This document shows positions 1-64,000 of a stretch of DNA of 64,000 bases, in pieces. Source of the DNA: Gammaproteobacteria bacterium (lineage in GTDB: Bacteria; Pseudomonadota; Gammaproteobacteria; JAJFKG01). The stretch spans positions 2,090,503 to 2,154,502 of the forward strand of contig OZ220716.1 of NCBI GenBank assembly GCA_965116795.1, in the 5' to 3' direction. The translations under genes and the position numbers were made by a program. Each line of letters begins with the position of its first letter. Within the stretch, counting starts at the first letter, position 1. The notes under the pieces are model-generated. The model ran no database searches and was not told the origin of the DNA. It saw only the letters and a list, made by a program, of their open reading frames with translations.

Positions 1-720
1 CGACGATTAGAAGCGGCGGTAAGCAAAGCATTACGCGACCAATTAGAAAACCTAACTCGTCGTGAAGAAGTGATGGCAGCCGAAGCCTTAACTAAAGGCA
101 CCGTCACCGTATCTGGCGACAATTACCCAACGCAAGTAGTCAACTTTAAACGTGACCCGAAGCTTACGATTAAACTCTCAGGCAATAATGACAAGTGGAG
201 CAATCCAGAATCCCCCGCCCTTGACCAGTTAGAGGATTGGGCGAGCTTGATTCAAGAAAAATCCGGTGCAGTCGCTCGTCGTGTTATCCTTGACCCTAAA
301 GCCTGGCGGTTATTACGCAAGAACAAACAAGTTATCAGTCAACTGGAAATTCGTCGTGGTACTACCATCAACATCGATACTGACCCAATGATACGCGGCC
401 AAGGTAATGAAAAAGCACGCTATGTTGGCTCTATTGGTGATTTTGATTTTCATGTTTACAATGATGTCTACGTTGATGATGAGAATACCGTACAACATTT
501 GTTACCTGACCATACCGTATTACTGGTCAGTCAACAGAACTTAGAAGGCACACGGTGTTATGGCATGATACGTGATGAAAAAGCCGACTTTCGAGCAATG
601 CGTTACTTCAGTAAAAGTTGGATGGAAGAAGACCCGGCCGTCAGATGGTTGTTATTACAATCCGCGCCATTGATTGTGCCCTATCGTCCGAATGCATCAC
701 TGTGTGCTTTGGTGGCATAA
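1..720 (+). CDS. Phage major capsid protein, lambda gpE-like (5'-partial)
   Basis: Frame is open from base 1 (RRLEAAVSKALRDQLENLTRREEVMAAEAL). C-terminus FSKSWMEEDPAVRWLLLQSAPLIVPYRPNA is typical of the Phage_cap_E family. Confidence 0.9.
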   Translation, partial: RRLEAAVSKALRDQLENLTRREEVMAAEALTKGTVTVSGDNYPTQVVNFKRDPKLTIKLSGNNDKWSNPESPALDQLEDWASLIQEKSGAVARRVILDPKAWRLLRKNKQVISQLEIRRGTTINIDTDPMIRGQGNEKARYVGSIGDFDFHVYNDVYVDDENTVQHLLPDHTVLLVSQQNLEGTRCYGMIRDEKADFRAMRYFSKSWMEEDPAVRWLLLQSAPLIVPYRPNASLCALVA

Positions 721-721
721 G

Positions 722-1039
722 ATGTTACCTGCATTCTTACAAGCCACTGACAGATTGTTTGCGCGCTTAGGGGTGCAAGCCACCTATCATCCACAAGGCA
801 CAAGCAATAGCATTACTTTGCCAGTCATTTTAAAAATCCCAGACCACATTGTGGATTTCGGCGAAGCCCACTTGCATACGACCACACAAGTGATTGACGT
901 GAAGTGCAATGATGTTAAAGAACCGAAAATAGGTGACGTGATTACCATTGATAAATCATCTTATCGCATCCAAAGCGAACCAGTACGTGACTTACATGGA
1001 TTAATCTGGAAAATAGACGTGATTAAAGTATGCAATTAA
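722..1039 (+). CDS. Head-tail joining protein (gpFII-like)
   Basis: ATG at 722, immediately after the capsid stop. Small beta-rich protein ending PKIGDVITI...YRIQSEPVRD...W. Confidence 0.7.
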   Translation: MLPAFLQATDRLFARLGVQATYHPQGTSNSITLPVILKIPDHIVDFGEAHLHTTTQVIDVKCNDVKEPKIGDVITIDKSSYRIQSEPVRDLHGLIWKIDVIKVCN

Positions 1040-1686
1040 AAGCGGCATTGAGTGGTCGTCTTGATGAGCATTTTAAAGCCAACTTAAAAGAAGCAGAGCA
1101 TGCTGTCACGACTGGCATTAAGACAGCAACCAATAACTTAAAGCTGCAAATGCGCAGCCAAGTGATAGCGGCTAACTTAGGTAAACGCTTAGCCAATAGT
1201 TGGCGCGGGGATGTGTACCCTAAACAAAAGACAAGCTTGAATGCAGCAGGTCATGTGTATGCACGTGCGCATAAGATTCTTACCAACTTTGAACAGGGCA
1301 CGCTGATACGAGGACGTAAAGGGTTATGGTTGGCTATTCCAACACCCAATGTGCCTAAACGACTTGGAGGCAAACGCCCCATGCCGGGTGACATTGAACA
1401 TGCCTGGAATGTAAAACTACGCTTTGTGTATCGCGCTAATGGTGCATCACTGTTGGTGTTAGATAACCGTCGTGCATCCTACAGTCGCAAGACTGGTGAA
1501 TTACGGGGTTTTCGTAAAGCCAGTCAATCCGCATTACGTACAGGCCGTGGATTAACCACTGTTGTGATGTTCTGGTTAGTGCCACAGGTGAAAATGCCAA
1601 AGCGATTGCATTTCAAAACAGCAAGTGAACGTCAGCAACGACAACTACCGAAACTGATTGTTGAAAACTGGAATGAACCCAAATGA
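1030..1686 (+). CDS. Phage neck/tail-completion protein (DUF6441-like)
   Basis: Basic protein with LGKRLANSWR..YPK..SLNAAG and WLAIPT motifs, located between the joining and terminator genes. Confidence 0.65.
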   Translation: MQLKAALSGRLDEHFKANLKEAEHAVTTGIKTATNNLKLQMRSQVIAANLGKRLANSWRGDVYPKQKTSLNAAGHVYARAHKILTNFEQGTLIRGRKGLWLAIPTPNVPKRLGGKRPMPGDIEHAWNVKLRFVYRANGASLLVLDNRRASYSRKTGELRGFRKASQSALRTGRGLTTVVMFWLVPQVKMPKRLHFKTASERQQRQLPKLIVENWNEPK

Positions 1687-2117
1687 CAAGTACACGCGAG
1701 CTTGCTCTGCAAGCGTTATTTTATACATTGAAAGACGCCTTGCCTGATATCACTGTGCTACGCAATAGTGTGTTAACCACCGCTGTTCCTGACAGTGGCT
1801 TGATAATTGTGCGTGATGGTGAAGTGGGTGAACCTGATATGTTACTGTCACCACCACGTTACATTTATAAACATAAAGCTGAATGTGATGTCATTATTCA
1901 ACATCAAGATGATTTGCTGCGCGAACAGCAGTTCGATGCGTTATTAATAAACGTGGGTGATATACTGCAACAGACAAACACGCTCAACGGTCTCATTGAT
2001 TTATTAACGGTGGGCAGTCCTGAGTTAGTAACGGAGCCGATTGAAGGGGCAGCTACAATGAAAGCAGCAACGGTGCCGGTGATACTCGAATATGTGACGG
2101 ACCATCCTTTGCTGTAA
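1683..2117 (+). CDS. Putative tail terminator protein
   Basis: 144 aa, RDGEVGEP..LLSP..Y.Y.H motif, directly upstream of the tail tube gene. Confidence 0.6.
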   Translation: MTSTRELALQALFYTLKDALPDITVLRNSVLTTAVPDSGLIIVRDGEVGEPDMLLSPPRYIYKHKAECDVIIQHQDDLLREQQFDALLINVGDILQQTNTLNGLIDLLTVGSPELVTEPIEGAATMKAATVPVILEYVTDHPLL

Positions 2118-2132
2118 CAAAAATTGCAAATC

Positions 2133-2169
2133 AAAAAAAACGCGTATCAAACGGTGGGTCTGATACGCG
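2133..2169 (-). terminator. Intrinsic terminator on the minus strand
   Basis: Stem CGCGTATCA (2141-2149) / TGATACGCG (2161-2169), preceded on + by A8 (2133-2140), which is a U8 tail on the minus strand. Confidence 0.7.
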
Positions 2170-2380
2170 AAGCACAAATATACAAGGAGTTATGCAATTT
2201 GACGATGACTATTATAGTCAGTTTTATCCTTGAGCATAGTGGCAGATAAGCCTTATTAGTGTCAGCCGTTAACGCGCTTTTTTGTCTTGCAATTGACGGT
2301 GTCGTTGTCAGCTTGCTTTGCTGCTGAACAATGACTGTCGCAGCAATCCCCTGTTACCGTTACTATTTTAGGAGAAACCT

Positions 2381-3451
2381 ATGGCACGCGCATACGGCTG
2401 GAATGCCAGTCTATTATTTGGTTTTGAACAGGATTACGGTATACCGCCAACTAACGGATACCGCCAAGTCCCCTTTATTTCATCGTCACTCGACTCCGAG
2501 CAAGGCTTGATTGAATCTAATATCTTGGGACTAGGGCGTGACCCTACAGCGCCATTCCAGGATATTATCAACGTTGATGGCGATATCGTTATTCCAGCGG
2601 AGCTTCGCAGTATCGGTTTGTGGTTGACGGGATTATTAGGCGAGCCAGAAACCACAAACAGTAAGAAAGCTTATCAACATACATTTGCTTCTGGCAAAAC
2701 ACGTTTGCCTAGCATCAGCTTAGAAATTGGTTTACCCGACGTGCCTGATTACCCGCTGTATACGGGTGCACGGGTTAACTCGATGGCGTTTAATTTTGAG
2801 CGCAGCGGTGAAGCACAAGTGACGGTAAACTTGTTAGGGCAAGGTGAAACGGCCAGCCATACAACACGTGATCCAGAGTCATCACAATTTTCCTATACGC
2901 GGTTCTCGCAATTCCAAGGTTCGATTAAACATGCTGGGGAATTTCTAGCAGATGTCACCTCAGCCGCAATGACCTACAGCAACAACTTTGAGAAAATCCA
3001 AACGATACGCGATGATGGTAAGGTTGATGGCATTGATCCAGGGATTGCAGCACTCTCAGGTAATATCTCCGTGCGTTACAGTAATTCAAAGTTGATGGAC
3101 TTGGCGCGCGAAGGTAATCCCATTGATATTGAATTGGCTTATACCATTGATGAGCACCGTAAATTAGTATTAACCGCACACTCAGTGTATTTACCCAAAG
3201 CCAAACGCAGTATTAATGGTGCCGGTGGTATTGAAGCGGCATACGATTTTCAAGGGGCCAAATCTGAGAAGTTTAACCGGATGTTAACGGTGACACTGAT
3301 GAATGATATCAGTGGTTATCACTTACAAGCATTACCACCCAAACCACCCAAAACATTGCCACCGAAAAAACCACCGCAAGAGACCGAGCAACAACAGGAG
3401 GAACCTAACGATGCTGAAACTGTCACTCTCTACAAACCCCCACTGGATTGA
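2381..3451 (+). CDS. Phage tail tube protein with Pro/Lys-rich C-terminal extension
   Basis: RBS AGGAG. N-terminus MARAYGWNA...LDSEQGLIESNILGLGRDP. No sheath gene, so a non-contractile tail. Confidence 0.85.
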   Translation: MARAYGWNASLLFGFEQDYGIPPTNGYRQVPFISSSLDSEQGLIESNILGLGRDPTAPFQDIINVDGDIVIPAELRSIGLWLTGLLGEPETTNSKKAYQHTFASGKTRLPSISLEIGLPDVPDYPLYTGARVNSMAFNFERSGEAQVTVNLLGQGETASHTTRDPESSQFSYTRFSQFQGSIKHAGEFLADVTSAAMTYSNNFEKIQTIRDDGKVDGIDPGIAALSGNISVRYSNSKLMDLAREGNPIDIELAYTIDEHRKLVLTAHSVYLPKAKRSINGAGGIEAAYDFQGAKSEKFNRMLTVTLMNDISGYHLQALPPKPPKTLPPKKPPQETEQQQEEPNDAETVTLYKPPLD

Positions 3452-3977
3452 TTTAGGCATGCAGGTGCGCGTTAAAGTACGCCCGTGCAATAGTGCTATC
3501 TTTTATCAAGCCAAAGCCTTTATGCAACATCGTTTGCAACAAATAGGTGAAGATTACCGCATTCAAAAAGACAGTGGCGCTGACATGAGCCACTTACCTA
3601 ACGTAGAAGATGAAACTACCCGTGAAGCTTTAGCTGAGCAGTACCTAACACTCGGTTTAGCCTTGGTGGGTATCATCGAATGGGAAGGCGTACTGGATAA
3701 TGATGATAAAGAGGAAGATGTGATTGCTCCTGTTACTGAAAATAACATCACGCAGTTATTTGAAAACTACTGGGTGATTGCTGAAACGTTCCGTCAACAA
3801 TACACCGGTATGCGAGAGTTGTTAGAATCTGAAAAAAACGAATCACGACTCGCTTGCAATGGCACTGCAACGGCGGGTCGGAGTATTGCGCCAACTGTGC
3901 CAGACAACAGCTCCCCTGCGCACAAGGACAAGCCAGCGAAAACGGGGAAAAGTGCCCATACCTCGAAAATACATTAA
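3411..3977 (+). CDS. Tail assembly chaperone (gpG-like)
   Basis: AGGAGG RBS before ATG 3411. Contains the IIEWEGV motif. Lies between tube and tape measure genes. Confidence 0.75.
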   Translation: MLKLSLSTNPHWIDLGMQVRVKVRPCNSAIFYQAKAFMQHRLQQIGEDYRIQKDSGADMSHLPNVEDETTREALAEQYLTLGLALVGIIEWEGVLDNDDKEEDVIAPVTENNITQLFENYWVIAETFRQQYTGMRELLESEKNESRLACNGTATAGRSIAPTVPDNSSPAHKDKPAKTGKSAHTSKIH

Positions 3978-4177
3978 AGACGATAGAAGGTTGGCAAGCC
4001 TGGGATGTGGCTAACAAAGTGTTAACCCAATGTCAGGAGTGCTTCCCGTTAGATATAGCATTGCAGTTGAGTGAAAGCTTAGGTTACCATCAAGCTGCGA
4101 TGGCAGAACTGTTGCCATCGGCGGCCATCGGTATCGCACTTGCTCTCAAAGACATGCAGAAAAAATCGACTGATTAG
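3833..4177 (+). CDS. gpT-like -1 frameshift extension of the tail chaperone (GT fusion)
   Basis: Slippery heptamer A AAA AAC at 3833-3839. The -1 frame is open (KRITTRLQWHCNGGSEYC...) to the stop at 4177. Confidence 0.75.
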   Translation, partial: KKRITTRLQWHCNGGSEYCANCARQQLPCAQGQASENGEKCPYLENTLKTIEGWQAWDVANKVLTQCQECFPLDIALQLSESLGYHQAAMAELLPSAAIGIALALKDMQKKSTD

Positions 4178-4314
4178 CAATAATAACCAGCATCAGAGAC
4201 AGTAGTTAATCGTATTGATGGTATTGGTGTGATCAATACTGCCATTTTGCCTGTAGATAGCTTAAAATGTTTTTTAATATTCAAACGGTCGACAGTGTGT
4301 AAGGAACATTTCAA

Positions 4315-4701
4315 ATGAAGAAACTCATTTACATCGTGTTAATGATCACAATGATTTCGGCGTGTTCAGATCACACACAAACCACTGTTGATGATACGTT
4401 GCCAGAGTATGATGTTATTCCTTATTGTCTTAAATTTTCCAGCCAGTTCAAAAAATACGATATCGAGGGCGTATTTAGTGCTTCTGATAGTACATTTACT
4501 GATTGCCTTAAAGAGGAAAAAACCAATTATGAATGGCTAAAATCTCATTGGGATTTGCTTTCTTCAAAAGCTAAGACATTTTGTAAACAAGCAGCCGGCG
4601 ATCCCGATGAAGATTATAATGTTTTAAAAGTTTGCGCACAAGCCGTTACATGTAAAGAAGATAATGACAACCTAGATATTTGCATCGAGCAAAAAAACTA
4701 A
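4315..4701 (+). CDS. Cys-rich lipoprotein, moron
   Basis: Signal peptide MKKLIYIVLMITMISA-C with lipobox, several further Cys, AT-rich, own intergenic gaps on both sides. Confidence 0.65.
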   Translation: MKKLIYIVLMITMISACSDHTQTTVDDTLPEYDVIPYCLKFSSQFKKYDIEGVFSASDSTFTDCLKEEKTNYEWLKSHWDLLSSKAKTFCKQAAGDPDEDYNVLKVCAQAVTCKEDNDNLDICIEQKN

Positions 4702-4833
4702 AAGTCATTCTAGGCTGTTAATTTCTTATTTTCATGCCTAAATTAGGCAATCCTAAAATCCATATTCAAACCAAATTTATCACTAATGCTACACAGCTTA
4801 GGAAATATTTATGTTTAACGTAAGGGATACCCT

Positions 4834-7719
4834 ATGAGTAACTCTGCCAACAGCAAAAATTTGTCAATTCGATTAGCTGCCACAGGTGGCGATCAGGTGC
4901 GCCGAGAGTTTGACAAGCTTGGCACACGTGGTCAGCGTGCATTTGATAACATCAAAGAAGCGACAAAGCCTGCATCTAAAGAGATCAAAGCTGTTGATAT
5001 TGCCGCAAAGTCCTTGAATCGTACTCTCAAACAAGCGGCAGGCTTGCTGGGAGCTTACACCGGTATTCGTGGCCTCACTCGTTCCTTTGGTTTTTTAGTG
5101 TCAACCAATCGAGAGTTTGAACGCTTACATGCAAGCTTGAAAACGGTCACTGGCTCTTTAAAAGGGGCCGATGATGCTTTTGCGATGATTGAAGACTTTG
5201 CTTCAAAGACGCCGTTTAGTGTGGAGCAGTTAACAGAAGCTTTCATCAAGTTAAAAGCATTGGGTCTTGACCCGTCAGCTGATGCACTACGTTCTTACGG
5301 CAATACGGCTTCTGCGATGGGTAAGGACTTATTGTTATTTGTCGATGCAGTAGCTAATGCGACCACCGGCCGCTTCATGAACTTAAAGTCCTTCGGTATT
5401 AATGCGGAAGTGCAAGGAGATAAGGTTGCTTTTACCTTTAACAAGGTTACCACGGTTGTTAAAAAAAATGTCACTGCCATTGAAGGGTACTTGCGCAGTA
5501 TTGGTAAGACCCAGTTTGCCGGTGCCATGGCAGCACAAATGGATATCTTAGAAGGAATTTTTAGTAACATTAAAGATAATGTCTCTCACATTGCACGCGA
5601 AATTGGTAAGGGTGGATTTACCAAAGCTATCCACGATATCGGTGTCAGTGTGAGAGATGCAACAACGGGTGTCGATGATGCCGCTCATGCTATTGGCGAA
5701 ACACTGGGTAATGCGATTCGCATGAGCGCGAATGCATTTGGATTTTTATTCCAGTATGCAAGCTTAGCCGCTACAGGGTTAGAGTACCTGTTAGTGGCTC
5801 GCACCGTAGCTAAAGCTGTTGCCTTATTAAGAGCGGCTGTTGTTGGTCATGCGGGTTTGGCGGCAGGGTTGCGGTTATTAACCGGTCTATCAGCAGGCGC
5901 AGCGGCTAAGGTGGTTGTGCTCGCAGGGACTACCAAATTAGCAACGGTTGCTACGCTTGGCTTTAAACACGCGCTGGGATTTGTGGGTGGCCCAGTGGGT
6001 TTAGCTGCAATGGCAGGGTTGGCACTGTATAAACTAGCCGAGGGTCATGAAGCAGCCACTGTTGCGGCTAAACGACATACTACTGAGCTTAGTAAGCTGA
6101 TGGAGACAGTAAAAAAAGCAGCTAATGGGACTGGGCAACCGATGTTGGTCAATGAAGCTATCGCGCGTCTGACTGAAGAATTGAACACATCGAAAAAAGA
6201 AGCCGCCAAGCTGATGCAAGAAATTCGTTCTGTTTACCCTGGCAGTTTCTTAGGCCATGTCAAAGAGTTATTTCATTTTGACTTAATGAAAGATTTAGAA
6301 CAAGTCCGTCACGCCTTTCAGACGCGTAAAAATGATATGGACAAACATTACAAAGCCATATGGGATTTGACGTCAACACATCCAGAATTTACCAAGCAAG
6401 CTAAAGAAGCTAGCGGACAGATAGAAGCTTATAAAAAACTGCAGTCGAACATCAAAAAAATCGAATCTGAAATAGTTGAACTACAAAACGGCAAACTTAA
6501 CACGAACCCAAGCAAACAGGACTTGAAACAAGTTATCCCTGCGTTAGACGAAAAACAAATCCAACACATCAAAGAAACGATTCAATCATTACAAGCACAG
6601 ACGGCTGCCATGCAACGATTAGTTGTTGCACGCAAACAAGGAAGCGACGCGGTACAGCGCGCCTTGATATTAAACGAGCAAGAAAATACATTAGCCAAGC
6701 TTGGCATTGATGCCAGCCAACAACAAACTGAAGCAGCATCCAAGCTCATCAAACAGACTAAAGATTTAATTCAACAAAAATACAACTTACAACAAGCGGA
6801 CAAAGAGGCCATTGAAGCGGCGAAACGTCATGCGCAAACAGTACAAACTATCACACGTGCGTTGAATGCAACTAAATCTGAAAGTGAGCAAGCCCGCATT
6901 GAAGCCGATACCTGGCGTCAGAGTGCATTAGCGGGATTAGATAGCACGCGTCAAGGCTATGCTACCTTTGCCAGTGACATTGAAACTGTTTACCAGAACA
7001 TGTTAAAGCAAGCGCGTGAGAAAGATTTAGCGAGCTCCAAACATTGGCAAGATGGCGTAACTCGTGGACTTCGCGATGTGGTGGATGAAGCCAATGACAT
7101 GGCATCGCAAGTGGAAAATGCAGTCACCAATGCCTTTTCTAACATGGAGGATGCACTGGTTGAGTTTGTCACCAAAGGTAAACTGGATTTTAAATCACTG
7201 ACGGACTCTATCATTTCCGATATTCTTCACATTCAAATCAAACAAAACATTACTGCGCCCTTAGCGAGTGCATTAGGCTCAATTAACTTTAGTGGTTTAT
7301 TTGGCACGGCGCATAGCGGTGGCGTCATTGGTCATGATGCGTTAGCAAAACGTGCCGTCAATTCATCTGTATTTGATGGCGCCCCAAAATTCCATGGGGG
7401 CGGTGTTGTTGGTAATGAAGTGCCAATTATTGCTAAAAAAGGTGAGACCGTGTTTACACCAGGACAAATGCAATTGTTAGGAGCAGGCTTAGCCGCGCGT
7501 AATGCACCGGTTAGTGTCAACGTGACAGTTCATAATAATGTTTCTGGCGTGCAAGCCAAAACCCATACGTCTAAAACACCTGATGGCAATGTGCAACTGG
7601 ATATTATTGTTGAACATGTTGAACAAAAGCTCGCGCGCAATATCACGCGTGGTGATGGTTTGGCACCGGTGATGGAACGACGTTACGGTTTGAATCCAGC
7701 CAATGGCAGTTATCGGTAA
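4834..7719 (+). CDS. Tail tape measure protein
   Basis: 961 aa, Ala-rich and helical. FASKTPFSVEQLTEAFIKLKALG tape-measure motif. Lambda-type C-terminus (FVTKGKLDFKSLTDSIISD; FHGGGVVGNEVPIIAKKGETVFT). Confidence 0.93.
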   Translation: MSNSANSKNLSIRLAATGGDQVRREFDKLGTRGQRAFDNIKEATKPASKEIKAVDIAAKSLNRTLKQAAGLLGAYTGIRGLTRSFGFLVSTNREFERLHASLKTVTGSLKGADDAFAMIEDFASKTPFSVEQLTEAFIKLKALGLDPSADALRSYGNTASAMGKDLLLFVDAVANATTGRFMNLKSFGINAEVQGDKVAFTFNKVTTVVKKNVTAIEGYLRSIGKTQFAGAMAAQMDILEGIFSNIKDNVSHIAREIGKGGFTKAIHDIGVSVRDATTGVDDAAHAIGETLGNAIRMSANAFGFLFQYASLAATGLEYLLVARTVAKAVALLRAAVVGHAGLAAGLRLLTGLSAGAAAKVVVLAGTTKLATVATLGFKHALGFVGGPVGLAAMAGLALYKLAEGHEAATVAAKRHTTELSKLMETVKKAANGTGQPMLVNEAIARLTEELNTSKKEAAKLMQEIRSVYPGSFLGHVKELFHFDLMKDLEQVRHAFQTRKNDMDKHYKAIWDLTSTHPEFTKQAKEASGQIEAYKKLQSNIKKIESEIVELQNGKLNTNPSKQDLKQVIPALDEKQIQHIKETIQSLQAQTAAMQRLVVARKQGSDAVQRALILNEQENTLAKLGIDASQQQTEAASKLIKQTKDLIQQKYNLQQADKEAIEAAKRHAQTVQTITRALNATKSESEQARIEADTWRQSALAGLDSTRQGYATFASDIETVYQNMLKQAREKDLASSKHWQDGVTRGLRDVVDEANDMASQVENAVTNAFSNMEDALVEFVTKGKLDFKSLTDSIISDILHIQIKQNITAPLASALGSINFSGLFGTAHSGGVIGHDALAKRAVNSSVFDGAPKFHGGGVVGNEVPIIAKKGETVFTPGQMQLLGAGLAARNAPVSVNVTVHNNVSGVQAKTHTSKTPDGNVQLDIIVEHVEQKLARNITRGDGLAPVMERRYGLNPANGSYR

Positions 7720-7904
7720 AAGATAAACAGAAAAAAGCCAGTTGCGCCATAATTTACTATTCAATCAAATTGCAATAGTGCCGCAATATTAGGAACGATT
7801 TAGCAAAAAATGTTTTTCAATTTCATGTGGTTGATAATAAAGTGGGCATCGCGCTGAAGGAACATATAAGATAGCTGATGGGACATAAAGTTAACTTGTC
7901 TCAG

Positions 7905-8732
7905 TTAGCGTTCTGTTAATTGATTAAGCTGTTCATAGGAAAAAATATCGCAAAATTCTGAGAAATCAGCATGATTCAATAAGTCATTACTAAGCTTTAA
8001 AAGCTTAGTTGCTATAAATCGTAAAGGTAATGATCCTATACTGATTCGCTTAACTCCAGAATTTTTTGCTTTTTCGTAATTAAGTTTGGCATCACCTAAA
8101 ATGTTGATTGGCTTTTTTAACTGGTCTGTTAACCGGCTAACATAATCAAAATCATTTAATCCTGGTATAAATAGACCATCTGCACCGGCTGACTCGTAAG
8201 CTCTTAGACGATTTAGTGTCTCTGTCTTTCGATCTTCGAATTTAATATGTTTTGCCCAATAAGTATCAGTTCTTGCATTTATGAATAATTTTTCATTCGA
8301 TTTTTCGATATGATTCTTGATAGATTGAATGCGATTAGCATGTTCATTGGCAGGCATAAGTTGATCCGGTGTATTTGGATAGCGATCTTCGATATTAATA
8401 CCAACAACACCAGCTTCGATTAACTGTTCGATATAGTTAGTTAATCTATTAACATTTTTTGTGTAACCTGCCTCAAAATCAATACTTAATGGAATTTTAA
8501 TATGTGAATTAATACGTTTTACCGTATCAATTAGTGTACTAAAAGGTAGTTTTTCACCATCTGGATAGCCAAGTGAAACTGCAATGGCAGCACTGCTTGT
8601 TGCTATGGCTTGAGCACCTGCATTTTCAAAAACTTTTGCACTAATAACATCCCAGACATTAAGTAAGATGAGTGGTTCTTTTTTATAATGAAGATTAAAA
8701 AACTGTTGGAATTTATGATCTTGTGTTCTCAT
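7905..8732 (-). CDS. Isocitrate lyase / PEP mutase family protein, moron (ORF track gives the wrong strand)
   Basis: CAT at 8730-8732 and TTA at 7905-7907 place MRTQDHK...LTER* on the minus strand. Motifs NVWDVISA, ATSSAAIA, DFEAGY, GINIED, FINARTD, AGADGLF. Confidence 0.9.
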   Translation of the reverse strand: MRTQDHKFQQFFNLHYKKEPLILLNVWDVISAKVFENAGAQAIATSSAAIAVSLGYPDGEKLPFSTLIDTVKRINSHIKIPLSIDFEAGYTKNVNRLTNYIEQLIEAGVVGINIEDRYPNTPDQLMPANEHANRIQSIKNHIEKSNEKLFINARTDTYWAKHIKFEDRKTETLNRLRAYESAGADGLFIPGLNDFDYVSRLTDQLKKPINILGDAKLNYEKAKNSGVKRISIGSLPLRFIATKLLKLSNDLLNHADFSEFCDIFSYEQLNQLTER

Positions 8733-9065
8733 GAGTCTATATCTCTATTTAGATTTTTTGTTAAGTTTATTTAAAATCACAATAATGCAATTTCTTTGTC
8801 GCATAATGCTCACTTTTTGTTACTATTTTAGGTGTAATTTTCGATCACGCGACATTTCTTAGCTTATCCGGCACCCAAACTTTTTTTGTTAATTAGCATA
8901 ATGTCCACCTTGATTAGTTGCTTTCTTATGTTCAAACAGTAAGGAACGTTGGCAACTGTAATACAATTGAATTGACGATGCACGTATAACAATTACTTAT
9001 TTTGTCGGCAAATAAAATACCAAACGTCCTTTCCCCTGCCAACATGAATGTGGAGGTGAATTATC

Positions 9066-9425
9066 ATGACTATTCAATACGAGGTTAATCAGTTAACGGA
9101 ACGCCTAGCCACTGATACGGCCTTGCTACACCAGATTGTACACGGTGATGAAAAGACCATAGTTACCACCGAAGGCGGCTTAGTTAAATCCGCAGCCTAT
9201 GTTATTCATCAGTTAGAGCAAACGGTAGTAACGGCTGAGTTAGTGAGCACTGCCACAGCCAACTATCAGGTGGTCGTTGCAACGGCGGAATTAATAATAC
9301 CGGAGAAGTGGTTTATTCGTCTGTTGCAATTATTACAGCAACAACTGGCGTGTGAAGCGGCGTTAGTGCTGATGGATTTGCGAACGTTACCGGCGACCGA
9401 TAAGGATTTATCTGAAACAATATAG
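9066..9425 (+). CDS. Short tail adaptor-like protein, paralog of 11220..11750 (possibly truncated or decayed)
   Basis: GGAGG RBS. LHQIVHGDEKTIVTTEGGLVKSAAYVI matches LHEIVHGDEQTVVTTDGGEVNSPAKVI. Confidence 0.55.
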   Translation: MTIQYEVNQLTERLATDTALLHQIVHGDEKTIVTTEGGLVKSAAYVIHQLEQTVVTAELVSTATANYQVVVATAELIIPEKWFIRLLQLLQQQLACEAALVLMDLRTLPATDKDLSETI

Positions 9426-9435
9426 GACTATCACC

Positions 9436-10671
9436 ATGCCAACCCCAACCGAAACCGAAACTGAAACAGCGACTCCAACTGAAATCGAAGCAACCACTTC
9501 ACCGACTGAGTTAACCGCGCTTGGCAGTGACATTCGTTCACTGCGCGATACATCGCGCACCTTGGTGGATACTGTCACCCATAAAATCGATGACATCACT
9601 GCGCAGCTTGATTTGAAAAAACAAGAAATCGATAACTTCATTGCCACCTTGTGTTTAGATGATACTGTACTGGAAGTGGGTGAAGATAAAGATTACCCCA
9701 CCCCGCAAGCGGCGTGGGATTACTTGGTTGAGAAGAAATTGCGTGGCAAGATTATCATTCGCCTTTACCCAGGCGAATATGCGGTTAACAAAATTGAATT
9801 TGCTCACCAACCTGATGCGAGCCACGTACAAGTAGAAACGGTTTCTGATGTCGATGGGGAGACGGTGATCCGCTTTATCCCCGATGAGGACGGTAAATCC
9901 CATGGCTGGTTTTTCTTTAACGTGCGCCATATTCGTTTCTCTGGCAAACTTAAATTCGTTGGTCACGGTGCTGATACCCATCGGGCTGTCTATGTCGCCG
10001 AACACAGTTTTATTCTTTTTGATGAGCATACTTTAAGCATTGACAACTGCAATATTGGTGTAGAGGTATTACGCGGTGGGATTTTGTTAGCAGACTATAC
10101 CACTATGACGCAAGTAAATGGGGGCGTTTATGTCTACACGGGTGGCATTGGACTTTTGCAACACCTTTATGCGCAAGGTGTTGACCGCAAGACCTCTTCA
10201 AATGGAGCAATCTGTTTTGATGGGGGTACGTTATACACCATGAACAGCCAGGTAAAGGGCTTTAACTTAGGCTATTCAGCTCATCGTAGCAATTCCCTGG
10301 TGATAGCTAATCAATCAGCCGTAGAAGATTGTACGGTTGGGTTTGGTGCGTATGGGGGTGAGATGTTTGTACATGGTGATGGTGAAAATGACGCGACACG
10401 TGGGTTAGCTACCGACTGTGATGATGGCGTACAAGCGAATAATCGTGGACTTGTGTATTCACCCTGGTTAGCCGTACAAAACTGTAATCGCGCATTTGCG
10501 GCAGAGGACCTTTCTTATATCATGGCTGAACTCACCAAAGTCAGCAACTGCAAAGAAGGCTATGTCGCTGTGGCCAACTCAGTAATACGAGCATTTAGCA
10601 CCAGCGGTAATTTGGTCAATGTCCCCAGCCCGCATGTGACTGTTGAGGGTGGATTAGTACGCCACTCTTAA
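9436..10671 (+). CDS. Putative tail spike/fibre with right-handed parallel beta-helix (pectin-lyase-like)
   Basis: N-terminal coiled coil, then VGEDKDYPTPQAAW...IIIRLYPGEY (typical beta-helix cap), then repeated coils of the type NCNIGV, DCTVGF, NCNRAF, NCKEGY. Confidence 0.65.
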   Translation: MPTPTETETETATPTEIEATTSPTELTALGSDIRSLRDTSRTLVDTVTHKIDDITAQLDLKKQEIDNFIATLCLDDTVLEVGEDKDYPTPQAAWDYLVEKKLRGKIIIRLYPGEYAVNKIEFAHQPDASHVQVETVSDVDGETVIRFIPDEDGKSHGWFFFNVRHIRFSGKLKFVGHGADTHRAVYVAEHSFILFDEHTLSIDNCNIGVEVLRGGILLADYTTMTQVNGGVYVYTGGIGLLQHLYAQGVDRKTSSNGAICFDGGTLYTMNSQVKGFNLGYSAHRSNSLVIANQSAVEDCTVGFGAYGGEMFVHGDGENDATRGLATDCDDGVQANNRGLVYSPWLAVQNCNRAFAAEDLSYIMAELTKVSNCKEGYVAVANSVIRAFSTSGNLVNVPSPHVTVEGGLVRHS

Positions 10672-10702
10672 TCAGAGCAATCCACAAAGATGAAACAACA
10701 AC

Positions 10703-11176
10703 ATGATAACTTGGCCAGACAAACTCCCCTTCCCCACGGTTGAGGGTTACAGTATTCAACCAGGCGATGCGATTGTGCGCACCGATATGGAAGCAGGCTC
10801 TGCGCGTCAACGCCGCCGCTTCACCCAAGTTCCCAGTCGTATTCAAGTACGCTGGCTGATGTCACAAACCCAGTTTGCGATATTTGAAGCGTGGTACCGC
10901 TGGGAAGCCAAAGAAGGGGGTGCCTGGTTTGATATTACATTGCTAGGTGGTTTGGGTTTGTTATCGCAACAAGCCCGTTTTACCCAATCATTTCAAACAC
11001 AACTGGTCACCGGCACGTTATGGGAAATTCGTACCGAACTTGAAGTGCGTGAACGCCCTGTTCTTAATCCTGGCACATTACATCTGTTGTTAACCGAAGA
11101 CATGCAGGGATTGACAAATGCCATTGATGGCTTGCATCGGTTGGTGCATTACACCTTGCCAAGTTATTTTCATTAA
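10703..11176 (+). CDS. Distal tail protein (gpM/Dit-like)
   Basis: WP..LP.P...GYS..PGD..VRTDMEAG.ARQRRRFT motif. Confidence 0.75.
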   Translation: MITWPDKLPFPTVEGYSIQPGDAIVRTDMEAGSARQRRRFTQVPSRIQVRWLMSQTQFAIFEAWYRWEAKEGGAWFDITLLGGLGLLSQQARFTQSFQTQLVTGTLWEIRTELEVRERPVLNPGTLHLLLTEDMQGLTNAIDGLHRLVHYTLPSYFH

Positions 11177-11219
11177 TGGGTTGTATTTAACAATCTATCA
11201 TCAGCGTTAAGAGTAAGCT

Positions 11220-11750
11220 ATGACATTACAAAAGGATTTAGAGCAAGCGGTTGCGCAAGTCACCCAAGACAGTCAAACGCTACATGAGATTGTGCATGGG
11301 GATGAGCAAACAGTGGTAACTACTGACGGGGGTGAGGTTAACTCCCCTGCCAAAGTCATCTTTGACATGGAGCAACAGATTCAACAACAGTTATCCGACT
11401 TAAACGTGACTTTAGTGGCATTGAATGATGCCGTAGCACAAGCAGAACACTACGCAGGTGACGCCAAGCAACAAGCACAAGTTGTTGCAACCACAGTGGG
11501 CACAGTGAATCTCCCGGCAGATTTAACTGGAGGTGGGGGTCAGTTGTTAGCGGTCAACGCTAAAGAAAATGGCTATACCCTAACGCAATCCAGTAGCACC
11601 GTATATGGTTTTTCTAAAGAAGGCGCAAAGCTTAAGGTGCATATCAATGAAAAGCACTGTGATGCCAATAGTTTTTTAACCTACTGCATTGCGCCGGTAG
11701 GTATTGCAGTTGAAATAGATACACGCGGACATCTATTAATAACCTGCTAG
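11220..11750 (+). CDS. Tail fibre adaptor/anchor-like protein
   Basis: LHEIVHGD motif, coiled coil, LP....GGGQLLAVN..ENGY fibre motif. Directly upstream of the RCC1 protein. Confidence 0.55.
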   Translation: MTLQKDLEQAVAQVTQDSQTLHEIVHGDEQTVVTTDGGEVNSPAKVIFDMEQQIQQQLSDLNVTLVALNDAVAQAEHYAGDAKQQAQVVATTVGTVNLPADLTGGGGQLLAVNAKENGYTLTQSSSTVYGFSKEGAKLKVHINEKHCDANSFLTYCIAPVGIAVEIDTRGHLLITC

Positions 11751-11778
11751 TGAGCAAACCAGTTAACATGAGGTCAGC

Positions 11779-13443
11779 ATGACAATTTTAGATTTAGGCA
11801 ACATCCGCATGAATTGGTGCGGCGCGTATGACAATGATACCGCTTACGTGCGTGATGATGTGGTTTCTTATCATGGCTCAAGCTTTATTGCTAAGCGCGA
11901 TGTGGTTGAGGTTACTCCTACTGTTGGCGATGACTGGGATATGTTAGCCGCTGGCACGCATCAACTGATTGAACAAGGTGACTTGTTAACGCACGATGGC
12001 AATGCCACGATACGCTTACCCTGTGGAAACCCAGGCCAAGTATTACAAGCTGGTGATAACCAGCAACCACAATGGCGTGATGTAGGATTGCATCCTTCAC
12101 AAGCGGTGTGGCAATTGGCACAGGTTAATGGTTTAGGCGGTTGGTATACTCGTGTCTATCTCATGCGTGATGGATTGATTAAAGCCTGTGGCTTAGGCAA
12201 TAATTACAGCAATGGAGACCCTAATGCTAGCCATACTTACTTGCCGAGTCGGGTAGCGGCTTTAAATAATGAGGTGCGTTTTGTAAACGTTTTCTCTGGC
12301 GGTCAGCAACATTATGCATTAACACAAGAAGGCGACGTATGGGCATGGGGATTTAATAACTATGGTCAGTTGGGGCATGGTGATACGTTGCATCGCAGTA
12401 TGATGCGACGCATTGATTTTTTCTTCAACAATGACATCAAAATTAAACACATTGTCACCGGTCGACCCAATCACTTTGATTACGGATGTGCATTTTTCTT
12501 AACAACCGACGGTGACGTTTATGCGTGTGGTTATAATGGTCAAGGGTCATTAGGTAATGGCACCACTGCCAACCAATACACGCCGGTACGTTGTGGGGCA
12601 TTAACTAACATCGTGAGCTTATCAGTATCAGGCTTACCCTACAGTGTGTATGCGGTTGATGAAGACAAGCAACTGTGGGTATGGGGGTGGAATGCCAATG
12701 GTCAGTTAGGATTGGGCGATACCACCGAGCGTCACAGCCCTATTTTGCATCCCACCTTACGTAACGTCGCCAAAGCGGTGATTACCTGTGGTTATCAGAC
12801 AGATGGTAAAAATCCTACGGGTAATGGATTAGTGTTATTAGCTGATGGCACCCTGTGGTCAACCGGTTACAACGGCTATGGTCAGTTAGGGCATGGGGAT
12901 ACAACGACGCGTAATAGCTTCGCTCAAATCCAACATGCGTCAACGTTCGCGGATATTGTTACAGGTGATGGACGTTACCCAAGTTCTGCTGCTATCACTG
13001 ATAAGCGTGAATTATATCTGTGGGGATACAATAACTACGGACAATTAGGCACAGGCAATACGTCGCATCAACATTCGCCGACTAAACCGAGTAGCGATTT
13101 CCAAGGGAGTGTAGATAAAGTGTGTTTTGGCGGTGGTGCCAGTTATGAAGGTTGCATTGTTCAAAGTGGCAATGCGTTATGGGCCGCTGGTTACAGTGAG
13201 CGCGGTAATCTTGGGACAAGCTCAAAGTCTGGCACCAACAATCAATTCAAACACGTATTAGGTCAATCCGGCGAGATTGAAGACTGGGCGTGCTTCGGTC
13301 AAGGCCAGACAGATTGGGGGTTAGGAGTGCTCTACACTGATGGACGTGTGGATGCATGCGGGCACAATACGAGTTACGGTGCAACCGGCACGCAAAGTGA
13401 CAACTTGCACAATGTGTTGGTACTTAAGAACGTAATTTTTTAG
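11779..13443 (+). CDS. RCC1-repeat tail protein with N-terminal CBM5/12-like module
   Basis: Repeated W.WG.N.YGQLG.GDT motifs (RCC1 blades). N-terminus W.GAYD..TAY..DDVVSY.GSSFIA. Confidence 0.8.
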   Translation: MTILDLGNIRMNWCGAYDNDTAYVRDDVVSYHGSSFIAKRDVVEVTPTVGDDWDMLAAGTHQLIEQGDLLTHDGNATIRLPCGNPGQVLQAGDNQQPQWRDVGLHPSQAVWQLAQVNGLGGWYTRVYLMRDGLIKACGLGNNYSNGDPNASHTYLPSRVAALNNEVRFVNVFSGGQQHYALTQEGDVWAWGFNNYGQLGHGDTLHRSMMRRIDFFFNNDIKIKHIVTGRPNHFDYGCAFFLTTDGDVYACGYNGQGSLGNGTTANQYTPVRCGALTNIVSLSVSGLPYSVYAVDEDKQLWVWGWNANGQLGLGDTTERHSPILHPTLRNVAKAVITCGYQTDGKNPTGNGLVLLADGTLWSTGYNGYGQLGHGDTTTRNSFAQIQHASTFADIVTGDGRYPSSAAITDKRELYLWGYNNYGQLGTGNTSHQHSPTKPSSDFQGSVDKVCFGGGASYEGCIVQSGNALWAAGYSERGNLGTSSKSGTNNQFKHVLGQSGEIEDWACFGQGQTDWGLGVLYTDGRVDACGHNTSYGATGTQSDNLHNVLVLKNVIF

Positions 13444-13448
13444 AAAGG

Positions 13449-13955
13449 ATGAATGAAACCATGACAGGTAGAATTAAATCGTATTTACACAATCGGCAAC
13501 CGCAATTTACAGAAAGCACGGTGCCACCGATTTGTTTAGGCGACATCAATGGACGAGTATATTATGCGTTTTCTCATGGAGCAAAAATACCATCAGGTGG
13601 CAAAACCGTAACAAAGAATGAGCATCACGCTCTGCAAGAAAATAGCATGCTTATCAAACAAGTCAAAGCCGAAGCGATGCGACGCATCTTAAACGTTGCG
13701 CCGTACTGGAAACAAAATAATGCGTTAGCGGATTTATGTGTATTGAATAACAAAACTGATTTAACCGATGAAGAAACATTACGTTTGGGCAATGCTAAAC
13801 AATTGTGGGCAACGATTCAGTATTTACGTAAACGCTCTGATGACATTGAGGCAGCCTTATTACAAGGAGACGCTATCGATTATATGCAGGATTCAGCTTG
13901 GGAAGAACAAACGCAAGAGAAAGCAGAAGCACAACAAACCCAAGCGACAACGTAA
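13449..13955 (+). CDS. Putative tail fibre chaperone / hypothetical protein
   Basis: Follows the fibre gene. AMRRIL..AP.WKQ.N motif and a C-terminal D.AW. Confidence 0.5.
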   Translation: MNETMTGRIKSYLHNRQPQFTESTVPPICLGDINGRVYYAFSHGAKIPSGGKTVTKNEHHALQENSMLIKQVKAEAMRRILNVAPYWKQNNALADLCVLNNKTDLTDEETLRLGNAKQLWATIQYLRKRSDDIEAALLQGDAIDYMQDSAWEEQTQEKAEAQQTQATT

Positions 13956-13957
13956 GT

Positions 13958-14500
13958 ATGCCAGACCCAACCCTCAGTCAAGCTATCCAAGAAGCCTATG
14001 CCTCATCGCCTAGCGATGTGGTGATACTCCATACATTAGAATTGCGTCATCCCAAATTTGTCGATGATGAGGGTAACGTCATGGCAGTGAGGTTGGTAAG
14101 AGATTATCAAAACCTGCAAGCGACGCTTGAAGAGACTGCACCGCTCAATGCCAATGAAACCGTGACATTCATTGCGATGAGCTTTGAGTTGAGTTTGCCA
14201 ACAGTGGATACCGCACCGGTGCCCGAGATTACCGTGACGATTGACAACGTTAGTGGCGAGCTAATGAAACACCTGGATGCGGCTGTTGATAGTGGCGATA
14301 AAATTGAAGTGACATATCGCCCTTATCTAAGTAACGATACATCGACTCCACACATGGTGCCACCAATAACACTGGTGCTAAGTGATGTCGAAGCCGATGT
14401 CATGCGTATTGTGGGACGTGCCAGAATGCTCGATATTGGTAATAAGCGATTTCCAGCTAAATGCTATACGTTAAGACAGTTTCCTGGTTTGGCACGTTAA
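13958..14500 (+). CDS. DUF1833-like tail tip protein (gpL position)
   Basis: ATG 13958. EAYAS.P.DVVILHTLELRHP...YRPYLS...FPGL. Confidence 0.75.
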   Translation: MPDPTLSQAIQEAYASSPSDVVILHTLELRHPKFVDDEGNVMAVRLVRDYQNLQATLEETAPLNANETVTFIAMSFELSLPTVDTAPVPEITVTIDNVSGELMKHLDAAVDSGDKIEVTYRPYLSNDTSTPHMVPPITLVLSDVEADVMRIVGRARMLDIGNKRFPAKCYTLRQFPGLAR

Positions 14501-14545
14501 TAAAGGCATGTGTTAACTGTGTAACATGCTTGAACTTATGCAACA

Positions 14546-14962
14546 TCAAAAGGCTGGCTTAAGATTAACAGGTTCTAATAGTGCAATTATTTCAAAAAAA
14601 TCGTTTTCTTTGGCAATATCTAGTGCGGTATGGTCTTTGTTGTTTTGTGTATCGACTGCGCCGTAATTTAACAGCGCTTCTACAATATCTTTATTGTTAA
14701 GTTCTACAGCAATATGCAGAGGCGTATCACCTTCATTCGTAACACAGTTTACACTGGCTTTTCCCTTATCAACTAAAAACTGTATCATTTCGAGATTACC
14801 GTTAGATGTAGCATGATGCATTGCTGCCCAACCTTCTTCTGAATCGACAAGCTCAACGTAATAGTCGAAATCATCTTCCTCTATTTCCGCCGATAACTCT
14901 TTTAATTTTTCTAAATCATTATCCATTGCTGCATCTAGTATAGAGTGGGGGCCAAATGCCAT
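14546..14962 (-). CDS. Ankyrin-repeat protein, moron
   Basis: GWAAMHHATSNGNLEMIQFLV, GDTPLHIAVELNNKDIVEALL, HTALDIA. RBS AGGAG. Antisense to the tail operon. Confidence 0.9.
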   Translation of the reverse strand: MAFGPHSILDAAMDNDLEKLKELSAEIEEDDFDYYVELVDSEEGWAAMHHATSNGNLEMIQFLVDKGKASVNCVTNEGDTPLHIAVELNNKDIVEALLNYGAVDTQNNKDHTALDIAKENDFFEIIALLEPVNLKPAF

Positions 14963-15098
14963 GATATTTTCTCCTGTTATAAATAAAACAATTACTTAGG
15001 AATAAACGGATAGCAACTCAAACTGATTAGCAGATATTATAGACTATCCTAAATTCATAGCAATCGACAAATAAGGATGGCCACAAAATAGGGGCTTT

Positions 15099-15515
15099 AT
15101 GATGCATTGGGCTTGTGATTACATTGGTCTACCCTGGCAATCAGGCGGCAGAGATAAAGCAGGATTTGATTGCTGGGGATTGGTGAAGCACATACAACAA
15201 TACCACTTCAATCGACTACTATCTGATATTCCAGTCGATGCAAATAATTTAACAAGTGTTGCTAAAGCGTTTAAACAACATCCTGAGAAGCAACGCTGGC
15301 AATTAACTGACAATCCAGTTGAGGGTGATGCGGTATTATTATGTCAATCACGTTATCCGATTCATGTTGGGATATGGATTGCCATCAATGCGACTGAACA
15401 AGGCGTACTGCATTGTGTACAAAACAGTGGCGTGGTGTTTCAAACCATTAACAGTTTGCACGTATCGGGTTGGCACATTGAGGGTGTTTATAAATTTCAA
15501 GGGAATTCACTGTAA
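15099..15515 (+). CDS. NlpC/P60 tail assembly protein (gpK-like)
   Basis: YIGLPW..GGRD..GFDCWGL and HVGIW...VLH. Confidence 0.85.
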   Translation: MMHWACDYIGLPWQSGGRDKAGFDCWGLVKHIQQYHFNRLLSDIPVDANNLTSVAKAFKQHPEKQRWQLTDNPVEGDAVLLCQSRYPIHVGIWIAINATEQGVLHCVQNSGVVFQTINSLHVSGWHIEGVYKFQGNSL

Positions 15516-17776
15516 TGGCGCACATTGTTATTCTGCATAACCCTTTTTTGTGTGAGCGTTGGCGAGAGCTGATTACTGTTGATCATCCCATCCCCATTGC
15601 AATGTGGTTAACGCGAACCAATGTTGTTACATTTGAATTGCCGACAATTTGTTTAGTCAATGGCAATCCATTGTTACGTCAAGATTGGCAAACGACAATG
15701 ATACAGGCCAATGATGTTGTGACTTTCATCACGCTGCCACAAGGGGGCGGTGGTGGTGGCAGTAAAATCTTGCGCTCTGTATTAATGATTGCGGTAATGG
15801 TAGCCGCCCCTGCGATTGGAGGTGCTGTTGCCGCAGGACTTGGCATTACCAGTAGCATTGGTGTTGGCTTAGTTACCGCCGGTGTAGCATTAGCCGGTAC
15901 CGCATTAGTTAATGTATTAGTGCCACCCCCAATGGCCTCTATTCATGGCTTTGATAATACCCCGGCACCGAGTCCTACGTATTCATTGCAAGCCAGGGGC
16001 AATCAGGCAAGATTAAGTCAACCGATTCCGGTGATTTACGGCAGGCACATTGTGTATCCTGATTTGGCCAGTACGCCCTACTCTCATTATGCCAACAATG
16101 AACAATACCTCTATCAATTACATTGCATTGGCCAAGGCGAGTATGACATCGAGTCCATTCGTATTGAAGATACACCGATTAGTTCCTTTCAGGAAATTAC
16201 TTATGAAGTAGTGCCACCTGGTGGCAATGTGACGTTGTTTTCGGCGAATGTGATTACCGCAGCGGAAGTCGCGGGGCAAGAGTTATTATCAACAGGTGAT
16301 GGCGGTGGTTATGTTGGTGGCTTTGTGGTGAATCCGGCTGATACGGTTGCAACGCAATTGAGCATCGATATTATCATGCCGCGAGGGTTGTATTATGCAA
16401 ATGATGGTGGTGGTTTAGATGCACGCACCATAACGTGGATAGTTGAGGCAAGACAAATTAATGATGAGGGTAGCCCACTACATGATTGGCAGCGCTTAGG
16501 TAGTGAAACCATGACGGCAGCGACTAATACACTACAACGGTTAACTTATCATTACACGGTTGCACCAGGGCGTTATGAAGTAAGAGCGCTTAGAACGAAT
16601 AATAAAGATACATCCGCGCGTAGCGGTAATGAATTACGTTGGGCAGGATTAAAGGCAACGCTCAATCAACGTGCTGATATGGGTAATGTAACCTTGCTGG
16701 CCATTAAAATGCGTGCCACGGATAATTTATCACAGCGTGCATCACGGTTAGTTAATTGCATTGTTACACGTAAACTGCCAATGTGGAGTAAGCAAACGGG
16801 TTGGAGTGCACCGAAAGCCACACGCTCTATTGCTTGGGCGTTAGCGGATATTGCCAGCAGTGAATACGGCGGTAATTTACCGGACAGTCGTATTGATTTG
16901 GGAGCGTTAGCAAATTTAGATGCAACATGGCATGCACGTGGTGACTGTTTTGATGCGGTGTTCGACCAACCGATTACAGTGTGGGAAGCGTTAACACGGG
17001 TGGCACGGTGTGGGCGTGCAGTGTGTTTTATGCAGACGGGGATTGTGCGGTTCGTTAGAGATGAGCCAAGAGAAATTCCAGTCGCCCTCTTCTCACCACG
17101 CAATATTGTTAAACACAGTTTAAAACTGCATTATCTATTAGCTAGTGATGATACTGCCGACAGTGTGATTGTCGAATACTTTTGTAACCAAACTTGGCGA
17201 CCGGATGAAGTTGAAGTCAGTTTACCCAATAGCACCAGTGAACAACCGGCACGCGTCAGATTGTTTGGTTGCACCGATAAACAACAGGCCATACGTGAAG
17301 GTAAGTATATGGCAGCGACGAATCACTATCGTAGACGGCTCGTTACCTTTCAGACGGAATTAGAAGGATTAATCCCAACGTATGGCGATTTGATTGCGAT
17401 TACGCACGATATGCCATCTTGGGGGCAAGGTGCTGAAGTTGTTAGTGTTGAAGGTAACATACTTACGTTATCGGAGCTATTAACGTGGGATGAAGATAAA
17501 CTTAACGAACATGTCATTGGCCTGCGCAAGCAAGATGGCAGTGTCAGTGGAACATATCCAGTGTTGCCTGGTAATAACGCTAATCAAGCCATCATTCAAG
17601 GTAACTTTGATTTCAAACCCTACACCGGTGAATCGCAAGAGCGCACGCATGTCGCCTTTGGTGTTGGCAATGAGTGGAGCACGTTAGCTCGCGTTACCGC
17701 TGTGCGTCCCAGAGGTGATGTGATTGAAATCAGCGCTGTTACCGAACACCCAGCGGTGCATACGGCTGACGCATAA
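15515..17776 (+). CDS. Fused gpI/gpJ-like central tail tip (host specificity) protein
   Basis: PQGGGGG hinge, hydrophobic segment, SPTYSL..RGNQARL..PIPVIYGRH, RSIAWALAD. Ends without FnIII or receptor-binding extension. Confidence 0.85.
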   Translation: MAHIVILHNPFLCERWRELITVDHPIPIAMWLTRTNVVTFELPTICLVNGNPLLRQDWQTTMIQANDVVTFITLPQGGGGGGSKILRSVLMIAVMVAAPAIGGAVAAGLGITSSIGVGLVTAGVALAGTALVNVLVPPPMASIHGFDNTPAPSPTYSLQARGNQARLSQPIPVIYGRHIVYPDLASTPYSHYANNEQYLYQLHCIGQGEYDIESIRIEDTPISSFQEITYEVVPPGGNVTLFSANVITAAEVAGQELLSTGDGGGYVGGFVVNPADTVATQLSIDIIMPRGLYYANDGGGLDARTITWIVEARQINDEGSPLHDWQRLGSETMTAATNTLQRLTYHYTVAPGRYEVRALRTNNKDTSARSGNELRWAGLKATLNQRADMGNVTLLAIKMRATDNLSQRASRLVNCIVTRKLPMWSKQTGWSAPKATRSIAWALADIASSEYGGNLPDSRIDLGALANLDATWHARGDCFDAVFDQPITVWEALTRVARCGRAVCFMQTGIVRFVRDEPREIPVALFSPRNIVKHSLKLHYLLASDDTADSVIVEYFCNQTWRPDEVEVSLPNSTSEQPARVRLFGCTDKQQAIREGKYMAATNHYRRRLVTFQTELEGLIPTYGDLIAITHDMPSWGQGAEVVSVEGNILTLSELLTWDEDKLNEHVIGLRKQDGSVSGTYPVLPGNNANQAIIQGNFDFKPYTGESQERTHVAFGVGNEWSTLARVTAVRPRGDVIEISAVTEHPAVHTADA

Positions 17777-17839
17777 CATTTAATTCATTTATTTTTTTCA
17801 ATCCAATTTTATTTAACTTTGTAACAGAGGGAAATCACT

Positions 17840-18142
17840 ATGGAAATCAAAAAAACCAAATCATCTCAAGATGGCATCAAATTAACACAAGCTGAACTTG
17901 ACGACTTAATTGAACAAGCGTCAACACGCGGTGCACGCAAAGCACTCATTGAAATGGGCTTGATGGATGATACAGTCAATGACTTGCGTACCTTGCGTGG
18001 ACTAGCAAAAACCCTCAAGACAATGCAACACACGTTTGTGCAAACGATGGTGCGCTGGTTAACAATTGGGATGTTGGTGCTCTTCTTTGCGGGGATTTCA
18101 GGGAAGCTGGATTCACTTTTTCATTTAAACAATGGCAAATAA
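17840..18142 (+). CDS. Small membrane protein (DUF6127-like), lysis region
   Basis: GARKAL..MGL...DLRTLRGL plus one C-terminal TM helix. Confidence 0.55.
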   Translation: MEIKKTKSSQDGIKLTQAELDDLIEQASTRGARKALIEMGLMDDTVNDLRTLRGLAKTLKTMQHTFVQTMVRWLTIGMLVLFFAGISGKLDSLFHLNNGK

Positions 18143-18157
18143 ACAAGGAATAAAATA

Positions 18158-18619
18158 ATGGTAACCTTACTGGCCACATTTGTTGGTTTTGTCTCTTCAG
18201 CTTTTCCAGATGTTTTAAAGCTTGTTAGGGACAGAGCGGATAGGAAACACGAGCTTGCCATTCTTGATAGGCAGCTTGAAGCCCAACGCGAAGGTCATGC
18301 TCAGCGGTTAGAGGAAATTCAAATCCAAGCAGACATGACTGAGAGCAAAGCGCTATATCAACATGCAAGTCTCCCCAGTCATGTAAAGTGGGTCGAAGCC
18401 TTACGTGCATCAGTCAGGCCAGTAATTACGTATGCATTCTTTGCTTTATTTGTGTTTGTTAAAGTGATGACATTAATCACAGTATTGCAACAAGGCTTCA
18501 CCATAGTAGATAGCGTGCTTACCATTTGGGATGACGAAACGCAAGCGTTATTTGCGGCTGTAATGGCCTTCTGGTTCGGCAGTCGCAGCGTCACAAAATC
18601 CCGTCAATTACATCAGTGA
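18158..18619 (+). CDS. Holin-like membrane protein
   Basis: LRASVRPVITY and FWFGSR motifs, multiple TM helices, upstream of the lysozyme. Confidence 0.65.
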   Translation: MVTLLATFVGFVSSAFPDVLKLVRDRADRKHELAILDRQLEAQREGHAQRLEEIQIQADMTESKALYQHASLPSHVKWVEALRASVRPVITYAFFALFVFVKVMTLITVLQQGFTIVDSVLTIWDDETQALFAAVMAFWFGSRSVTKSRQLHQ

Positions 18620-18712
18620 TGACTGCTTCAATAAATAGGCATAATTTACTGGATATGTCTTCGATAAAGAGCGTTAATTACAACGTAACGTTAACTTAAC
18701 TGGAGAAAAATC

Positions 18713-19024
18713 ATGAGCGCATTAATTGAAAGACTGTTTTACAAACCGCTTATTTGGGATGTAAAAAATACCCATTGCACTAAACAAGAAGAAGACGCAT
18801 TGTTAGACATTTTTGAAAAAGCCATGCAACGCGCCGCACTGATACCTGCCAGTCAACTGTGCTTTGAGTTAACGCGCATTGCACCTAAGCAAACAGCATT
18901 GCACCCTTTTGTTCTAACGATGCACTGCGACAAGGTATGCGGACAAGTGCAATGGCAGGGGGTGTTTGAAAATGCAGATAACAGCAAAACATTGGAAGTA
19001 CTAGGCGCTTTAGAAAAAGAGTAA
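18713..19024 (+). CDS. Hypothetical protein, paralog A
   Basis: GGAG RBS. Aligns end to end with 19382..19681. Confidence 0.7.
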   Translation: MSALIERLFYKPLIWDVKNTHCTKQEEDALLDIFEKAMQRAALIPASQLCFELTRIAPKQTALHPFVLTMHCDKVCGQVQWQGVFENADNSKTLEVLGALEKE

Positions 19025-19267
19025 CCTGCCCTTTACACCCAGCCACAGGCGCCAACGTTTGGTGTCTGTGGCCCTCATTGAATTAAACCAACGCTTTTTA
19101 CCTTAATAAATTTCTCTAATTGCCAGCATCGAATTGAACGAACGCCTACCCCCTGATTTTGGCAACACGCGCTCACTGTTGGCGTGTGCGGCTCTTTTTT
19201 CGATTATACCCACAACTATCCCTACCTATTTTTATTCCCCACAAACGCCACTGTGTTGGCTGTGTTG
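19025..19267 (+). repeat. Three degenerate CCTRCC + hairpin units
   Basis: Hairpins at 19042-19072, about 19161-19193 (followed by a T-run) and about 19239-19267. Each is preceded by CCTGCC or CCTACC. Confidence 0.45.
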
Positions 19268-19381
19268 AATAACCACAGCATCAGTTAAAACTGCTGCAAT
19301 TTACAGTGTTTTTTTACTGGCTATAAACCGCATACCAAGCATTAATTACGACACCTTGAAAAATAAAGAAGGAATACTACC

Positions 19382-19681
19382 ATGTCAACGCATATCGAAA
19401 ATCGCACGCCAATTATTTTCTACACGCACAACACCCGTTGCAATGATGACGAGTTGCGCATCTTATTAACAAACTTTGAAATGACACTGCAATATGTGGC
19501 TAATTTCAAAAATACGGTGTTTAGATTTAACTTCAAGCATTCGATGCCAACACACAGTTTGTTATTTCCGTTTAATTTAACGATGAAACGTCATTGCATT
19601 GATAGCCAGTGGCAATGGCACGGCGTGTTTAAACACCACAGCGGTTTGAAGCGGCTGCATGTTATGGGAATATTAGTGTAA
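19382..19681 (+). CDS. Hypothetical protein, paralog B
   Basis: AAGGA RBS. Stop overlaps the lysozyme start. Shares NT.C, PF.LTM and QW.GVF motifs with paralog A. Confidence 0.7.
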   Translation: MSTHIENRTPIIFYTHNTRCNDDELRILLTNFEMTLQYVANFKNTVFRFNFKHSMPTHSLLFPFNLTMKRHCIDSQWQWHGVFKHHSGLKRLHVMGILV

Positions 19682-20118
19682 TGCGACATGTAACCGCGAG
19701 AGGATTGAATCTGATTAAACAATTTGAGGGATTTAGTTCAATCGTGTATATGTGCCCTGCTGGATATCCAACGATTGGATATGGTCATCTCGTCAAATCA
19801 GGTGAAGATTTCGGGGGCGGTATTAATCGACAGCAAGCAGAATTGTTATTGCGTCGTGATGTGCAAGTTGCAGAACGTGTGGTGCTGCGTTTGATTAATG
19901 TACCACTGACAGATGGGCAATTTGATGCGTTGACATCATTCACGTTTAATTTGGGGGCGGGTGCCCTACAACGTTCAACACTGCGGCGTAAAGTCAATTG
20001 TGAAGAGCATGATGAAGTGCCGGATGAATTTAAACGGTGGGTGTATGTTAGGGGGCGGAAATTATCAGGATTAGTGAAGCGCAGACAACTTGAAGCGAAG
20101 ATTTACTTAAATAGCTAG
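19681..20118 (+). CDS. Phage lysozyme/endolysin (GH24)
   Basis: IKQFEGF...Y.CPAGYPTIGYGH, QFDALTSFTFNLG, GLVKRR..E. Confidence 0.93.
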   Translation: MRHVTARGLNLIKQFEGFSSIVYMCPAGYPTIGYGHLVKSGEDFGGGINRQQAELLLRRDVQVAERVVLRLINVPLTDGQFDALTSFTFNLGAGALQRSTLRRKVNCEEHDEVPDEFKRWVYVRGRKLSGLVKRRQLEAKIYLNS

Positions 20119-20501
20119 ATGAGCATCAGAATGTAACTACCTGGGCATGCGGAATAATAATTACAAATAGAGCGTATTATGCCAGATATCAGTAGAGGTG
20201 TTTTGTTTAAACGTTTACGACAACATTTCATGATGAGATTGGTATTGTAATACTTAAATGCTTTCGTGTATTATGCAATGGATGACAGGAGTTATGTGTT
20301 TGTTTCCATTAAAATATTTCACTATGTAGTGTCAGCGTATTCATTCTTTAGAGCTTAATTCCCTCCATGTTAGTGAATGGCTGTGTTCTATTGTCATCGA
20401 GTTGGTAGCATTGAAGCTGGCTGTAACTACGTGTCTAAACTCGGCATTTACAGCTAATCATCAGCTAAGTTTGCTGGTCTAAGGATGATAAGGATTTCTA
20501 C

Positions 20502-23500
20502 ATGAAAACTCAAAATTTCGGTTTCGTCAACTTGAAGCTCAAGCAAGCTCTCGACTGCGCCCTAGCTTCTCCCCGCCCCTCCGTGCGCCTGGCGTTAAAA
20601 AATTACCAAAAGAATCGAGAAAACGGGTCTTCTGTGTGCGCTCCACAACAACTGCTCCCAAGTGGGGGGTTAGAAGACTGCGAAGATTTTTATGAAGAAT
20701 TTGATTGGGAAAAAGATGAGGAACGAGGCTATCCTACACAAGATAGTAAAGGTAAACGAGAAAGATACTGGTTTATCGTTAAGCATAAACAATCCAGTCT
20801 GCGTATCGAAGGCTTTTATCAAGAGCCAAATTATGGCAAGGGTTATCCCGACAAAGGTGGACATTATCATGTCGTTATTGTTTTTACCGACACTGAAAAT
20901 TCAGCTATCCGTGCCTGGGAAGTGCAAAAAGACTTAAATCATCTTGAATATGCTTATGAAAACGACCGTGAGTTATACAATCGAGAAATAGCTGACCTTA
21001 AGCGTCAAAATGACCCCAACGGTATCCTCCCATTACATGAGGCCAGACAACGTGAGCGTGGCATTGTAATCGGTGATGAACCACAAATTAGCCTGGCTAA
21101 CTTATCGCAACGCGTTGCCACATTAGAAGAGCAGGTAGAAGGTCTATCAATATCAGGTGATGTAGGTCCGGTACGTCAGCGCAGTGACACTAAAAGTAGC
21201 CGCAGTAAGAAGAAAAAAGCAGAGGGCCCGTCACTTTCAAGCAGTGAAGCCGTTTTACCCGCCCTATCAGAAGCATCTCTGCAAGAGCGACTTGCACAAG
21301 CACAACAACACGCTGAAGCGCTGCAAAGCCAGTTAACAGAGTTCAAAGAGCAGCATGAACGGCATATAGAACAACAGCAAGCTGAGCTTGAAAAAGTCAA
21401 TGCCAGTATTATTGAGTACAAACAGCAACCTCGCTCAAGTCAAGGGCCTTCACCCGACGTGCAAGCGGCGTTAACAGGATTATATCAACGCCAACAACAA
21501 TTAACCCAAGTACTATTGCCATTACACGAAAAGCATGAGCAACAATTACAACGCCAACAACAACTCGCCTACATCACAGGCCATCCCAATGATAGCATTC
21601 AAGTGTTTTATGATGTGGTATTCCGGCGGTTAAACCGCTTATTTCTGATGCTATCGATTGCCAGCACCCAAGCGTTTGTGTTGCGCAAAGATACGTGGCA
21701 ACACTTGATATTCGGTGGTGAGCAATTGGTACTTGGCGTAGCAGAGCAGTTAATCGACGTATTAGCACTAGCCGGAGAAGCGGTTCCCTTGGTCAGCCCT
21801 GGGATTAAGCTGTTAGCCGGTATCGCTAAGGGGTTGTACAACAAATACCGTGACTACCAGATTAAACTCGGAGCTGCATCGCTTGATGGCAGTTTAGTGA
21901 ATAATGAATATTTAGCCCAAGAGGTGGCGATGTTGTTAGCGTATCGCTATGAGCCAGCATTGACCGGTTTAATGCGTTCACAACAACATGATGACGCTGG
22001 ACACATACAAATTAGCCCAGACAGTGTAGAGATGTTGGGGTTGTATGCCGCGGGGAAAATCATCAAAGGTTTACTCAGTGGTAAAGTACCGGCAGGGTTA
22101 ACCGGTGACAATGCGATTAGTGCATTGTTGCAATTAGTCTCAGAAGAAAAACTGAAAGAACATACTATCATGATTCGAGTAGGCTTCATTGAACAAGCAG
22201 TAAGACTGCCTGGGATGCAGCAACGGTTAACCCGTGAAAACGGAACAACTATCTGTGCTGAATCGTTATTGCGCAAGAAAACAGGCATCATGATGCGTGA
22301 TGAAAATCCAGCCACTGATACCGTGACGATTTACTTGCGCCGCCCATTACGTCAAGATGTCAGTGATGAAGATGTTGCACGCTACGGATATCGCTGGACA
22401 ACAGCTAAAGAAATAGCGTCAAGTCAGTTTATATTACATCATCAACCTATTGTTGCGTCGCTGAGTCAGCCAGGCAATGCGGCACAATCCTCTAGCACAC
22501 ACTACAGTCAACATGTTATAGCTGTTGCCGAGCGTTTATCAAAGCTGCCTGATGTTGCCTTGATAGGTGACAGTGAAGCGGCCAAGCAACGAGCTAAAGA
22601 AATCGAAGAGCAGCAGGCTAGGGCCAAGAGACAAGCTGAACAAGAAAAGAAACTAGAAGAAGCCAAACAACAAGCCGATGAAAAAGCTAAGAAGCATCAA
22701 GACAAACAATCTAAAAAACCAACACAAAGCAATCAGTCAGGCCAGCCCTCTGGCAGTGGTATTTGTTCGTCGAGTTCATTGACGAGTTTTCCAGGTAGTG
22801 CCGCAGATAATGACCCTGCAGATGACGATACCCTAGCCGATGCATTATCAACGTTTCCTCGTTCTGACTCAGTGCAAACATTCAGCCATGGTGAATTGAG
22901 GCAATCAGACTCCGCTTGGAATGAAATGACTGACAATGGGATTATGTTGGAGGATGACAACACATGGTTGCAAGATACCGCATTGCCAACTGCCATAGAT
23001 AGTAGACGGTCATCACAATCATCGTCATTGGTATTAATGAAGTCCACTCAGCAACAATTGGATGAAATGAGCCAACGTACAGAACAGCAATTGCAAACAC
23101 TGGCAAAACAGCAACAAGAACACTTGAGTGCATTGAGTATTGTACAAAGTCGCAGTGATGCAAAATTGCAAATAACTGAAGAAGCCTTAACTCAAAAAGC
23201 TGACGTGAAGGCACTAGAGCAAGCTTATGCTAGGATTTCTGAGCTTGAAGTAGCGTTAAAAAACATGACCGAGGAAAAAGAAACAATTCAAACTGCAAAA
23301 GAAAAAATGTTGGAAGAATTTGAAGGAAAGTTAGATGATACATTAGAGCGAGCAGAAATTGCTGAAAAACGCGCAGAACAAGCTGAAGTCAGTGCAAAGC
23401 AATTTAAAGACCGCTTAGAAACAGCAGAACAAATAGCCACTAATACGCAAGCGGCCTTTGCACAACATCAAATAGATATGCGAGCACAATTAGATGCGAC

Positions 23501-23870
23501 GTTATTACAGGTGCGTCAGTTTATGAGTAGTGCAATGGGGCTAGGACTCATTGGCAATCAACAACAAGCGTCACTGATGCCCGCACCAATGATGCCAACT
23601 CCAGATGCAAACATGCCTAATGTGTCAACGAATCAAGCTGGTATGTTCTCTCACCCAAGTCCATTAATGTCACCCAGTCAAGCAGCGACAGCACCAGCCA
23701 ATCAACCATTAGCCAGCGCGCCTGAATCTGAACAAGTCGCTCAACCGGCCGCAAGACAACAATTACCAGCAACACCGACTGATGATCAACCGCCTGTAAA
23801 GAATGACGGCGACAGTAAAGCTACATCAAGTCAATCGTCAGAGACACCGTCTCTGGCTAATTTCAGCTAG
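20502..23870 (+). CDS. Large coiled-coil, effector-like hypothetical protein
   Basis: 1122-aa open frame. Globular N-domain, Gln-rich coiled coils, central hydrophobic helices, Ser/Pro-rich tail with GMFS. Confidence 0.7.
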   Translation: MKTQNFGFVNLKLKQALDCALASPRPSVRLALKNYQKNRENGSSVCAPQQLLPSGGLEDCEDFYEEFDWEKDEERGYPTQDSKGKRERYWFIVKHKQSSLRIEGFYQEPNYGKGYPDKGGHYHVVIVFTDTENSAIRAWEVQKDLNHLEYAYENDRELYNREIADLKRQNDPNGILPLHEARQRERGIVIGDEPQISLANLSQRVATLEEQVEGLSISGDVGPVRQRSDTKSSRSKKKKAEGPSLSSSEAVLPALSEASLQERLAQAQQHAEALQSQLTEFKEQHERHIEQQQAELEKVNASIIEYKQQPRSSQGPSPDVQAALTGLYQRQQQLTQVLLPLHEKHEQQLQRQQQLAYITGHPNDSIQVFYDVVFRRLNRLFLMLSIASTQAFVLRKDTWQHLIFGGEQLVLGVAEQLIDVLALAGEAVPLVSPGIKLLAGIAKGLYNKYRDYQIKLGAASLDGSLVNNEYLAQEVAMLLAYRYEPALTGLMRSQQHDDAGHIQISPDSVEMLGLYAAGKIIKGLLSGKVPAGLTGDNAISALLQLVSEEKLKEHTIMIRVGFIEQAVRLPGMQQRLTRENGTTICAESLLRKKTGIMMRDENPATDTVTIYLRRPLRQDVSDEDVARYGYRWTTAKEIASSQFILHHQPIVASLSQPGNAAQSSSTHYSQHVIAVAERLSKLPDVALIGDSEAAKQRAKEIEEQQARAKRQAEQEKKLEEAKQQADEKAKKHQDKQSKKPTQSNQSGQPSGSGICSSSSLTSFPGSAADNDPADDDTLADALSTFPRSDSVQTFSHGELRQSDSAWNEMTDNGIMLEDDNTWLQDTALPTAIDSRRSSQSSSLVLMKSTQQQLDEMSQRTEQQLQTLAKQQQEHLSALSIVQSRSDAKLQITEEALTQKADVKALEQAYARISELEVALKNMTEEKETIQTAKEKMLEEFEGKLDDTLERAEIAEKRAEQAEVSAKQFKDRLETAEQIATNTQAAFAQHQIDMRAQLDATLLQVRQFMSSAMGLGLIGNQQQASLMPAPMMPTPDANMPNVSTNQAGMFSHPSPLMSPSQAATAPANQPLASAPESEQVAQPAARQQLPATPTDDQPPVKNDGDSKATSSQSSETPSLANFS

Positions 23871-23941
23871 AAAATCAGCATATTATTTAGTTTCACTTTT
23901 AGCAAAAATCCGGCGCATTTAAGTCTATACACCGCCAGCCA
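23868..23941. repeat. Direct repeat copy 1 (about 74 bp, palindromic core)
   Basis: Core 23894-23941 matches 26144-26191 at 44 of 48 positions. TAGAAAATCAG also begins both copies. Confidence 0.85.
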
Positions 23942-24218
23942 ATTAACCTGCTGAAATTGTAATAAATATTTTTGGTTTGTGGTGTCTTGCAGTTTCAATT
24001 AGTTGTACGCGAGGTACGGGGTTTTGGGTTGATGAATTTTGACAATTCAAGTGGATTTCTCGCATCTAAAATTGCAAATCATCTAAAAATTTCGGGTTTT
24101 AGCAGATCGTTCGTGGTCAATGATATTTAGATATTTGCTATTAAAATGATCTGTAAGTCTAACCAGTAAAAAATTAACAGATAAACTACAAGTAGGATAA
24201 ATAGAAAAAGTAAAATAA

Positions 24219-26000
24219 TCAGACTTCTTTTTCTGAAGAGTTACGCAAAGTAAAATCTTCTTTTTTCATAGTTTTTGATGTGAAAAATTCTTGATATTCT
24301 TTATTGGTTGACACGGTAGTATTGCCTAAAATATATCTTGAAAAAGGTAGCCATAGGTGCTCAGGAGATTTTTTACTAATTTCCCTAATATGTGAATCCC
24401 ATTCAAGAATTTTTTGAAGAAAAATTTTTACACTTTCTTCTTCCTCAAGATTTTCTTTTAGTGAACCCCAAAAAATTTCAATATCATCAAGAGATAGAAA
24501 AATACAATGCTTAAGTAAATTAGCTTTTAACAAACTTTTAGATGCCGTAATTTCCTCAGTTAAATATCCGTTTGTCACAACATCCAAAAGATGAAAGTTC
24601 CCCATATAACGCTCAGTAACTAATATAGGAATAATATTTACATGTTTTTGTCTTTTTGAACTTTCATTTTTAATATAATTTGCTAAGTTGAACAGTTTTC
24701 CTTTGGGTTTAGATTTTTTAGGATAAAATAGAACTCTATTAATTGATTTTTTAAGCTTTTCTCTGCACCATAAAGCTTCTCGAGGAAAAGACTCTGTAGT
24801 AAATTCGAAAATAATAATACTATTTTCTATTTTCAAAATACCATCACACTGTCCATTTCTCCCTATTTCAATATATTTTTCTCCAAAAATTTTTCTCATC
24901 AGAATGTGAAAATAATTCACTTCCATAAGTTCACCATATTTATTACCAAAAGCATTGTAGTATTTTTTATCTTCAATTTTTGGTTTTACTCGATATTTTG
25001 TGCCTATAGTCATTAAATTAAATAATGAATGCATATCAGGTATAATAATTTGACCATCACGCATAATAAAAAAAGGCAACTCATATACATACCTTTCTAA
25101 ATCAAATAAGCTAGTAACAGACTCTACTGGGGTTTTACTTTTAACAAGTTCACTTAAAAATAGAGGGATAGCACTAAATCCCTTTTCAAGAAAATATTCA
25201 GTATACATAAAATCTGGATAATCATTACGTTCGTGTGTAAAAAAATTAAATACAACAAACATTAATAGATATTTATAGCAATTTGAATTCCCTGGATGAC
25301 TTAAATCAAGATCTTCATTTATAATACTATCTATATTATTTTCTCCCGAACAAAAAACTTTTTCATATCGAGAAATCCAGCGCATATAAAAATCTTTGGG
25401 TATTGCTTCTTGAGAAAAACAAACATCAAAAGAAGGATAATTTCGCAAAATCTGCAAATAAATATCTATCATATCTAAATCATTAGAACTATCTTTTTTC
25501 TCTATTAACTCTATATTTATATTTGAATGTAAACCGTCATCAAAAAATTCAATTTTATTATTAGCTAATGCAATTAGCCTAATAAAATTATCCATCATTT
25601 GCTTTGAATCCGAGTTTTTATAAGATATTAGATTAGCACTACCACGAGTAAATAAATAGTACAAAAACATGATGGAATATCTATTTAGTAAAAATCTCCT
25701 ATTTTTGTCAGGAAGATTACAACCAACTAATGCACCTTTGCAATTTTCAAGAAGAGTATTATTAACTTGAACTATGCCATAATGATAAGAATTTCTAATA
25801 AGGAGTGCTATTTGTTTAAGCCCAAAACTCGGATCAATTTTTACAAAATAATTTTCTATTAATTCATCTATAGTGTCTTCCACAATGTGACTTCTTGCGG
25901 GTAATATTAAATTCCCTATTTGAACATTCAAATACAAATCCTGATACAGTAAATTTGTCGTTGCTATTAAATAATTTCGATTTGCGCTATTTTGTAGCAT
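24219..26000 (-). CDS. Low-GC hypothetical protein with C-terminal PD-(D/E)xK/NERD-like nuclease motif
   Basis: YGELME...QCDGILKIENSIIIFEFT. Strongly AT-rich compared with the flanks. Confidence 0.55.
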   Translation of the reverse strand: MLQNSANRNYLIATTNLLYQDLYLNVQIGNLILPARSHIVEDTIDELIENYFVKIDPSFGLKQIALLIRNSYHYGIVQVNNTLLENCKGALVGCNLPDKNRRFLLNRYSIMFLYYLFTRGSANLISYKNSDSKQMMDNFIRLIALANNKIEFFDDGLHSNINIELIEKKDSSNDLDMIDIYLQILRNYPSFDVCFSQEAIPKDFYMRWISRYEKVFCSGENNIDSIINEDLDLSHPGNSNCYKYLLMFVVFNFFTHERNDYPDFMYTEYFLEKGFSAIPLFLSELVKSKTPVESVTSLFDLERYVYELPFFIMRDGQIIIPDMHSLFNLMTIGTKYRVKPKIEDKKYYNAFGNKYGELMEVNYFHILMRKIFGEKYIEIGRNGQCDGILKIENSIIIFEFTTESFPREALWCREKLKKSINRVLFYPKKSKPKGKLFNLANYIKNESSKRQKHVNIIPILVTERYMGNFHLLDVVTNGYLTEEITASKSLLKANLLKHCIFLSLDDIEIFWGSLKENLEEEESVKIFLQKILEWDSHIREISKKSPEHLWLPFSRYILGNTTVSTNKEYQEFFTSKTMKKEDFTLRNSSEKEV

Positions 26001-26116
26001 TTCAAATACACTTTTGATATAAATTATTACCCATTAATTTTACATGTTTATAGGTATTCATGCTATTTTACAAAAATATGCCGCATTTGCAGCTTAAAAA
26101 ATTATAAATGATCATT

Positions 26117-26191
26117 TAGAAAATCAGTTAATTATCCACCGTCCACTTTTAGCAAAAAATCGGCGCATTTAAGTCTATGCACCGCCAGTCA
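26117..26191. repeat. Direct repeat copy 2
   Basis: See copy 1. Palindrome CGGCGCATT-TAAGTC-TATGCACCG at 26161-26184. Confidence 0.85.
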
Positions 26192-26194
26192 CTT

Positions 26195-26312
26195 TTCGCT
26201 AACCTTTCTCAAGCCAACCAAATGAACGTTCTACTACCCAACATTTGGGTATCACAGCAAATTTGTGTAACTCACTGCGCTTAGCTATTTCCACGGTTGC
26301 ATCGATAACATC
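26195..26312 (-). pseudogene. IS5-family transposase fragment
   Basis: Minus strand reads DATVEIAKRSELHKFAVIPKCWVVERSFGWLEK, the WVVERSFxWL motif. Truncated on both sides. Confidence 0.75.
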
Positions 26313-26388
26313 GGTAACCCTCCCATAAAATAGACCTGTTTATAAGTAGAATATTCTGATAATTTATTACTCATCAGGAGATTTTGCG

Positions 26389-26676
26389 ATGAAGAAAAGT
26401 AAATTGAGCACGACCCAAATAGTAACGATGTTGTCGGAAGGAGAAGCGGGATTATCGGCAGGGGATTTATGCCGCAAATATCAGATTTCGTCTGCGACCT
26501 ATTATAAGTTAAGAAGTCAATATGCGGGTATGAGTGTGTCTGAGCTAAAACGCTTAAAGGAACTAGAGGCAGAGAATCAGCGATTAAAAGCGATGTATGC
26601 TGATATTAGCTTGGAACATAAGATATTAAAAGAGGTACTTGAAAAAAAGTATCCAGAGCTGCTAGACGAGAATTAG
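26389..26676 (+). CDS. IS3 transposase OrfA (HTH)
   Basis: LCRKYQISSATYY and LKRLKELEAENQRLK. A AAA AAG slippery site at 26643-26649. Confidence 0.9.
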   Translation: MKKSKLSTTQIVTMLSEGEAGLSAGDLCRKYQISSATYYKLRSQYAGMSVSELKRLKELEAENQRLKAMYADISLEHKILKEVLEKKYPELLDEN

Positions 26677-26702
26677 TCAGTGCAATTTGCCAGAGATATT
26701 CA

Positions 26703-27506
26703 TTGAGTATTAATCGCAGTTGCCAACTGATGTCTATCAGCAAGACAGGGTATTACTACAAGAGCAAGAAGCATACATCAGATGGAGAAATATTATCTTA
26801 TTTGCTTAATTTAACAGACAAGTATACACGTTGGGGATTTGACAAGATGATGTTGAAAGTTAAACAAGAGCAAAGAGGTTGGAACCATAAACGTGTTTAT
26901 CGAGTTTACCGTGAACATGGGTTAAATATTAGGATAAAGCCTCGTAAACGATTAGCCAAAGGAGAAGCAAAGATGTTGTTGCAACCTATTGCCAGGAATA
27001 TCTGTTGGTCGATTGATTTTATGTCAGATGCATTAGCATGTGGCACTAAGTTTAGAACGTTTAATGTTATTGATGATTATAACCGTGAATGTTTGCTGAT
27101 TGAGGCAAGTTATTCTTTTCCAGCCAAGCGAGTAACGCAATTGCTTGACCAAGTTGCCATAACCCAAGGTTATCCAACAATGATACGTGTTGACCACGGG
27201 CCAGAATTTGAGTCTTATCATTTCAAGGAGTGGGCTAAGCAACATCACATATTGCTTCACTTCATTCAGCCTGGCAAGCCAGCACAAAATGGATTTATTG
27301 AGCGTTTTAACCGTACGTATCGTGAAGATGTATTGGACATGAACTTGTTTAGAAATTTTAATGAAGTCAGAAAAATTACTCAGCAGTGGATCAACTGCTA
27401 CAACCAAGATAGGCCACATGAATCGTTGGCTGGACTGTCTCCTGTGCAGTTCAGACAATACCGGAAACAAATCACAGGCAATGAGAAATTTTCTACTGTA
27501 GACTAG
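26703..27506 (+). CDS. IS3 transposase OrfB (DDE), joined to OrfA by -1 frameshift
   Basis: WSIDFMSD, IRVDHGPEF, PGKPAQNGFIERFN. Confidence 0.92.
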   Translation: MSINRSCQLMSISKTGYYYKSKKHTSDGEILSYLLNLTDKYTRWGFDKMMLKVKQEQRGWNHKRVYRVYREHGLNIRIKPRKRLAKGEAKMLLQPIARNICWSIDFMSDALACGTKFRTFNVIDDYNRECLLIEASYSFPAKRVTQLLDQVAITQGYPTMIRVDHGPEFESYHFKEWAKQHHILLHFIQPGKPAQNGFIERFNRTYREDVLDMNLFRNFNEVRKITQQWINCYNQDRPHESLAGLSPVQFRQYRKQITGNEKFSTVD

Positions 27507-27523
27507 TTTTATAAATGGGGGGT

Positions 27524-28360
27524 TTACAATACATCTCTAATCACAGCATTAAATATTACATCTGTATCAGCTGCTTGTGTAAAATATTGCTTAATCTGAC
27601 CTTCAACAGTTTTCTCCAACTCATCCACATGCTGTTGACCTACTTGCATGACATAATATTCTTGTAGAAATCTTTTAATTTGTACTTCTGCTTCTTGAGG
27701 TGATAATTGTACACCTCCATTTTGATAATATATAAAAGCCTGTGCATACGACGGATTTTGCGTACGTTTTTGAGGACTACTCTGTTCAACCAAACTACGG
27801 TCGCACATTACTGAATTCTCTTTAATTATTTTAATAATTTTGGAGTAAAGAGAATTGACTTTTCTATCTTGAAAAAAATAATCTGTAAAAACGTAGCCTG
27901 CTTTTGCTTGGCAAAAAGCAATTTTATTGTTTGTGTTTAGCTTTGGCTTCAAAGCATCACAAAAATTTCGATCTGTATAATAAATACAATTATGTGTTGG
28001 GTCTTTCTTAATAAAAAGATACCAATCATCAAAATATTTATAAATTTCAAATTTTCCTATTTTCGTTGTGAAGTCACTTTCTGTTAACTTTTCAGTATTA
28101 TCATTAGCGTGCTTTAATTGTAAAAATAATTTTCTTTCTACTTTTTTAGCTTTATCTAAATACTCAATAACAACATCATCTAAAGCGCCTACGCCAGCCA
28201 ATTCCAACATCGCATTGAATTGTCTACCTCGCTGTAGTGCATCTAACATATAATTTAATATCACTAAAACTTGATAATAAGGCCCACCTAAAGATTGCTT
28301 TAAACTGTCTCTTGTTTGATAATTTGGCATATGCTTCCCCATAATATGGTACATTAACAT
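27524..28360 (-). pseudogene. 3'-truncated protein with N-terminal PD-(D/E)xK (Cap4/DUF4297-like) nuclease motifs
   Basis: G.YYQ...E..G.GALDDVV...LQLKH. The stop codon lies inside the IS3 right IR. Confidence 0.6.
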
Positions 28361-28651
28361 TAAACAACATTAGCCTTTATGTAATAATTATTTAAGGCAT
28401 TTAACTAATAGTAATTGTGTAAAATTATGGGACTTAAAATGCATTTGGAAAGTGTTAGATTTCCCTCTCCCGCGAATTTAGATGAGTAGTGCTATTTGAA
28501 TTTCCAACCAGGAGAGAGCTCGATTCAAACACAAGTAAACAAAATAAAATATAAATCAAACTTTTTCAATAAAAAAGTTCATATAGCAACCCTATGAAGG
28601 TGCTTGTAGTACCATTTAGAGAATAAATATAAACCTTTTGGAGTTGGCAAA

Positions 28652-28870
28652 TCAATGGTTCAGGCTAAGACGTTTCGCCATGTCTTCAAATGAAATTCGT
28701 GGATTCTTTTCTTTTAATTGGGATACTGCTAACAAGCTATCTTCATAATTCATTAAGAATTCTTCAATCGCTTTGCACACATAATAACTTTTAGAACGCC
28801 CTGTCTCAGTACACAAATTTTCAAGCTGCCGAGCAATATCACCAGGAATGCGGATATTGAGAGTAGCCAT
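28652..28870 (-). CDS. Ribbon-helix-helix antitoxin (RelB/CopG-like)
   Basis: Probable start MATLNIRIP at 28870. L..L...TGRSKSYYV..AI motif. Confidence 0.75.
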   Translation of the reverse strand: MATLNIRIPGDIARQLENLCTETGRSKSYYVCKAIEEFLMNYEDSLLAVSQLKEKNPRISFEDMAKRLSLNH

Positions 28871-29021
28871 AATATCTACCTTCTCTATAAAATAACAGCT
28901 AGACGGGATTGATTCGCTCTGTCGCTGCGCGCTCCATAGGGCATTACAAAAGTAACGCAACTACCCCCTACGACTGTCCTGGACTTGATCCAGGAACGGA
29001 CTCAAGAAAACGAGCGTAGGA

Positions 29022-29098
29022 TGGCGGAGTGGACGGGACTCGAACCCGCGACCCCCGGCGTGACAGGCCGGTATTCTAACCAACTGAACTACCACTCC
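29022..29098 (-). tRNA. tRNA-Asp(GTC)
   Basis: GGAGTGGTAGTTCAGTTGGTTAGAATACCGGCCTGTCACG...GGTTCGAGTCC...CCA. Confidence 0.97.
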
Positions 29099-29106
29099 AC
29101 GTATTT

Positions 29107-29182
29107 TGGTGGGTGCTGAGGGGCTCGAACCCCCGACATTCGCCGTGTAAAGGCGACGCTCTCCCAACTGAGCTAAGCACCC
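29107..29182 (-). tRNA. tRNA-Val(TAC)
   Basis: GGGTGCTTAGCTCAGTTGGGAGAGCGTCGCCTTTACACGG...TTCGAG...CCA. Confidence 0.97.
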
Positions 29183-29263
29183 ATAATATTTTGCTACCGA
29201 TATCTGATAATAAGATAAGCAGTGTATGGGATCGATTGAAGACTATTCTTAATAAACAGCTAA

Positions 29264-29542
29264 TTAGCTGTCATTAATAGCGTCTTTTAAACCTTTACCT
29301 GCCTTAAAGCGTGGCCGCTTCTTGGTAGGCACCGTAATCGCTTCACCAGTGCGCGGATTGCGACCTGTGTGAGCGGCTACTTCGCTAACCAAAAACGTTC
29401 CAAAACCAGTAATAGCAACTTGTTCTCCACTACAAAGGGCTTCTGTAATTGAGCTAATAATGCCATCAACTGCCTGAGTTGCTGCTGTTTTAGATAAATC
29501 TGCTGCATTAGCAACCGTTTCGACTAAATCTGCTTTGTTCAT
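29264..29542 (-). CDS. hupB: DNA-binding protein HU
   Basis: MNKADLV...GFGTF...GRNPRTGE...FKAGKGLKDA, downstream of lon. Confidence 0.92.
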   Translation of the reverse strand: MNKADLVETVANAADLSKTAATQAVDGIISSITEALCSGEQVAITGFGTFLVSEVAAHTGRNPRTGEAITVPTKKRPRFKAGKGLKDAINDS

Positions 29543-29692
29543 TCCATCCCCTTAACCCTGGTTAAACTTACTGCCCACCTTAGATGAGCCTTTACGAAAA
29601 CGAGTAGCAAGGCTGAACTTTATACCGACGCCCTACTGCATTGTCAAGCACATTAATCTCTAATATTTTGCTGATAAATGCTTATTTTTTGT

Positions 29693-29863
29693 AACTACTC
29701 AGCCGATCGTTACTTTACCAAAAAACGTCAGCTTTGAGTGGAGGTTGCCAGAAAATGTAATCAAAAAAGCGCAGTGTATTAGACATACATGAGCACTTTT
29801 TGGTTACATTTTCTGGCAAGATCCGCCAAAGATGGCGTTTTCCTTAATAGGGCCTGAGCATTT
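29693..29863. repeat. About 170-bp imperfect palindromic element (MITE/RPE-like)
   Basis: Nested arms: AACTACTCAG/CTGAGCATTT, AAAACGTCAGCTTTG/CAAAGATGGCGTTTT, TTGCCAGAAAATGTAATCAAAAA/TTTTTGGTTACATTTTCTGGCAA. Confidence 0.8.
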
Positions 29864-29906
29864 ACATTTTTTTACAAAATTAGCAACTATATATTCAGAT
29901 TATTTT

Positions 29907-32362
29907 TTAATGCGTAGTTGGCTTTCTCGGAGACTTGCGCGTCTTCGTACTACGTCGTTTCACTGGGGCATTATCCACCGCGTTGTCTTCATCACACGGT
30001 TGTGGCATTGCAACCAATGCATGAGTGAGCACTTCATCAATCCAACGCACTGGATGAATAATTAAATCATCGGTAATCACTGTTGGAATTTCTTTTAAAT
30101 CACGACGATTTTCTGCTGGGATAATCACATGCTTAACCCCACTACGCGCTGCAGCTAACAATTTTTCTTTTAAGCCACCAATCGGTAATACTTCACCACG
30201 CAAGGTAATTTCACCCGTCATTGCCACATCAGAACGCACTGAAATACTCGTTAATACCGACACCATTGCGGTGCACATCCCAATCCCAGCACTCGGCCCA
30301 TCTTTTGGCGTTGCCCCTTCTGGCACATGGATATGGATATCATGTTTTTCATAATATTCCTGGGTAATTCCCAATGATTGCGCGCGCGAATGGACAACCG
30401 TACTCGCCGCTTGAATCGACTCTTGCATCACATCACCCAATTGCCCAGTACAGGTAATCTTACCTTTACCCGGTACTCTTGCCGCTTCAATTGTTAACAA
30501 CTCACCACCAACTTCGGTCCACGCCAAGCCATTGACTTGACCGATTTGATTATCTTTATCAGCTAAGTCAAATCGAAAACGTTTCACCCCTAAATATTTT
30601 TCTAAATTACGTGGCGTAATACTGCGTGTCTTTAATTTGCGATTTAGCAATAATTCTTTCACCACTTTGCGGCATACCTTAGATAGTTCGCGCTCCAAAT
30701 TGCGCACGCCAGCTTCTCTGGTGTAATACTGAATGATCTCGCGCAATGCAGCTTGGTTAATACTGAGTTCATCTTTCTTTAACCCATGATGCTCAATTTG
30801 TTTTGGCAACAAATGTTCTTGTGCAATGTGCATTTTTTCAATTTCGGTATAGCCTGGAATACGAATTACTTCCATTCTATCTAATAGTGGGCCTGGAATA
30901 TCCATCGAATTGGCAGTACACACAAACATGATATTAGATAAGTCATAATCCACTTCAAGGTAATGATCATTGAAGGTATGATTCTGTTCTGGATCGAGCA
31001 CTTCTAACAACGCAGATGCTGGATCACCACGATAATCCATCGCCATTTTATCTACTTCATCTAATAAAAATAATGGGTTCTTAACCCCTACTTTGGTTAG
31101 CTTTTGTAACACTTTACCCGGCAATGCACCGATATAGGTACGTCGATGTCCGCGGATTTCTGCTTCATCACGTACTCCACCTAATGACATGCGTGCAAAC
31201 TCACGACCGGTAGCGCGTGCAATTGATTGCCCCAATGACGTTTTACCCACACCCGGTGGACCAACTAAACATAATACCGGGCCTTTTAATTTTTTAACCC
31301 GTTGTTGCACGGCTAAGTACTCAATAATACGCTCTTTGACTTTTTCCAAACCATAATGATCTTCATTGAGAATCACTTCAGCACTAGCTAAATCATGTTT
31401 CACTTTACTTTTCTTGCGCCATGGTAATCCAACTAATACATCTAAATAATTACGTGAAACCGCTGCCTCTGCTGACATCGGTGACATTAATTTTAATTTA
31501 TTTAATTCTTCTAACGCCTTTTCTTTGGCTTCTTTAGACATACCTACTTTTTCAATGCGCTCTTGTAAGCGCTCTACTTCATTAGGGGCATTCTCAGCAT
31601 CACCCAACTCTTTTGGATCGCTTTTATTTGTTCATTGAGATAATATTCGCGCTGGCTTTTCTCCATTTGATGCTTAACCCGGCTGCGGATCTTTTTCTCC
31701 ACTTGCAGTATGTCAATTTCTGCATCCATTAATCCCATAACAATTTCAAAACGCTTTTTAGGATCGGCCGTTGCTAAAATCTCTTGTTTTGCTTCTAACT
31801 TAACGGATAAGTGTGCTGCAATGGTATCTGCCAAACGGCCTGGTTCTTCAATACCAGCTAACGAAGTTAGAATTTCAGGCGGGACTTTTTTATTAAGCTT
31901 CACATACTGTTCAAACTGAGCCAACACTGAACGCAGCATGACATCCGCTTCATTACCTGAAAAATCAGGCTCAATCATTTCTTCAATACGCGCCGCCAAA
32001 TAATCTGTTTGTTGCTGATACTCAATTACCTTGGCACGTCTAACCCCTTCAACTAATACTTTAACTGTGCCATCTGGTAATTTTAACAATTGTAATACCG
32101 TCGCAATACAACCAACAATATAAATGTCATCGACCTCTGGTTCGTCATTGCTAGCATCACATTGAGCAACTAGAAAAATTTCTTTATTGGCAGCCATTGC
32201 CACATCAAGTGCAACAATTGATTTATCACGACCGACAAACAATGGGATTACCATGTGTGGATAGACAACAACATCACGTAATGGCAATACTGAGTAGACA
32301 GCTGGATCGTGTTGATCAGTCGTATCATCCGTTAATGTTATTGTATTGTCGTCGTTATCCAT
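29907..32362 (-). CDS. lon: Lon protease, split by a 1-nt frameshift near 31611-31614 (sequencing error or pseudogene)
   Basis: N-domain [10 protein letters not shown]...[18 protein letters not shown]+ GPPGVGKTS and protease PKDGPSAG lie in the other frame. One extra A restores IQKELGD. Confidence 0.93.
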
Positions 32363-32413
32363 ACAATCTCCTTTCTGCCTACTAAAGCAGATAATTCATA
32401 TAATCTTAACGTG

Positions 32414-33688
32414 TTAATTACCCAATTTCGCATTTTGTTGCTTATTTTCATAAATTAACATAGGTTCAGTTTCTTCAGCAATCACAGCTTCATCAATAAC
32501 AACTTTGCTCACTCCTTCCAATGACGGCAATTCATACATGGTATCTAACAATACTTTTTCAAGGATAGAACGCAACCCACGCGCACCGGTTTTACGCTCC
32601 ATTGCCTTGGTAGCAATCGCACGCAATGCATTATTACGAAATTCTAATTCAACGTTTTCCATATCAAATAATCGAGCATATTGTTTAGTTAATGCATTCT
32701 TAGGTTCTGTTAAAATCATAATTAACGTATCCAGATCTAACTCGTGCAAGGTTGCCAGCACTGGCAAGCGTCCAACAAACTCTGGGATCAATCCATATTT
32801 TACTAAATCATCTGGCTCGACTGCACGCAATATTTTATCTATGCCTTTACGATCATCTTTGCTCAATACTTCTGCACCAAAACCAATACCACTGTGTTCA
32901 GAACGCTCACGAATGATCTTGTCTAAACCAGCAAATGCACCACCACAGATAAATAAGATTTTTGACGTATCCACTTGCAAAAATTCTTGTTGTGGATGTT
33001 TACGCCCACCTTGTGGCGGCACCGATGCAATCGTTCCTTCAATTAATTTCAATAAGGCTTGTTGCACCCCTTCACCAGAAACATCGCGAGTAATCGATGG
33101 GTTATCCGATTTGCGTGAAATTTTGTCAATTTCATCGATATACACAATCCCTGTTTGTGCCTTTTCAACATCGTAATCACACTTTTGCAGTAATTTTTGA
33201 ATGATGTTTTCCACATCTTCACCAACATAACCTGCTTCAGTTAATGTAGTAGCATCCGCAATGGTGAACGGCACGTTTAACATCCGTGCTAAAGTTTCAG
33301 CTAATAACGTTTTACCGCTACCGGTTGGTCCAATTAATAAAATATTACTTTTACTTAATTCAATATCTTGCCCTTTTTTATCGGTCATTAACCGTTTATA
33401 GTGATTATATACCGCTACTGACAACACCTTTTTCGCATTTTGTTGGCCAATGACATATTGATCAAGCGAAGCATGGATTTCACGCGGTGATGGCAATGCA
33501 AAACCATCCTCTTTGGGTACTGTATCTTGGATTTCTTCACGAATAATATCGTTACACAATTCAACGCATTCATCACACACATAAACAGATGGACCTGCAA
33601 TTAATTTGCGTACTTCATGTTGGCTTTTACCACAAAACGAGCAATGTAATACTTTGTCACCGCTATCATTATATTGATCACTGGGCAT
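32414..33688 (-). CDS. clpX: ATP-dependent Clp protease ATP-binding subunit
   Basis: CSFCGK zinc finger, [22 protein letters not shown]. Confidence 0.98.
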
Positions 33689-33760
33689 GTGTTACCTCAT
33701 TATTTATGTTGCTGTCATCACTGATTTGTTGCATGTTGTTCAAACTGATATGACGTCAAT

Positions 33761-34405
33761 TTACACTACAGCCACATCAACTTGTCGTTGTGCATGTACG
33801 CCATCAATCAAACCATAGTCCATGGCTTGTTTAGCACCCATGAAGTTATCACGATCAGTATCTTCCTGGATTTGCATAACATCACGATGAGTATGTTTGG
33901 CTAAAATAGCATTCATCTGCTGGCGTAACACCAGCGTTTCTTTAGCATGAATTTCAATGTCGGTTGCTTGACCTTGATAGCCACCATGAGGTTGGTGGAT
34001 CATCATCCGCGCATTCGGCAAACTATAACGTTTACCTTTAGCACCGCCGGCGAGTAACACTGCCGCTGCACTAGCTGCTTGCCCAATACACAAGGTATGT
34101 ACATCGGGCTTAATGAATTGCATCGTATCGTAAATGGCTAATCCAGCCGTTAAGACCCCACCGGGCGAATTAATATAAATGTGGATGCCTTTATCTGGAT
34201 TTTCTGCTTCTAAAAATAACAATTGCGCTACGATTAAATTCGCCATGTTATCTTCAATCTGACCAACGACGAAGATAACCCGCTCCTTTAACAAACGCGA
34301 ATAAATATCATAAGAGCGTTCGCCTCGTGAAGTTTGTTCAATGACCATTGGCACTAAGCCGGTATTGGTCACGATCCCGCATTGTGTTCCATCATACTGA
34401 TTCAT
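33761..34405 (-). CDS. clpP: Clp protease proteolytic subunit
   Basis: [35 protein letters not shown]. Confidence 0.98.
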
Positions 34406-35754
34406 TAAGTCGATCCTTCTTTAGGGTTAACAATATCATTATAACTTACTGTTTTTTGCTCTATTTTAGCTTTTCCTAATACTAAATCAACCAGCGTTTC
34501 TTCTAACACCACCGGTTTTAACTGCGCTAGTCGATCTGCATTGTTCATATATGAGTCAATCATGGCCTGTGGTTCATCAAATGACTCAGCTTGTGTGGTG
34601 ATATAGTCACGGATTTGTGCTTGATCGACATCCACTTCAAACTGTTCAATGAGCTTCGATAAAATTAAACCCAATTTGACTTGTTTAGTTGATTCTTCCC
34701 GGAACAATTCGCGATCCATGTCTGGCAAATTAGCCGTTTGCGCATATTGCTTAAATTGCTGATTAAAATCGTCGATTCGTCTGTCAATATCTTGCTCAAT
34801 TAAGCCCGTTGGAATGGCAAAGTCATGCACTGCTAATAATTGTTCAAACACCGTTTCTTTAAATTGTTTACGCAAACGATGGGTTAATTCACGCTGCATG
34901 CCCTTTTTGATGTGTTGTTTCAGTTCATCAGTATCTTTCACAGAAAAATTAGCCAAAAAGTCTGCATCGTCTATTGCAGGCAACTGCTGTATAGCCACAC
35001 TGTGTACCGTAACCGCAAACGAAACCGCCTTCCCTGCCAAGTCTTTGGCTTGATATTCTTCTGGGAAAGTCACATCAACCATCTTCTCATCACCAGCACT
35101 CACACCGATTAATTGACTTTCAAAACCCGGTATAAACGACTGACTACCTAGAACAAGTTTATGTTGTTTAGCACTACCACCTTCAAACAAGGCTCCCTCA
35201 ATTGAACCAACAAAATCAATCGTGACTTGATCGGCTTCTTCAGCACTACCGTCTTTGGTTTGCCAAGTAGCATGCTGTTGACGTAATTGCTCAATCATAT
35301 TATCAACATCAGCATCAGTAATTTCAGCAGTTAATTGAGTAATCGATAATGTTGCAAAATCATGCAACTCAACTTCCGGATACACATCAAATAACACACT
35401 GTAATTTAATGCCTGACCTTGTTTAGCATCAATGGATTCGATTGTCGGGTAACCAGCTGGTTGTAATGCTTGTTGTTGAATGGCTTCTGTTAGCGTTTTA
35501 CGTACCGTGTTATTCACCACATCCGCATACACCGCATCATTGTACTGGCGTTTAATCACTGATAGCGGTACTTTGCCTTTGCGAAAACCGTTTATTTTGG
35601 CAGTTTTTGTCAGTTGATTTAAGCGACTAGCCACATCATCGGTGATGACAGTCTCAGTAACAGTGACATGCATCCGTCGTTGCAAGCCTTCCATTGATTC
35701 AACAGACACGTGGATTGGGTTGTTATTCTCATTAGTGATCATTGCATACTCCAT
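34405..35754 (-). CDS. tig: Trigger factor
   Basis: GFRKGKVP ribosome-binding loop, FKBP domain (FIPGFE...FPEEY). Confidence 0.96.
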
Positions 35755-35953
35755 AATATAATGTGGTTGTTAACCGTGCCTCAGCATGTTTATATACGAT
35801 TCAATAGGTACTCTACATGCTAACGAATTGCCATAATTTCAAGTGCGGCATTAGTCTTTTATTTGACCATTTGCTTACATGATATTAAATTGGTGATGCT
35901 TTAATCTAACACATTATTCTCAATTAATATTCATTCAGCCCGGGTGGTTATTC

Positions 35954-36039
<86 letters not shown>

Positions 36040-36131
36040 AGCGCTGACCATTATACCCAGGCGTGGATGGCCTGGATAGTCCCAGCTTCGCTTGCAGCTA
36101 CGCCGAGGCAGGCCTATTTTTCTATAAAAGT

Positions 36132-36180
36132 AACTACTCAGTCAAAGATGGCGTTTTCCTTAATCGTGCCCTGAGCAGTT
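36132..36180. repeat. Internally deleted copy of the 29693 palindromic element
   Basis: AACTACTCAG fused to CAAAGATGGCGTTTTCCTTAAT...CTGAGCAGTT. Confidence 0.75.
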
Positions 36181-36185
36181 TAAAA

Positions 36186-37576
36186 GGGTGCTGCTACTGA
36201 ATGATGTGAAGTATTTAGTAATCTGATAAACTTTGGATTTTCTCAATGAGCAAGGAGCAGTATCAATGAAGACAGAAGTTATATCCCAATCAGATAAGCA
36301 ACTCACTCTCCAAGTAAGCATTAGTCTATCAGGGTCAATGTTAGAAATGGAGGGAGAGATATTAAGTGCAACTAATTCTGCAGGTCTATGTGCGACACAA
36401 TATGCCCTTAAAAAATTCGATACTGGAGGTGCTCCGATTGTAGTAAATAATGTTAAATTAACGTCCCGTGGCACCCAAAATAAAACATACCAAAGTCCGT
36501 ATGGAAAAGTGGCTATTGAAAGACATATTTATCAAAGCGCAAAGGGTGGGAAAACATTTTGCCCTCTTGAGTTAGAAGCACGCATAATAAATGGTGCCAC
36601 TCTGCGGTTTGCCAAGATGTTATCAAGCAAATATGGGAAGATGTGTGCACCTGAAGTTATTGATGATTTGGAAGAAAATCATGGTCTTCACGTGACATTA
36701 AGATATTTACAACATGTATCTGAGGTAGTTGCGACGATTGCACAAGCAACGGAAGAAAGTTGGGAATACAGTACGCCAGCACTGACAGAGCCTGTTTCAA
36801 CAATCGGAATTAGTTTAGACGGCGCATATGTATTAATGCATGATACAGGTTACCGCGAAGCGATGGTCGGCTCCATATCGCTATTTGATAAAAATGGCGA
36901 CCGTCAACATAGCACGTATATTGGTGCGGCACCTGAGTATGGAAAAGCTAAATTCCAATCACGTTTGGAGAAAGAAATAGAGCAAGTCAAAAAAATCTAT
37001 CCTGATGCGAAGTATGTTGGCATAGCTGACGGAGCCAAAAGTAATTGGTCGTTTCTCAATGAACATACTGATAAGCAAATAATAGACTTTTATCATGTCA
37101 CTGAATATTTATCGAAGGTTTCTGAGGCTGCTTATCCTGGAAAAGAAGAGAAGGCAAGCCGCAAAGCTTGGCTGAAAGAAAAGTGCCATCAACTCAAGCA
37201 TGATATAGGATCGGCATTGACTATTTTAGATGAAATTAAACTGTTTAATGACAAGAAAAAATTACGTTGTGAAGTTCGAGAAAATTTGCAAGCTACAATT
37301 ACCTATTTTGAAAATAACCATCATATGATGAAATATAGTGAGCATGTTGATGCTCACTTACCTATTGGCTCCGGAGTCACTGAGGCAGCATGTAAAACAC
37401 TTATAAAGCAAAGATTCTGTCGCTCTGGTATGCGCTGGAAAGATAAGGGAATGAAAGTCGTATTAAGTTTAAGGCAATTAATTAGATCGGGGTCTCGTTG
37501 GAATCAATTTTGGGATAAGATTAATTATTATGGAGTTTCTGTGGCCGCATAATTACATCGTTAGGCAGCAGCACCC
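36186..37576 (+). mobile_element. ISKra4-family insertion sequence
   Basis: IRs GGGTGCTGCT / GGCAGCAGCACCC. 8-bp target duplication GTTTAAAA at 36178-36185 and 37577-37584. Confidence 0.9.
36266..37552 (+). CDS. ISKra4-family transposase
   Basis: AGGAG RBS before ATG 36266. SLDGA, IADGAKSNW, DFYHVTEYL, PIGSGVTEAACK. Confidence 0.9.
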   Translation: MKTEVISQSDKQLTLQVSISLSGSMLEMEGEILSATNSAGLCATQYALKKFDTGGAPIVVNNVKLTSRGTQNKTYQSPYGKVAIERHIYQSAKGGKTFCPLELEARIINGATLRFAKMLSSKYGKMCAPEVIDDLEENHGLHVTLRYLQHVSEVVATIAQATEESWEYSTPALTEPVSTIGISLDGAYVLMHDTGYREAMVGSISLFDKNGDRQHSTYIGAAPEYGKAKFQSRLEKEIEQVKKIYPDAKYVGIADGAKSNWSFLNEHTDKQIIDFYHVTEYLSKVSEAAYPGKEEKASRKAWLKEKCHQLKHDIGSALTILDEIKLFNDKKKLRCEVRENLQATITYFENNHHMMKYSEHVDAHLPIGSGVTEAACKTLIKQRFCRSGMRWKDKGMKVVLSLRQLIRSGSRWNQFWDKINYYGVSVAA

Positions 37577-37667
37577 GTTTAAAACAACAATACAACGGTT
37601 GCGCTCAGTAGCCCAGCAACATACAATCTGGCCACTACAATGACCACAATCTATTTATGGGCGCAAC

Positions 37668-38393
37668 ATGGAGTTCACTGCAACACTACAGGCAAATTTG
37701 CACAACGTTTACCATGAACGTGATCCAACACAGCTCGCATCACTGATCAACGACAACGTGCAAGTAGAAACACCGCTTTGCAGTGCACGAGGTGCACAAC
37801 CGCTGATGGCATCACTGCAAACTATCTTCAATCATCTTCCAACATTCACTCATCACTGGCGTGATGTTGTCATTCGGCAACAATCATTAAGTTTTCTTGG
37901 AGAATTCAGAATTGCTCAGGCAACTGGCAGTGATGCTAGACATGACACATCGACACTTATTAACAATATGATCGTATTTCTATTTAGTCCAGATGTGTCT
38001 TGTCAGGATAATATCACTCATGTGTTTTTGTGCACGTACGTTGATCCACAACATACAGCCACACAAAATAGCAACCACAATAATAAACACACTATCATTA
38101 TGCATTTAGTAACCTATTTAAGCCAGCTTATTACACCGACACAACACTATAAACCATTAACATCGCGTGAAATCCAGTGTTTGTCACTGTATTTACATTG
38201 CAAAACATTTAAAGGGATCGGCAATATTTTAAATATTTCAGCAAGAACCGCGGAAACACATATTAATAATGTGATGAAAAAGCTAAATTGCCATGCTAAA
38301 AACAATTTATTCGATCTGATGAATGACAACTACCAATGCATTCCGTCATTATTCGAATTACACAATACATTATTAGCACATCATAAATCGTAA
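37668..38393 (+). CDS. LuxR-type HTH regulator with SnoaL/NTF2-like N-terminal domain
   Basis: C-terminal LTSREIQCL...IGNILNISARTAETHINNVMKKL. N-domain assignment is tentative. Confidence 0.7.
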   Translation: MEFTATLQANLHNVYHERDPTQLASLINDNVQVETPLCSARGAQPLMASLQTIFNHLPTFTHHWRDVVIRQQSLSFLGEFRIAQATGSDARHDTSTLINNMIVFLFSPDVSCQDNITHVFLCTYVDPQHTATQNSNHNNKHTIIMHLVTYLSQLITPTQHYKPLTSREIQCLSLYLHCKTFKGIGNILNISARTAETHINNVMKKLNCHAKNNLFDLMNDNYQCIPSLFELHNTLLAHHKS

Positions 38394-38397
38394 TTAG

Positions 38398-38598
38398 CTA
38401 GTCACTACCATCGTCGGCGACAACATCAGCTTGCTCTTGCTTCTTCTTAAAGATTTCTTCACGGTCAACGTTTACATCTTCTGGGGCTTCAATCCCAATG
38501 CGCACTTGTTTACCTTTTGTGGCTAAAAACGTAATGCGGATCTTACCATCTTTACCAATAACCACTGCTTCTCCGCAACGACGTGTCAACACTAGCAT
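38398..38598 (-). CDS. csrA: Carbon storage regulator CsrA family (probable paralog)
   Basis: MLVLTRRCGE...QVRIGIEAPEDVNVDREEI. Confidence 0.9.
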   Translation of the reverse strand: MLVLTRRCGEAVVIGKDGKIRITFLATKGKQVRIGIEAPEDVNVDREEIFKKKQEQADVVADDGSD

Positions 38599-38859
38599 AA
38601 TCCTTCTCCTTTGCTTGAGGCGTGCATAAATGAGCTTCCTTGTGATTTCAATAGAGGAAAGTCACCTTGAAACAAATAATTGCATCTTGTATAGCAAGTA
38701 TTTTATTATTCTTATGAAAGCCATATTTGTAATAATTGAACAATCGTAAACAGCAAGCACTTTCTACTGTTTACAAGGTGCGATTCTATGGTGAGTTTAT
38801 ACCAATATCAAGGAAAACAATTGCTATCGTTAATTATGTAATAGAGGCCATGCTAACCT

Positions 38860-39070
38860 TGCCATAGTCGCTAGCAAAGAAGCATTCACGTAGGCGCAGA
38901 TTACCAGCAAATATAGCGTATATACAGTCCAATTACACACCTGGAAAAAGCGATTATTAGAGGCGATTATACCTAGATTTAGCAAAAAGCCTGAGCGTGA
39001 TAAAACTGAGCAAGAGAATTTATTGGCAAATCTGTATGGATAAAGAGATATCACCTCGAATGGTTTTTAA
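38860..39070 (+). pseudogene. Decayed IS3-family OrfA fragment
   Basis: Plus strand reads ASKEAFT*AQITSKYSVYTVQLHTWKKRLLE...LLANLYG*, with in-frame stops. Confidence 0.55.
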
Positions 39071-39325
39071 GCCAATTATTAGCCTTATTTCTGCGTCAAA
39101 AATGTTGCTATTGCCAAGGAAACCGTATTAAACTTGCTCCAGACTAACTAATATACAGCTTGAAATGATCGATGAGGCGTGTTGGATAGGATTGGGTTTA
39201 AGATTGCTCGAGTTCTATTCTAGTTGTTGAATTTTATACAGGAGTTCCGAAAGGAGCTCGCCTGTCTATGAGGATACTACATAACGATAACGCTTAGGTA
39301 ATTGTAGGGCTTTGGAGGAATTAGT

Positions 39326-40702
39326 ATGAAGCATTTCAAACTATTCCACTCTCCTGCTGGCGAAGACAGCGACTGTGCTTACCATACCTCTCTTGAGAGA
39401 AAGGTTAACGCCATTATAATGCCTTTCCAATATTACATTCGTAACCAAACTATCGCGAGTGTCATCCTACTTGTACTTACCATAGCTGCATTATTGTGTG
39501 CAAGCATAACGCTGCTGACACCTTATTACTATGCTTTTGTCAATGCAAACCTTGGTTTTCATATACATACGTTTGTTTTTGAGAAAACTCTAAAATTCTG
39601 GGTAAATGATGTACTTCTTACTTTATTTTTCTTCTTTGTTGGTTTGGAAATTAAGCGAGAATTGCTTGTTGGTGAACTGAGTCAGCCTAAAAAAGCTATG
39701 TTAACTATATTCTGTGCTATAGGTGGCATGGTAATACCAGGATTAATTTATTTTTACATCAATGCAGGCACACCTGCTGAAGTAGGCTGGGGTATTCCAA
39801 TGGCGACGGATACGGCCTTTGCACTAGGTTTTTTAACTTGTTTTAAGCACAAGTTACCAAAAGGTATTTTTACCTTTGTTGCCGCTGTTGCTATCATTGA
39901 TGATATTGGTTCTATTTTCATTATTGCTATTTTCTATAATCACATAGCAGATTTATCATTACTGTATTTAGCGCTTGTCTTTATTAGCATACTTGTATTT
40001 GTAAATTTTGCTGGGATAAGAAATCCTCTTCCGTATATATTTATAGGTATTATCATTTGGGCATTGATTGAGTTGGCAAATATTCATGGTGTGGTTGTCG
40101 GTATTATCGTTGCTTTTCTTATTCCTGCACGCCCTAAACATGGGCCAAAACAATTTTTGTCAGAAATCAAAATATTACTCATGAGTTTTGAAAAAAAACG
40201 TAACCAAAAAAGGTTGGTTTTAGAAGATCAACAACAACACCTTGTTTTAGAACAAGTGCAAAACATTGCTCATCTCTCAACAACACCATTACAACACTGG
40301 AAAAGCAAACTCGAACTGCCTGTCGTATTACTAGTACTGCCAATTTTTGCTTTCGTTAACGCAGGAATTCCTGTTGATCTTTCATTGATTGATAAAATCT
40401 TTGTGCATCCGGTTTCGCTAGGGATTTTGCTTGGCCTACTATTGGGAAAACCCATTGGTATTTTGTTATTCGGCTATTTTAGTTTGCACTTACGTTTAGC
40501 AATATTACCCGACAAACTTGCATTTAAAAATATCGTTAACGTCTCACTGTTAACGAGTATTGGCTTTACCATGTCATTATTTATTGCTGACTTGAGTTTT
40601 AATGGCCAAGAAGAAATGCTTGTGCTGGCTAAGGCCGCCATTATTTTTGCTTCGTGCATATCTGGCATTCTGGGTATTCTACTACTCATGATAAGTAAGT
40701 AA
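39326..40702 (+). CDS. nhaA: Na+/H+ antiporter NhaA
   Basis: WVND.L..FFF.VGLEIKRE, GWGIPMATDTAF, AIIDDIG, GKPIG, IGFTMSLFI. Confidence 0.95.
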   Translation: MKHFKLFHSPAGEDSDCAYHTSLERKVNAIIMPFQYYIRNQTIASVILLVLTIAALLCASITLLTPYYYAFVNANLGFHIHTFVFEKTLKFWVNDVLLTLFFFFVGLEIKRELLVGELSQPKKAMLTIFCAIGGMVIPGLIYFYINAGTPAEVGWGIPMATDTAFALGFLTCFKHKLPKGIFTFVAAVAIIDDIGSIFIIAIFYNHIADLSLLYLALVFISILVFVNFAGIRNPLPYIFIGIIIWALIELANIHGVVVGIIVAFLIPARPKHGPKQFLSEIKILLMSFEKKRNQKRLVLEDQQQHLVLEQVQNIAHLSTTPLQHWKSKLELPVVLLVLPIFAFVNAGIPVDLSLIDKIFVHPVSLGILLGLLLGKPIGILLFGYFSLHLRLAILPDKLAFKNIVNVSLLTSIGFTMSLFIADLSFNGQEEMLVLAKAAIIFASCISGILGILLLMISK

Positions 40703-40768
40703 TATAATATGTGATGCTATCAATGCATTGAGCATACCCTCGGTGCCCTTGAACTGTAGACTTTGTTG

Positions 40769-40948
40769 AACCTAAAATCCGCAGTTGAACTGGACTACGA
40801 AGGACTATTGCATTGAATCCCAAGCTTATTTCAGAATTTTTGTACTCACCGTACGGGTGAGTACGTTTGCGCCAAAAATCCTGAAATAAGCCTGATCTTA
40901 CAATACACAAGCCCTTCTCGTCGTCAATTCAACTGCGAATTTTAGGTT
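40769..40948. repeat. 180-bp palindromic element (MITE/RPE-like)
   Basis: Terminal arms AACCTAAAATCCGCAGTTGAA / TTCAACTGCGAATTTTAGGTT. Inner arms CTTATTTCAG / CTGAAATAAG and GTACTCACC / GGTGAGTAC. Confidence 0.85.
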
Positions 40949-40975
40949 GAATAAATAGAATTACAGAACAGGGGA

Positions 40976-41052
40976 TGGTCGGGACGGCCGGATTTGAACC
41001 GGCGACCACTTGCGCCCCATGCAAGTGCGCTACCAGGCTGCGCCACGCCCCG
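40976..41052 (-). tRNA. tRNA-Pro(GGG)
   Basis: CGGGGCGTGGCGCAGCCTGGTAGCGCACTTGCATGGGG...TTCAAATCC...CCA. Confidence 0.97.
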
Positions 41053-41119
41053 ATTAGAGATGGATACTGAGTACAAAAGTGGGTTGTGTCAAATCGTCGA
41101 TATTCTAGTTGAATTTATC

Positions 41120-41473
41120 CTAAGAAGCGATGTTTTCTAACAGTGTTTCTAATTCACAGATAGTATCTGCAATGATATCAGTGCAATCAATCGTTTTTTG
41201 TTGTGCTTTGCGAGTTTGTGCTTCTTGAATCAATTGTTGGCGTGCGCCATTAATGGTAAAACCACGTTCGTAGAGCAAATGACGAATATGTCTAATTAAT
41301 ACAATATCTTGATGTTGATAATAACGACGATTGCCACGGCGTTTATTCGGACGTAATTGAGTAAACTCTTGTTCCCAATAACGCAATACATGGGTCTTTA
41401 ACTGGCACAAGTAACTGGCCTCACCGATGGTGAAATAGTGTTTATCGGGAATTGCAGGCAATGGTTGCGACAT
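41120..41473 (-). CDS. MerR-family regulator (conserved ihfA-linked type)
   Basis: IPDKHYFTIGE...HVLRYWEQEF..L.P.KRRGNRRYY. Confidence 0.92.
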   Translation of the reverse strand: MSQPLPAIPDKHYFTIGEASYLCQLKTHVLRYWEQEFTQLRPNKRRGNRRYYQHQDIVLIRHIRHLLYERGFTINGARQQLIQEAQTRKAQQKTIDCTDIIADTICELETLLENIAS

Positions 41474-41497
41474 GATATCTCCATAGACCAGCAGTAG

Positions 41498-41824
41498 CTA
41501 CGAACTCCATTCATCTTCTGGCATGTCTGGCGTGCCTGTAAATGTTTCCACTCGTGCTTTGAGTTTTTGCCCAGGCCTAAATGTGACAACACGGCGAGCA
41601 CTGATCGATTTTGCCTCTCCCGTTTTAGGATTACGTCCTGGACGAGCGTTTTTATCACGCGTTTCAAAATTACCGAAGCCAGATAATTTCACTGAATTGC
41701 CGGTTACCAATTCAGCGCGAATGGTTTCGAAAAATAATTCTACTAAATCCTTGGCTTCACGTTTGTTCAAACCAAGACTACGTGTAATGGATTCTACCAT
41801 ATCCGCTTTAGTCAACGCACTCAT
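41498..41824 (-). CDS. ihfA: Integration host factor alpha
   Basis: ALTKADM...[22 protein letters not shown]...[13 protein letters not shown]. Confidence 0.96.
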
Positions 41825-41836
41825 GAACTACTTCCC

Positions 41837-44218
41837 TTATTGTCTTAAACTGGCATTGAACGCTGTTGCTAAACAATCAATTATGCGCTGTATAAACACA
41901 TTGACTTCTTCATCAACCAACGTCCGCTGTGCATGCTGTAGCGTTAGTGCTAACGCTACACTCTTTTGCCCTAACGGGATCCCTTCCCCGGTATATTCAT
42001 CAAATAATTCAACATTTTTCAATAAATCTCCCGCATTTTCAAGCACTTTCTCACTGATTTGCGCAAACGAAATCGATTTGTCCACTAAAAGTGCAATGTC
42101 GCGTCGAATCGCTGGGAATTTGGATAACCCAGCAAATTGAGTGACTTGCGTCTTCTCCAGTATAGACAAGGATAATTCAAATAGAAATGGCACGCCGTCT
42201 ATTTTTAATTGCTTAATCAATTTTGGGTGCAGCGCACCCATCGCACCCAGATAGGTATCACCACAATATATATCAGCTGCCTGTCCAGGATGTAACACAC
42301 TTGATGTTGTAGGTAAATAACGTAGCTTATTTGGTGAGTGGGTTAATGCAAACAGAGCATCGACATCGCCTTTGAGGTGATAAAAATCACTGGGCGTGGT
42401 GTGATTACACCACACTGGCGGATAGGCAGTACCAATAATCACACCGGCCAGCATTGGTTGCTGCTGCCATTGATGTGTTTTAGTCTTGGAAAAACATGCG
42501 CCTGTTTCAAACGAGCGCAACCGAGTTTGTTGATGACGTTGGTTATATTGCAATGTGGTTAATAACCCTGGCCATAGACTAAGGCGCATACTGCGCAATT
42601 GTGCAGCAATCGGGTTAACCAATTCTAATGTTGGTGCGTCGGGAAATAATTGTGATTGCAACTCAGGATCGACAAAGCTATAGGTAATCACTTCATGATA
42701 ACCTCTGTCTGCTAACAATTGACTAAAGCGATGGGTTGGCACAATGTTAGTTGGCAGTGGATGCGCCGTTAAGTGTGCTTGTGGTAACTGCGCTGGAATT
42801 TGATCATAGCCATATATCCTAGCAATTTCTTCTAAGACATCCGCACTACACGTCACATCAAAACGATGACTCGGTGCTTGCACGCGGTATTGATGTGCAT
42901 TATCTACGCTAAACCCTAATTGCGTTAATATCGATTCAATGGATTCTGTACTAATATCAAACCCAAGCCACGTGGTTATCTGTTGTTGGGTTATATCAAT
43001 CCAAGGATTTTCTGGTAATTCAGCGGGTGTACTGACATCGATAACCGATTCAATGTCACCACCTACAATCTCTTGCAATAATTGTGTTGCCAATGCCAAT
43101 GCTTTTTCCGGTAATATTGGATCGACACCGCGTTCAAAACGGTAAGATGAATCGGTTTGCAAGTTGTGGCAGCGCGCACTACGGCCAATTAACTGGGGTT
43201 GGAAATGTGCACTTTCTAACACAATCGCTGTAGTCTGATTGTCGACAGCACTGTGTTGCCCACCCATAATACCGGCCAATGCCAATGCACGTTGCTCATC
43301 GGCAATAACCACATCATCTGTTGATAACGTCAGGGTTTGTCCATCAAGTAAGACCAATATTTCATTAGGTGATGCGTAGCGCACATTGATGTTGCCCGTT
43401 AGTTTGTTGAAGTCAAATGCATGTAACGGTTGACCTAAGGCTAACATCACATAGTTAGTCACATCGACAATCGGATGAATCGAACGCAGCCCACAACGAC
43501 GTAACGTTTCTTGTAACCACACTGGAGTGGTTGCTGTGCTGTCTACGTTACGGATCACTTGTGCGAGGTACCGTGGGCATGATGCATTGTTAGTTTGCAC
43601 GTCAACAGTGAATGTTGTATTAGCAGTTGAAGTAAGCTTTGTAAACTCTGGAAACTGTATAGGTTGTTTGTATAGCGCGCTCACTTCTCGCGCAACCCCA
43701 AGCACACTCAAACAATCACCACGATTAGGGGTTAAATCAATATTAATAATCGTGTCATCGAGTTGTAGATAATCGACAAGTGGGATCCCTAACGGCGCAT
43801 CATCGGGTAATGCCAAAATTCCATCGCTGCTATCAGCCAAACCCAATTCAGCAGCAGAACATAACATACCGTATGAAGCAACGCCGCGTAATTTAGCCGC
43901 TTTGAGGTTAATCCCGCCAGGTAAATGTGCGCCAACTAATGCCACTGCTACCGATAAACCCTCGCGTGCATTGGGTGCCCCACACACAATCGTGTGTGTA
44001 GTACCTTCAGCTACTGCAACTTGACACACTTTTAATTTATTCGCATTTGGATGCGGTGCTGCATCGATGATCTTACCTACAATAACATTGGTAAATTCAC
44101 CACTAGCCGGTGATACGTGATCCACTTCTAAACCAACCACACTGAGCTTTTCAGTCAGTTGATTAAGGGTAACGGGAATATCTACCCATTGACGTAACCA
44201 GTTATATGATAATCGCAT
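41837..44218 (-). CDS. pheT: Phenylalanine-tRNA ligase beta subunit
   Basis: IVCGAPN, DLTPNRGDCLS, SYRFERGVD, SKFPAIRRDIA. Confidence 0.97.
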   Translation of the reverse strand: MRLSYNWLRQWVDIPVTLNQLTEKLSVVGLEVDHVSPASGEFTNVIVGKIIDAAPHPNANKLKVCQVAVAEGTTHTIVCGAPNAREGLSVAVALVGAHLPGGINLKAAKLRGVASYGMLCSAAELGLADSSDGILALPDDAPLGIPLVDYLQLDDTIINIDLTPNRGDCLSVLGVAREVSALYKQPIQFPEFTKLTSTANTTFTVDVQTNNASCPRYLAQVIRNVDSTATTPVWLQETLRRCGLRSIHPIVDVTNYVMLALGQPLHAFDFNKLTGNINVRYASPNEILVLLDGQTLTLSTDDVVIADEQRALALAGIMGGQHSAVDNQTTAIVLESAHFQPQLIGRSARCHNLQTDSSYRFERGVDPILPEKALALATQLLQEIVGGDIESVIDVSTPAELPENPWIDITQQQITTWLGFDISTESIESILTQLGFSVDNAHQYRVQAPSHRFDVTCSADVLEEIARIYGYDQIPAQLPQAHLTAHPLPTNIVPTHRFSQLLADRGYHEVITYSFVDPELQSQLFPDAPTLELVNPIAAQLRSMRLSLWPGLLTTLQYNQRHQQTRLRSFETGACFSKTKTHQWQQQPMLAGVIIGTAYPPVWCNHTTPSDFYHLKGDVDALFALTHSPNKLRYLPTTSSVLHPGQAADIYCGDTYLGAMGALHPKLIKQLKIDGVPFLFELSLSILEKTQVTQFAGLSKFPAIRRDIALLVDKSISFAQISEKVLENAGDLLKNVELFDEYTGEGIPLGQKSVALALTLQHAQRTLVDEEVNVFIQRIIDCLATAFNASLRQ

Positions 44219-44233
44219 TTATATGATACCCAC

Positions 44234-45259
<1,026 letters not shown>

Positions 45260-45344
45260 TCAACTTTCAAGTTGCCACATTGTTACAGACTTGTCTTACT
45301 TGGGCATATTATATTTAGCGCGCACGACTATGCAGTAATTACTG

Positions 45345-45704
45345 TTATGCTGCCAAATTTTGTTTTGCGCTGTCTGCTAATGCAGCAAATGCCTCTTTAT
45401 TGAAGACAGCCAACTCAGCCAATAATTTTCGATCGATATCAATCTGTGCTTTCTTTAAGCCAGCCATAAAACGACTGTAGGATAAACCGTGTTCACGTGC
45501 AGCTGCGTTAATACGGATGATCCATAAACCTCTAAATTGACGCTTACGTTGTTTGCGATCCCGATAAGCATATTGCGCGGCCTTAGTTACCGCTTGGGTA
45601 GCTACACGGTAAACACGACTACGCGCACCGTAATACCCTTTTGCTTGATCCATTACTTTTTTATGTTTGGCATGCGCTTGCACACCGCGTTTTACTCTGG
45701 CCAT
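45345..45704 (-). CDS. rplT: 50S ribosomal protein L20
   Basis: MARVKRGV...[22 protein letters not shown]. Confidence 0.98.
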
Positions 45705-45723
45705 AATGTTACCTCAATCTTTA

Positions 45724-45921
45724 TCACTTTATATTTAACATGCGGCGTACTAACTTAGCATCACATGCTTTCAATACTTTTAACGCACGCAATTGACGCA
45801 TGCGCTTTGCACTTTTGTGAGTATTAATATGACTACGAAACCCTTGACGGTGTTTCACATTCCCACTTTTAGTGAGTTTAAAACGTTTTGCCGCACCGCG
45901 ACTTGTTTTTAACTTTGGCAT
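45724..45921 (-). CDS. rpmI: 50S ribosomal protein L35
   Basis: [15 protein letters not shown]. Confidence 0.97.
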
Positions 45922-45952
45922 TTTCTACTCCAACTTACACTATATTTCATGC

Positions 45953-46471
45953 TCACTTGCGACGTTTTGGTGCAACCACCATCACCATTTGCCGGCCTTC
46001 CATTTTTGCCGCTTGCTCTACTTGCGCAACTTCATCAATATCTTGTTGCAAACGCGCTAATAATTTCATTCCCAAATCACGGTGAGCGACTTCACGGCCA
46101 CGAAAACGCACCGTTACTTTTACTTTGTCGCCCGCATCAAGAAACGCTAATGCATTACGCAACTTAACTTGATAATCACCTTCTTCGGTACCTGGGCGAA
46201 ACTTAATTTCTTTTACACGCGTACGACGTTGATTTTTACGCGCCGCGGTATCGCGTTTATTTTTCTCAAATAAAAACTTACCGTAATCCATCACTCGACA
46301 GACTGGCGGCTCAACGTTTGGTGAAATCTCAACTAAATCGGCACCGGCTGCATCAGCAGCTTGTAGCGCTTGATCAATTGATACGATACCGACTTGCTCT
46401 CCTTGCACATCAATAAGCCTAACTTCCCGTGCATGAATTTGCTCATTCTTCCGCACTTTTTTATCGCTAAT
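45953..46471 (-). CDS. infC: Translation initiation factor IF-3 (ATT start)
   Basis: AGGAG, then 8 nt, then in-frame ATT at 46471, the canonical non-AUG infC start. [11 protein letters not shown] and KEIKFRP. Confidence 0.96.
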
Positions 46472-46511
46472 CGTTATGTCTCCTTTTTTCTAGCGCATTG
46501 TGCTCTATCAA

Positions 46512-48419
46512 TTATGTTTTACCGTCAATTTCAGTTAATAATCTATCAGCACACGCCTCTACTGTCATCGAACCGCAATCAGTGCCATCTAATGCACGCA
46601 AGGCAAGGGTCCCTGCTTGCTGTTCTTGATCACCAATAACAATTTGATAAGGCACATGGCGCAATGTATGCTCGCGGATTTTAAAGCCAACCTTCTCATT
46701 TCTCAAGTCTAATTTGGCGTTAATCTCACGTTTTTTTAAGTATTCCTGGATAGACTTGGCATAATCAGCATGCCTGTCGGCAATCGACATGATTACTATT
46801 TGAACAGGCGCTAGCCACAACGGCAATTTTCCAGCGTGATGCTCGAGCAAAATCCCCATAAAACGTTCAATTGTACCTAACACAGCACGATGCAAAATCA
46901 CCGGCGTTTGTTTACTGCCATCTTCCGCAATGTAGGTCGCTTGCAAGCGTTGCGGCAGCACATAATCGAGCTGTAACGTGCCGCACTGCCACACCCGTCC
47001 TAAACAATCCTTTAATGAGAATTCGATCTTGGGCCCATAAAACGCCCCTTCCCCCGGTGACGGTTCCCAGGGTAATCCAGCTGCATCTAAGGCATCTGCT
47101 AATGCCTTTTCAGCTTGATCCCAAACACTGTCATCACCAAAACGCTCGTTAGGGCGCAGTGACAATTTGATAATCAAATCGGTAAAGCCAAAATCCCGAT
47201 ACACTTCTAATAATAATTGAATAAAGGCTTGTGCTTCAGTTTGCAATTGCCCTGGGGTACAAAAGATATGTGCATCATCTTGGGTAAAATGACGTACCCG
47301 CATTAACCCATGCAAGGTGCCAGACGGCTCATTGCGATGACAACTGCCAAACTCTGCCATACGGATCGGTAAATCACGATAGCTCTTCAACCCTTGATTA
47401 AAGATTTGAATATGGCACGGGCAATTCATCGGCTTAATGGCATACAGGCGCTGTTCAGTTTCGGTAACAAACATTTCTTTACCGAACTTCTCCCAATGCC
47501 CTGATTGTTCCCATAACGATTGATCAACTAATTCGGGGGTGTTGACTTCAATGTAACCGTGCGCCGCCAAACGGGTACGAATATAATTCTGCATGGTTAA
47601 AAACAGTGTCCAACCGTTTTCATGCCAAAATACATTACCCGGTGCCGCTTCTTGTAAATGAAATAAATCTTGAATTTTAGCAATGCGTCGATGATCGCGT
47701 TTTTCCGCTTCTTCTAGACGATGCAAATAAGCAGCTAATGCCTTTTTATCTGGCCAAGCGGTGCCGTAAATACGTTGTAGCATGTCATTGTTTGAATCAC
47801 CACGCCAATAAGCACCGGCGAGTTTTGTTAACTTAAATGCGTGCAAAAAACCGGTGTGAGGCACATGTGGTCCGCGACACAAATCAACAAACTCACCTTG
47901 ACGGTATAATGTAATAGTTTCCCCTTCTGGCAAATCACGAATGATCTGTGCTTTATAGTCTTCACCTTGCTCTAAGAAAAATGCAATGGCATCATCACGT
48001 TCCCATACTTCACGGGTCACTGCTAACTTTTGCTTTGCTAATGCTGCCATCTTAGCTTCGATTTGAGTTAAATCATCTGGGGTAAATGAACGCTCAAAAG
48101 CAAAATCATAATAAAAACCGTCTTCAATCACTGGCCCAATTGTTACTTGCGCGCTGGGAAACAATTGTTTAACTGCTTGCGCGAGCAAGTGTGCAGTCGA
48201 ATGACGTAATATGTCTAAGCCTGCTTCATCTTTTGCTGTGATGATCGCAAGTGTGGCATCTGACTCGATGAGATAACGGGTATCCACTAAGACATCATTC
48301 ACTCGACCTGCCAATGCGGCTTTGGCCAAACCCGCACCAATATCGCCCGCGACATCGGTGACGCTCACTGACTGCGAATATTGACGAGTTGAATTATCTG
48401 GTAAGGTAATAATTGGCAT
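46512..48419 (-). CDS. thrS: Threonine-tRNA ligase
   Basis: MPIITLPD start, [22 protein letters not shown]. Confidence 0.98.
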
Positions 48420-48465
48420 TAAGCTACTCCGAACAATGGCACAATAAGAGACAACACTAACCAAT

Positions 48466-48540
48466 TGGTAGGCACGAGTGGGATCGAACCACCGACCACC
48501 ACCATGTCAAGGTGGTGCTCTACCACTGAGCTACGTGCCT
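48466..48540 (-). tRNA. tRNA-Val(GAC)
   Basis: AGGCACGTAGCTCAGTGGTAGAGCACCACCTTGACATGG...TTCGATCC...CCA. Confidence 0.97.
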
Positions 48541-48612
48541 AAACTGAATCTTAAAGCGGCAGCGATTTTAACATTGCTAGTTACTATACTCAAAGCGTTT
48601 TCACTATACGCG

Positions 48613-49698
48613 TTATTGCCATTGTTGTTTTTCAGTGCATACTGCATGAATTGCCTCACGAATGGATCCTAGCTGCGGCACACTGGCTTGTTCCAGCGAA
48701 TCAGCCAATCCAATCCCCGGAATAAATTCACCAGCCAATAATCGCGGTTTAGCTAATAAATCATAAAACAATTCATCAACCGTGCGTCGTATTAAGTGTT
48801 CACCGAAATTAGTCACTTCAGTATCTTCATTCACATACACTACACAATGGGTTTTTAAGATCGATGTGGCGATTAACTCCCAATCATATGGCCATAACGA
48901 ACGTAGATCGATCACGTCAACAGTGATCCCTTGCTGAGCTAATTCAGTGGCTACTTGCACACACAATGGTAACGTGCGTCCATAACTGACAACGGTAATA
49001 TCATCGCCGGAATGGACAATACTGCCTTTGCCAATCTCAACTGTATAATCGGTTAATCCTGTTGGCCAGGTGGGTTGCCACTGTTTAGCGATGTCTGGAT
49101 CAACGGGTTTGTCGATCATTTCATGTAATTGTTTGCTACTAGTTCGATCTAACGGCGGCTCACCCGGGATCGGATCACCGCCTTTGCTGTAAATTAATGC
49201 CTTAGGTAACAAAAACATGGTCGGATTGGGATCGTGCAAACATGCCAACATCAATCCATATGCATCTTTTGGATTCGATGGGATCACCGTTTTCCAACCG
49301 GGGATATGCGTCATTGTTGCATCAAACGAATGTGAATGGTAAATCGAACCGCGAATACCACTGCCCACTGGTGTCATCACTGTCATCGGTAAATGCCATG
49401 CCCCATTAGATGACCAACAGGTATTACCGGCTAATTTTAATAAATCGATTGTATTATAGATATAATCACAAAATTGAATTTCAGCTACACAACGCTCGCC
49501 AGCCATTGCCAGTCCCATCGCCGCACCAATGATCCCGCGCTCATCCAATGGACTATTCCATGCCGTCGTTAAACCTTGAGTCATGGTAAACACGCCACCT
49601 AACGGTGGCCCAACATCTTGCCCAAACACATGACTTAACCCTAAATGAGTTTCCGCATAATGCAATGCCATTCTAACCGCTTGTGCATAGGTTGCCAT
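48613..49698 (-). CDS. 2-oxoacid dehydrogenase E1 beta subunit
   Basis: GQDVG..GGVF, NSPLDE, EIQFCDY, YHSHS, IDLRSL. ATG overlaps the alpha-subunit stop (TAATG). Confidence 0.88.
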   Translation of the reverse strand: MATYAQAVRMALHYAETHLGLSHVFGQDVGPPLGGVFTMTQGLTTAWNSPLDERGIIGAAMGLAMAGERCVAEIQFCDYIYNTIDLLKLAGNTCWSSNGAWHLPMTVMTPVGSGIRGSIYHSHSFDATMTHIPGWKTVIPSNPKDAYGLMLACLHDPNPTMFLLPKALIYSKGGDPIPGEPPLDRTSSKQLHEMIDKPVDPDIAKQWQPTWPTGLTDYTVEIGKGSIVHSGDDITVVSYGRTLPLCVQVATELAQQGITVDVIDLRSLWPYDWELIATSILKTHCVVYVNEDTEVTNFGEHLIRRTVDELFYDLLAKPRLLAGEFIPGIGLADSLEQASVPQLGSIREAIHAVCTEKQQWQ

Positions 49699-50690
49699 TA
49701 ACTGATTTTCCCCGTTTGTTGCCAATACACATGATCAAAAATACTGGTTGGATCCGGCAACGGTTCGGTTAATACCTGTTGCACTAATCGGCTTAACTGC
49801 TGTTGATAGTTATCATGAATCACATCGATTTTAGGTTGATCTAATATACCTTGTTTACATAACTGGGTTGCAAAATGGGTAATCGGATCCTCCTCTGGGT
49901 GAGCGTTAGCACCACTTGCTGAACTGTGCCCATATAAACGTGATACCTTGGCTTCTAATAAAAACGGTTTGCGCTGCTCACGCACATACGCCATTGCATC
50001 AGCAATGGCTTGATACGATCCCAACACATCATTACCATCAACAACATTTGTTTTGATACCAAATGCCTTACCGCGATCTGCAATGTATTGTTCACTATGC
50101 TGTTCGGCATACGGCGTTGAAATGCCGGTGTAGTTATTGGTGACGATCATCAGGATTGGTAATTCTTGTCCTGGACGGGTTGCCCACACCATGCACGAGG
50201 CAAAATCACCTTCTGCAGTACCCGCATCACCGCCAGAGACAATCGTGATCCCTTGACACCCCGGTTTACGTTGCGCAATGCCAGTACCAATCGCCGTGAC
50301 ATATTGGGTTTCTATCGGTGACGTGATTGGCACCAAATTCCATTCAGCTTTTGATGAATGCCCACAAAAGTTACGTCCACCACTGTGGGTATCCGTTGCG
50401 GTATTACGCATTTGTCGGATCGGTTCGATGGGATCCATACCCATTGCTAACAACACCGCATTAGAACGGTAATGCAAATGTAAAAAATCGTGCTCAATCC
50501 CCTGACCCTTATTGATTTGCAAACCCAGCGGCACATTAAATGCTTCTTCACCAGGCCCGCCAATCCAAAAAAAGCCATGGCCTTGTTTGAACATATTAAT
50601 CAGCCGTTCTTCTAATAAACGGCTTTGTACCATGAGTTCATACATGGCTAATAAGCGAGTGTGATCAGACGCAATGGGGCTTGATATCAA
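49698..50690 (-). CDS. 2-oxoacid dehydrogenase E1 alpha subunit (TPP-dependent)
   Basis: HYRS, GDAGTAEGDF...TNN TPP-binding motif, RLYGHSS. Confidence 0.88.
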   Translation of the reverse strand: MISSPIASDHTRLLAMYELMVQSRLLEERLINMFKQGHGFFWIGGPGEEAFNVPLGLQINKGQGIEHDFLHLHYRSNAVLLAMGMDPIEPIRQMRNTATDTHSGGRNFCGHSSKAEWNLVPITSPIETQYVTAIGTGIAQRKPGCQGITIVSGGDAGTAEGDFASCMVWATRPGQELPILMIVTNNYTGISTPYAEQHSEQYIADRGKAFGIKTNVVDGNDVLGSYQAIADAMAYVREQRKPFLLEAKVSRLYGHSSASGANAHPEEDPITHFATQLCKQGILDQPKIDVIHDNYQQQLSRLVQQVLTEPLPDPTSIFDHVYWQQTGKIS

Positions 50691-50792
50691 TTTAGTTAAC
50701 TACCTAGTATATGTGCGAGCCATATTATCGCAATAACTTACGTAGAAATCTATGCGGTTATTGACAATGCCGGTCAGTATTTTTACTGTTAC

Positions 50793-52814
50793 TCATTCCT
50801 TATCGACCACACCCAAAAATGCTTTTTCGATTGCATGGATTTGATCGCGGATATTGGCAGCTTGTTCGAATTCCAATTGCTGCGCATGGGTATACATCGC
50901 CTGCTCCAGTTTATCAATTTGTTTGATTAACTCTGCTCTAGATAAACCCGCATACGCTGCCAATTGCTTAGCACGGTCTGCATAATAATGTGCACTATCA
51001 CTTTGCGTAGTACGTGCGCCTTCCAAGATGTCATTCACCGCCTTTTTGATCCCTGTTGGGGTGATATTGTGTTGTTGGTTATACGCTTGTTGTCTGACAC
51101 GACGCCGATTGGTTTCATCGATCGCGCGTTGCATTGATCCGGTAATACGATCAGCATATAAAATCGCTCTGCCATGTAAATTGCGTGCAGCGCGACCCAT
51201 GGTTTGGATCAATGAACGCTCCGATCGTAAAAAGCCTTCTTTATCGGCATCTAAAATCGCTACCAATGAGACTTCTGGCATATCTAAACCTTCGCGTAAT
51301 AAATTAATTCCAACTAACACATCAAAGACACCGGCGCGCAAATCACGGATAATTTCCACACGTTCAACGGTATCAACATCTGAATGCAAATAACGCACTT
51401 TAATACCTTGTTCGGTTAGAAATTCAGTTAAATCTTCTGCCATACGTTTGGTTAATGTAGTGACTAATACCCGCTGCTGTTGTGTCACCCGTGTTTTAAT
51501 TTCAGATAATAAGTCATCAATTTGGGTTGTAGCAGGTTTAATGTCAATTTGTGGATCAAGCAATCCAGTCGGTCGTACCACTTGTTCGATTACCACATCA
51601 TCGGTTTTGGCTAGTTCATACGGACCAGGTGTTGCTGATACATAAATTACTTGCGAGCTTAATTCTTCGAATTCTTCAAATTGTAATGGCCGATTGTCCA
51701 GTGCCGATGGCAAACGAAAACCGTATTCCACTAATGTCTGTTTACGTGCACGATCACCACGATACATTGCACCTAATTGTGGTACGGTAACATGCGATTC
51801 ATCGATAACAATTAACGCATTAGAAGGTAAATAATCAATAAGTGTTGGTGGCGGTTCACCTGGATTTCGCCCAGATAAATAACGTGAATAATTTTCAATG
51901 CCAGAGCAATAACCTAACTCAACCATCATTTCAATATCATATTGCACTCGTTGTGCTAAACGTTGCGCTTCAACCAATTTGTTTACATCATGCAACTGAT
52001 CTAATCGTTGCTTTAATTCTATTTTTACTGCATCGATCATATCCAAAATCGTTTGTCGTGGGGTGACATAATGTGATTTCGGATAAATGGTAACACGCGG
52101 TACTTGACGTAATTTTTTTAAGGTTAACGGATCAAAATAACTGATATTATCAATTTCATCGCCAAATAATTCGATACGCACTGCTTCACTATCCGATTCT
52201 GCAGGAAAAATATCGATGACATCGCCTTTGACACGATAAGTTGCACGCCGAAAATCAGTGTCATTACGCGTATATTGTAATTGAGCTAAGCGCCGTAAGA
52301 TGTTTCGCTGATCCACTTCATCACCACGATGTAAATGCAATACCATTTTTAAATACGCTTGTGGATCACCCAATCCATAAATGGCTGACACTGTGGCAAC
52401 AATGATAGCATCTTCGCGTTCTAATAATGCCTTGGTTGCCGATAAACGCATTTGCTCGATGTGCTCATTAACAGAGGCATCTTTTTCAATAAAGGTATCA
52501 GAAGATGGCACATAGGCTTCTGGTTGATAGTAATCATAATATGAAACAAAATATTCTACCGCATTGTTTGGGAAAAATGTTTTCATTTCACCATACAGTT
52601 GTGCGGCTAACGTTTTATTTGGGGCTAACATCAATGTTGGGCGTTTGCTGTGTTCAATTACATTAGCAATTGTAAATGTCTTTCCAGAACCGGTCACCCC
52701 TAACAACACTTGGTGCGCCAACCCGTCATTAATCCCTGCTAACAATTGGGTAATTGCAGCAGGCTGATCGCCTGCCGGCTTAAACTGCGATTGCAAATCA
52801 AATGTTTTACTCAA
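50793..52814 (-). CDS. uvrB: Excinuclease ABC subunit B
   Basis: [36 protein letters not shown]. Confidence 0.98.
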
Positions 52815-52884
52815 CTATCACTTCCTAATGACATTAAATAGCAATGTTGATATGTACTTGCTAGTACTAAGTAAAACACTGCTA

Positions 52885-53718
52885 TTAATAACTTACTTTA
52901 ATTTTTTTCTGTGTGGTTTTTGTTTTTTTGGTGGAATGAATTACTTTTTTTGTTGACTGTGTTTGTTTAAATGATGTTTTTGAGGATGAAGTATTCGTTA
53001 TGGTTGATGATTTTGTTGATTTACTTTTACTGATGTGTTGTTTTTGTTTAAATGCAGTTTTTACATGCTTATTGGTTGGTCGGATTACTGTTTTATGTAA
53101 AATTGGCCTATTCACTGGTTTAATAACAGTCTGTTGTACAATTGGTGTGGTTACTGGCTGGATAATTGTTTGCTGTATAACTGGCCCACTTACCGGTTTA
53201 ATCACTGTTTTCTTAACAACAGTCGTCTTAACGGATTCTACCAGGGTATTATCTGGTACCACACGGGTTTTACGACGATCAAATAATACTAATACCCGTT
53301 GACCATTAGCTAATGCGGGTTGTTTACCTTGAACAACCGCAACCGTTTTACTGTTATCTAATTTGATAATGTATTGTAATGCATCACGTGTTGTCAGTGA
53401 CTTATCAATATAATATCCAGCGATACCACCAACTAATGCACCACCTAATGCGCCTACCACATTGGGAGCATCTCTACTACCAATAAATGAACCACCAACA
53501 CCACCAACGACTGCACCAATCGGTGCTCCGACATCCGTGCCTCCTTCCAATGTGACCTGACGTATATCTACAATCACACCTTGATATACATTGGCCTTCA
53601 TCCCTGCGTCATAAGCTGTATAACTATCCGGATTAGTCGGTGGCATACAGCCTGTTACTAACCAAGCAAATCCAAGCCCAATGATGACGTTGCGTACCCA
53701 TACTAATCTTGTATTCAT
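52885..53718 (-). CDS. SlyB/Pcp-like glycine-zipper outer-membrane lipoprotein with repetitive basic tail
   Basis: Lipobox VTG-C, GAVVGGVGGS...GALGGALVGGIAG, C-terminal TVIKPV repeats. Confidence 0.8.
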   Translation of the reverse strand: MNTRLVWVRNVIIGLGFAWLVTGCMPPTNPDSYTAYDAGMKANVYQGVIVDIRQVTLEGGTDVGAPIGAVVGGVGGSFIGSRDAPNVVGALGGALVGGIAGYYIDKSLTTRDALQYIIKLDNSKTVAVVQGKQPALANGQRVLVLFDRRKTRVVPDNTLVESVKTTVVKKTVIKPVSGPVIQQTIIQPVTTPIVQQTVIKPVNRPILHKTVIRPTNKHVKTAFKQKQHISKSKSTKSSTITNTSSSKTSFKQTQSTKKVIHSTKKTKTTQKKIKVSY

Positions 53719-53886
53719 TGCTAACCCGCTCCTTAATGACTTATAACGACTTTTTAGTTGGAAAAATTGCGCATATTCTAACGTATTTTGTAGAAAAAGT
53801 CCGCTTAAAAAATCAATCTAGTACTTTGAAACACACATGTTAGAATTAGCCTTTAAACAATAAGTTAATTGTAACTGGAGTATTTC

Positions 53887-55071
53887 ATGCCTATTACCCT
53901 ATCTGAACGTGTACAAGCCATCAAACCATCCCCTACCCTGGCAGTGACTAACAAAGCCGCTGAATTACGCGCCAGTGGCAAAGACATTATTGGGCTGGGC
54001 GCTGGCGAACCGGATTTCAATACCCCTGAACCAATTTGCCAAGCCGCTATCGACGCCATCAATGCCGGTTTTACTAAATACACCGCTGTTGATGGCATTG
54101 TTGAACTAAAGCAAGCCATCATCGATAAATTTAAACGAGACAATCAATTAGATTATGCGTTAAATCAAGTCTTAGTTTCTTGTGGTGGTAAGCAAAGTTT
54201 TTTTAATCTATGCCAGGCACTATTAAATCCAGGCGATGAAATCATTATCCCCGCACCGTATTGGGTATCTTATCCAGACATGGCGATACTCGCTGGTGCC
54301 AAACCGGTTATTTTACCAACCACTATTGATAACGATTATAAAATCACACCGGAACAGTTAAACGCCGCTATCACTAAACGTACACGTTTAGTTGTATTAA
54401 ATAGTCCATCTAATCCATCTGGAAAGACATACTCATCAACAGAACTGCGTGGATTGGCTGAGGTATTACGTGCACATCCAACTGTCTTGATTGCAACCGA
54501 TGATATGTATGAACATATCTTATGGACAGATGAACCCTTTGCTAACATTGTCATGGCAGAGCCGCGGCTATATCCACAAACTATCGTACTCAATGGGATT
54601 TCAAAAGCATATGCAATGACAGGCTGGCGTATTGGGTATGCCGCTGGCCCAGCTGAATTAATTGGCGCCATGAAAAAAATACAATCGCAAAGTACTTCTA
54701 ACCCGACATCGATTTCACAAGCCGCGGCAGTAGCTGCACTAAATGGTGATCAACGTATCGTGGTTACTATGTGTGATGCCTTTAAACAACGCCATGATTT
54801 TGTTTTCAATCAATTATCACACATCCCAGACGTACGGTGTCTGGCATCAGATGGTACGTTTTATAGTTTTCCGGATGTATCAGCATGCATTCAGCGCAAA
54901 GGATTAGCCGATGATGTGGCTTTTTGTGACTATTTGCTTGCTGAGGCAGGACTTGCTGTGGTGCCTGGTTCTGCATTCGGTAATCCAGGCTGCATTCGTA
55001 TTTCATTCGCAACCAGTATGGCAATACTAGAAGACGCAATGACACGCTTAGCACGCACCATTACTGCTTAA
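53887..55071 (+). CDS. aspC: Class I PLP aminotransferase (aspartate aminotransferase type)
   Basis: GEPDF, NSPSNPSG, DDMYE, SKAYAMTGWRIGY. Confidence 0.9.
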   Translation: MPITLSERVQAIKPSPTLAVTNKAAELRASGKDIIGLGAGEPDFNTPEPICQAAIDAINAGFTKYTAVDGIVELKQAIIDKFKRDNQLDYALNQVLVSCGGKQSFFNLCQALLNPGDEIIIPAPYWVSYPDMAILAGAKPVILPTTIDNDYKITPEQLNAAITKRTRLVVLNSPSNPSGKTYSSTELRGLAEVLRAHPTVLIATDDMYEHILWTDEPFANIVMAEPRLYPQTIVLNGISKAYAMTGWRIGYAAGPAELIGAMKKIQSQSTSNPTSISQAAAVAALNGDQRIVVTMCDAFKQRHDFVFNQLSHIPDVRCLASDGTFYSFPDVSACIQRKGLADDVAFCDYLLAEAGLAVVPGSAFGNPGCIRISFATSMAILEDAMTRLARTITA

Positions 55072-55139
55072 TGGCAGCAATGCTTGACCTAGTTTCAGGG
55101 AGTCAGTAGTATAGCCGCCTCAGTTGGCACTAATATTAT

Positions 55140-55215
<76 letters not shown>

Positions 55216-55216
55216 C

Positions 55217-56233
55217 TTAAATTGTGCGCAAATGTGCCTCGTAAGAAATCGGCATTTGTTTAGCTAGATTGTCGTTAGCAGCAGAATCGGTATCTTTGAG
55301 CAACGCATAAAAATAATTATCATCTGCATTTTGCAATAATGTTACATCATGCAAAATCCAATCTGATGCAGGACATAATCTATCTTGCCATACTAACATA
55401 TGTGGCATCTTCTTACGATTTGCAATTGATTCTGCCATAGCATGTAGCCCTTCATCTTCGGCAAGCTCTTGAAATGAACGCATGTCTTCTTCAGTTCTAA
55501 CAATCAACTCAAAACGGTTACCCTTACTATCTAGCAATAAATAGCTACCTGAATTATCAATCAAATAAAACTCAACAATATTGTGTTTTGCAATAATGCG
55601 ATTAAATAAATCGATAAATGCTTCACTACACAATAAACTTTTTCTGTTAGGCTCGTTAGCACCCAGCATATCAAACATACTTTGAGATAACTGAGTAAAA
55701 TACTCGATATTTAATTCCTGCACATAATCGGTTAATTTTTCAAAGCAATTATAATCTTCTTTTTTCACAAAACGTTGGATATTTGTTTGGTTAAACGCAT
55801 CTACTGCAAAGTCGTTATCAGCTTCTCCGGTTAATATTATTTTTTGATAAGGTAAATCAGATAACTGTTGGCAAAATTCAAGCCCATTCATTTCTGGCAT
55901 TGAATAATCAACAATCAATACAACCGGCCGATCAAAGCGTACAGCTTGACTGTAAATTTCTCTGCATACTGACGCCACATCAACATCAATCGATAGACTG
56001 GATAAGCTAGTTTGATCAGGTGACATCGAGATATGCTTAGCAAATAATGCTTTGACCGCATCACCCTGCTGCTTCAGATAAGCAAGTGCTTCTTTAGGTG
56101 AAGTAAACGCATCACACTGAAAGTCAGCACCAAATGCTAACAACAAGTGATCTGAAAAATCTGGGTTGTCATCGATGATGATAACTTTTGTCGGAAAATA
56201 ACAGCAGGGGATACTCGTTTTAAACATGCACAT
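55217..56233 (-). CDS. LqsR-like response regulator
   Basis: SIPCCYFPT.VIIIDD, inserted receiver domain, VDYSMPEMNGLEFC, KIILTGEAD, IVEFYL...GSYLLLD output domain. Confidence 0.82.
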   Translation of the reverse strand: MCMFKTSIPCCYFPTKVIIIDDNPDFSDHLLLAFGADFQCDAFTSPKEALAYLKQQGDAVKALFAKHISMSPDQTSLSSLSIDVDVASVCREIYSQAVRFDRPVVLIVDYSMPEMNGLEFCQQLSDLPYQKIILTGEADNDFAVDAFNQTNIQRFVKKEDYNCFEKLTDYVQELNIEYFTQLSQSMFDMLGANEPNRKSLLCSEAFIDLFNRIIAKHNIVEFYLIDNSGSYLLLDSKGNRFELIVRTEEDMRSFQELAEDEGLHAMAESIANRKKMPHMLVWQDRLCPASDWILHDVTLLQNADDNYFYALLKDTDSAANDNLAKQMPISYEAHLRTI

Positions 56234-56293
56234 TACTCCATTAATTGTTGAAATCGAAGCGATTTCTCAGTTGTTAGAACAGTAACCTAACAG

Positions 56294-57694
56294 CTATGAC
56301 ATCGCATTTTGCTCCCAATCGGTGGCTAAATCAAGTACTGGGAATGCAAGAATAAATCGCGTATATTTACCATATTCTGACAGACAAGTAATATCCCCAC
56401 CGTGTTTCTTCATGCTCATTTTACAAAAAGCCAATCCGATTCCGGCACCATGTGCAGTGTCTTTAGTAAAAAATTTATCGAAAATATGGGATAAACTCTC
56501 AGGTTGGATCCCTTTTGCAGTATCTTCAAAAAATAACTTATTAAACGTTTCTCCTCGCTGTAACTGTATCTTGATGTTACCACGACCCGTCGCTTTAATA
56601 ATATATAGCGCATTTTTAATTAAGTTAAATAATACTTGAATCACTAAGTTAGCTGATCCTGAAAAAACAAAATCAATCTCAGGATCCCATGTTATTAACT
56701 CACGCTCATTGCGAGAAAATGGGTATACATTCAGTGCATCATCAATACATTTTGCAATTGAACACACTTGGAAATTAGCACGCTCAATATTTTTAAAAGA
56801 AAGATTTCCCAGTAGCATATCAATAACTAGCATTGAGTGATCAACTTGCAAACTAATGGTATTAGCACCTCTTGTGATTACATCAATATGCTGCTTACTA
56901 ACAGCTGGAATATCCAACTTGTGTTGCTTAGCAATATTGTATGTTTCTGTTAACTTAGGTAGATAACTTTTAAGTCCCTTTGCCAACAATTTAATTGACT
57001 GCAATGGTGTTCTTAATTCATGTGCAATGCTCGCACTCACAAGACGCATACTATCTGTGCGTGCTTTCTCAGCAGCCAATGTTGTATCTTGATAAATGGT
57101 TTTTCTTCTAGAAAAGATAAGACCGATCACGATGCTAGTTACAAATGTATTAATAATATCTACAGCAGTCAATGTACCTGGATTAAACACAAAACCGATT
57201 GGTGAAGTTAAACTAAATACTAACCACGCTAGTGACATTCCAATCGTCAATAAAACTGCATATAAAATCCAATCGGTTATGATGATCATCAAAATGACTT
57301 TTGCTAACCAATTTAAAATCCAAGGGGCCGCCATGTGGTTTTTCAACATCATTAAAGTGAAAAAGTATGGCAACGCAAATAAAAGTGATAAATACCAACA
57401 TAACGGTAACCAGCGACGAATGCTTTTTGGCCAGTAATTTTTTAATGCCAAGCAAGCGTGCATTACAGACATGGTGATACGTAGACCAATACTATCATAC
57501 ACTGCCTTATCTTTATAAAGACCAATATTAATTAAATAAAATAATAAGATTACTGTTAAACCAAAAACACTAAATAAGATAACAATATTTTCCGTCTTTA
57601 CAAATTGTACCTGTAAAAAGTTATCTACCTTTTTCCATAGTATTTTTAAAGACACACATAACTCCGTTGCTGCACTAGACTTTAGATAATTCAA
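56294..57694 (-). CDS. CqsS/LqsS-like membrane histidine kinase (no receiver domain)
   Basis: About six TM helices with YWP...LP..W...LPYFF..M.L.N. H-box IAHELRTPL, N-box NLIKNA, G2 GAGIGLAFC. Confidence 0.85.
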   Translation of the reverse strand: MNYLKSSAATELCVSLKILWKKVDNFLQVQFVKTENIVILFSVFGLTVILLFYLINIGLYKDKAVYDSIGLRITMSVMHACLALKNYWPKSIRRWLPLCWYLSLLFALPYFFTLMMLKNHMAAPWILNWLAKVILMIIITDWILYAVLLTIGMSLAWLVFSLTSPIGFVFNPGTLTAVDIINTFVTSIVIGLIFSRRKTIYQDTTLAAEKARTDSMRLVSASIAHELRTPLQSIKLLAKGLKSYLPKLTETYNIAKQHKLDIPAVSKQHIDVITRGANTISLQVDHSMLVIDMLLGNLSFKNIERANFQVCSIAKCIDDALNVYPFSRNERELITWDPEIDFVFSGSANLVIQVLFNLIKNALYIIKATGRGNIKIQLQRGETFNKLFFEDTAKGIQPESLSHIFDKFFTKDTAHGAGIGLAFCKMSMKKHGGDITCLSEYGKYTRFILAFPVLDLATDWEQNAMS

Positions 57695-57811
57695 TATAAA
57701 TCAAGGAAAATAAAGTCTAGCAAAACTACAATACACATGCTAGATTAAGAGAATTAATACTATTAATAAGCAATTATTAGGATTTGGCACTACGCATTAA
57801 GGGGACACAAC

Positions 57812-59290
57812 ATGCAACAGTTTGACGTAATTATCCTAGGAAATGGTATACTTGCCATGTCGAGCGCGCTTGAACTTACCAAATCAGCACCAAATATACG
57901 CATTGCAATTGTAGGACCATCTAGTCAAAAGGGTAGTGCGACATTGGCCGCAGGTGCTATGTTGGGTTGCTTCAGCGAAGTAACCGAAGCTACGTTATTG
58001 TCCATGTATGGTCGCGCTGTTTTAGACATGTCATTCAAAGCTCTTAAAGTATGGCCAGATTGGCTAAATGAATTAAATCAATACTTACCTGAACAGTTAA
58101 AAATCAGTACCCGACCCGGGACATTTATTATTTCAAACACAGAAACAGCACAATATGAAAATGATAACTTTAATGCGATTTTAACTGCATTAAATCAATA
58201 TAACGCACCTTTTGAAACTGTCGATCCGAATAATATTCCTGGCCTATCTCCAATAGAAACATGTCGTCCATTCAAATCACTATTTCTGCCTAAGGAAGGT
58301 GCTATTAATCCTGCTGAATTACTCAATGGATTGTCTGCTTTCCTTCGACAGAAAAATGTGGTTATGATTGACGAAATCGCCGTTGATTTTTCTTATTCTT
58401 CAGAAAAAGTCAAACATGTCATTACTGATAGCGGTACTACCTTAGTGGGTGATAAGATTTTGCTAGCTGCAGGCGCTTACTCGCAAGCGTTACTCGACAA
58501 AATACCCGATATAGCAAAACGTATTCCTAAAGTATTCGCTGGTCTCGGTTGCTCGGCCATATTTCGTAACACTCGCAATAAAATACCAGTACAATCAGTT
58601 ATTCGAACCCCTAATCGTGCCAATGCATGCGGAGTTCATATATTGCCAACCGATAAACAAGCAGACTACTTGTATATGGGCGCATCGAATACTTGCATAT
58701 TAGGGCCAACAGTAGAACCCAGGATCCGAGATGTTTACTACCTATTAAAACGAGCAATGGAGCAAATTAATCATACTTTGCATAATAAGAGTATGGTTAA
58801 ATACCAAGTTGGCAATCGGCCAGTTACCATGGATACATTTCCACTGATTGGGCGCACGTCGATGAAAAACCTGTGGGTATTAACTGGTACATATCGCATT
58901 GGCCTTCAATTAGCACCCATTCTTGCTAAATCTATTGCTGACAGCATGCTGAACTCAGCATCTAGCATTACTGATCTTAATGTAGATTTGTTTAAACCAG
59001 AACGACGCCTGATCCAAGCATTTACCAAAAAAGAAGCTATTGATATTTTTGTTAAACAACATTTTGGCACTGGATATGAACACGAAATGCTTTTACCCAA
59101 AATGGGATGGGAATCAATGATTATAGATGCCATTCATCAAAAAGCTGCAGATATTTATGATAAATTAGAAACAGATATAGCAATATATCCAGACATATTA
59201 AGTATGATTGATCAAAATAGAGAATTGCTACCTATTCTTAAGGACTATTTAAAAACTCAAGATTATGCTTATAGTCTAGCTGCAGCGTAA
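57812..59290 (+). CDS. FAD-dependent oxidoreductase, glycine oxidase / D-amino-acid oxidase family, with C-terminal extension
   Basis: GNGILA dinucleotide motif, SATLAAGAML, LAAGAYS, GNRP...D..PLIG, TGTYR.GL.LAP. Confidence 0.85.
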   Translation: MQQFDVIILGNGILAMSSALELTKSAPNIRIAIVGPSSQKGSATLAAGAMLGCFSEVTEATLLSMYGRAVLDMSFKALKVWPDWLNELNQYLPEQLKISTRPGTFIISNTETAQYENDNFNAILTALNQYNAPFETVDPNNIPGLSPIETCRPFKSLFLPKEGAINPAELLNGLSAFLRQKNVVMIDEIAVDFSYSSEKVKHVITDSGTTLVGDKILLAAGAYSQALLDKIPDIAKRIPKVFAGLGCSAIFRNTRNKIPVQSVIRTPNRANACGVHILPTDKQADYLYMGASNTCILGPTVEPRIRDVYYLLKRAMEQINHTLHNKSMVKYQVGNRPVTMDTFPLIGRTSMKNLWVLTGTYRIGLQLAPILAKSIADSMLNSASSITDLNVDLFKPERRLIQAFTKKEAIDIFVKQHFGTGYEHEMLLPKMGWESMIIDAIHQKAADIYDKLETDIAIYPDILSMIDQNRELLPILKDYLKTQDYAYSLAAA

Positions 59291-59304
59291 TCACTTAACT
59301 TACT

Positions 59305-60387
59305 TTATAATAGTATATTGTTTAATATTTCTTTACTTTTAATGTAGCAGCTTTCATCAGCTTCGACTAAATTAACATGGCCTAACTTACGCCCTGGCCG
59401 AGGGGATTTCCCATAGGCATGATAATGCGTTCCTGGCACAGATAAACACGATGTTGCTGGCAGCATGTCACCAATACAATTTATTAATAAACAATGCCCC
59501 ATCTGTTTCGTACTACCCAATGGCAAATCAAATAGAGCACGCAAGTGATTTTCAAATTGGCTAGTATACGCACCTTCAATGGTCCAATGTCCAGAGTTAT
59601 GCACACGAGGTGCTATTTCATTAACAATTAATTGGTTCCCATCATAAAAAAATTCGATTGTAATCACCCCAACATACTGCAGTTTATTTAAAATTTTTAT
59701 CGCATAATCCTGCGCCGCTTCTTGCAATGCAGGATTATCAAATGGAGCTTCAGAAAAACGCAAGATCCCCTGCTCATGGTGATTGCGAACAAGTGGATAA
59801 AACACTGTGTCACCGTGTTTATTACGCACAGCAATAATTGACAATTCACATTCAAACGTAACCAATTGCTCTACGATTAATGATTGAGTTTGCAGTCTGT
59901 CATAACTATTTGATATATCCTGTTCTGAGCGAATAACACATTGTCCTTTACCATCGTATCCAAACCGCCTTGTTTTTAGTATTGCAGGCAACCCCAGTTC
60001 AGCCACTGCTTGCACTAACTGCGCTTGCGTATCAACACAGATAAAAGAAGCAGTAGGAATGGTTAACGATGCCAAAAATGATTTTTCATGCCCTCTATCT
60101 TGAGTGATTTCCAATGCCGTTAACGATGGATAAACAGGTTTTTTGCTAGCAATATAATTAGCGCAAGCCAATGGAATATTTTCCGTTTCAAAGGTAATGC
60201 AATCTACCGTTGCTAAAAACTGATCCAGTGCTGATGTATCGGTAAAATCAGCGGTGATCAGTTCGGTGACTTCGCCTGCACATGCAGTTGAATCGGTATC
60301 GAAGCAAACCGTATTAATTGCTAAGGGATAGGCTGCTAATGCCAACATTCGCGCTAATTGACCACCACCTAAAATGCCTAATCTCAT
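59305..60387 (-). CDS. purK: N5-CAIR synthase
   Basis: GILGGGQLARM, GYDGKGQ, NEIAPRVHNSGHWT, RPGRKLGH. Confidence 0.96.
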   Translation of the reverse strand: MRLGILGGGQLARMLALAAYPLAINTVCFDTDSTACAGEVTELITADFTDTSALDQFLATVDCITFETENIPLACANYIASKKPVYPSLTALEITQDRGHEKSFLASLTIPTASFICVDTQAQLVQAVAELGLPAILKTRRFGYDGKGQCVIRSEQDISNSYDRLQTQSLIVEQLVTFECELSIIAVRNKHGDTVFYPLVRNHHEQGILRFSEAPFDNPALQEAAQDYAIKILNKLQYVGVITIEFFYDGNQLIVNEIAPRVHNSGHWTIEGAYTSQFENHLRALFDLPLGSTKQMGHCLLINCIGDMLPATSCLSVPGTHYHAYGKSPRPGRKLGHVNLVEADESCYIKSKEILNNILL

Positions 60388-60390
60388 GGG

Positions 60391-60888
60391 TTAAGTTCCT
60401 GGCTTTGGATTATCAATCACCTGTTGTGTTTGCTGTTGTCTATAGCGATGTAGACTCGTTTTAATTTCTGGGTACTTATTGGCAAGACAGGCAGCCGCCA
60501 GTAACGCTGCATTGATTGCCCCCGGTTTACCAATTGACAACGTCCCTACAGGCACTCCAGCTGGCATTTGTACAATCGAGAGTAACGAATCTAATCCATT
60601 TAAAATAGGTAGCGGTATAGGCACACCGAACACAGGTAAACTTGTTTTCGAAGCTAACATCCCAGGCAGATGTGCTGCACCGCCTGCACCCGCAATAATC
60701 ACTTCTAAACCACGTGACTCAGCATTGGTCGCATAATCAAACAGTTTATCCGGTGTCCTGTGTGCAGATACAATTTCGGTTTCATATGGAATAGTTAACA
60801 TACGTAACTGTTCAGCGGCATGTGTTAGCACTTGCCAGTCACTGTTAGATCCCATGACAATAGCAACAATAGGTTTTTCACTGCTCAT
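60391..60888 (-). CDS. purE: N5-CAIR mutase
   Basis: MGSNSD, SAHRTP, GAGGAAHLPGM, SIVQMPAGVPV. Confidence 0.97.
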   Translation of the reverse strand: MSSEKPIVAIVMGSNSDWQVLTHAAEQLRMLTIPYETEIVSAHRTPDKLFDYATNAESRGLEVIIAGAGGAAHLPGMLASKTSLPVFGVPIPLPILNGLDSLLSIVQMPAGVPVGTLSIGKPGAINAALLAAACLANKYPEIKTSLHRYRQQQTQQVIDNPKPGT

Positions 60889-60972
60889 AACGTTCCTCAT
60901 TAATTATCGATTTATCATTAGTGATCAGTCGATTACTCAGGCCAGTATACATCAGCCTCAGTTAACTGTGTA

Positions 60973-63531
60973 TCATGATTTCGTGGATAAATTTTTAATA
61001 AATAACCAGCGTCCGTTAACTAACGATTGCAGTAACTGATGCCGTTTAAGTATTGCGTCGATTTTTTGTTGGCTAGCATCGATGAATACACACAGTCTTT
61101 TCGGTTCATGTATACGTTTACTCTGATGAGGCAATCCGTATTTTAAATCACTTTGATTACCTTCAATAACACCGATAGTAGCTAACACATTATGGATAGC
61201 TTTATTGCCGCTCGCATAATGTTGTGGATCAACTGCAGAAAAATAATACTGACTATTAATCCAATGAGCGACAATCATTGGTCCTAATAAAATTGCTTCC
61301 AATATACTGCCATCGACATCACGCTCTTCCTCATAGGAATGTAAGAATACTCGCCTTTGTAGATTCAATGATTGGGTAAGTCGACGTGGTGCAATGATAA
61401 AAGCAGCATTATTGGCTAAACCCAATTCGGGAAGTAATTCTGCCCAATCACAACTGCGTTTCAATACATGTTGATTACCTGGTAGCGAGCGTAAACGTTC
61501 ATACCGTAAGTGCTCACCTGCAGTCATCGCATCTTTGCAAATAGCACGAAATGTGTGTTGTTGTGATGGATTAAGATTGGCAACATCAACATACCAATTG
61601 ATGTGGTCAGTGGTAGTATCATGACACGCAGCAACAAACACAGTTGCACCGGGTATAGTAATGCTTTGTTTTTCTAATGCCTTTCTCACATCGGGTTGAT
61701 TTAATAGTTGGCAAACAATGATGGCATTACTCATACCACTATTACCACCACACGCACCACAATCTAACGACGCCTGATAAGGATTGTTTTTAATGGTAGC
61801 AGTATGTCCACATATCACTACAAACTCAGAAAAATTCTGAGTTAATCCTATACCATTAAGCAAATTAATGGCTATGTTTACCCTATTATCCAAATCAAGG
61901 GTATCCAGTTTAAACTGTGGCAATCGGCTAGCAGTTAGTTGTTTAGTATTAACCTGCTGAACCCGACGCAACACTGTATTTGCATAATTTTTAATGATCA
62001 ACACTAATGCAAACCAAAACCCTAACATTTCATATAATGCAAACGGCGCCAACAATGTTTTTCTAGTGGCATCAATCGAATTGACCAGTGCAGTTGCTGA
62101 AGTATGCAACATAGGTGATGTTGTATTTAACATCTCAATTAATAGTGTCGGTTCAATCAGCGCAGGACATTGACAAGTGATTTTGTGTTGGTACTTATCA
62201 TTGAGTTTAGCCGCAACCCCAAAAAAGCCAGCAAATCCAAATGTTTCATGATTACCAACCTGTTCTATATGACGTCGAAACCCTTCACTGCGCACATCAA
62301 TACAAAACACCCACTGTGCTGTTGCTGGCGTTAGCAAATCATCACGTCGTTGTGTTGGATCTATTGTGCTACGTTGTTGGTGAGTTTCATTCTTTTTAGC
62401 TAATAACGTTTGATATAGTGGTTGGTGATAATTCATTTCATAAGCCCGCTGCCACAACCAAGTCAATTGATGCACTGACAGATCAGTTCGTTTAATTAAC
62501 GTCTCAGCATCAATTGCTTGTGTGCTGAGTTGTTGACAAGCATGATTAACGCAATCCACTAACATGTTATGGATAGCATTATCCTCAGCAATATAACAGT
62601 CCGGTTGATAGCGTAGATAAAAGCCATTAAGCTGTTTAGCATGGGTTTTTAACCAAAACACTTCATAAGCAAGCCATATTGCGATGATTTCAATAACATG
62701 CACCTGCGAATTAACATAAGGATTATTGGGATACTGTTGCTGCCATTTACTATAACCACACCAACCTTTAAGCTGCCAAACAATGGCAAACAAATACTGG
62801 CGAATACATTCCGTTGGCACCGATAATTCATTTAGCAAAGACAATATAAACGTTTCTACATGATTAGAATATTGCATCAAATATGATTTCCAGCGCTTAT
62901 TTTTATGCAACATCATCACATGCCACAGATTGAAAAATTGATGATTTGAATCATATGTATCATTTATTGACTGCTTAAAATAGGTCATCATCTTTTTTTG
63001 AAACGTGGTTGGATTAACATAAGACGCCAACCAATCTAAGCACTCATCCTGAATAGATGCTAACGCATCATCATAACCATAAGAGGCTATCTGGGCAGAA
63101 AATAAAATACTGTTGCACGTTGATGGATCGTTTTTTATTAGTTTCAAGCATGTAATTAATTTTTTCTGATACGATTTTCCAGTCATCAAATTGTAGAGCA
63201 ATTGTGGATACAGTTTAACAACAGCATCCTCCTCCGATTTTTTGAATAAGGATCGATTTAACTGAGCACAATGCTCTGCAATAGCCTGATGGATAGCCAC
63301 ATCGCTAATTCGTCCTTCATTGTAGTAACCCCAATAAGTTGCTATTGGCAGCAGCATTTGTATGTTAGTCATTGAAAGTAATGTTTGACTAACAACCTGC
63401 TCGATAGATTTATCAACCAAATCCCATAGTGGATTAGTAGCAACAAATTGTTGCAACGGCCAAGTTGTTGGAATGTGTTTTAGTATTTCTTCAATGACTG
63501 GCGACAGATCATTTGTTTCAGACAATGACAT
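60973..63531 (-). CDS. DUF2309 / DabA-MpsB-like soluble subunit of an inorganic carbon pump
   Basis: WPLQQFVATNP, putative Zn ligands in FCIDVRSE, CGH and LDCGACGG, plus RRVFLHSY and HEP.RL. Confidence 0.88.
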   Translation of the reverse strand: MSLSETNDLSPVIEEILKHIPTTWPLQQFVATNPLWDLVDKSIEQVVSQTLLSMTNIQMLLPIATYWGYYNEGRISDVAIHQAIAEHCAQLNRSLFKKSEEDAVVKLYPQLLYNLMTGKSYQKKLITCLKLIKNDPSTCNSILFSAQIASYGYDDALASIQDECLDWLASYVNPTTFQKKMMTYFKQSINDTYDSNHQFFNLWHVMMLHKNKRWKSYLMQYSNHVETFILSLLNELSVPTECIRQYLFAIVWQLKGWCGYSKWQQQYPNNPYVNSQVHVIEIIAIWLAYEVFWLKTHAKQLNGFYLRYQPDCYIAEDNAIHNMLVDCVNHACQQLSTQAIDAETLIKRTDLSVHQLTWLWQRAYEMNYHQPLYQTLLAKKNETHQQRSTIDPTQRRDDLLTPATAQWVFCIDVRSEGFRRHIEQVGNHETFGFAGFFGVAAKLNDKYQHKITCQCPALIEPTLLIEMLNTTSPMLHTSATALVNSIDATRKTLLAPFALYEMLGFWFALVLIIKNYANTVLRRVQQVNTKQLTASRLPQFKLDTLDLDNRVNIAINLLNGIGLTQNFSEFVVICGHTATIKNNPYQASLDCGACGGNSGMSNAIIVCQLLNQPDVRKALEKQSITIPGATVFVAACHDTTTDHINWYVDVANLNPSQQHTFRAICKDAMTAGEHLRYERLRSLPGNQHVLKRSCDWAELLPELGLANNAAFIIAPRRLTQSLNLQRRVFLHSYEEERDVDGSILEAILLGPMIVAHWINSQYYFSAVDPQHYASGNKAIHNVLATIGVIEGNQSDLKYGLPHQSKRIHEPKRLCVFIDASQQKIDAILKRHQLLQSLVNGRWLFIKNLSTKS

Positions 63532-63540
63532 CTATTTACC

Positions 63541-64000
63541 TCACTGTATAGTCGATATTGCACCCAATAAAATAGATGGGTAAATTCCATTAACTATATT
63601 AAATATAATGATCAATACACAAATGCTGTGCAACCAAGGTGGTATTATCGCGGCATGTTGCGCAATGGTTTTTGGATTAAAAAAATGTACTTGCAAGGTA
63701 TGCAACACTGCTAGTGCCAATAACACCATCCCTGCTCCGAACATAATTGCTAACGTGAAATGAATTTGGAGTAACGCAGATAACAAATAAAATTCGCTGA
63801 TAAAACTAGCCGTACCAGGAATACCAATTAATAACATTAAAAACAAACTCATATAAAAATGACACCATGGTAATTGGTTTTGTATGACTATATTTTGTTG
63901 AGAAACCCCTTGACGCTTTAGCAATAATAAACAAAAGCCACCAACAAGAAAGATTACATTAATAATATGGAAGCTACCGATTAACCCTAAATCATGCTTA
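63541..64000 (-). CDS. NuoM/NuoL-like proton-translocating membrane subunit (5'-partial)
   Basis: Frame open to the window edge. Hydrophobic, with IGIPGTASFISEF motif. Directly upstream of DUF2309. Confidence 0.7.
   Translation of the reverse strand, partial: KHDLGLIGSFHIINVIFLVGGFCLLLLKRQGVSQQNIVIQNQLPWCHFYMSLFLMLLIGIPGTASFISEFYLLSALLQIHFTLAIMFGAGMVLLALAVLHTLQVHFFNPKTIAQHAAIIPPWLHSICVLIIIFNIVNGIYPSILLGAISTIQ

Follow-up and report, generated by a model that had tools for sequence, protein, structure and literature searches.

An FAD enzyme of the Orf1 family is recurrently encoded beside sensor kinases of the LqsS/CqsS family, and this pairing is not due to chance. Sensors of the lqs/cqs/jqs type are usually paired with a PLP-dependent LqsA/CqsA synthase, and to our knowledge only one kind of synthase is known for alpha-hydroxyketone signalling through LqsS/CqsS. 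The locus lies in a 64,000-nucleotide stretch of a gammaproteobacterial genome (hereafter the window). The original prediction hinged on whether the oxidase-kinase linkage recurs, and we found it beyond this locus in 6 genomes (Gamma- and Alphaproteobacteria) and at 11 of the 80 best metagenome loci (17 in all). Judging from sequence comparisons, the flavoenzyme may supply an amidine-type kinase ligand made from glycine and an amine, in place of LqsA/CqsA, a proposal that we favour over its rivals, though with somewhat less than even confidence.

Organisation of the locus

The ORF coordinates bear out the gene layout described originally, with regulator and kinase genes in tandem and the flavoenzyme (oxidase) gene divergent from them:

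55140..55215, + strand, tRNA-Asn (GTT) found by ARAGORN, the module boundary
55217..56233, - strand, LqsR-family response regulator, 338 aa (ORF calls, match to solved LqsR, Pfam Response_reg)
56294..57694, - strand, LqsS/CqsS-family sensor histidine kinase, 466 aa from a TTG start (HisKA and HATPase_c, LqsA-adjacent homologue)
57311..57322, - strand, kinase TM4 motif W125-I-L-N128 (alignments of oxidase-linked and LqsA-linked kinases)
57695..57811, no strand, divergent intergenic region between the kinase and oxidase genes, holding inverted repeats
57812..59290, + strand, Orf1 / N-formimidoyl fortimicin A synthase-family FAD enzyme, 492 aa (PDB 7xqa match, Pfam DAO)

A single base (55216) separates the tRNA-Asn gene from the regulator stop codon. 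The TTG is the first start codon of the kinase and leaves a gap of 117 bp to the oxidase gene; with an alternative GTG start at codon 14 (57653-57655), which is preceded by GGAG, the gap would be 156 bp. Kinase homologues align only from residue ~19-40 on. The module has a G+C content of 36.2%, against 41.2% for the genome, and in a genome of the same genus (G002) it is tRNA-Ala/tRNA-Ile, not the module, that come after the AspAT-tRNA-Asn pair. The low G+C content and the tRNA-adjacent break in synteny make co-transfer of the module plausible.

The inverted repeat noted originally, TCTAGCA (57716-57722) and TGCTAGA (57738-57744) separated by 15 nt, is present in the intergenic region, but its standing as a meaningful site did not survive comparison with shuffled sequence. 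Perfect 7-bp inverted repeats with loops of 3-30 nt occurred in 816 of 5000 shuffles of the 117-bp gap and in 111 of 547 117-bp pieces of the window (106 of 5000 shuffles when at least 3 G/C per arm were required), so the repeat is within chance expectation. It is not conserved either: 11 homologous intergenic regions showed no motif in common. Another inverted repeat, of 9 bp (57676-57684 / 57711-57719), has its right arm inside the intergenic region, and no sigma-70-like site scoring above shuffles was found in positions 55000-59500. LqsR has no known DNA-binding output according to the available text of PMC10653808, so direct control of the divergent promoter by the regulator is not expected.

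The flavoenzyme belongs to the Orf1 family

The oxidase was first described as a glycine/D-amino-acid oxidase. Its Pfam DAO domain (114.5 bits) agrees with this, but the protein is not a generic enzyme of that kind. It falls in the Orf1 / N-formimidoyl fortimicin A synthase family, with full-length homology to PDB 7xqa (E 7.7e-84, residues 3-465 of 492) that takes in both the FAD (DAO-fold) domain and the family C-terminal domain. The N-terminus carries the FAD-binding GxGxxG motif and has no signal peptide. As described in the available part of PMC10156733, an Orf1-family enzyme acts first as an oxidase on glycine and then hands the product to an amine, and Orf1 builds the formimidoyl group of an antibiotic. 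Because of this chemistry, the oxidation of an aminoketone that had been suggested as a possible reaction is not favoured.

Residue roles in Orf1, again from the available part of PMC10156733, could be mapped onto the alignment. The glycine-site residues A54, G55, A56, M57, H284, Y294, R342, and R368 correspond to A47, G48, A49, M50, H276, Y288, R336, and R362, and the second-site residues C281 and E426 correspond to the catalytic residues C273 (58628-58630) and E423 (59078-59080). Across 30 aligned family members, the equivalents of G55, A56, M57, C281, H284, Y294, R342, and R368 are invariant, that of A54 is Ala or Ser, and that of E426 is kept in 29, the thirtieth row ending at a contig end. 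The acceptor site is not kept: E312, E313, and F316 of Orf1 are R306, D307, and Y310 here. The enzyme therefore lacks the set that holds the aminoglycoside and would be expected to use another acceptor; the residues at 306/307 differ from one lineage to the next.

A housekeeping glycine oxidase (ThiO, or an enzyme of glycine/D-amino-acid catabolism) lying beside the kinase by chance is very improbable. The Pfam DAO fold is consistent with such an enzyme, ThiO is the second-best NCBIfam-type resemblance, and glycine oxidases are among the weak PDB matches. Against this, Orf1 is by far the better match, with similarity that extends over the C-terminal domain peculiar to the family; the Cys and Glu of the transfer site are conserved, and the recurrent adjacency to kinases excludes a chance neighbourhood. 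Membership of ThiO itself was rejected, as the protein scores 110.1 bits with TIGR02352 (cut-off 250.8) and the genome has no real ThiG, only a 51-residue, 23.6-bit match. Sampled Pirellulaceae relatives of the oxidase adjoin NRPS-type genes. These genes are part of a cluster that is also encountered close to the oxidase in loci of Streptomyces, Archangiaceae, and Paenibacillus. The family is a biosynthetic one.

The regulator and kinase belong to the LqsR and LqsS/CqsS families

Both partners had been recognised as Lqs/Cqs-like from the sequence, and homology searches agree. The regulator matches the solved LqsR structure 6sy9 (E 5.2e-52, residues 6-313) and Pfam Response_reg (46.9 bits); its full-length homology spans the receiver and the LqsR C-terminal domain. 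The phospho-acceptor Asp109 (codon 55907-55909) aligns with the Asp in the VVVDYAMP stretch of LqsR, which we take to be LqsR D108.

The kinase has HisKA and HATPase_c domains (His225 codon 57020-57022) and about six hydrophobic segments in residues 37-193 as judged by hydropathy. It aligns full length with LqsA-adjacent kinases, including one from genome G281 that adjoins both LqsA and LqsR (36% identity, residues 19-462), and its transmembrane part by itself (residues 1-205) retrieves relatives. It is thus a multi-helix membrane sensor of the LqsS/CqsS family, homologous to LqsA-linked kinases. Kinase and regulator probably form a two-component pair, with the flavoenzyme as a conserved divergent neighbour.

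Recurrence of the oxidase-kinase pairing

In a class sample of 400 scored genomes, the oxidase was present in 7 and LqsS-like kinases in 42. A kinase adjoins the oxidase in four of the six other oxidase genomes (G281, G091, G058, and G334); G001 has no adjacent kinase, and adjacency was not scored in G186, because its contig ends 27 nt from the oxidase start. In a collection of species genomes a kinase was found at 5 of the 80 best oxidase loci, including those of two Alphaproteobacteria, Ca. Odyssella and Ca. Paracaedibacter. LqsA was never found within the oxidase-kinase loci of any pairing.

Three arrangements were observed: divergent genes, divergent genes with a GST gene between them, and co-directional genes with the oxidase followed by the kinase. 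The receptor is either a kinase with LqsR or, by Pfam, a hybrid kinase with a fused receiver (L158 and L217), and the only constant unit is an enzyme with a receptor. Protein identity between most linked pairs is 33-50%, across two classes and the three gene orders. Distances among oxidases and among their linked kinases are correlated (Mantel r 0.545 for 14 pairs; 2 of 5000 permutations gave as high a value), a signal that rests partly on two close pairs and is inseparable from shared ancestry. Linked genes do not form one clade in the oxidase tree or the kinase tree; a minimum of 2-3 changes is required by the starred branches, and neither backbone is resolved.

Several observations count against a role of the oxidase in ligand synthesis. 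In G334 the oxidase is a 179-aa remnant beside an intact kinase. No such kinase was nearby at 75 of the 80 best genome loci and 69 of the 80 best metagenome loci, which indicates that the enzyme works without the receptor in most family members. A LysR gene adjoins the oxidase in Odyssella, Paracaedibacter, and L. moravica, a neighbour typical of metabolic enzymes that are induced by their substrate.

A distinct TM4 motif in oxidase-linked kinases

The original prediction that the kinase keeps the TM4 Trp and replaces Ser with Asn proved real and general. All 18 oxidase-linked kinases in the alignment have W-x-x-N in TM4, whereas the LqsA-linked kinases read W..S (7/10), S..S (2/10), or S..A (1/10) in the same column, with Asn at the last position in none of the 10. 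The LqsA-linked homologue L123 reads WAMS in the WILN column, and the Legionella-type LqsS rows have S-x-x-S (L111 and L124) or S-x-x-A (L110). In V. cholerae CqsS, W104 and S107 of TM4 select the C3 head group (available text of PMC3376566); with the column equated to these residues by motif and helix, not by alignment to V. cholerae CqsS, the fourth position of the head-group motif is N128 here in place of Ser. The pairing comes with a receptor change at a position tied to head-group choice. Asn at this position is also found in methyltransferase-linked kinases (5/5) and in some unlinked kinases, and it may be a clade trait, not a mark of an oxidase-linked ligand.

Absence of LqsA and the receptor repertoire

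The original prediction had noted that no synthase is adjacent, and a profile search of the 2.45-Mb genome found no LqsA/CqsA elsewhere. The best NF005526 match (147.7 bits, cut-off 428) is BioF in the bio operon, and the three PF00155 genes of the genome encode AspAT-type and AlaAT-type aminotransferases and BioF. The PLP-dependent synthase that belongs to an Lqs/Cqs system is therefore missing from a genome that also encodes another regulator-kinase pair plus a third gene resembling LqsR. Five of the seven pairing genomes (G000, which is the genome of this locus, G091, G334, Odyssella, and Paracaedibacter) have no LqsA above the NF005526 cut-off. The other two (G281 and G058) carry a separate canonical lqsA-lqsR-lqsS cluster elsewhere in the genome, so their oxidase-linked pair is a second, distinct system.

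The 44 rows of the kinase tree carry the context labels none (11), LqsA (10), OX (7), SAM methyltransferase (MT; 5), Haem_oxygenas_2-type (HO2; 5), radical SAM (rSAM; 2), and unknown (4). Most LqsS-LqsR pairs in the class sample, 16 kinase-regulator pairs, lack both LqsA and the oxidase, which also counts against ligand synthesis by the oxidase. These pairs are what would be expected if the kinase and regulator were listeners detecting the alpha-hydroxyketones or similar lipids of other bacteria, as has been suggested for Legionella species lacking lqsA, with the oxidase an unrelated or co-regulated metabolic or detoxifying enzyme. This explanation, which we consider unlikely, is also in keeping with the plausible co-transfer of the module (G+C content, tRNA, and synteny break), with the 20 of 58 Legionella species that keep lqsR and/or lqsS without lqsA (available text of PMC8023197), and with the rewiring of LqsR-family regulators to other systems, as in PhcX (available text of PMC10653808). 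However, hitch-hiking does not predict a linkage that persists at such divergence in two classes and three gene orders, the TM4 Ser of LqsA-linked receptors is replaced in every oxidase-linked receptor, and promoter control of the oxidase would not be expected of an LqsR-family regulator.

Proposed role of the flavoenzyme

If the flavoenzyme supplies the kinase ligand, it would oxidise glycine at the FAD site and the product would pass to Cys273, from which a formimidoyl or iminoacetyl group would move to an amine, as in Orf1. The amidine-type product would then exit the cell and bind the six-helix sensor domain with its TM4 W125-x-x-N128, and binding would change how far phosphorylation lies with His225 or with the regulator Asp109. 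No gene for making an acceptor amine lies within the locus.

The absence of an acceptor-making gene also suits signal editing or quenching, in which the flavoenzyme would formimidoylate or iminoacetylate an amine signal made elsewhere (in a host amoeba, in neighbouring organisms, or in the metabolism of the cell itself), activating or inactivating it and so adjusting or terminating the signal. Editing draws on the same linkage evidence as ligand synthesis. Both the LysR gene beside the oxidase in three lineages and the many hosts that by record title belong to amoeba-associated lineages (Legionellales, Ca. Odyssella, and Ca. Paracaedibacter) fit editing, as does the action of Orf1-type enzymes on a pre-formed amine acceptor (available text of PMC10156733). 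Editing nevertheless seems improbable: it has no candidate substrate, and as the enzyme has no signal peptide the compound would be needed inside the cell, whereas sensing by the kinase takes place in the membrane. Genomic data do not distinguish editing from synthesis.

A broader and more doubtful extension of ligand synthesis is that Orf1-type flavoenzymes constitute a previously unrecognised class of autoinducer synthases, which would make amidine-type signals from glycine and an amine. A W-x-x-N branch of LqsS/CqsS would read these signals, and gene transfer would have carried this branch among Gamma- and Alphaproteobacteria associated with amoebae. LqsS/CqsS would then be a platform paired with unrelated enzyme families (PLP LqsA, FAD Orf1-like, SAM methyltransferase, and CADD/haem-oxygenase-like iron enzyme), each with its own signal chemistry. 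If this is true, the Orf1 family, so far one of antibiotic tailoring, would gain a signalling role, and a ligand class would be indicated for receptors of intracellular and amoeba-associated bacteria that are otherwise hard to study.

Comparison with known systems

The Legionella Lqs system consists of lqsA-lqsR-hdeD-lqsS and the orphan lqsT. The regulator and kinase families are the same here, the two are separate genes in both systems, and the extra regulator-kinase pair and LqsR-like gene of this genome recall LqsS/LqsT. The present locus differs in having no LqsA and no intervening hdeD, in its tandem order of kinase then regulator, in its TM4 motif (W-x-x-N against the S-x-x-S or S-x-x-A of Legionella-type LqsS), and in its linked enzyme, an Orf1-family flavoenzyme. 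With Vibrio Cqs (cqsA-cqsS) it shares the two-gene logic of an enzyme and a six-helix membrane receptor as well as the TM4 Trp, and L158 and L217 resemble CqsS in being hybrids with a fused receiver. The enzyme here is predicted to be FAD-dependent and glycine-using, whereas CqsA is a PLP acyl-CoA transferase, and Asn takes the place of the Ser that helps to select the C3 hydroxyl/amino group (available text of PMC3376566).

Orf1 (BD-12 cluster) and 7xqa share full-length homology with the oxidase, including the C-terminal domain, and the glycine site and the equivalents of Cys281 and Glu426 are kept. Identity is about 36-40%, judged from relatives; acceptor-site Glu312 is Arg306 here, and the oxidase lies outside any antibiotic gene cluster, its partner being a sensor kinase.

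Many bacteria in which the receptors occur without LqsA are taken for eavesdroppers. The recurrent, deeply diverged pairing offers an alternative, in which some of the 'orphan' receptors would respond to a signal of their own that differs in chemistry. In the available text of PMC8023197, which describes Legionella species with Lqs receptors and no lqsA ('all ears'), the words 'oxidase' and 'FAD' do not occur. In the PhcX rewiring of Ralstonia, an LqsR-family regulator serves a system whose synthase is of a different kind (the PhcB methyltransferase), and a linked flavoenzyme is not mentioned in the available text of PMC10653808. Unlike both of these, the receptor pair described here has its own recurrent enzyme partner.

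Organisation and origin of the module

The source genome is a single contig of 2.45 Mb and belongs to a GTDB order of three genomes in all. The module and the adjoining tRNA gene are arranged in the window as follows:

55140 to 55215: tRNA-Asn, one base from the stop codon of the regulator
55217 to 56233, minus strand: response regulator of 338 aa, 60 bp downstream of the kinase
56294 to 57694, minus strand: histidine kinase of 466 aa
57812 to 59290, plus strand: FAD enzyme (oxidase) of 492 aa, divergent from the kinase

The regulator aligned with the solved LqsR of Legionella pneumophila (6sy9) over residues 6-313 (E 5.2e-52), including the non-receiver C-terminal part, and by sequence it is an LqsR homologue. 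The kinase has HisKA and HATPase_c domains preceded by about six hydrophobic segments across residues 37-193, a membrane domain that is not covered by any solved structure. A kinase of genome G281 that is encoded between LqsA and LqsR genes could be aligned with it along the full length (residues 19-462, 36% identity), and the window kinase therefore belongs to the LqsS/CqsS family. A second Lqs-like pair is present in the source genome (C1:72281-74387), consisting of a regulator of 334 aa (61% identical) followed by a kinase of 348 aa (55%). This shorter kinase is sister to the window kinase in our tree (support 100); the first four membrane helices, and with them the W-x-x-N motif described below, are missing from it. 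A third LqsR-like gene is distant and an orphan (C1:452154-453071; 305 aa, 28% identical over residues 1-246).

Housekeeping genes flank the module: a gene of the aspartate aminotransferase type precedes the tRNA on the upstream side, and purK-purE follow the oxidase on the downstream side. Its G+C content is 36.2% compared to 41.2% for the genome. In a genome of the same genus (G002), tRNA-Ala and tRNA-Ile come next after the aspartate aminotransferase gene and tRNA-Asn, in an rRNA-operon-like arrangement, synteny with window positions 55140-59290 ends at tRNA-Asn, and neither oxidase nor kinase was detected in the assembly (90% complete). Gain of the module by transfer is plausible. Elsewhere in the window, 52885-53718 encodes a 277-aa predicted lipoprotein with a glycine-zipper domain, the C-terminal half of which consists of V-I-K/Q-P-V-type repeat units and Ser/Thr/Lys-rich sequence, and 60973-63531, downstream of purE-purK, encodes an 852-aa DabA, a probable inorganic carbon transporter subunit (646.7 bits).

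The oxidase belongs to the Orf1 family

The enzyme had been described in the original prediction as an FAD amino-acid oxidase. It carries Pfam DAO but falls outside ThiO: it scored 110 bits on the ThiO model (cut-off 251), true glycine oxidases among solved structures matched at E 1e-14 or worse, and by far the best solved relatives were entries named 'N-formimidoyl fortimicin A synthase' (7xqa and others; E 7.7e-84, residues 3-465), which are Orf1 of the BD-12 cluster. A housekeeping glycine oxidase is very improbable given the ThiO score and the absence of ThiG from the genome.

As described in the accessible text of PMC10156733, Orf1 oxidises glycine at its FAD site, holds the product on Cys281 as an N-O-S adduct and then transfers a formimidoyl (+27 Da) or iminoacetyl (+71 Da) group derived from it to an amine; transfer requires C281 and E426, and oxidation requires R342. 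Mapping by alignment placed both sites in the window oxidase, with A47, G48, A49, M50, H276, Y288, R336 and R362 at the glycine site and C273 and E423 at the transfer site. Across 30 aligned family members, the equivalents of Orf1 G55, A56, M57, C281, H284, Y294, R342 and R368 are identical, that of A54 is Ala or Ser, and that of E426 is retained in 29 of the 30 rows, the last being cut by a contig end. The acceptor-binding E312 of Orf1 corresponds to R306 in the window oxidase, and positions 306/307 differ between lineages. Sequence and catalytic residues place the window enzyme in the Orf1 family; its acceptor site differs.

The enzyme-receptor linkage recurs across genomes

The original prediction treated oxidase, kinase and regulator as a single circuit, and the oxidase-kinase linkage does recur: in four of the six other oxidase genomes of the class sample, in two Alphaproteobacteria and in 11 of the 80 best metagenome loci. 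Among the 400 scored genomes of the class sample, seven encode the oxidase (E <= 1e-30), 42 an LqsS-like kinase and 11 LqsA. The adjoining kinases of the four genomes are 33-38% identical to the window kinase. In G281 and G091 kinase and oxidase are divergent with a GST gene between them, followed by LqsR and a PBP4-type gene; in G058 the two genes diverge and the regulator is on the far side; and in G334 the kinase is present and the oxidase has shrunk to 179 aa. The two other genomes are G001, from the same family as the window genome, where the oxidase has an MFS gene and no kinase nearby, and G186, where it stands at a contig start. We rejected the possibility that the G186 oxidase and best kinase are neighbours over a contig break, as the kinase lies 2.7 kb within its own contig, beside a methyltransferase.

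Oxidase relatives are encoded by 398 stretches of the species-genome collection, and a kinase is present in five of the best 80. Three of these belong to G281, G091 and G058, which are included in the counts above; the remaining two are Candidatus Odyssella thessalonicensis and Candidatus Paracaedibacter symbiosus (Alphaproteobacteria), in which LysR, oxidase and kinase genes share a single strand. Metagenome contigs contributed 129 stretches encoding relatives, and the 11 kinase-bearing loci among the best 80 have an LqsS-like membrane domain encoded divergently within 1.5 kb (10 of them fall within the 59 loci having at least 1300 nt upstream). A regulator is also present in five of the 11 and LqsA in none. 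In two loci (L158 and L217) a receiver is fused to the kinase, making the receptor a hybrid. The constant part of the linked loci is the enzyme and the receptor, and nothing else.

Kinase-less loci were found in Streptomyces, myxobacteria, Pirellulaceae, Paenibacillus, Lysobacter, a Chlamydiota MAG, Legionella moravica and a Coxiellaceae MAG. The largest cluster of neighbouring genes comprises 16 loci (Pirellulaceae, Streptomycetaceae, Archangiaceae and Paenibacillaceae), and its two scanned members, both from Pirellulaceae, encode NRPS-type proteins with AMP-binding, carrier and thioesterase domains. An MFS transporter gene adjoins the oxidase or lies one to two genes off in four loci (L014, L021, L023 and L149); none is in the window. 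The L. moravica homologue (L025:5983-11308) is 42% identical and, without a kinase, is divergent from a LysR gene; it heads a row containing a DOPA-dioxygenase-family gene, a Trp/Tyr permease and a catechol-type O-methyltransferase. A dioxygenase-like gene also adjoins the oxidase in the Coxiellaceae MAG (L074). These neighbours may hint at an aromatic amine as acceptor.

LqsA is absent from the source genome

No LqsA had been seen beside the module, and the profile search and PF00155 survey found none anywhere in the source genome. Its three PF00155 genes are the window aminotransferase, an AlaAT-like gene and a BioF within a bioA/B/F/H/C/D cluster. This BioF exceeds the bioF cut-off; on NF005526, the LqsA/CqsA model (cut-off 428), it reaches only 147.7 bits. 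Matches to NF005526 over the cut-off were lacking in five of the seven genomes with the pairing: the source genome, G091 (marker completeness 100%), G334 (96%) and the two Paracaedibacteraceae (Odyssella and Paracaedibacter), for which no completeness is stated. In the other two, G281 and G058, a canonical lqsA-lqsR-lqsS cluster is present at a separate place in the genome, and thus their oxidase-linked pair is a second system and not a remnant of the first.

Receptors without an LqsA have a precedent in Legionella, as reported in the accessible part of PMC8023197, and there are many receptor pairs without any enzyme (16). Both are consistent with a listener pair that sits beside an unrelated or merely co-regulated enzyme, an explanation that we consider unlikely.

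The receptor differs at the presumed head-group position

According to the accessible part of a review (PMC3376566), W104 and S107 in TM4 of Vibrio cholerae CqsS tell a hydroxyl from an amino group at C3 of the ligand. We aligned 55 kinases, 18 of them oxidase-linked (the window, six genomes and 11 metagenome loci), and equated the TM4 column with W104/S107 by motif and helix only, the Vibrio protein being outside the alignment. The earlier by-eye reading of a retained Trp and an Asn in place of Ser held throughout, with W-x-x-N in the fourth helix of 18/18 oxidase-linked kinases (W125-I-L-N128 in the window). The ten LqsA-linked kinases read W..S (seven), S..S (two) or S..A (one). The Asn is also found in 5/5 methyltransferase-linked kinases and in some unlinked kinases, and may mark a larger non-LqsA branch instead of this ligand alone. 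No Vibrio CqsS was among 24 matches to the transmembrane part of a CqsA-linked hybrid kinase, some of them auto-named CqsS by JGI, and the N-terminus of L139 was no help in fixing the CqsS residue numbering.

Phylogeny of kinases and oxidases

The first kinase tree (44 rows, quick search) placed all oxidase-linked kinases inside one starred group of 30 rows (96), which includes one LqsA-linked row only, on a long branch; the other nine LqsA-linked rows fell outside it in five smaller groups of unresolved mutual order. In the second tree (43 rows, omitting 12 named short or long-branch rows, including four long-branch LqsA-linked rows), the remaining six LqsA-linked rows clustered with three unlinked rows, and the oxidase-linked kinases were in several groups, mixed with methyltransferase- and CADD-like-linked kinases. 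Both trees are without the partial G085 kinase and the G216 kinase, which the ORF filter missed. At least two to three changes of partner label are required by the starred branches. Neither tree supported monophyly of the oxidase-linked kinases, and since the backbones are unresolved, a single origin is neither shown nor excluded beyond these changes.

In the oxidase tree (30 rows), the proteobacterial, chlamydial and planctomycete rows held linked and unlinked enzymes interspersed, and the actinobacterial and myxobacterial clades were never kinase-linked. Two pairs were concordant in both trees, G281 with G091 and Odyssella with Paracaedibacter. Oxidase and kinase distance matrices were correlated (Mantel r 0.545, 2/5000 permutations) for 14 of the 18 linked loci, omitting G334, L150, L169 and L223 (oxidase fragment or contig-end cut), and kinship alone could be the source of much of this correlation.

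A possible signalling circuit

The regulator and kinase belong to the LqsR and LqsS/CqsS families; the PLP synthase that defines Lqs/Cqs systems and the TM4 Ser are both missing here. Sequence comparison shows a conserved enzyme-receptor unit. Its enzyme retains both sites of the Orf1-type apparatus, its receptor is altered at the head-group position, and LqsA is lacking. We tentatively favour, at somewhat below even chances, a circuit in which the enzyme would make an amidine-type small molecule from glycine and an amine, the kinase would bind this molecule in the membrane, and the flow of phosphate from kinase His225 to regulator Asp109 would change. The enzyme might instead edit or quench an amine signal made elsewhere, which would fit the lack of an acceptor-making gene and the LysR neighbours; this we regard as unlikely, on a par with the listener pair. 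The remaining probability goes to explanations that we have not thought of.

The receptor module is already known, and what is new here is its recurrent enzyme partner; should the enzyme in the favoured circuit prove to be a synthase, the finding would be more than a known module with a new partner. No paper linking Lqs/Cqs receptors with such a flavoenzyme was among the literature matches listed, and 'oxidase' and 'FAD' are both absent from the accessible text of PMC8023197.

Intergenic region

Starting the kinase at its first possible codon (TTG) leaves a kinase-oxidase gap of 117 bp; starting it at the GTG that forms codon 14 in the listed ORF (57653-57655), six bases after a GGAG, leaves 156 bp. 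The first ~18-40 kinase residues lie outside homologue alignments (these begin at about residue 19-40), and the GTG is probably the true start. The 7-bp inverted repeat singled out in the original prediction is present in the gap, but it is within chance expectation and no motif was common to the 11 homologous intergenic regions compared, and we rejected it as an operator. Scans of 55000-59500 returned 15 promoter-like sites (18.0 expected) and three terminator-like sites (3.1 expected), none of them informative. A perfect 9-bp inverted repeat, TAGACTTTA / TAAAGTCTA, is located at 57676-57684 and 57711-57719 with a 26-nt loop; its left arm is inside the kinase ORF with the TTG start and in the gap with the GTG start. 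Since the right arm of the 9-bp repeat overlaps the left arm of the 7-bp repeat, there are three copies of a CTAG core (about 57675, 57717 and 57740).

Other enzyme partners of LqsS-family kinases

LqsS-family kinases from five different families of the class (L112, L114, L119, L129 and L131) directly adjoin a class I SAM methyltransferase of ~300-345 aa that belongs to no named family, and all five read x-x-x-N in TM4. Such a methyltransferase is also encoded in one oxidase-linked metagenome locus (L220:1457-2410). A Haem_oxygenas_2/CADD-like iron enzyme of ~230-245 aa is another recurrent partner, found beside LqsS-family kinases, several of them hybrid, in five loci (L133, L140, L141, L143 and L144). 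A radical SAM gene beside two kinases was rejected as a partner, as it is the housekeeping gene EpmB (438 bits, cut-off 369). In G334, an F-box and ankyrin-repeat gene (L118:9662-10753) lies two genes downstream of an LqsS-LqsR pair; eukaryote-like genes of this kind are typical of amoeba-dwelling bacteria.
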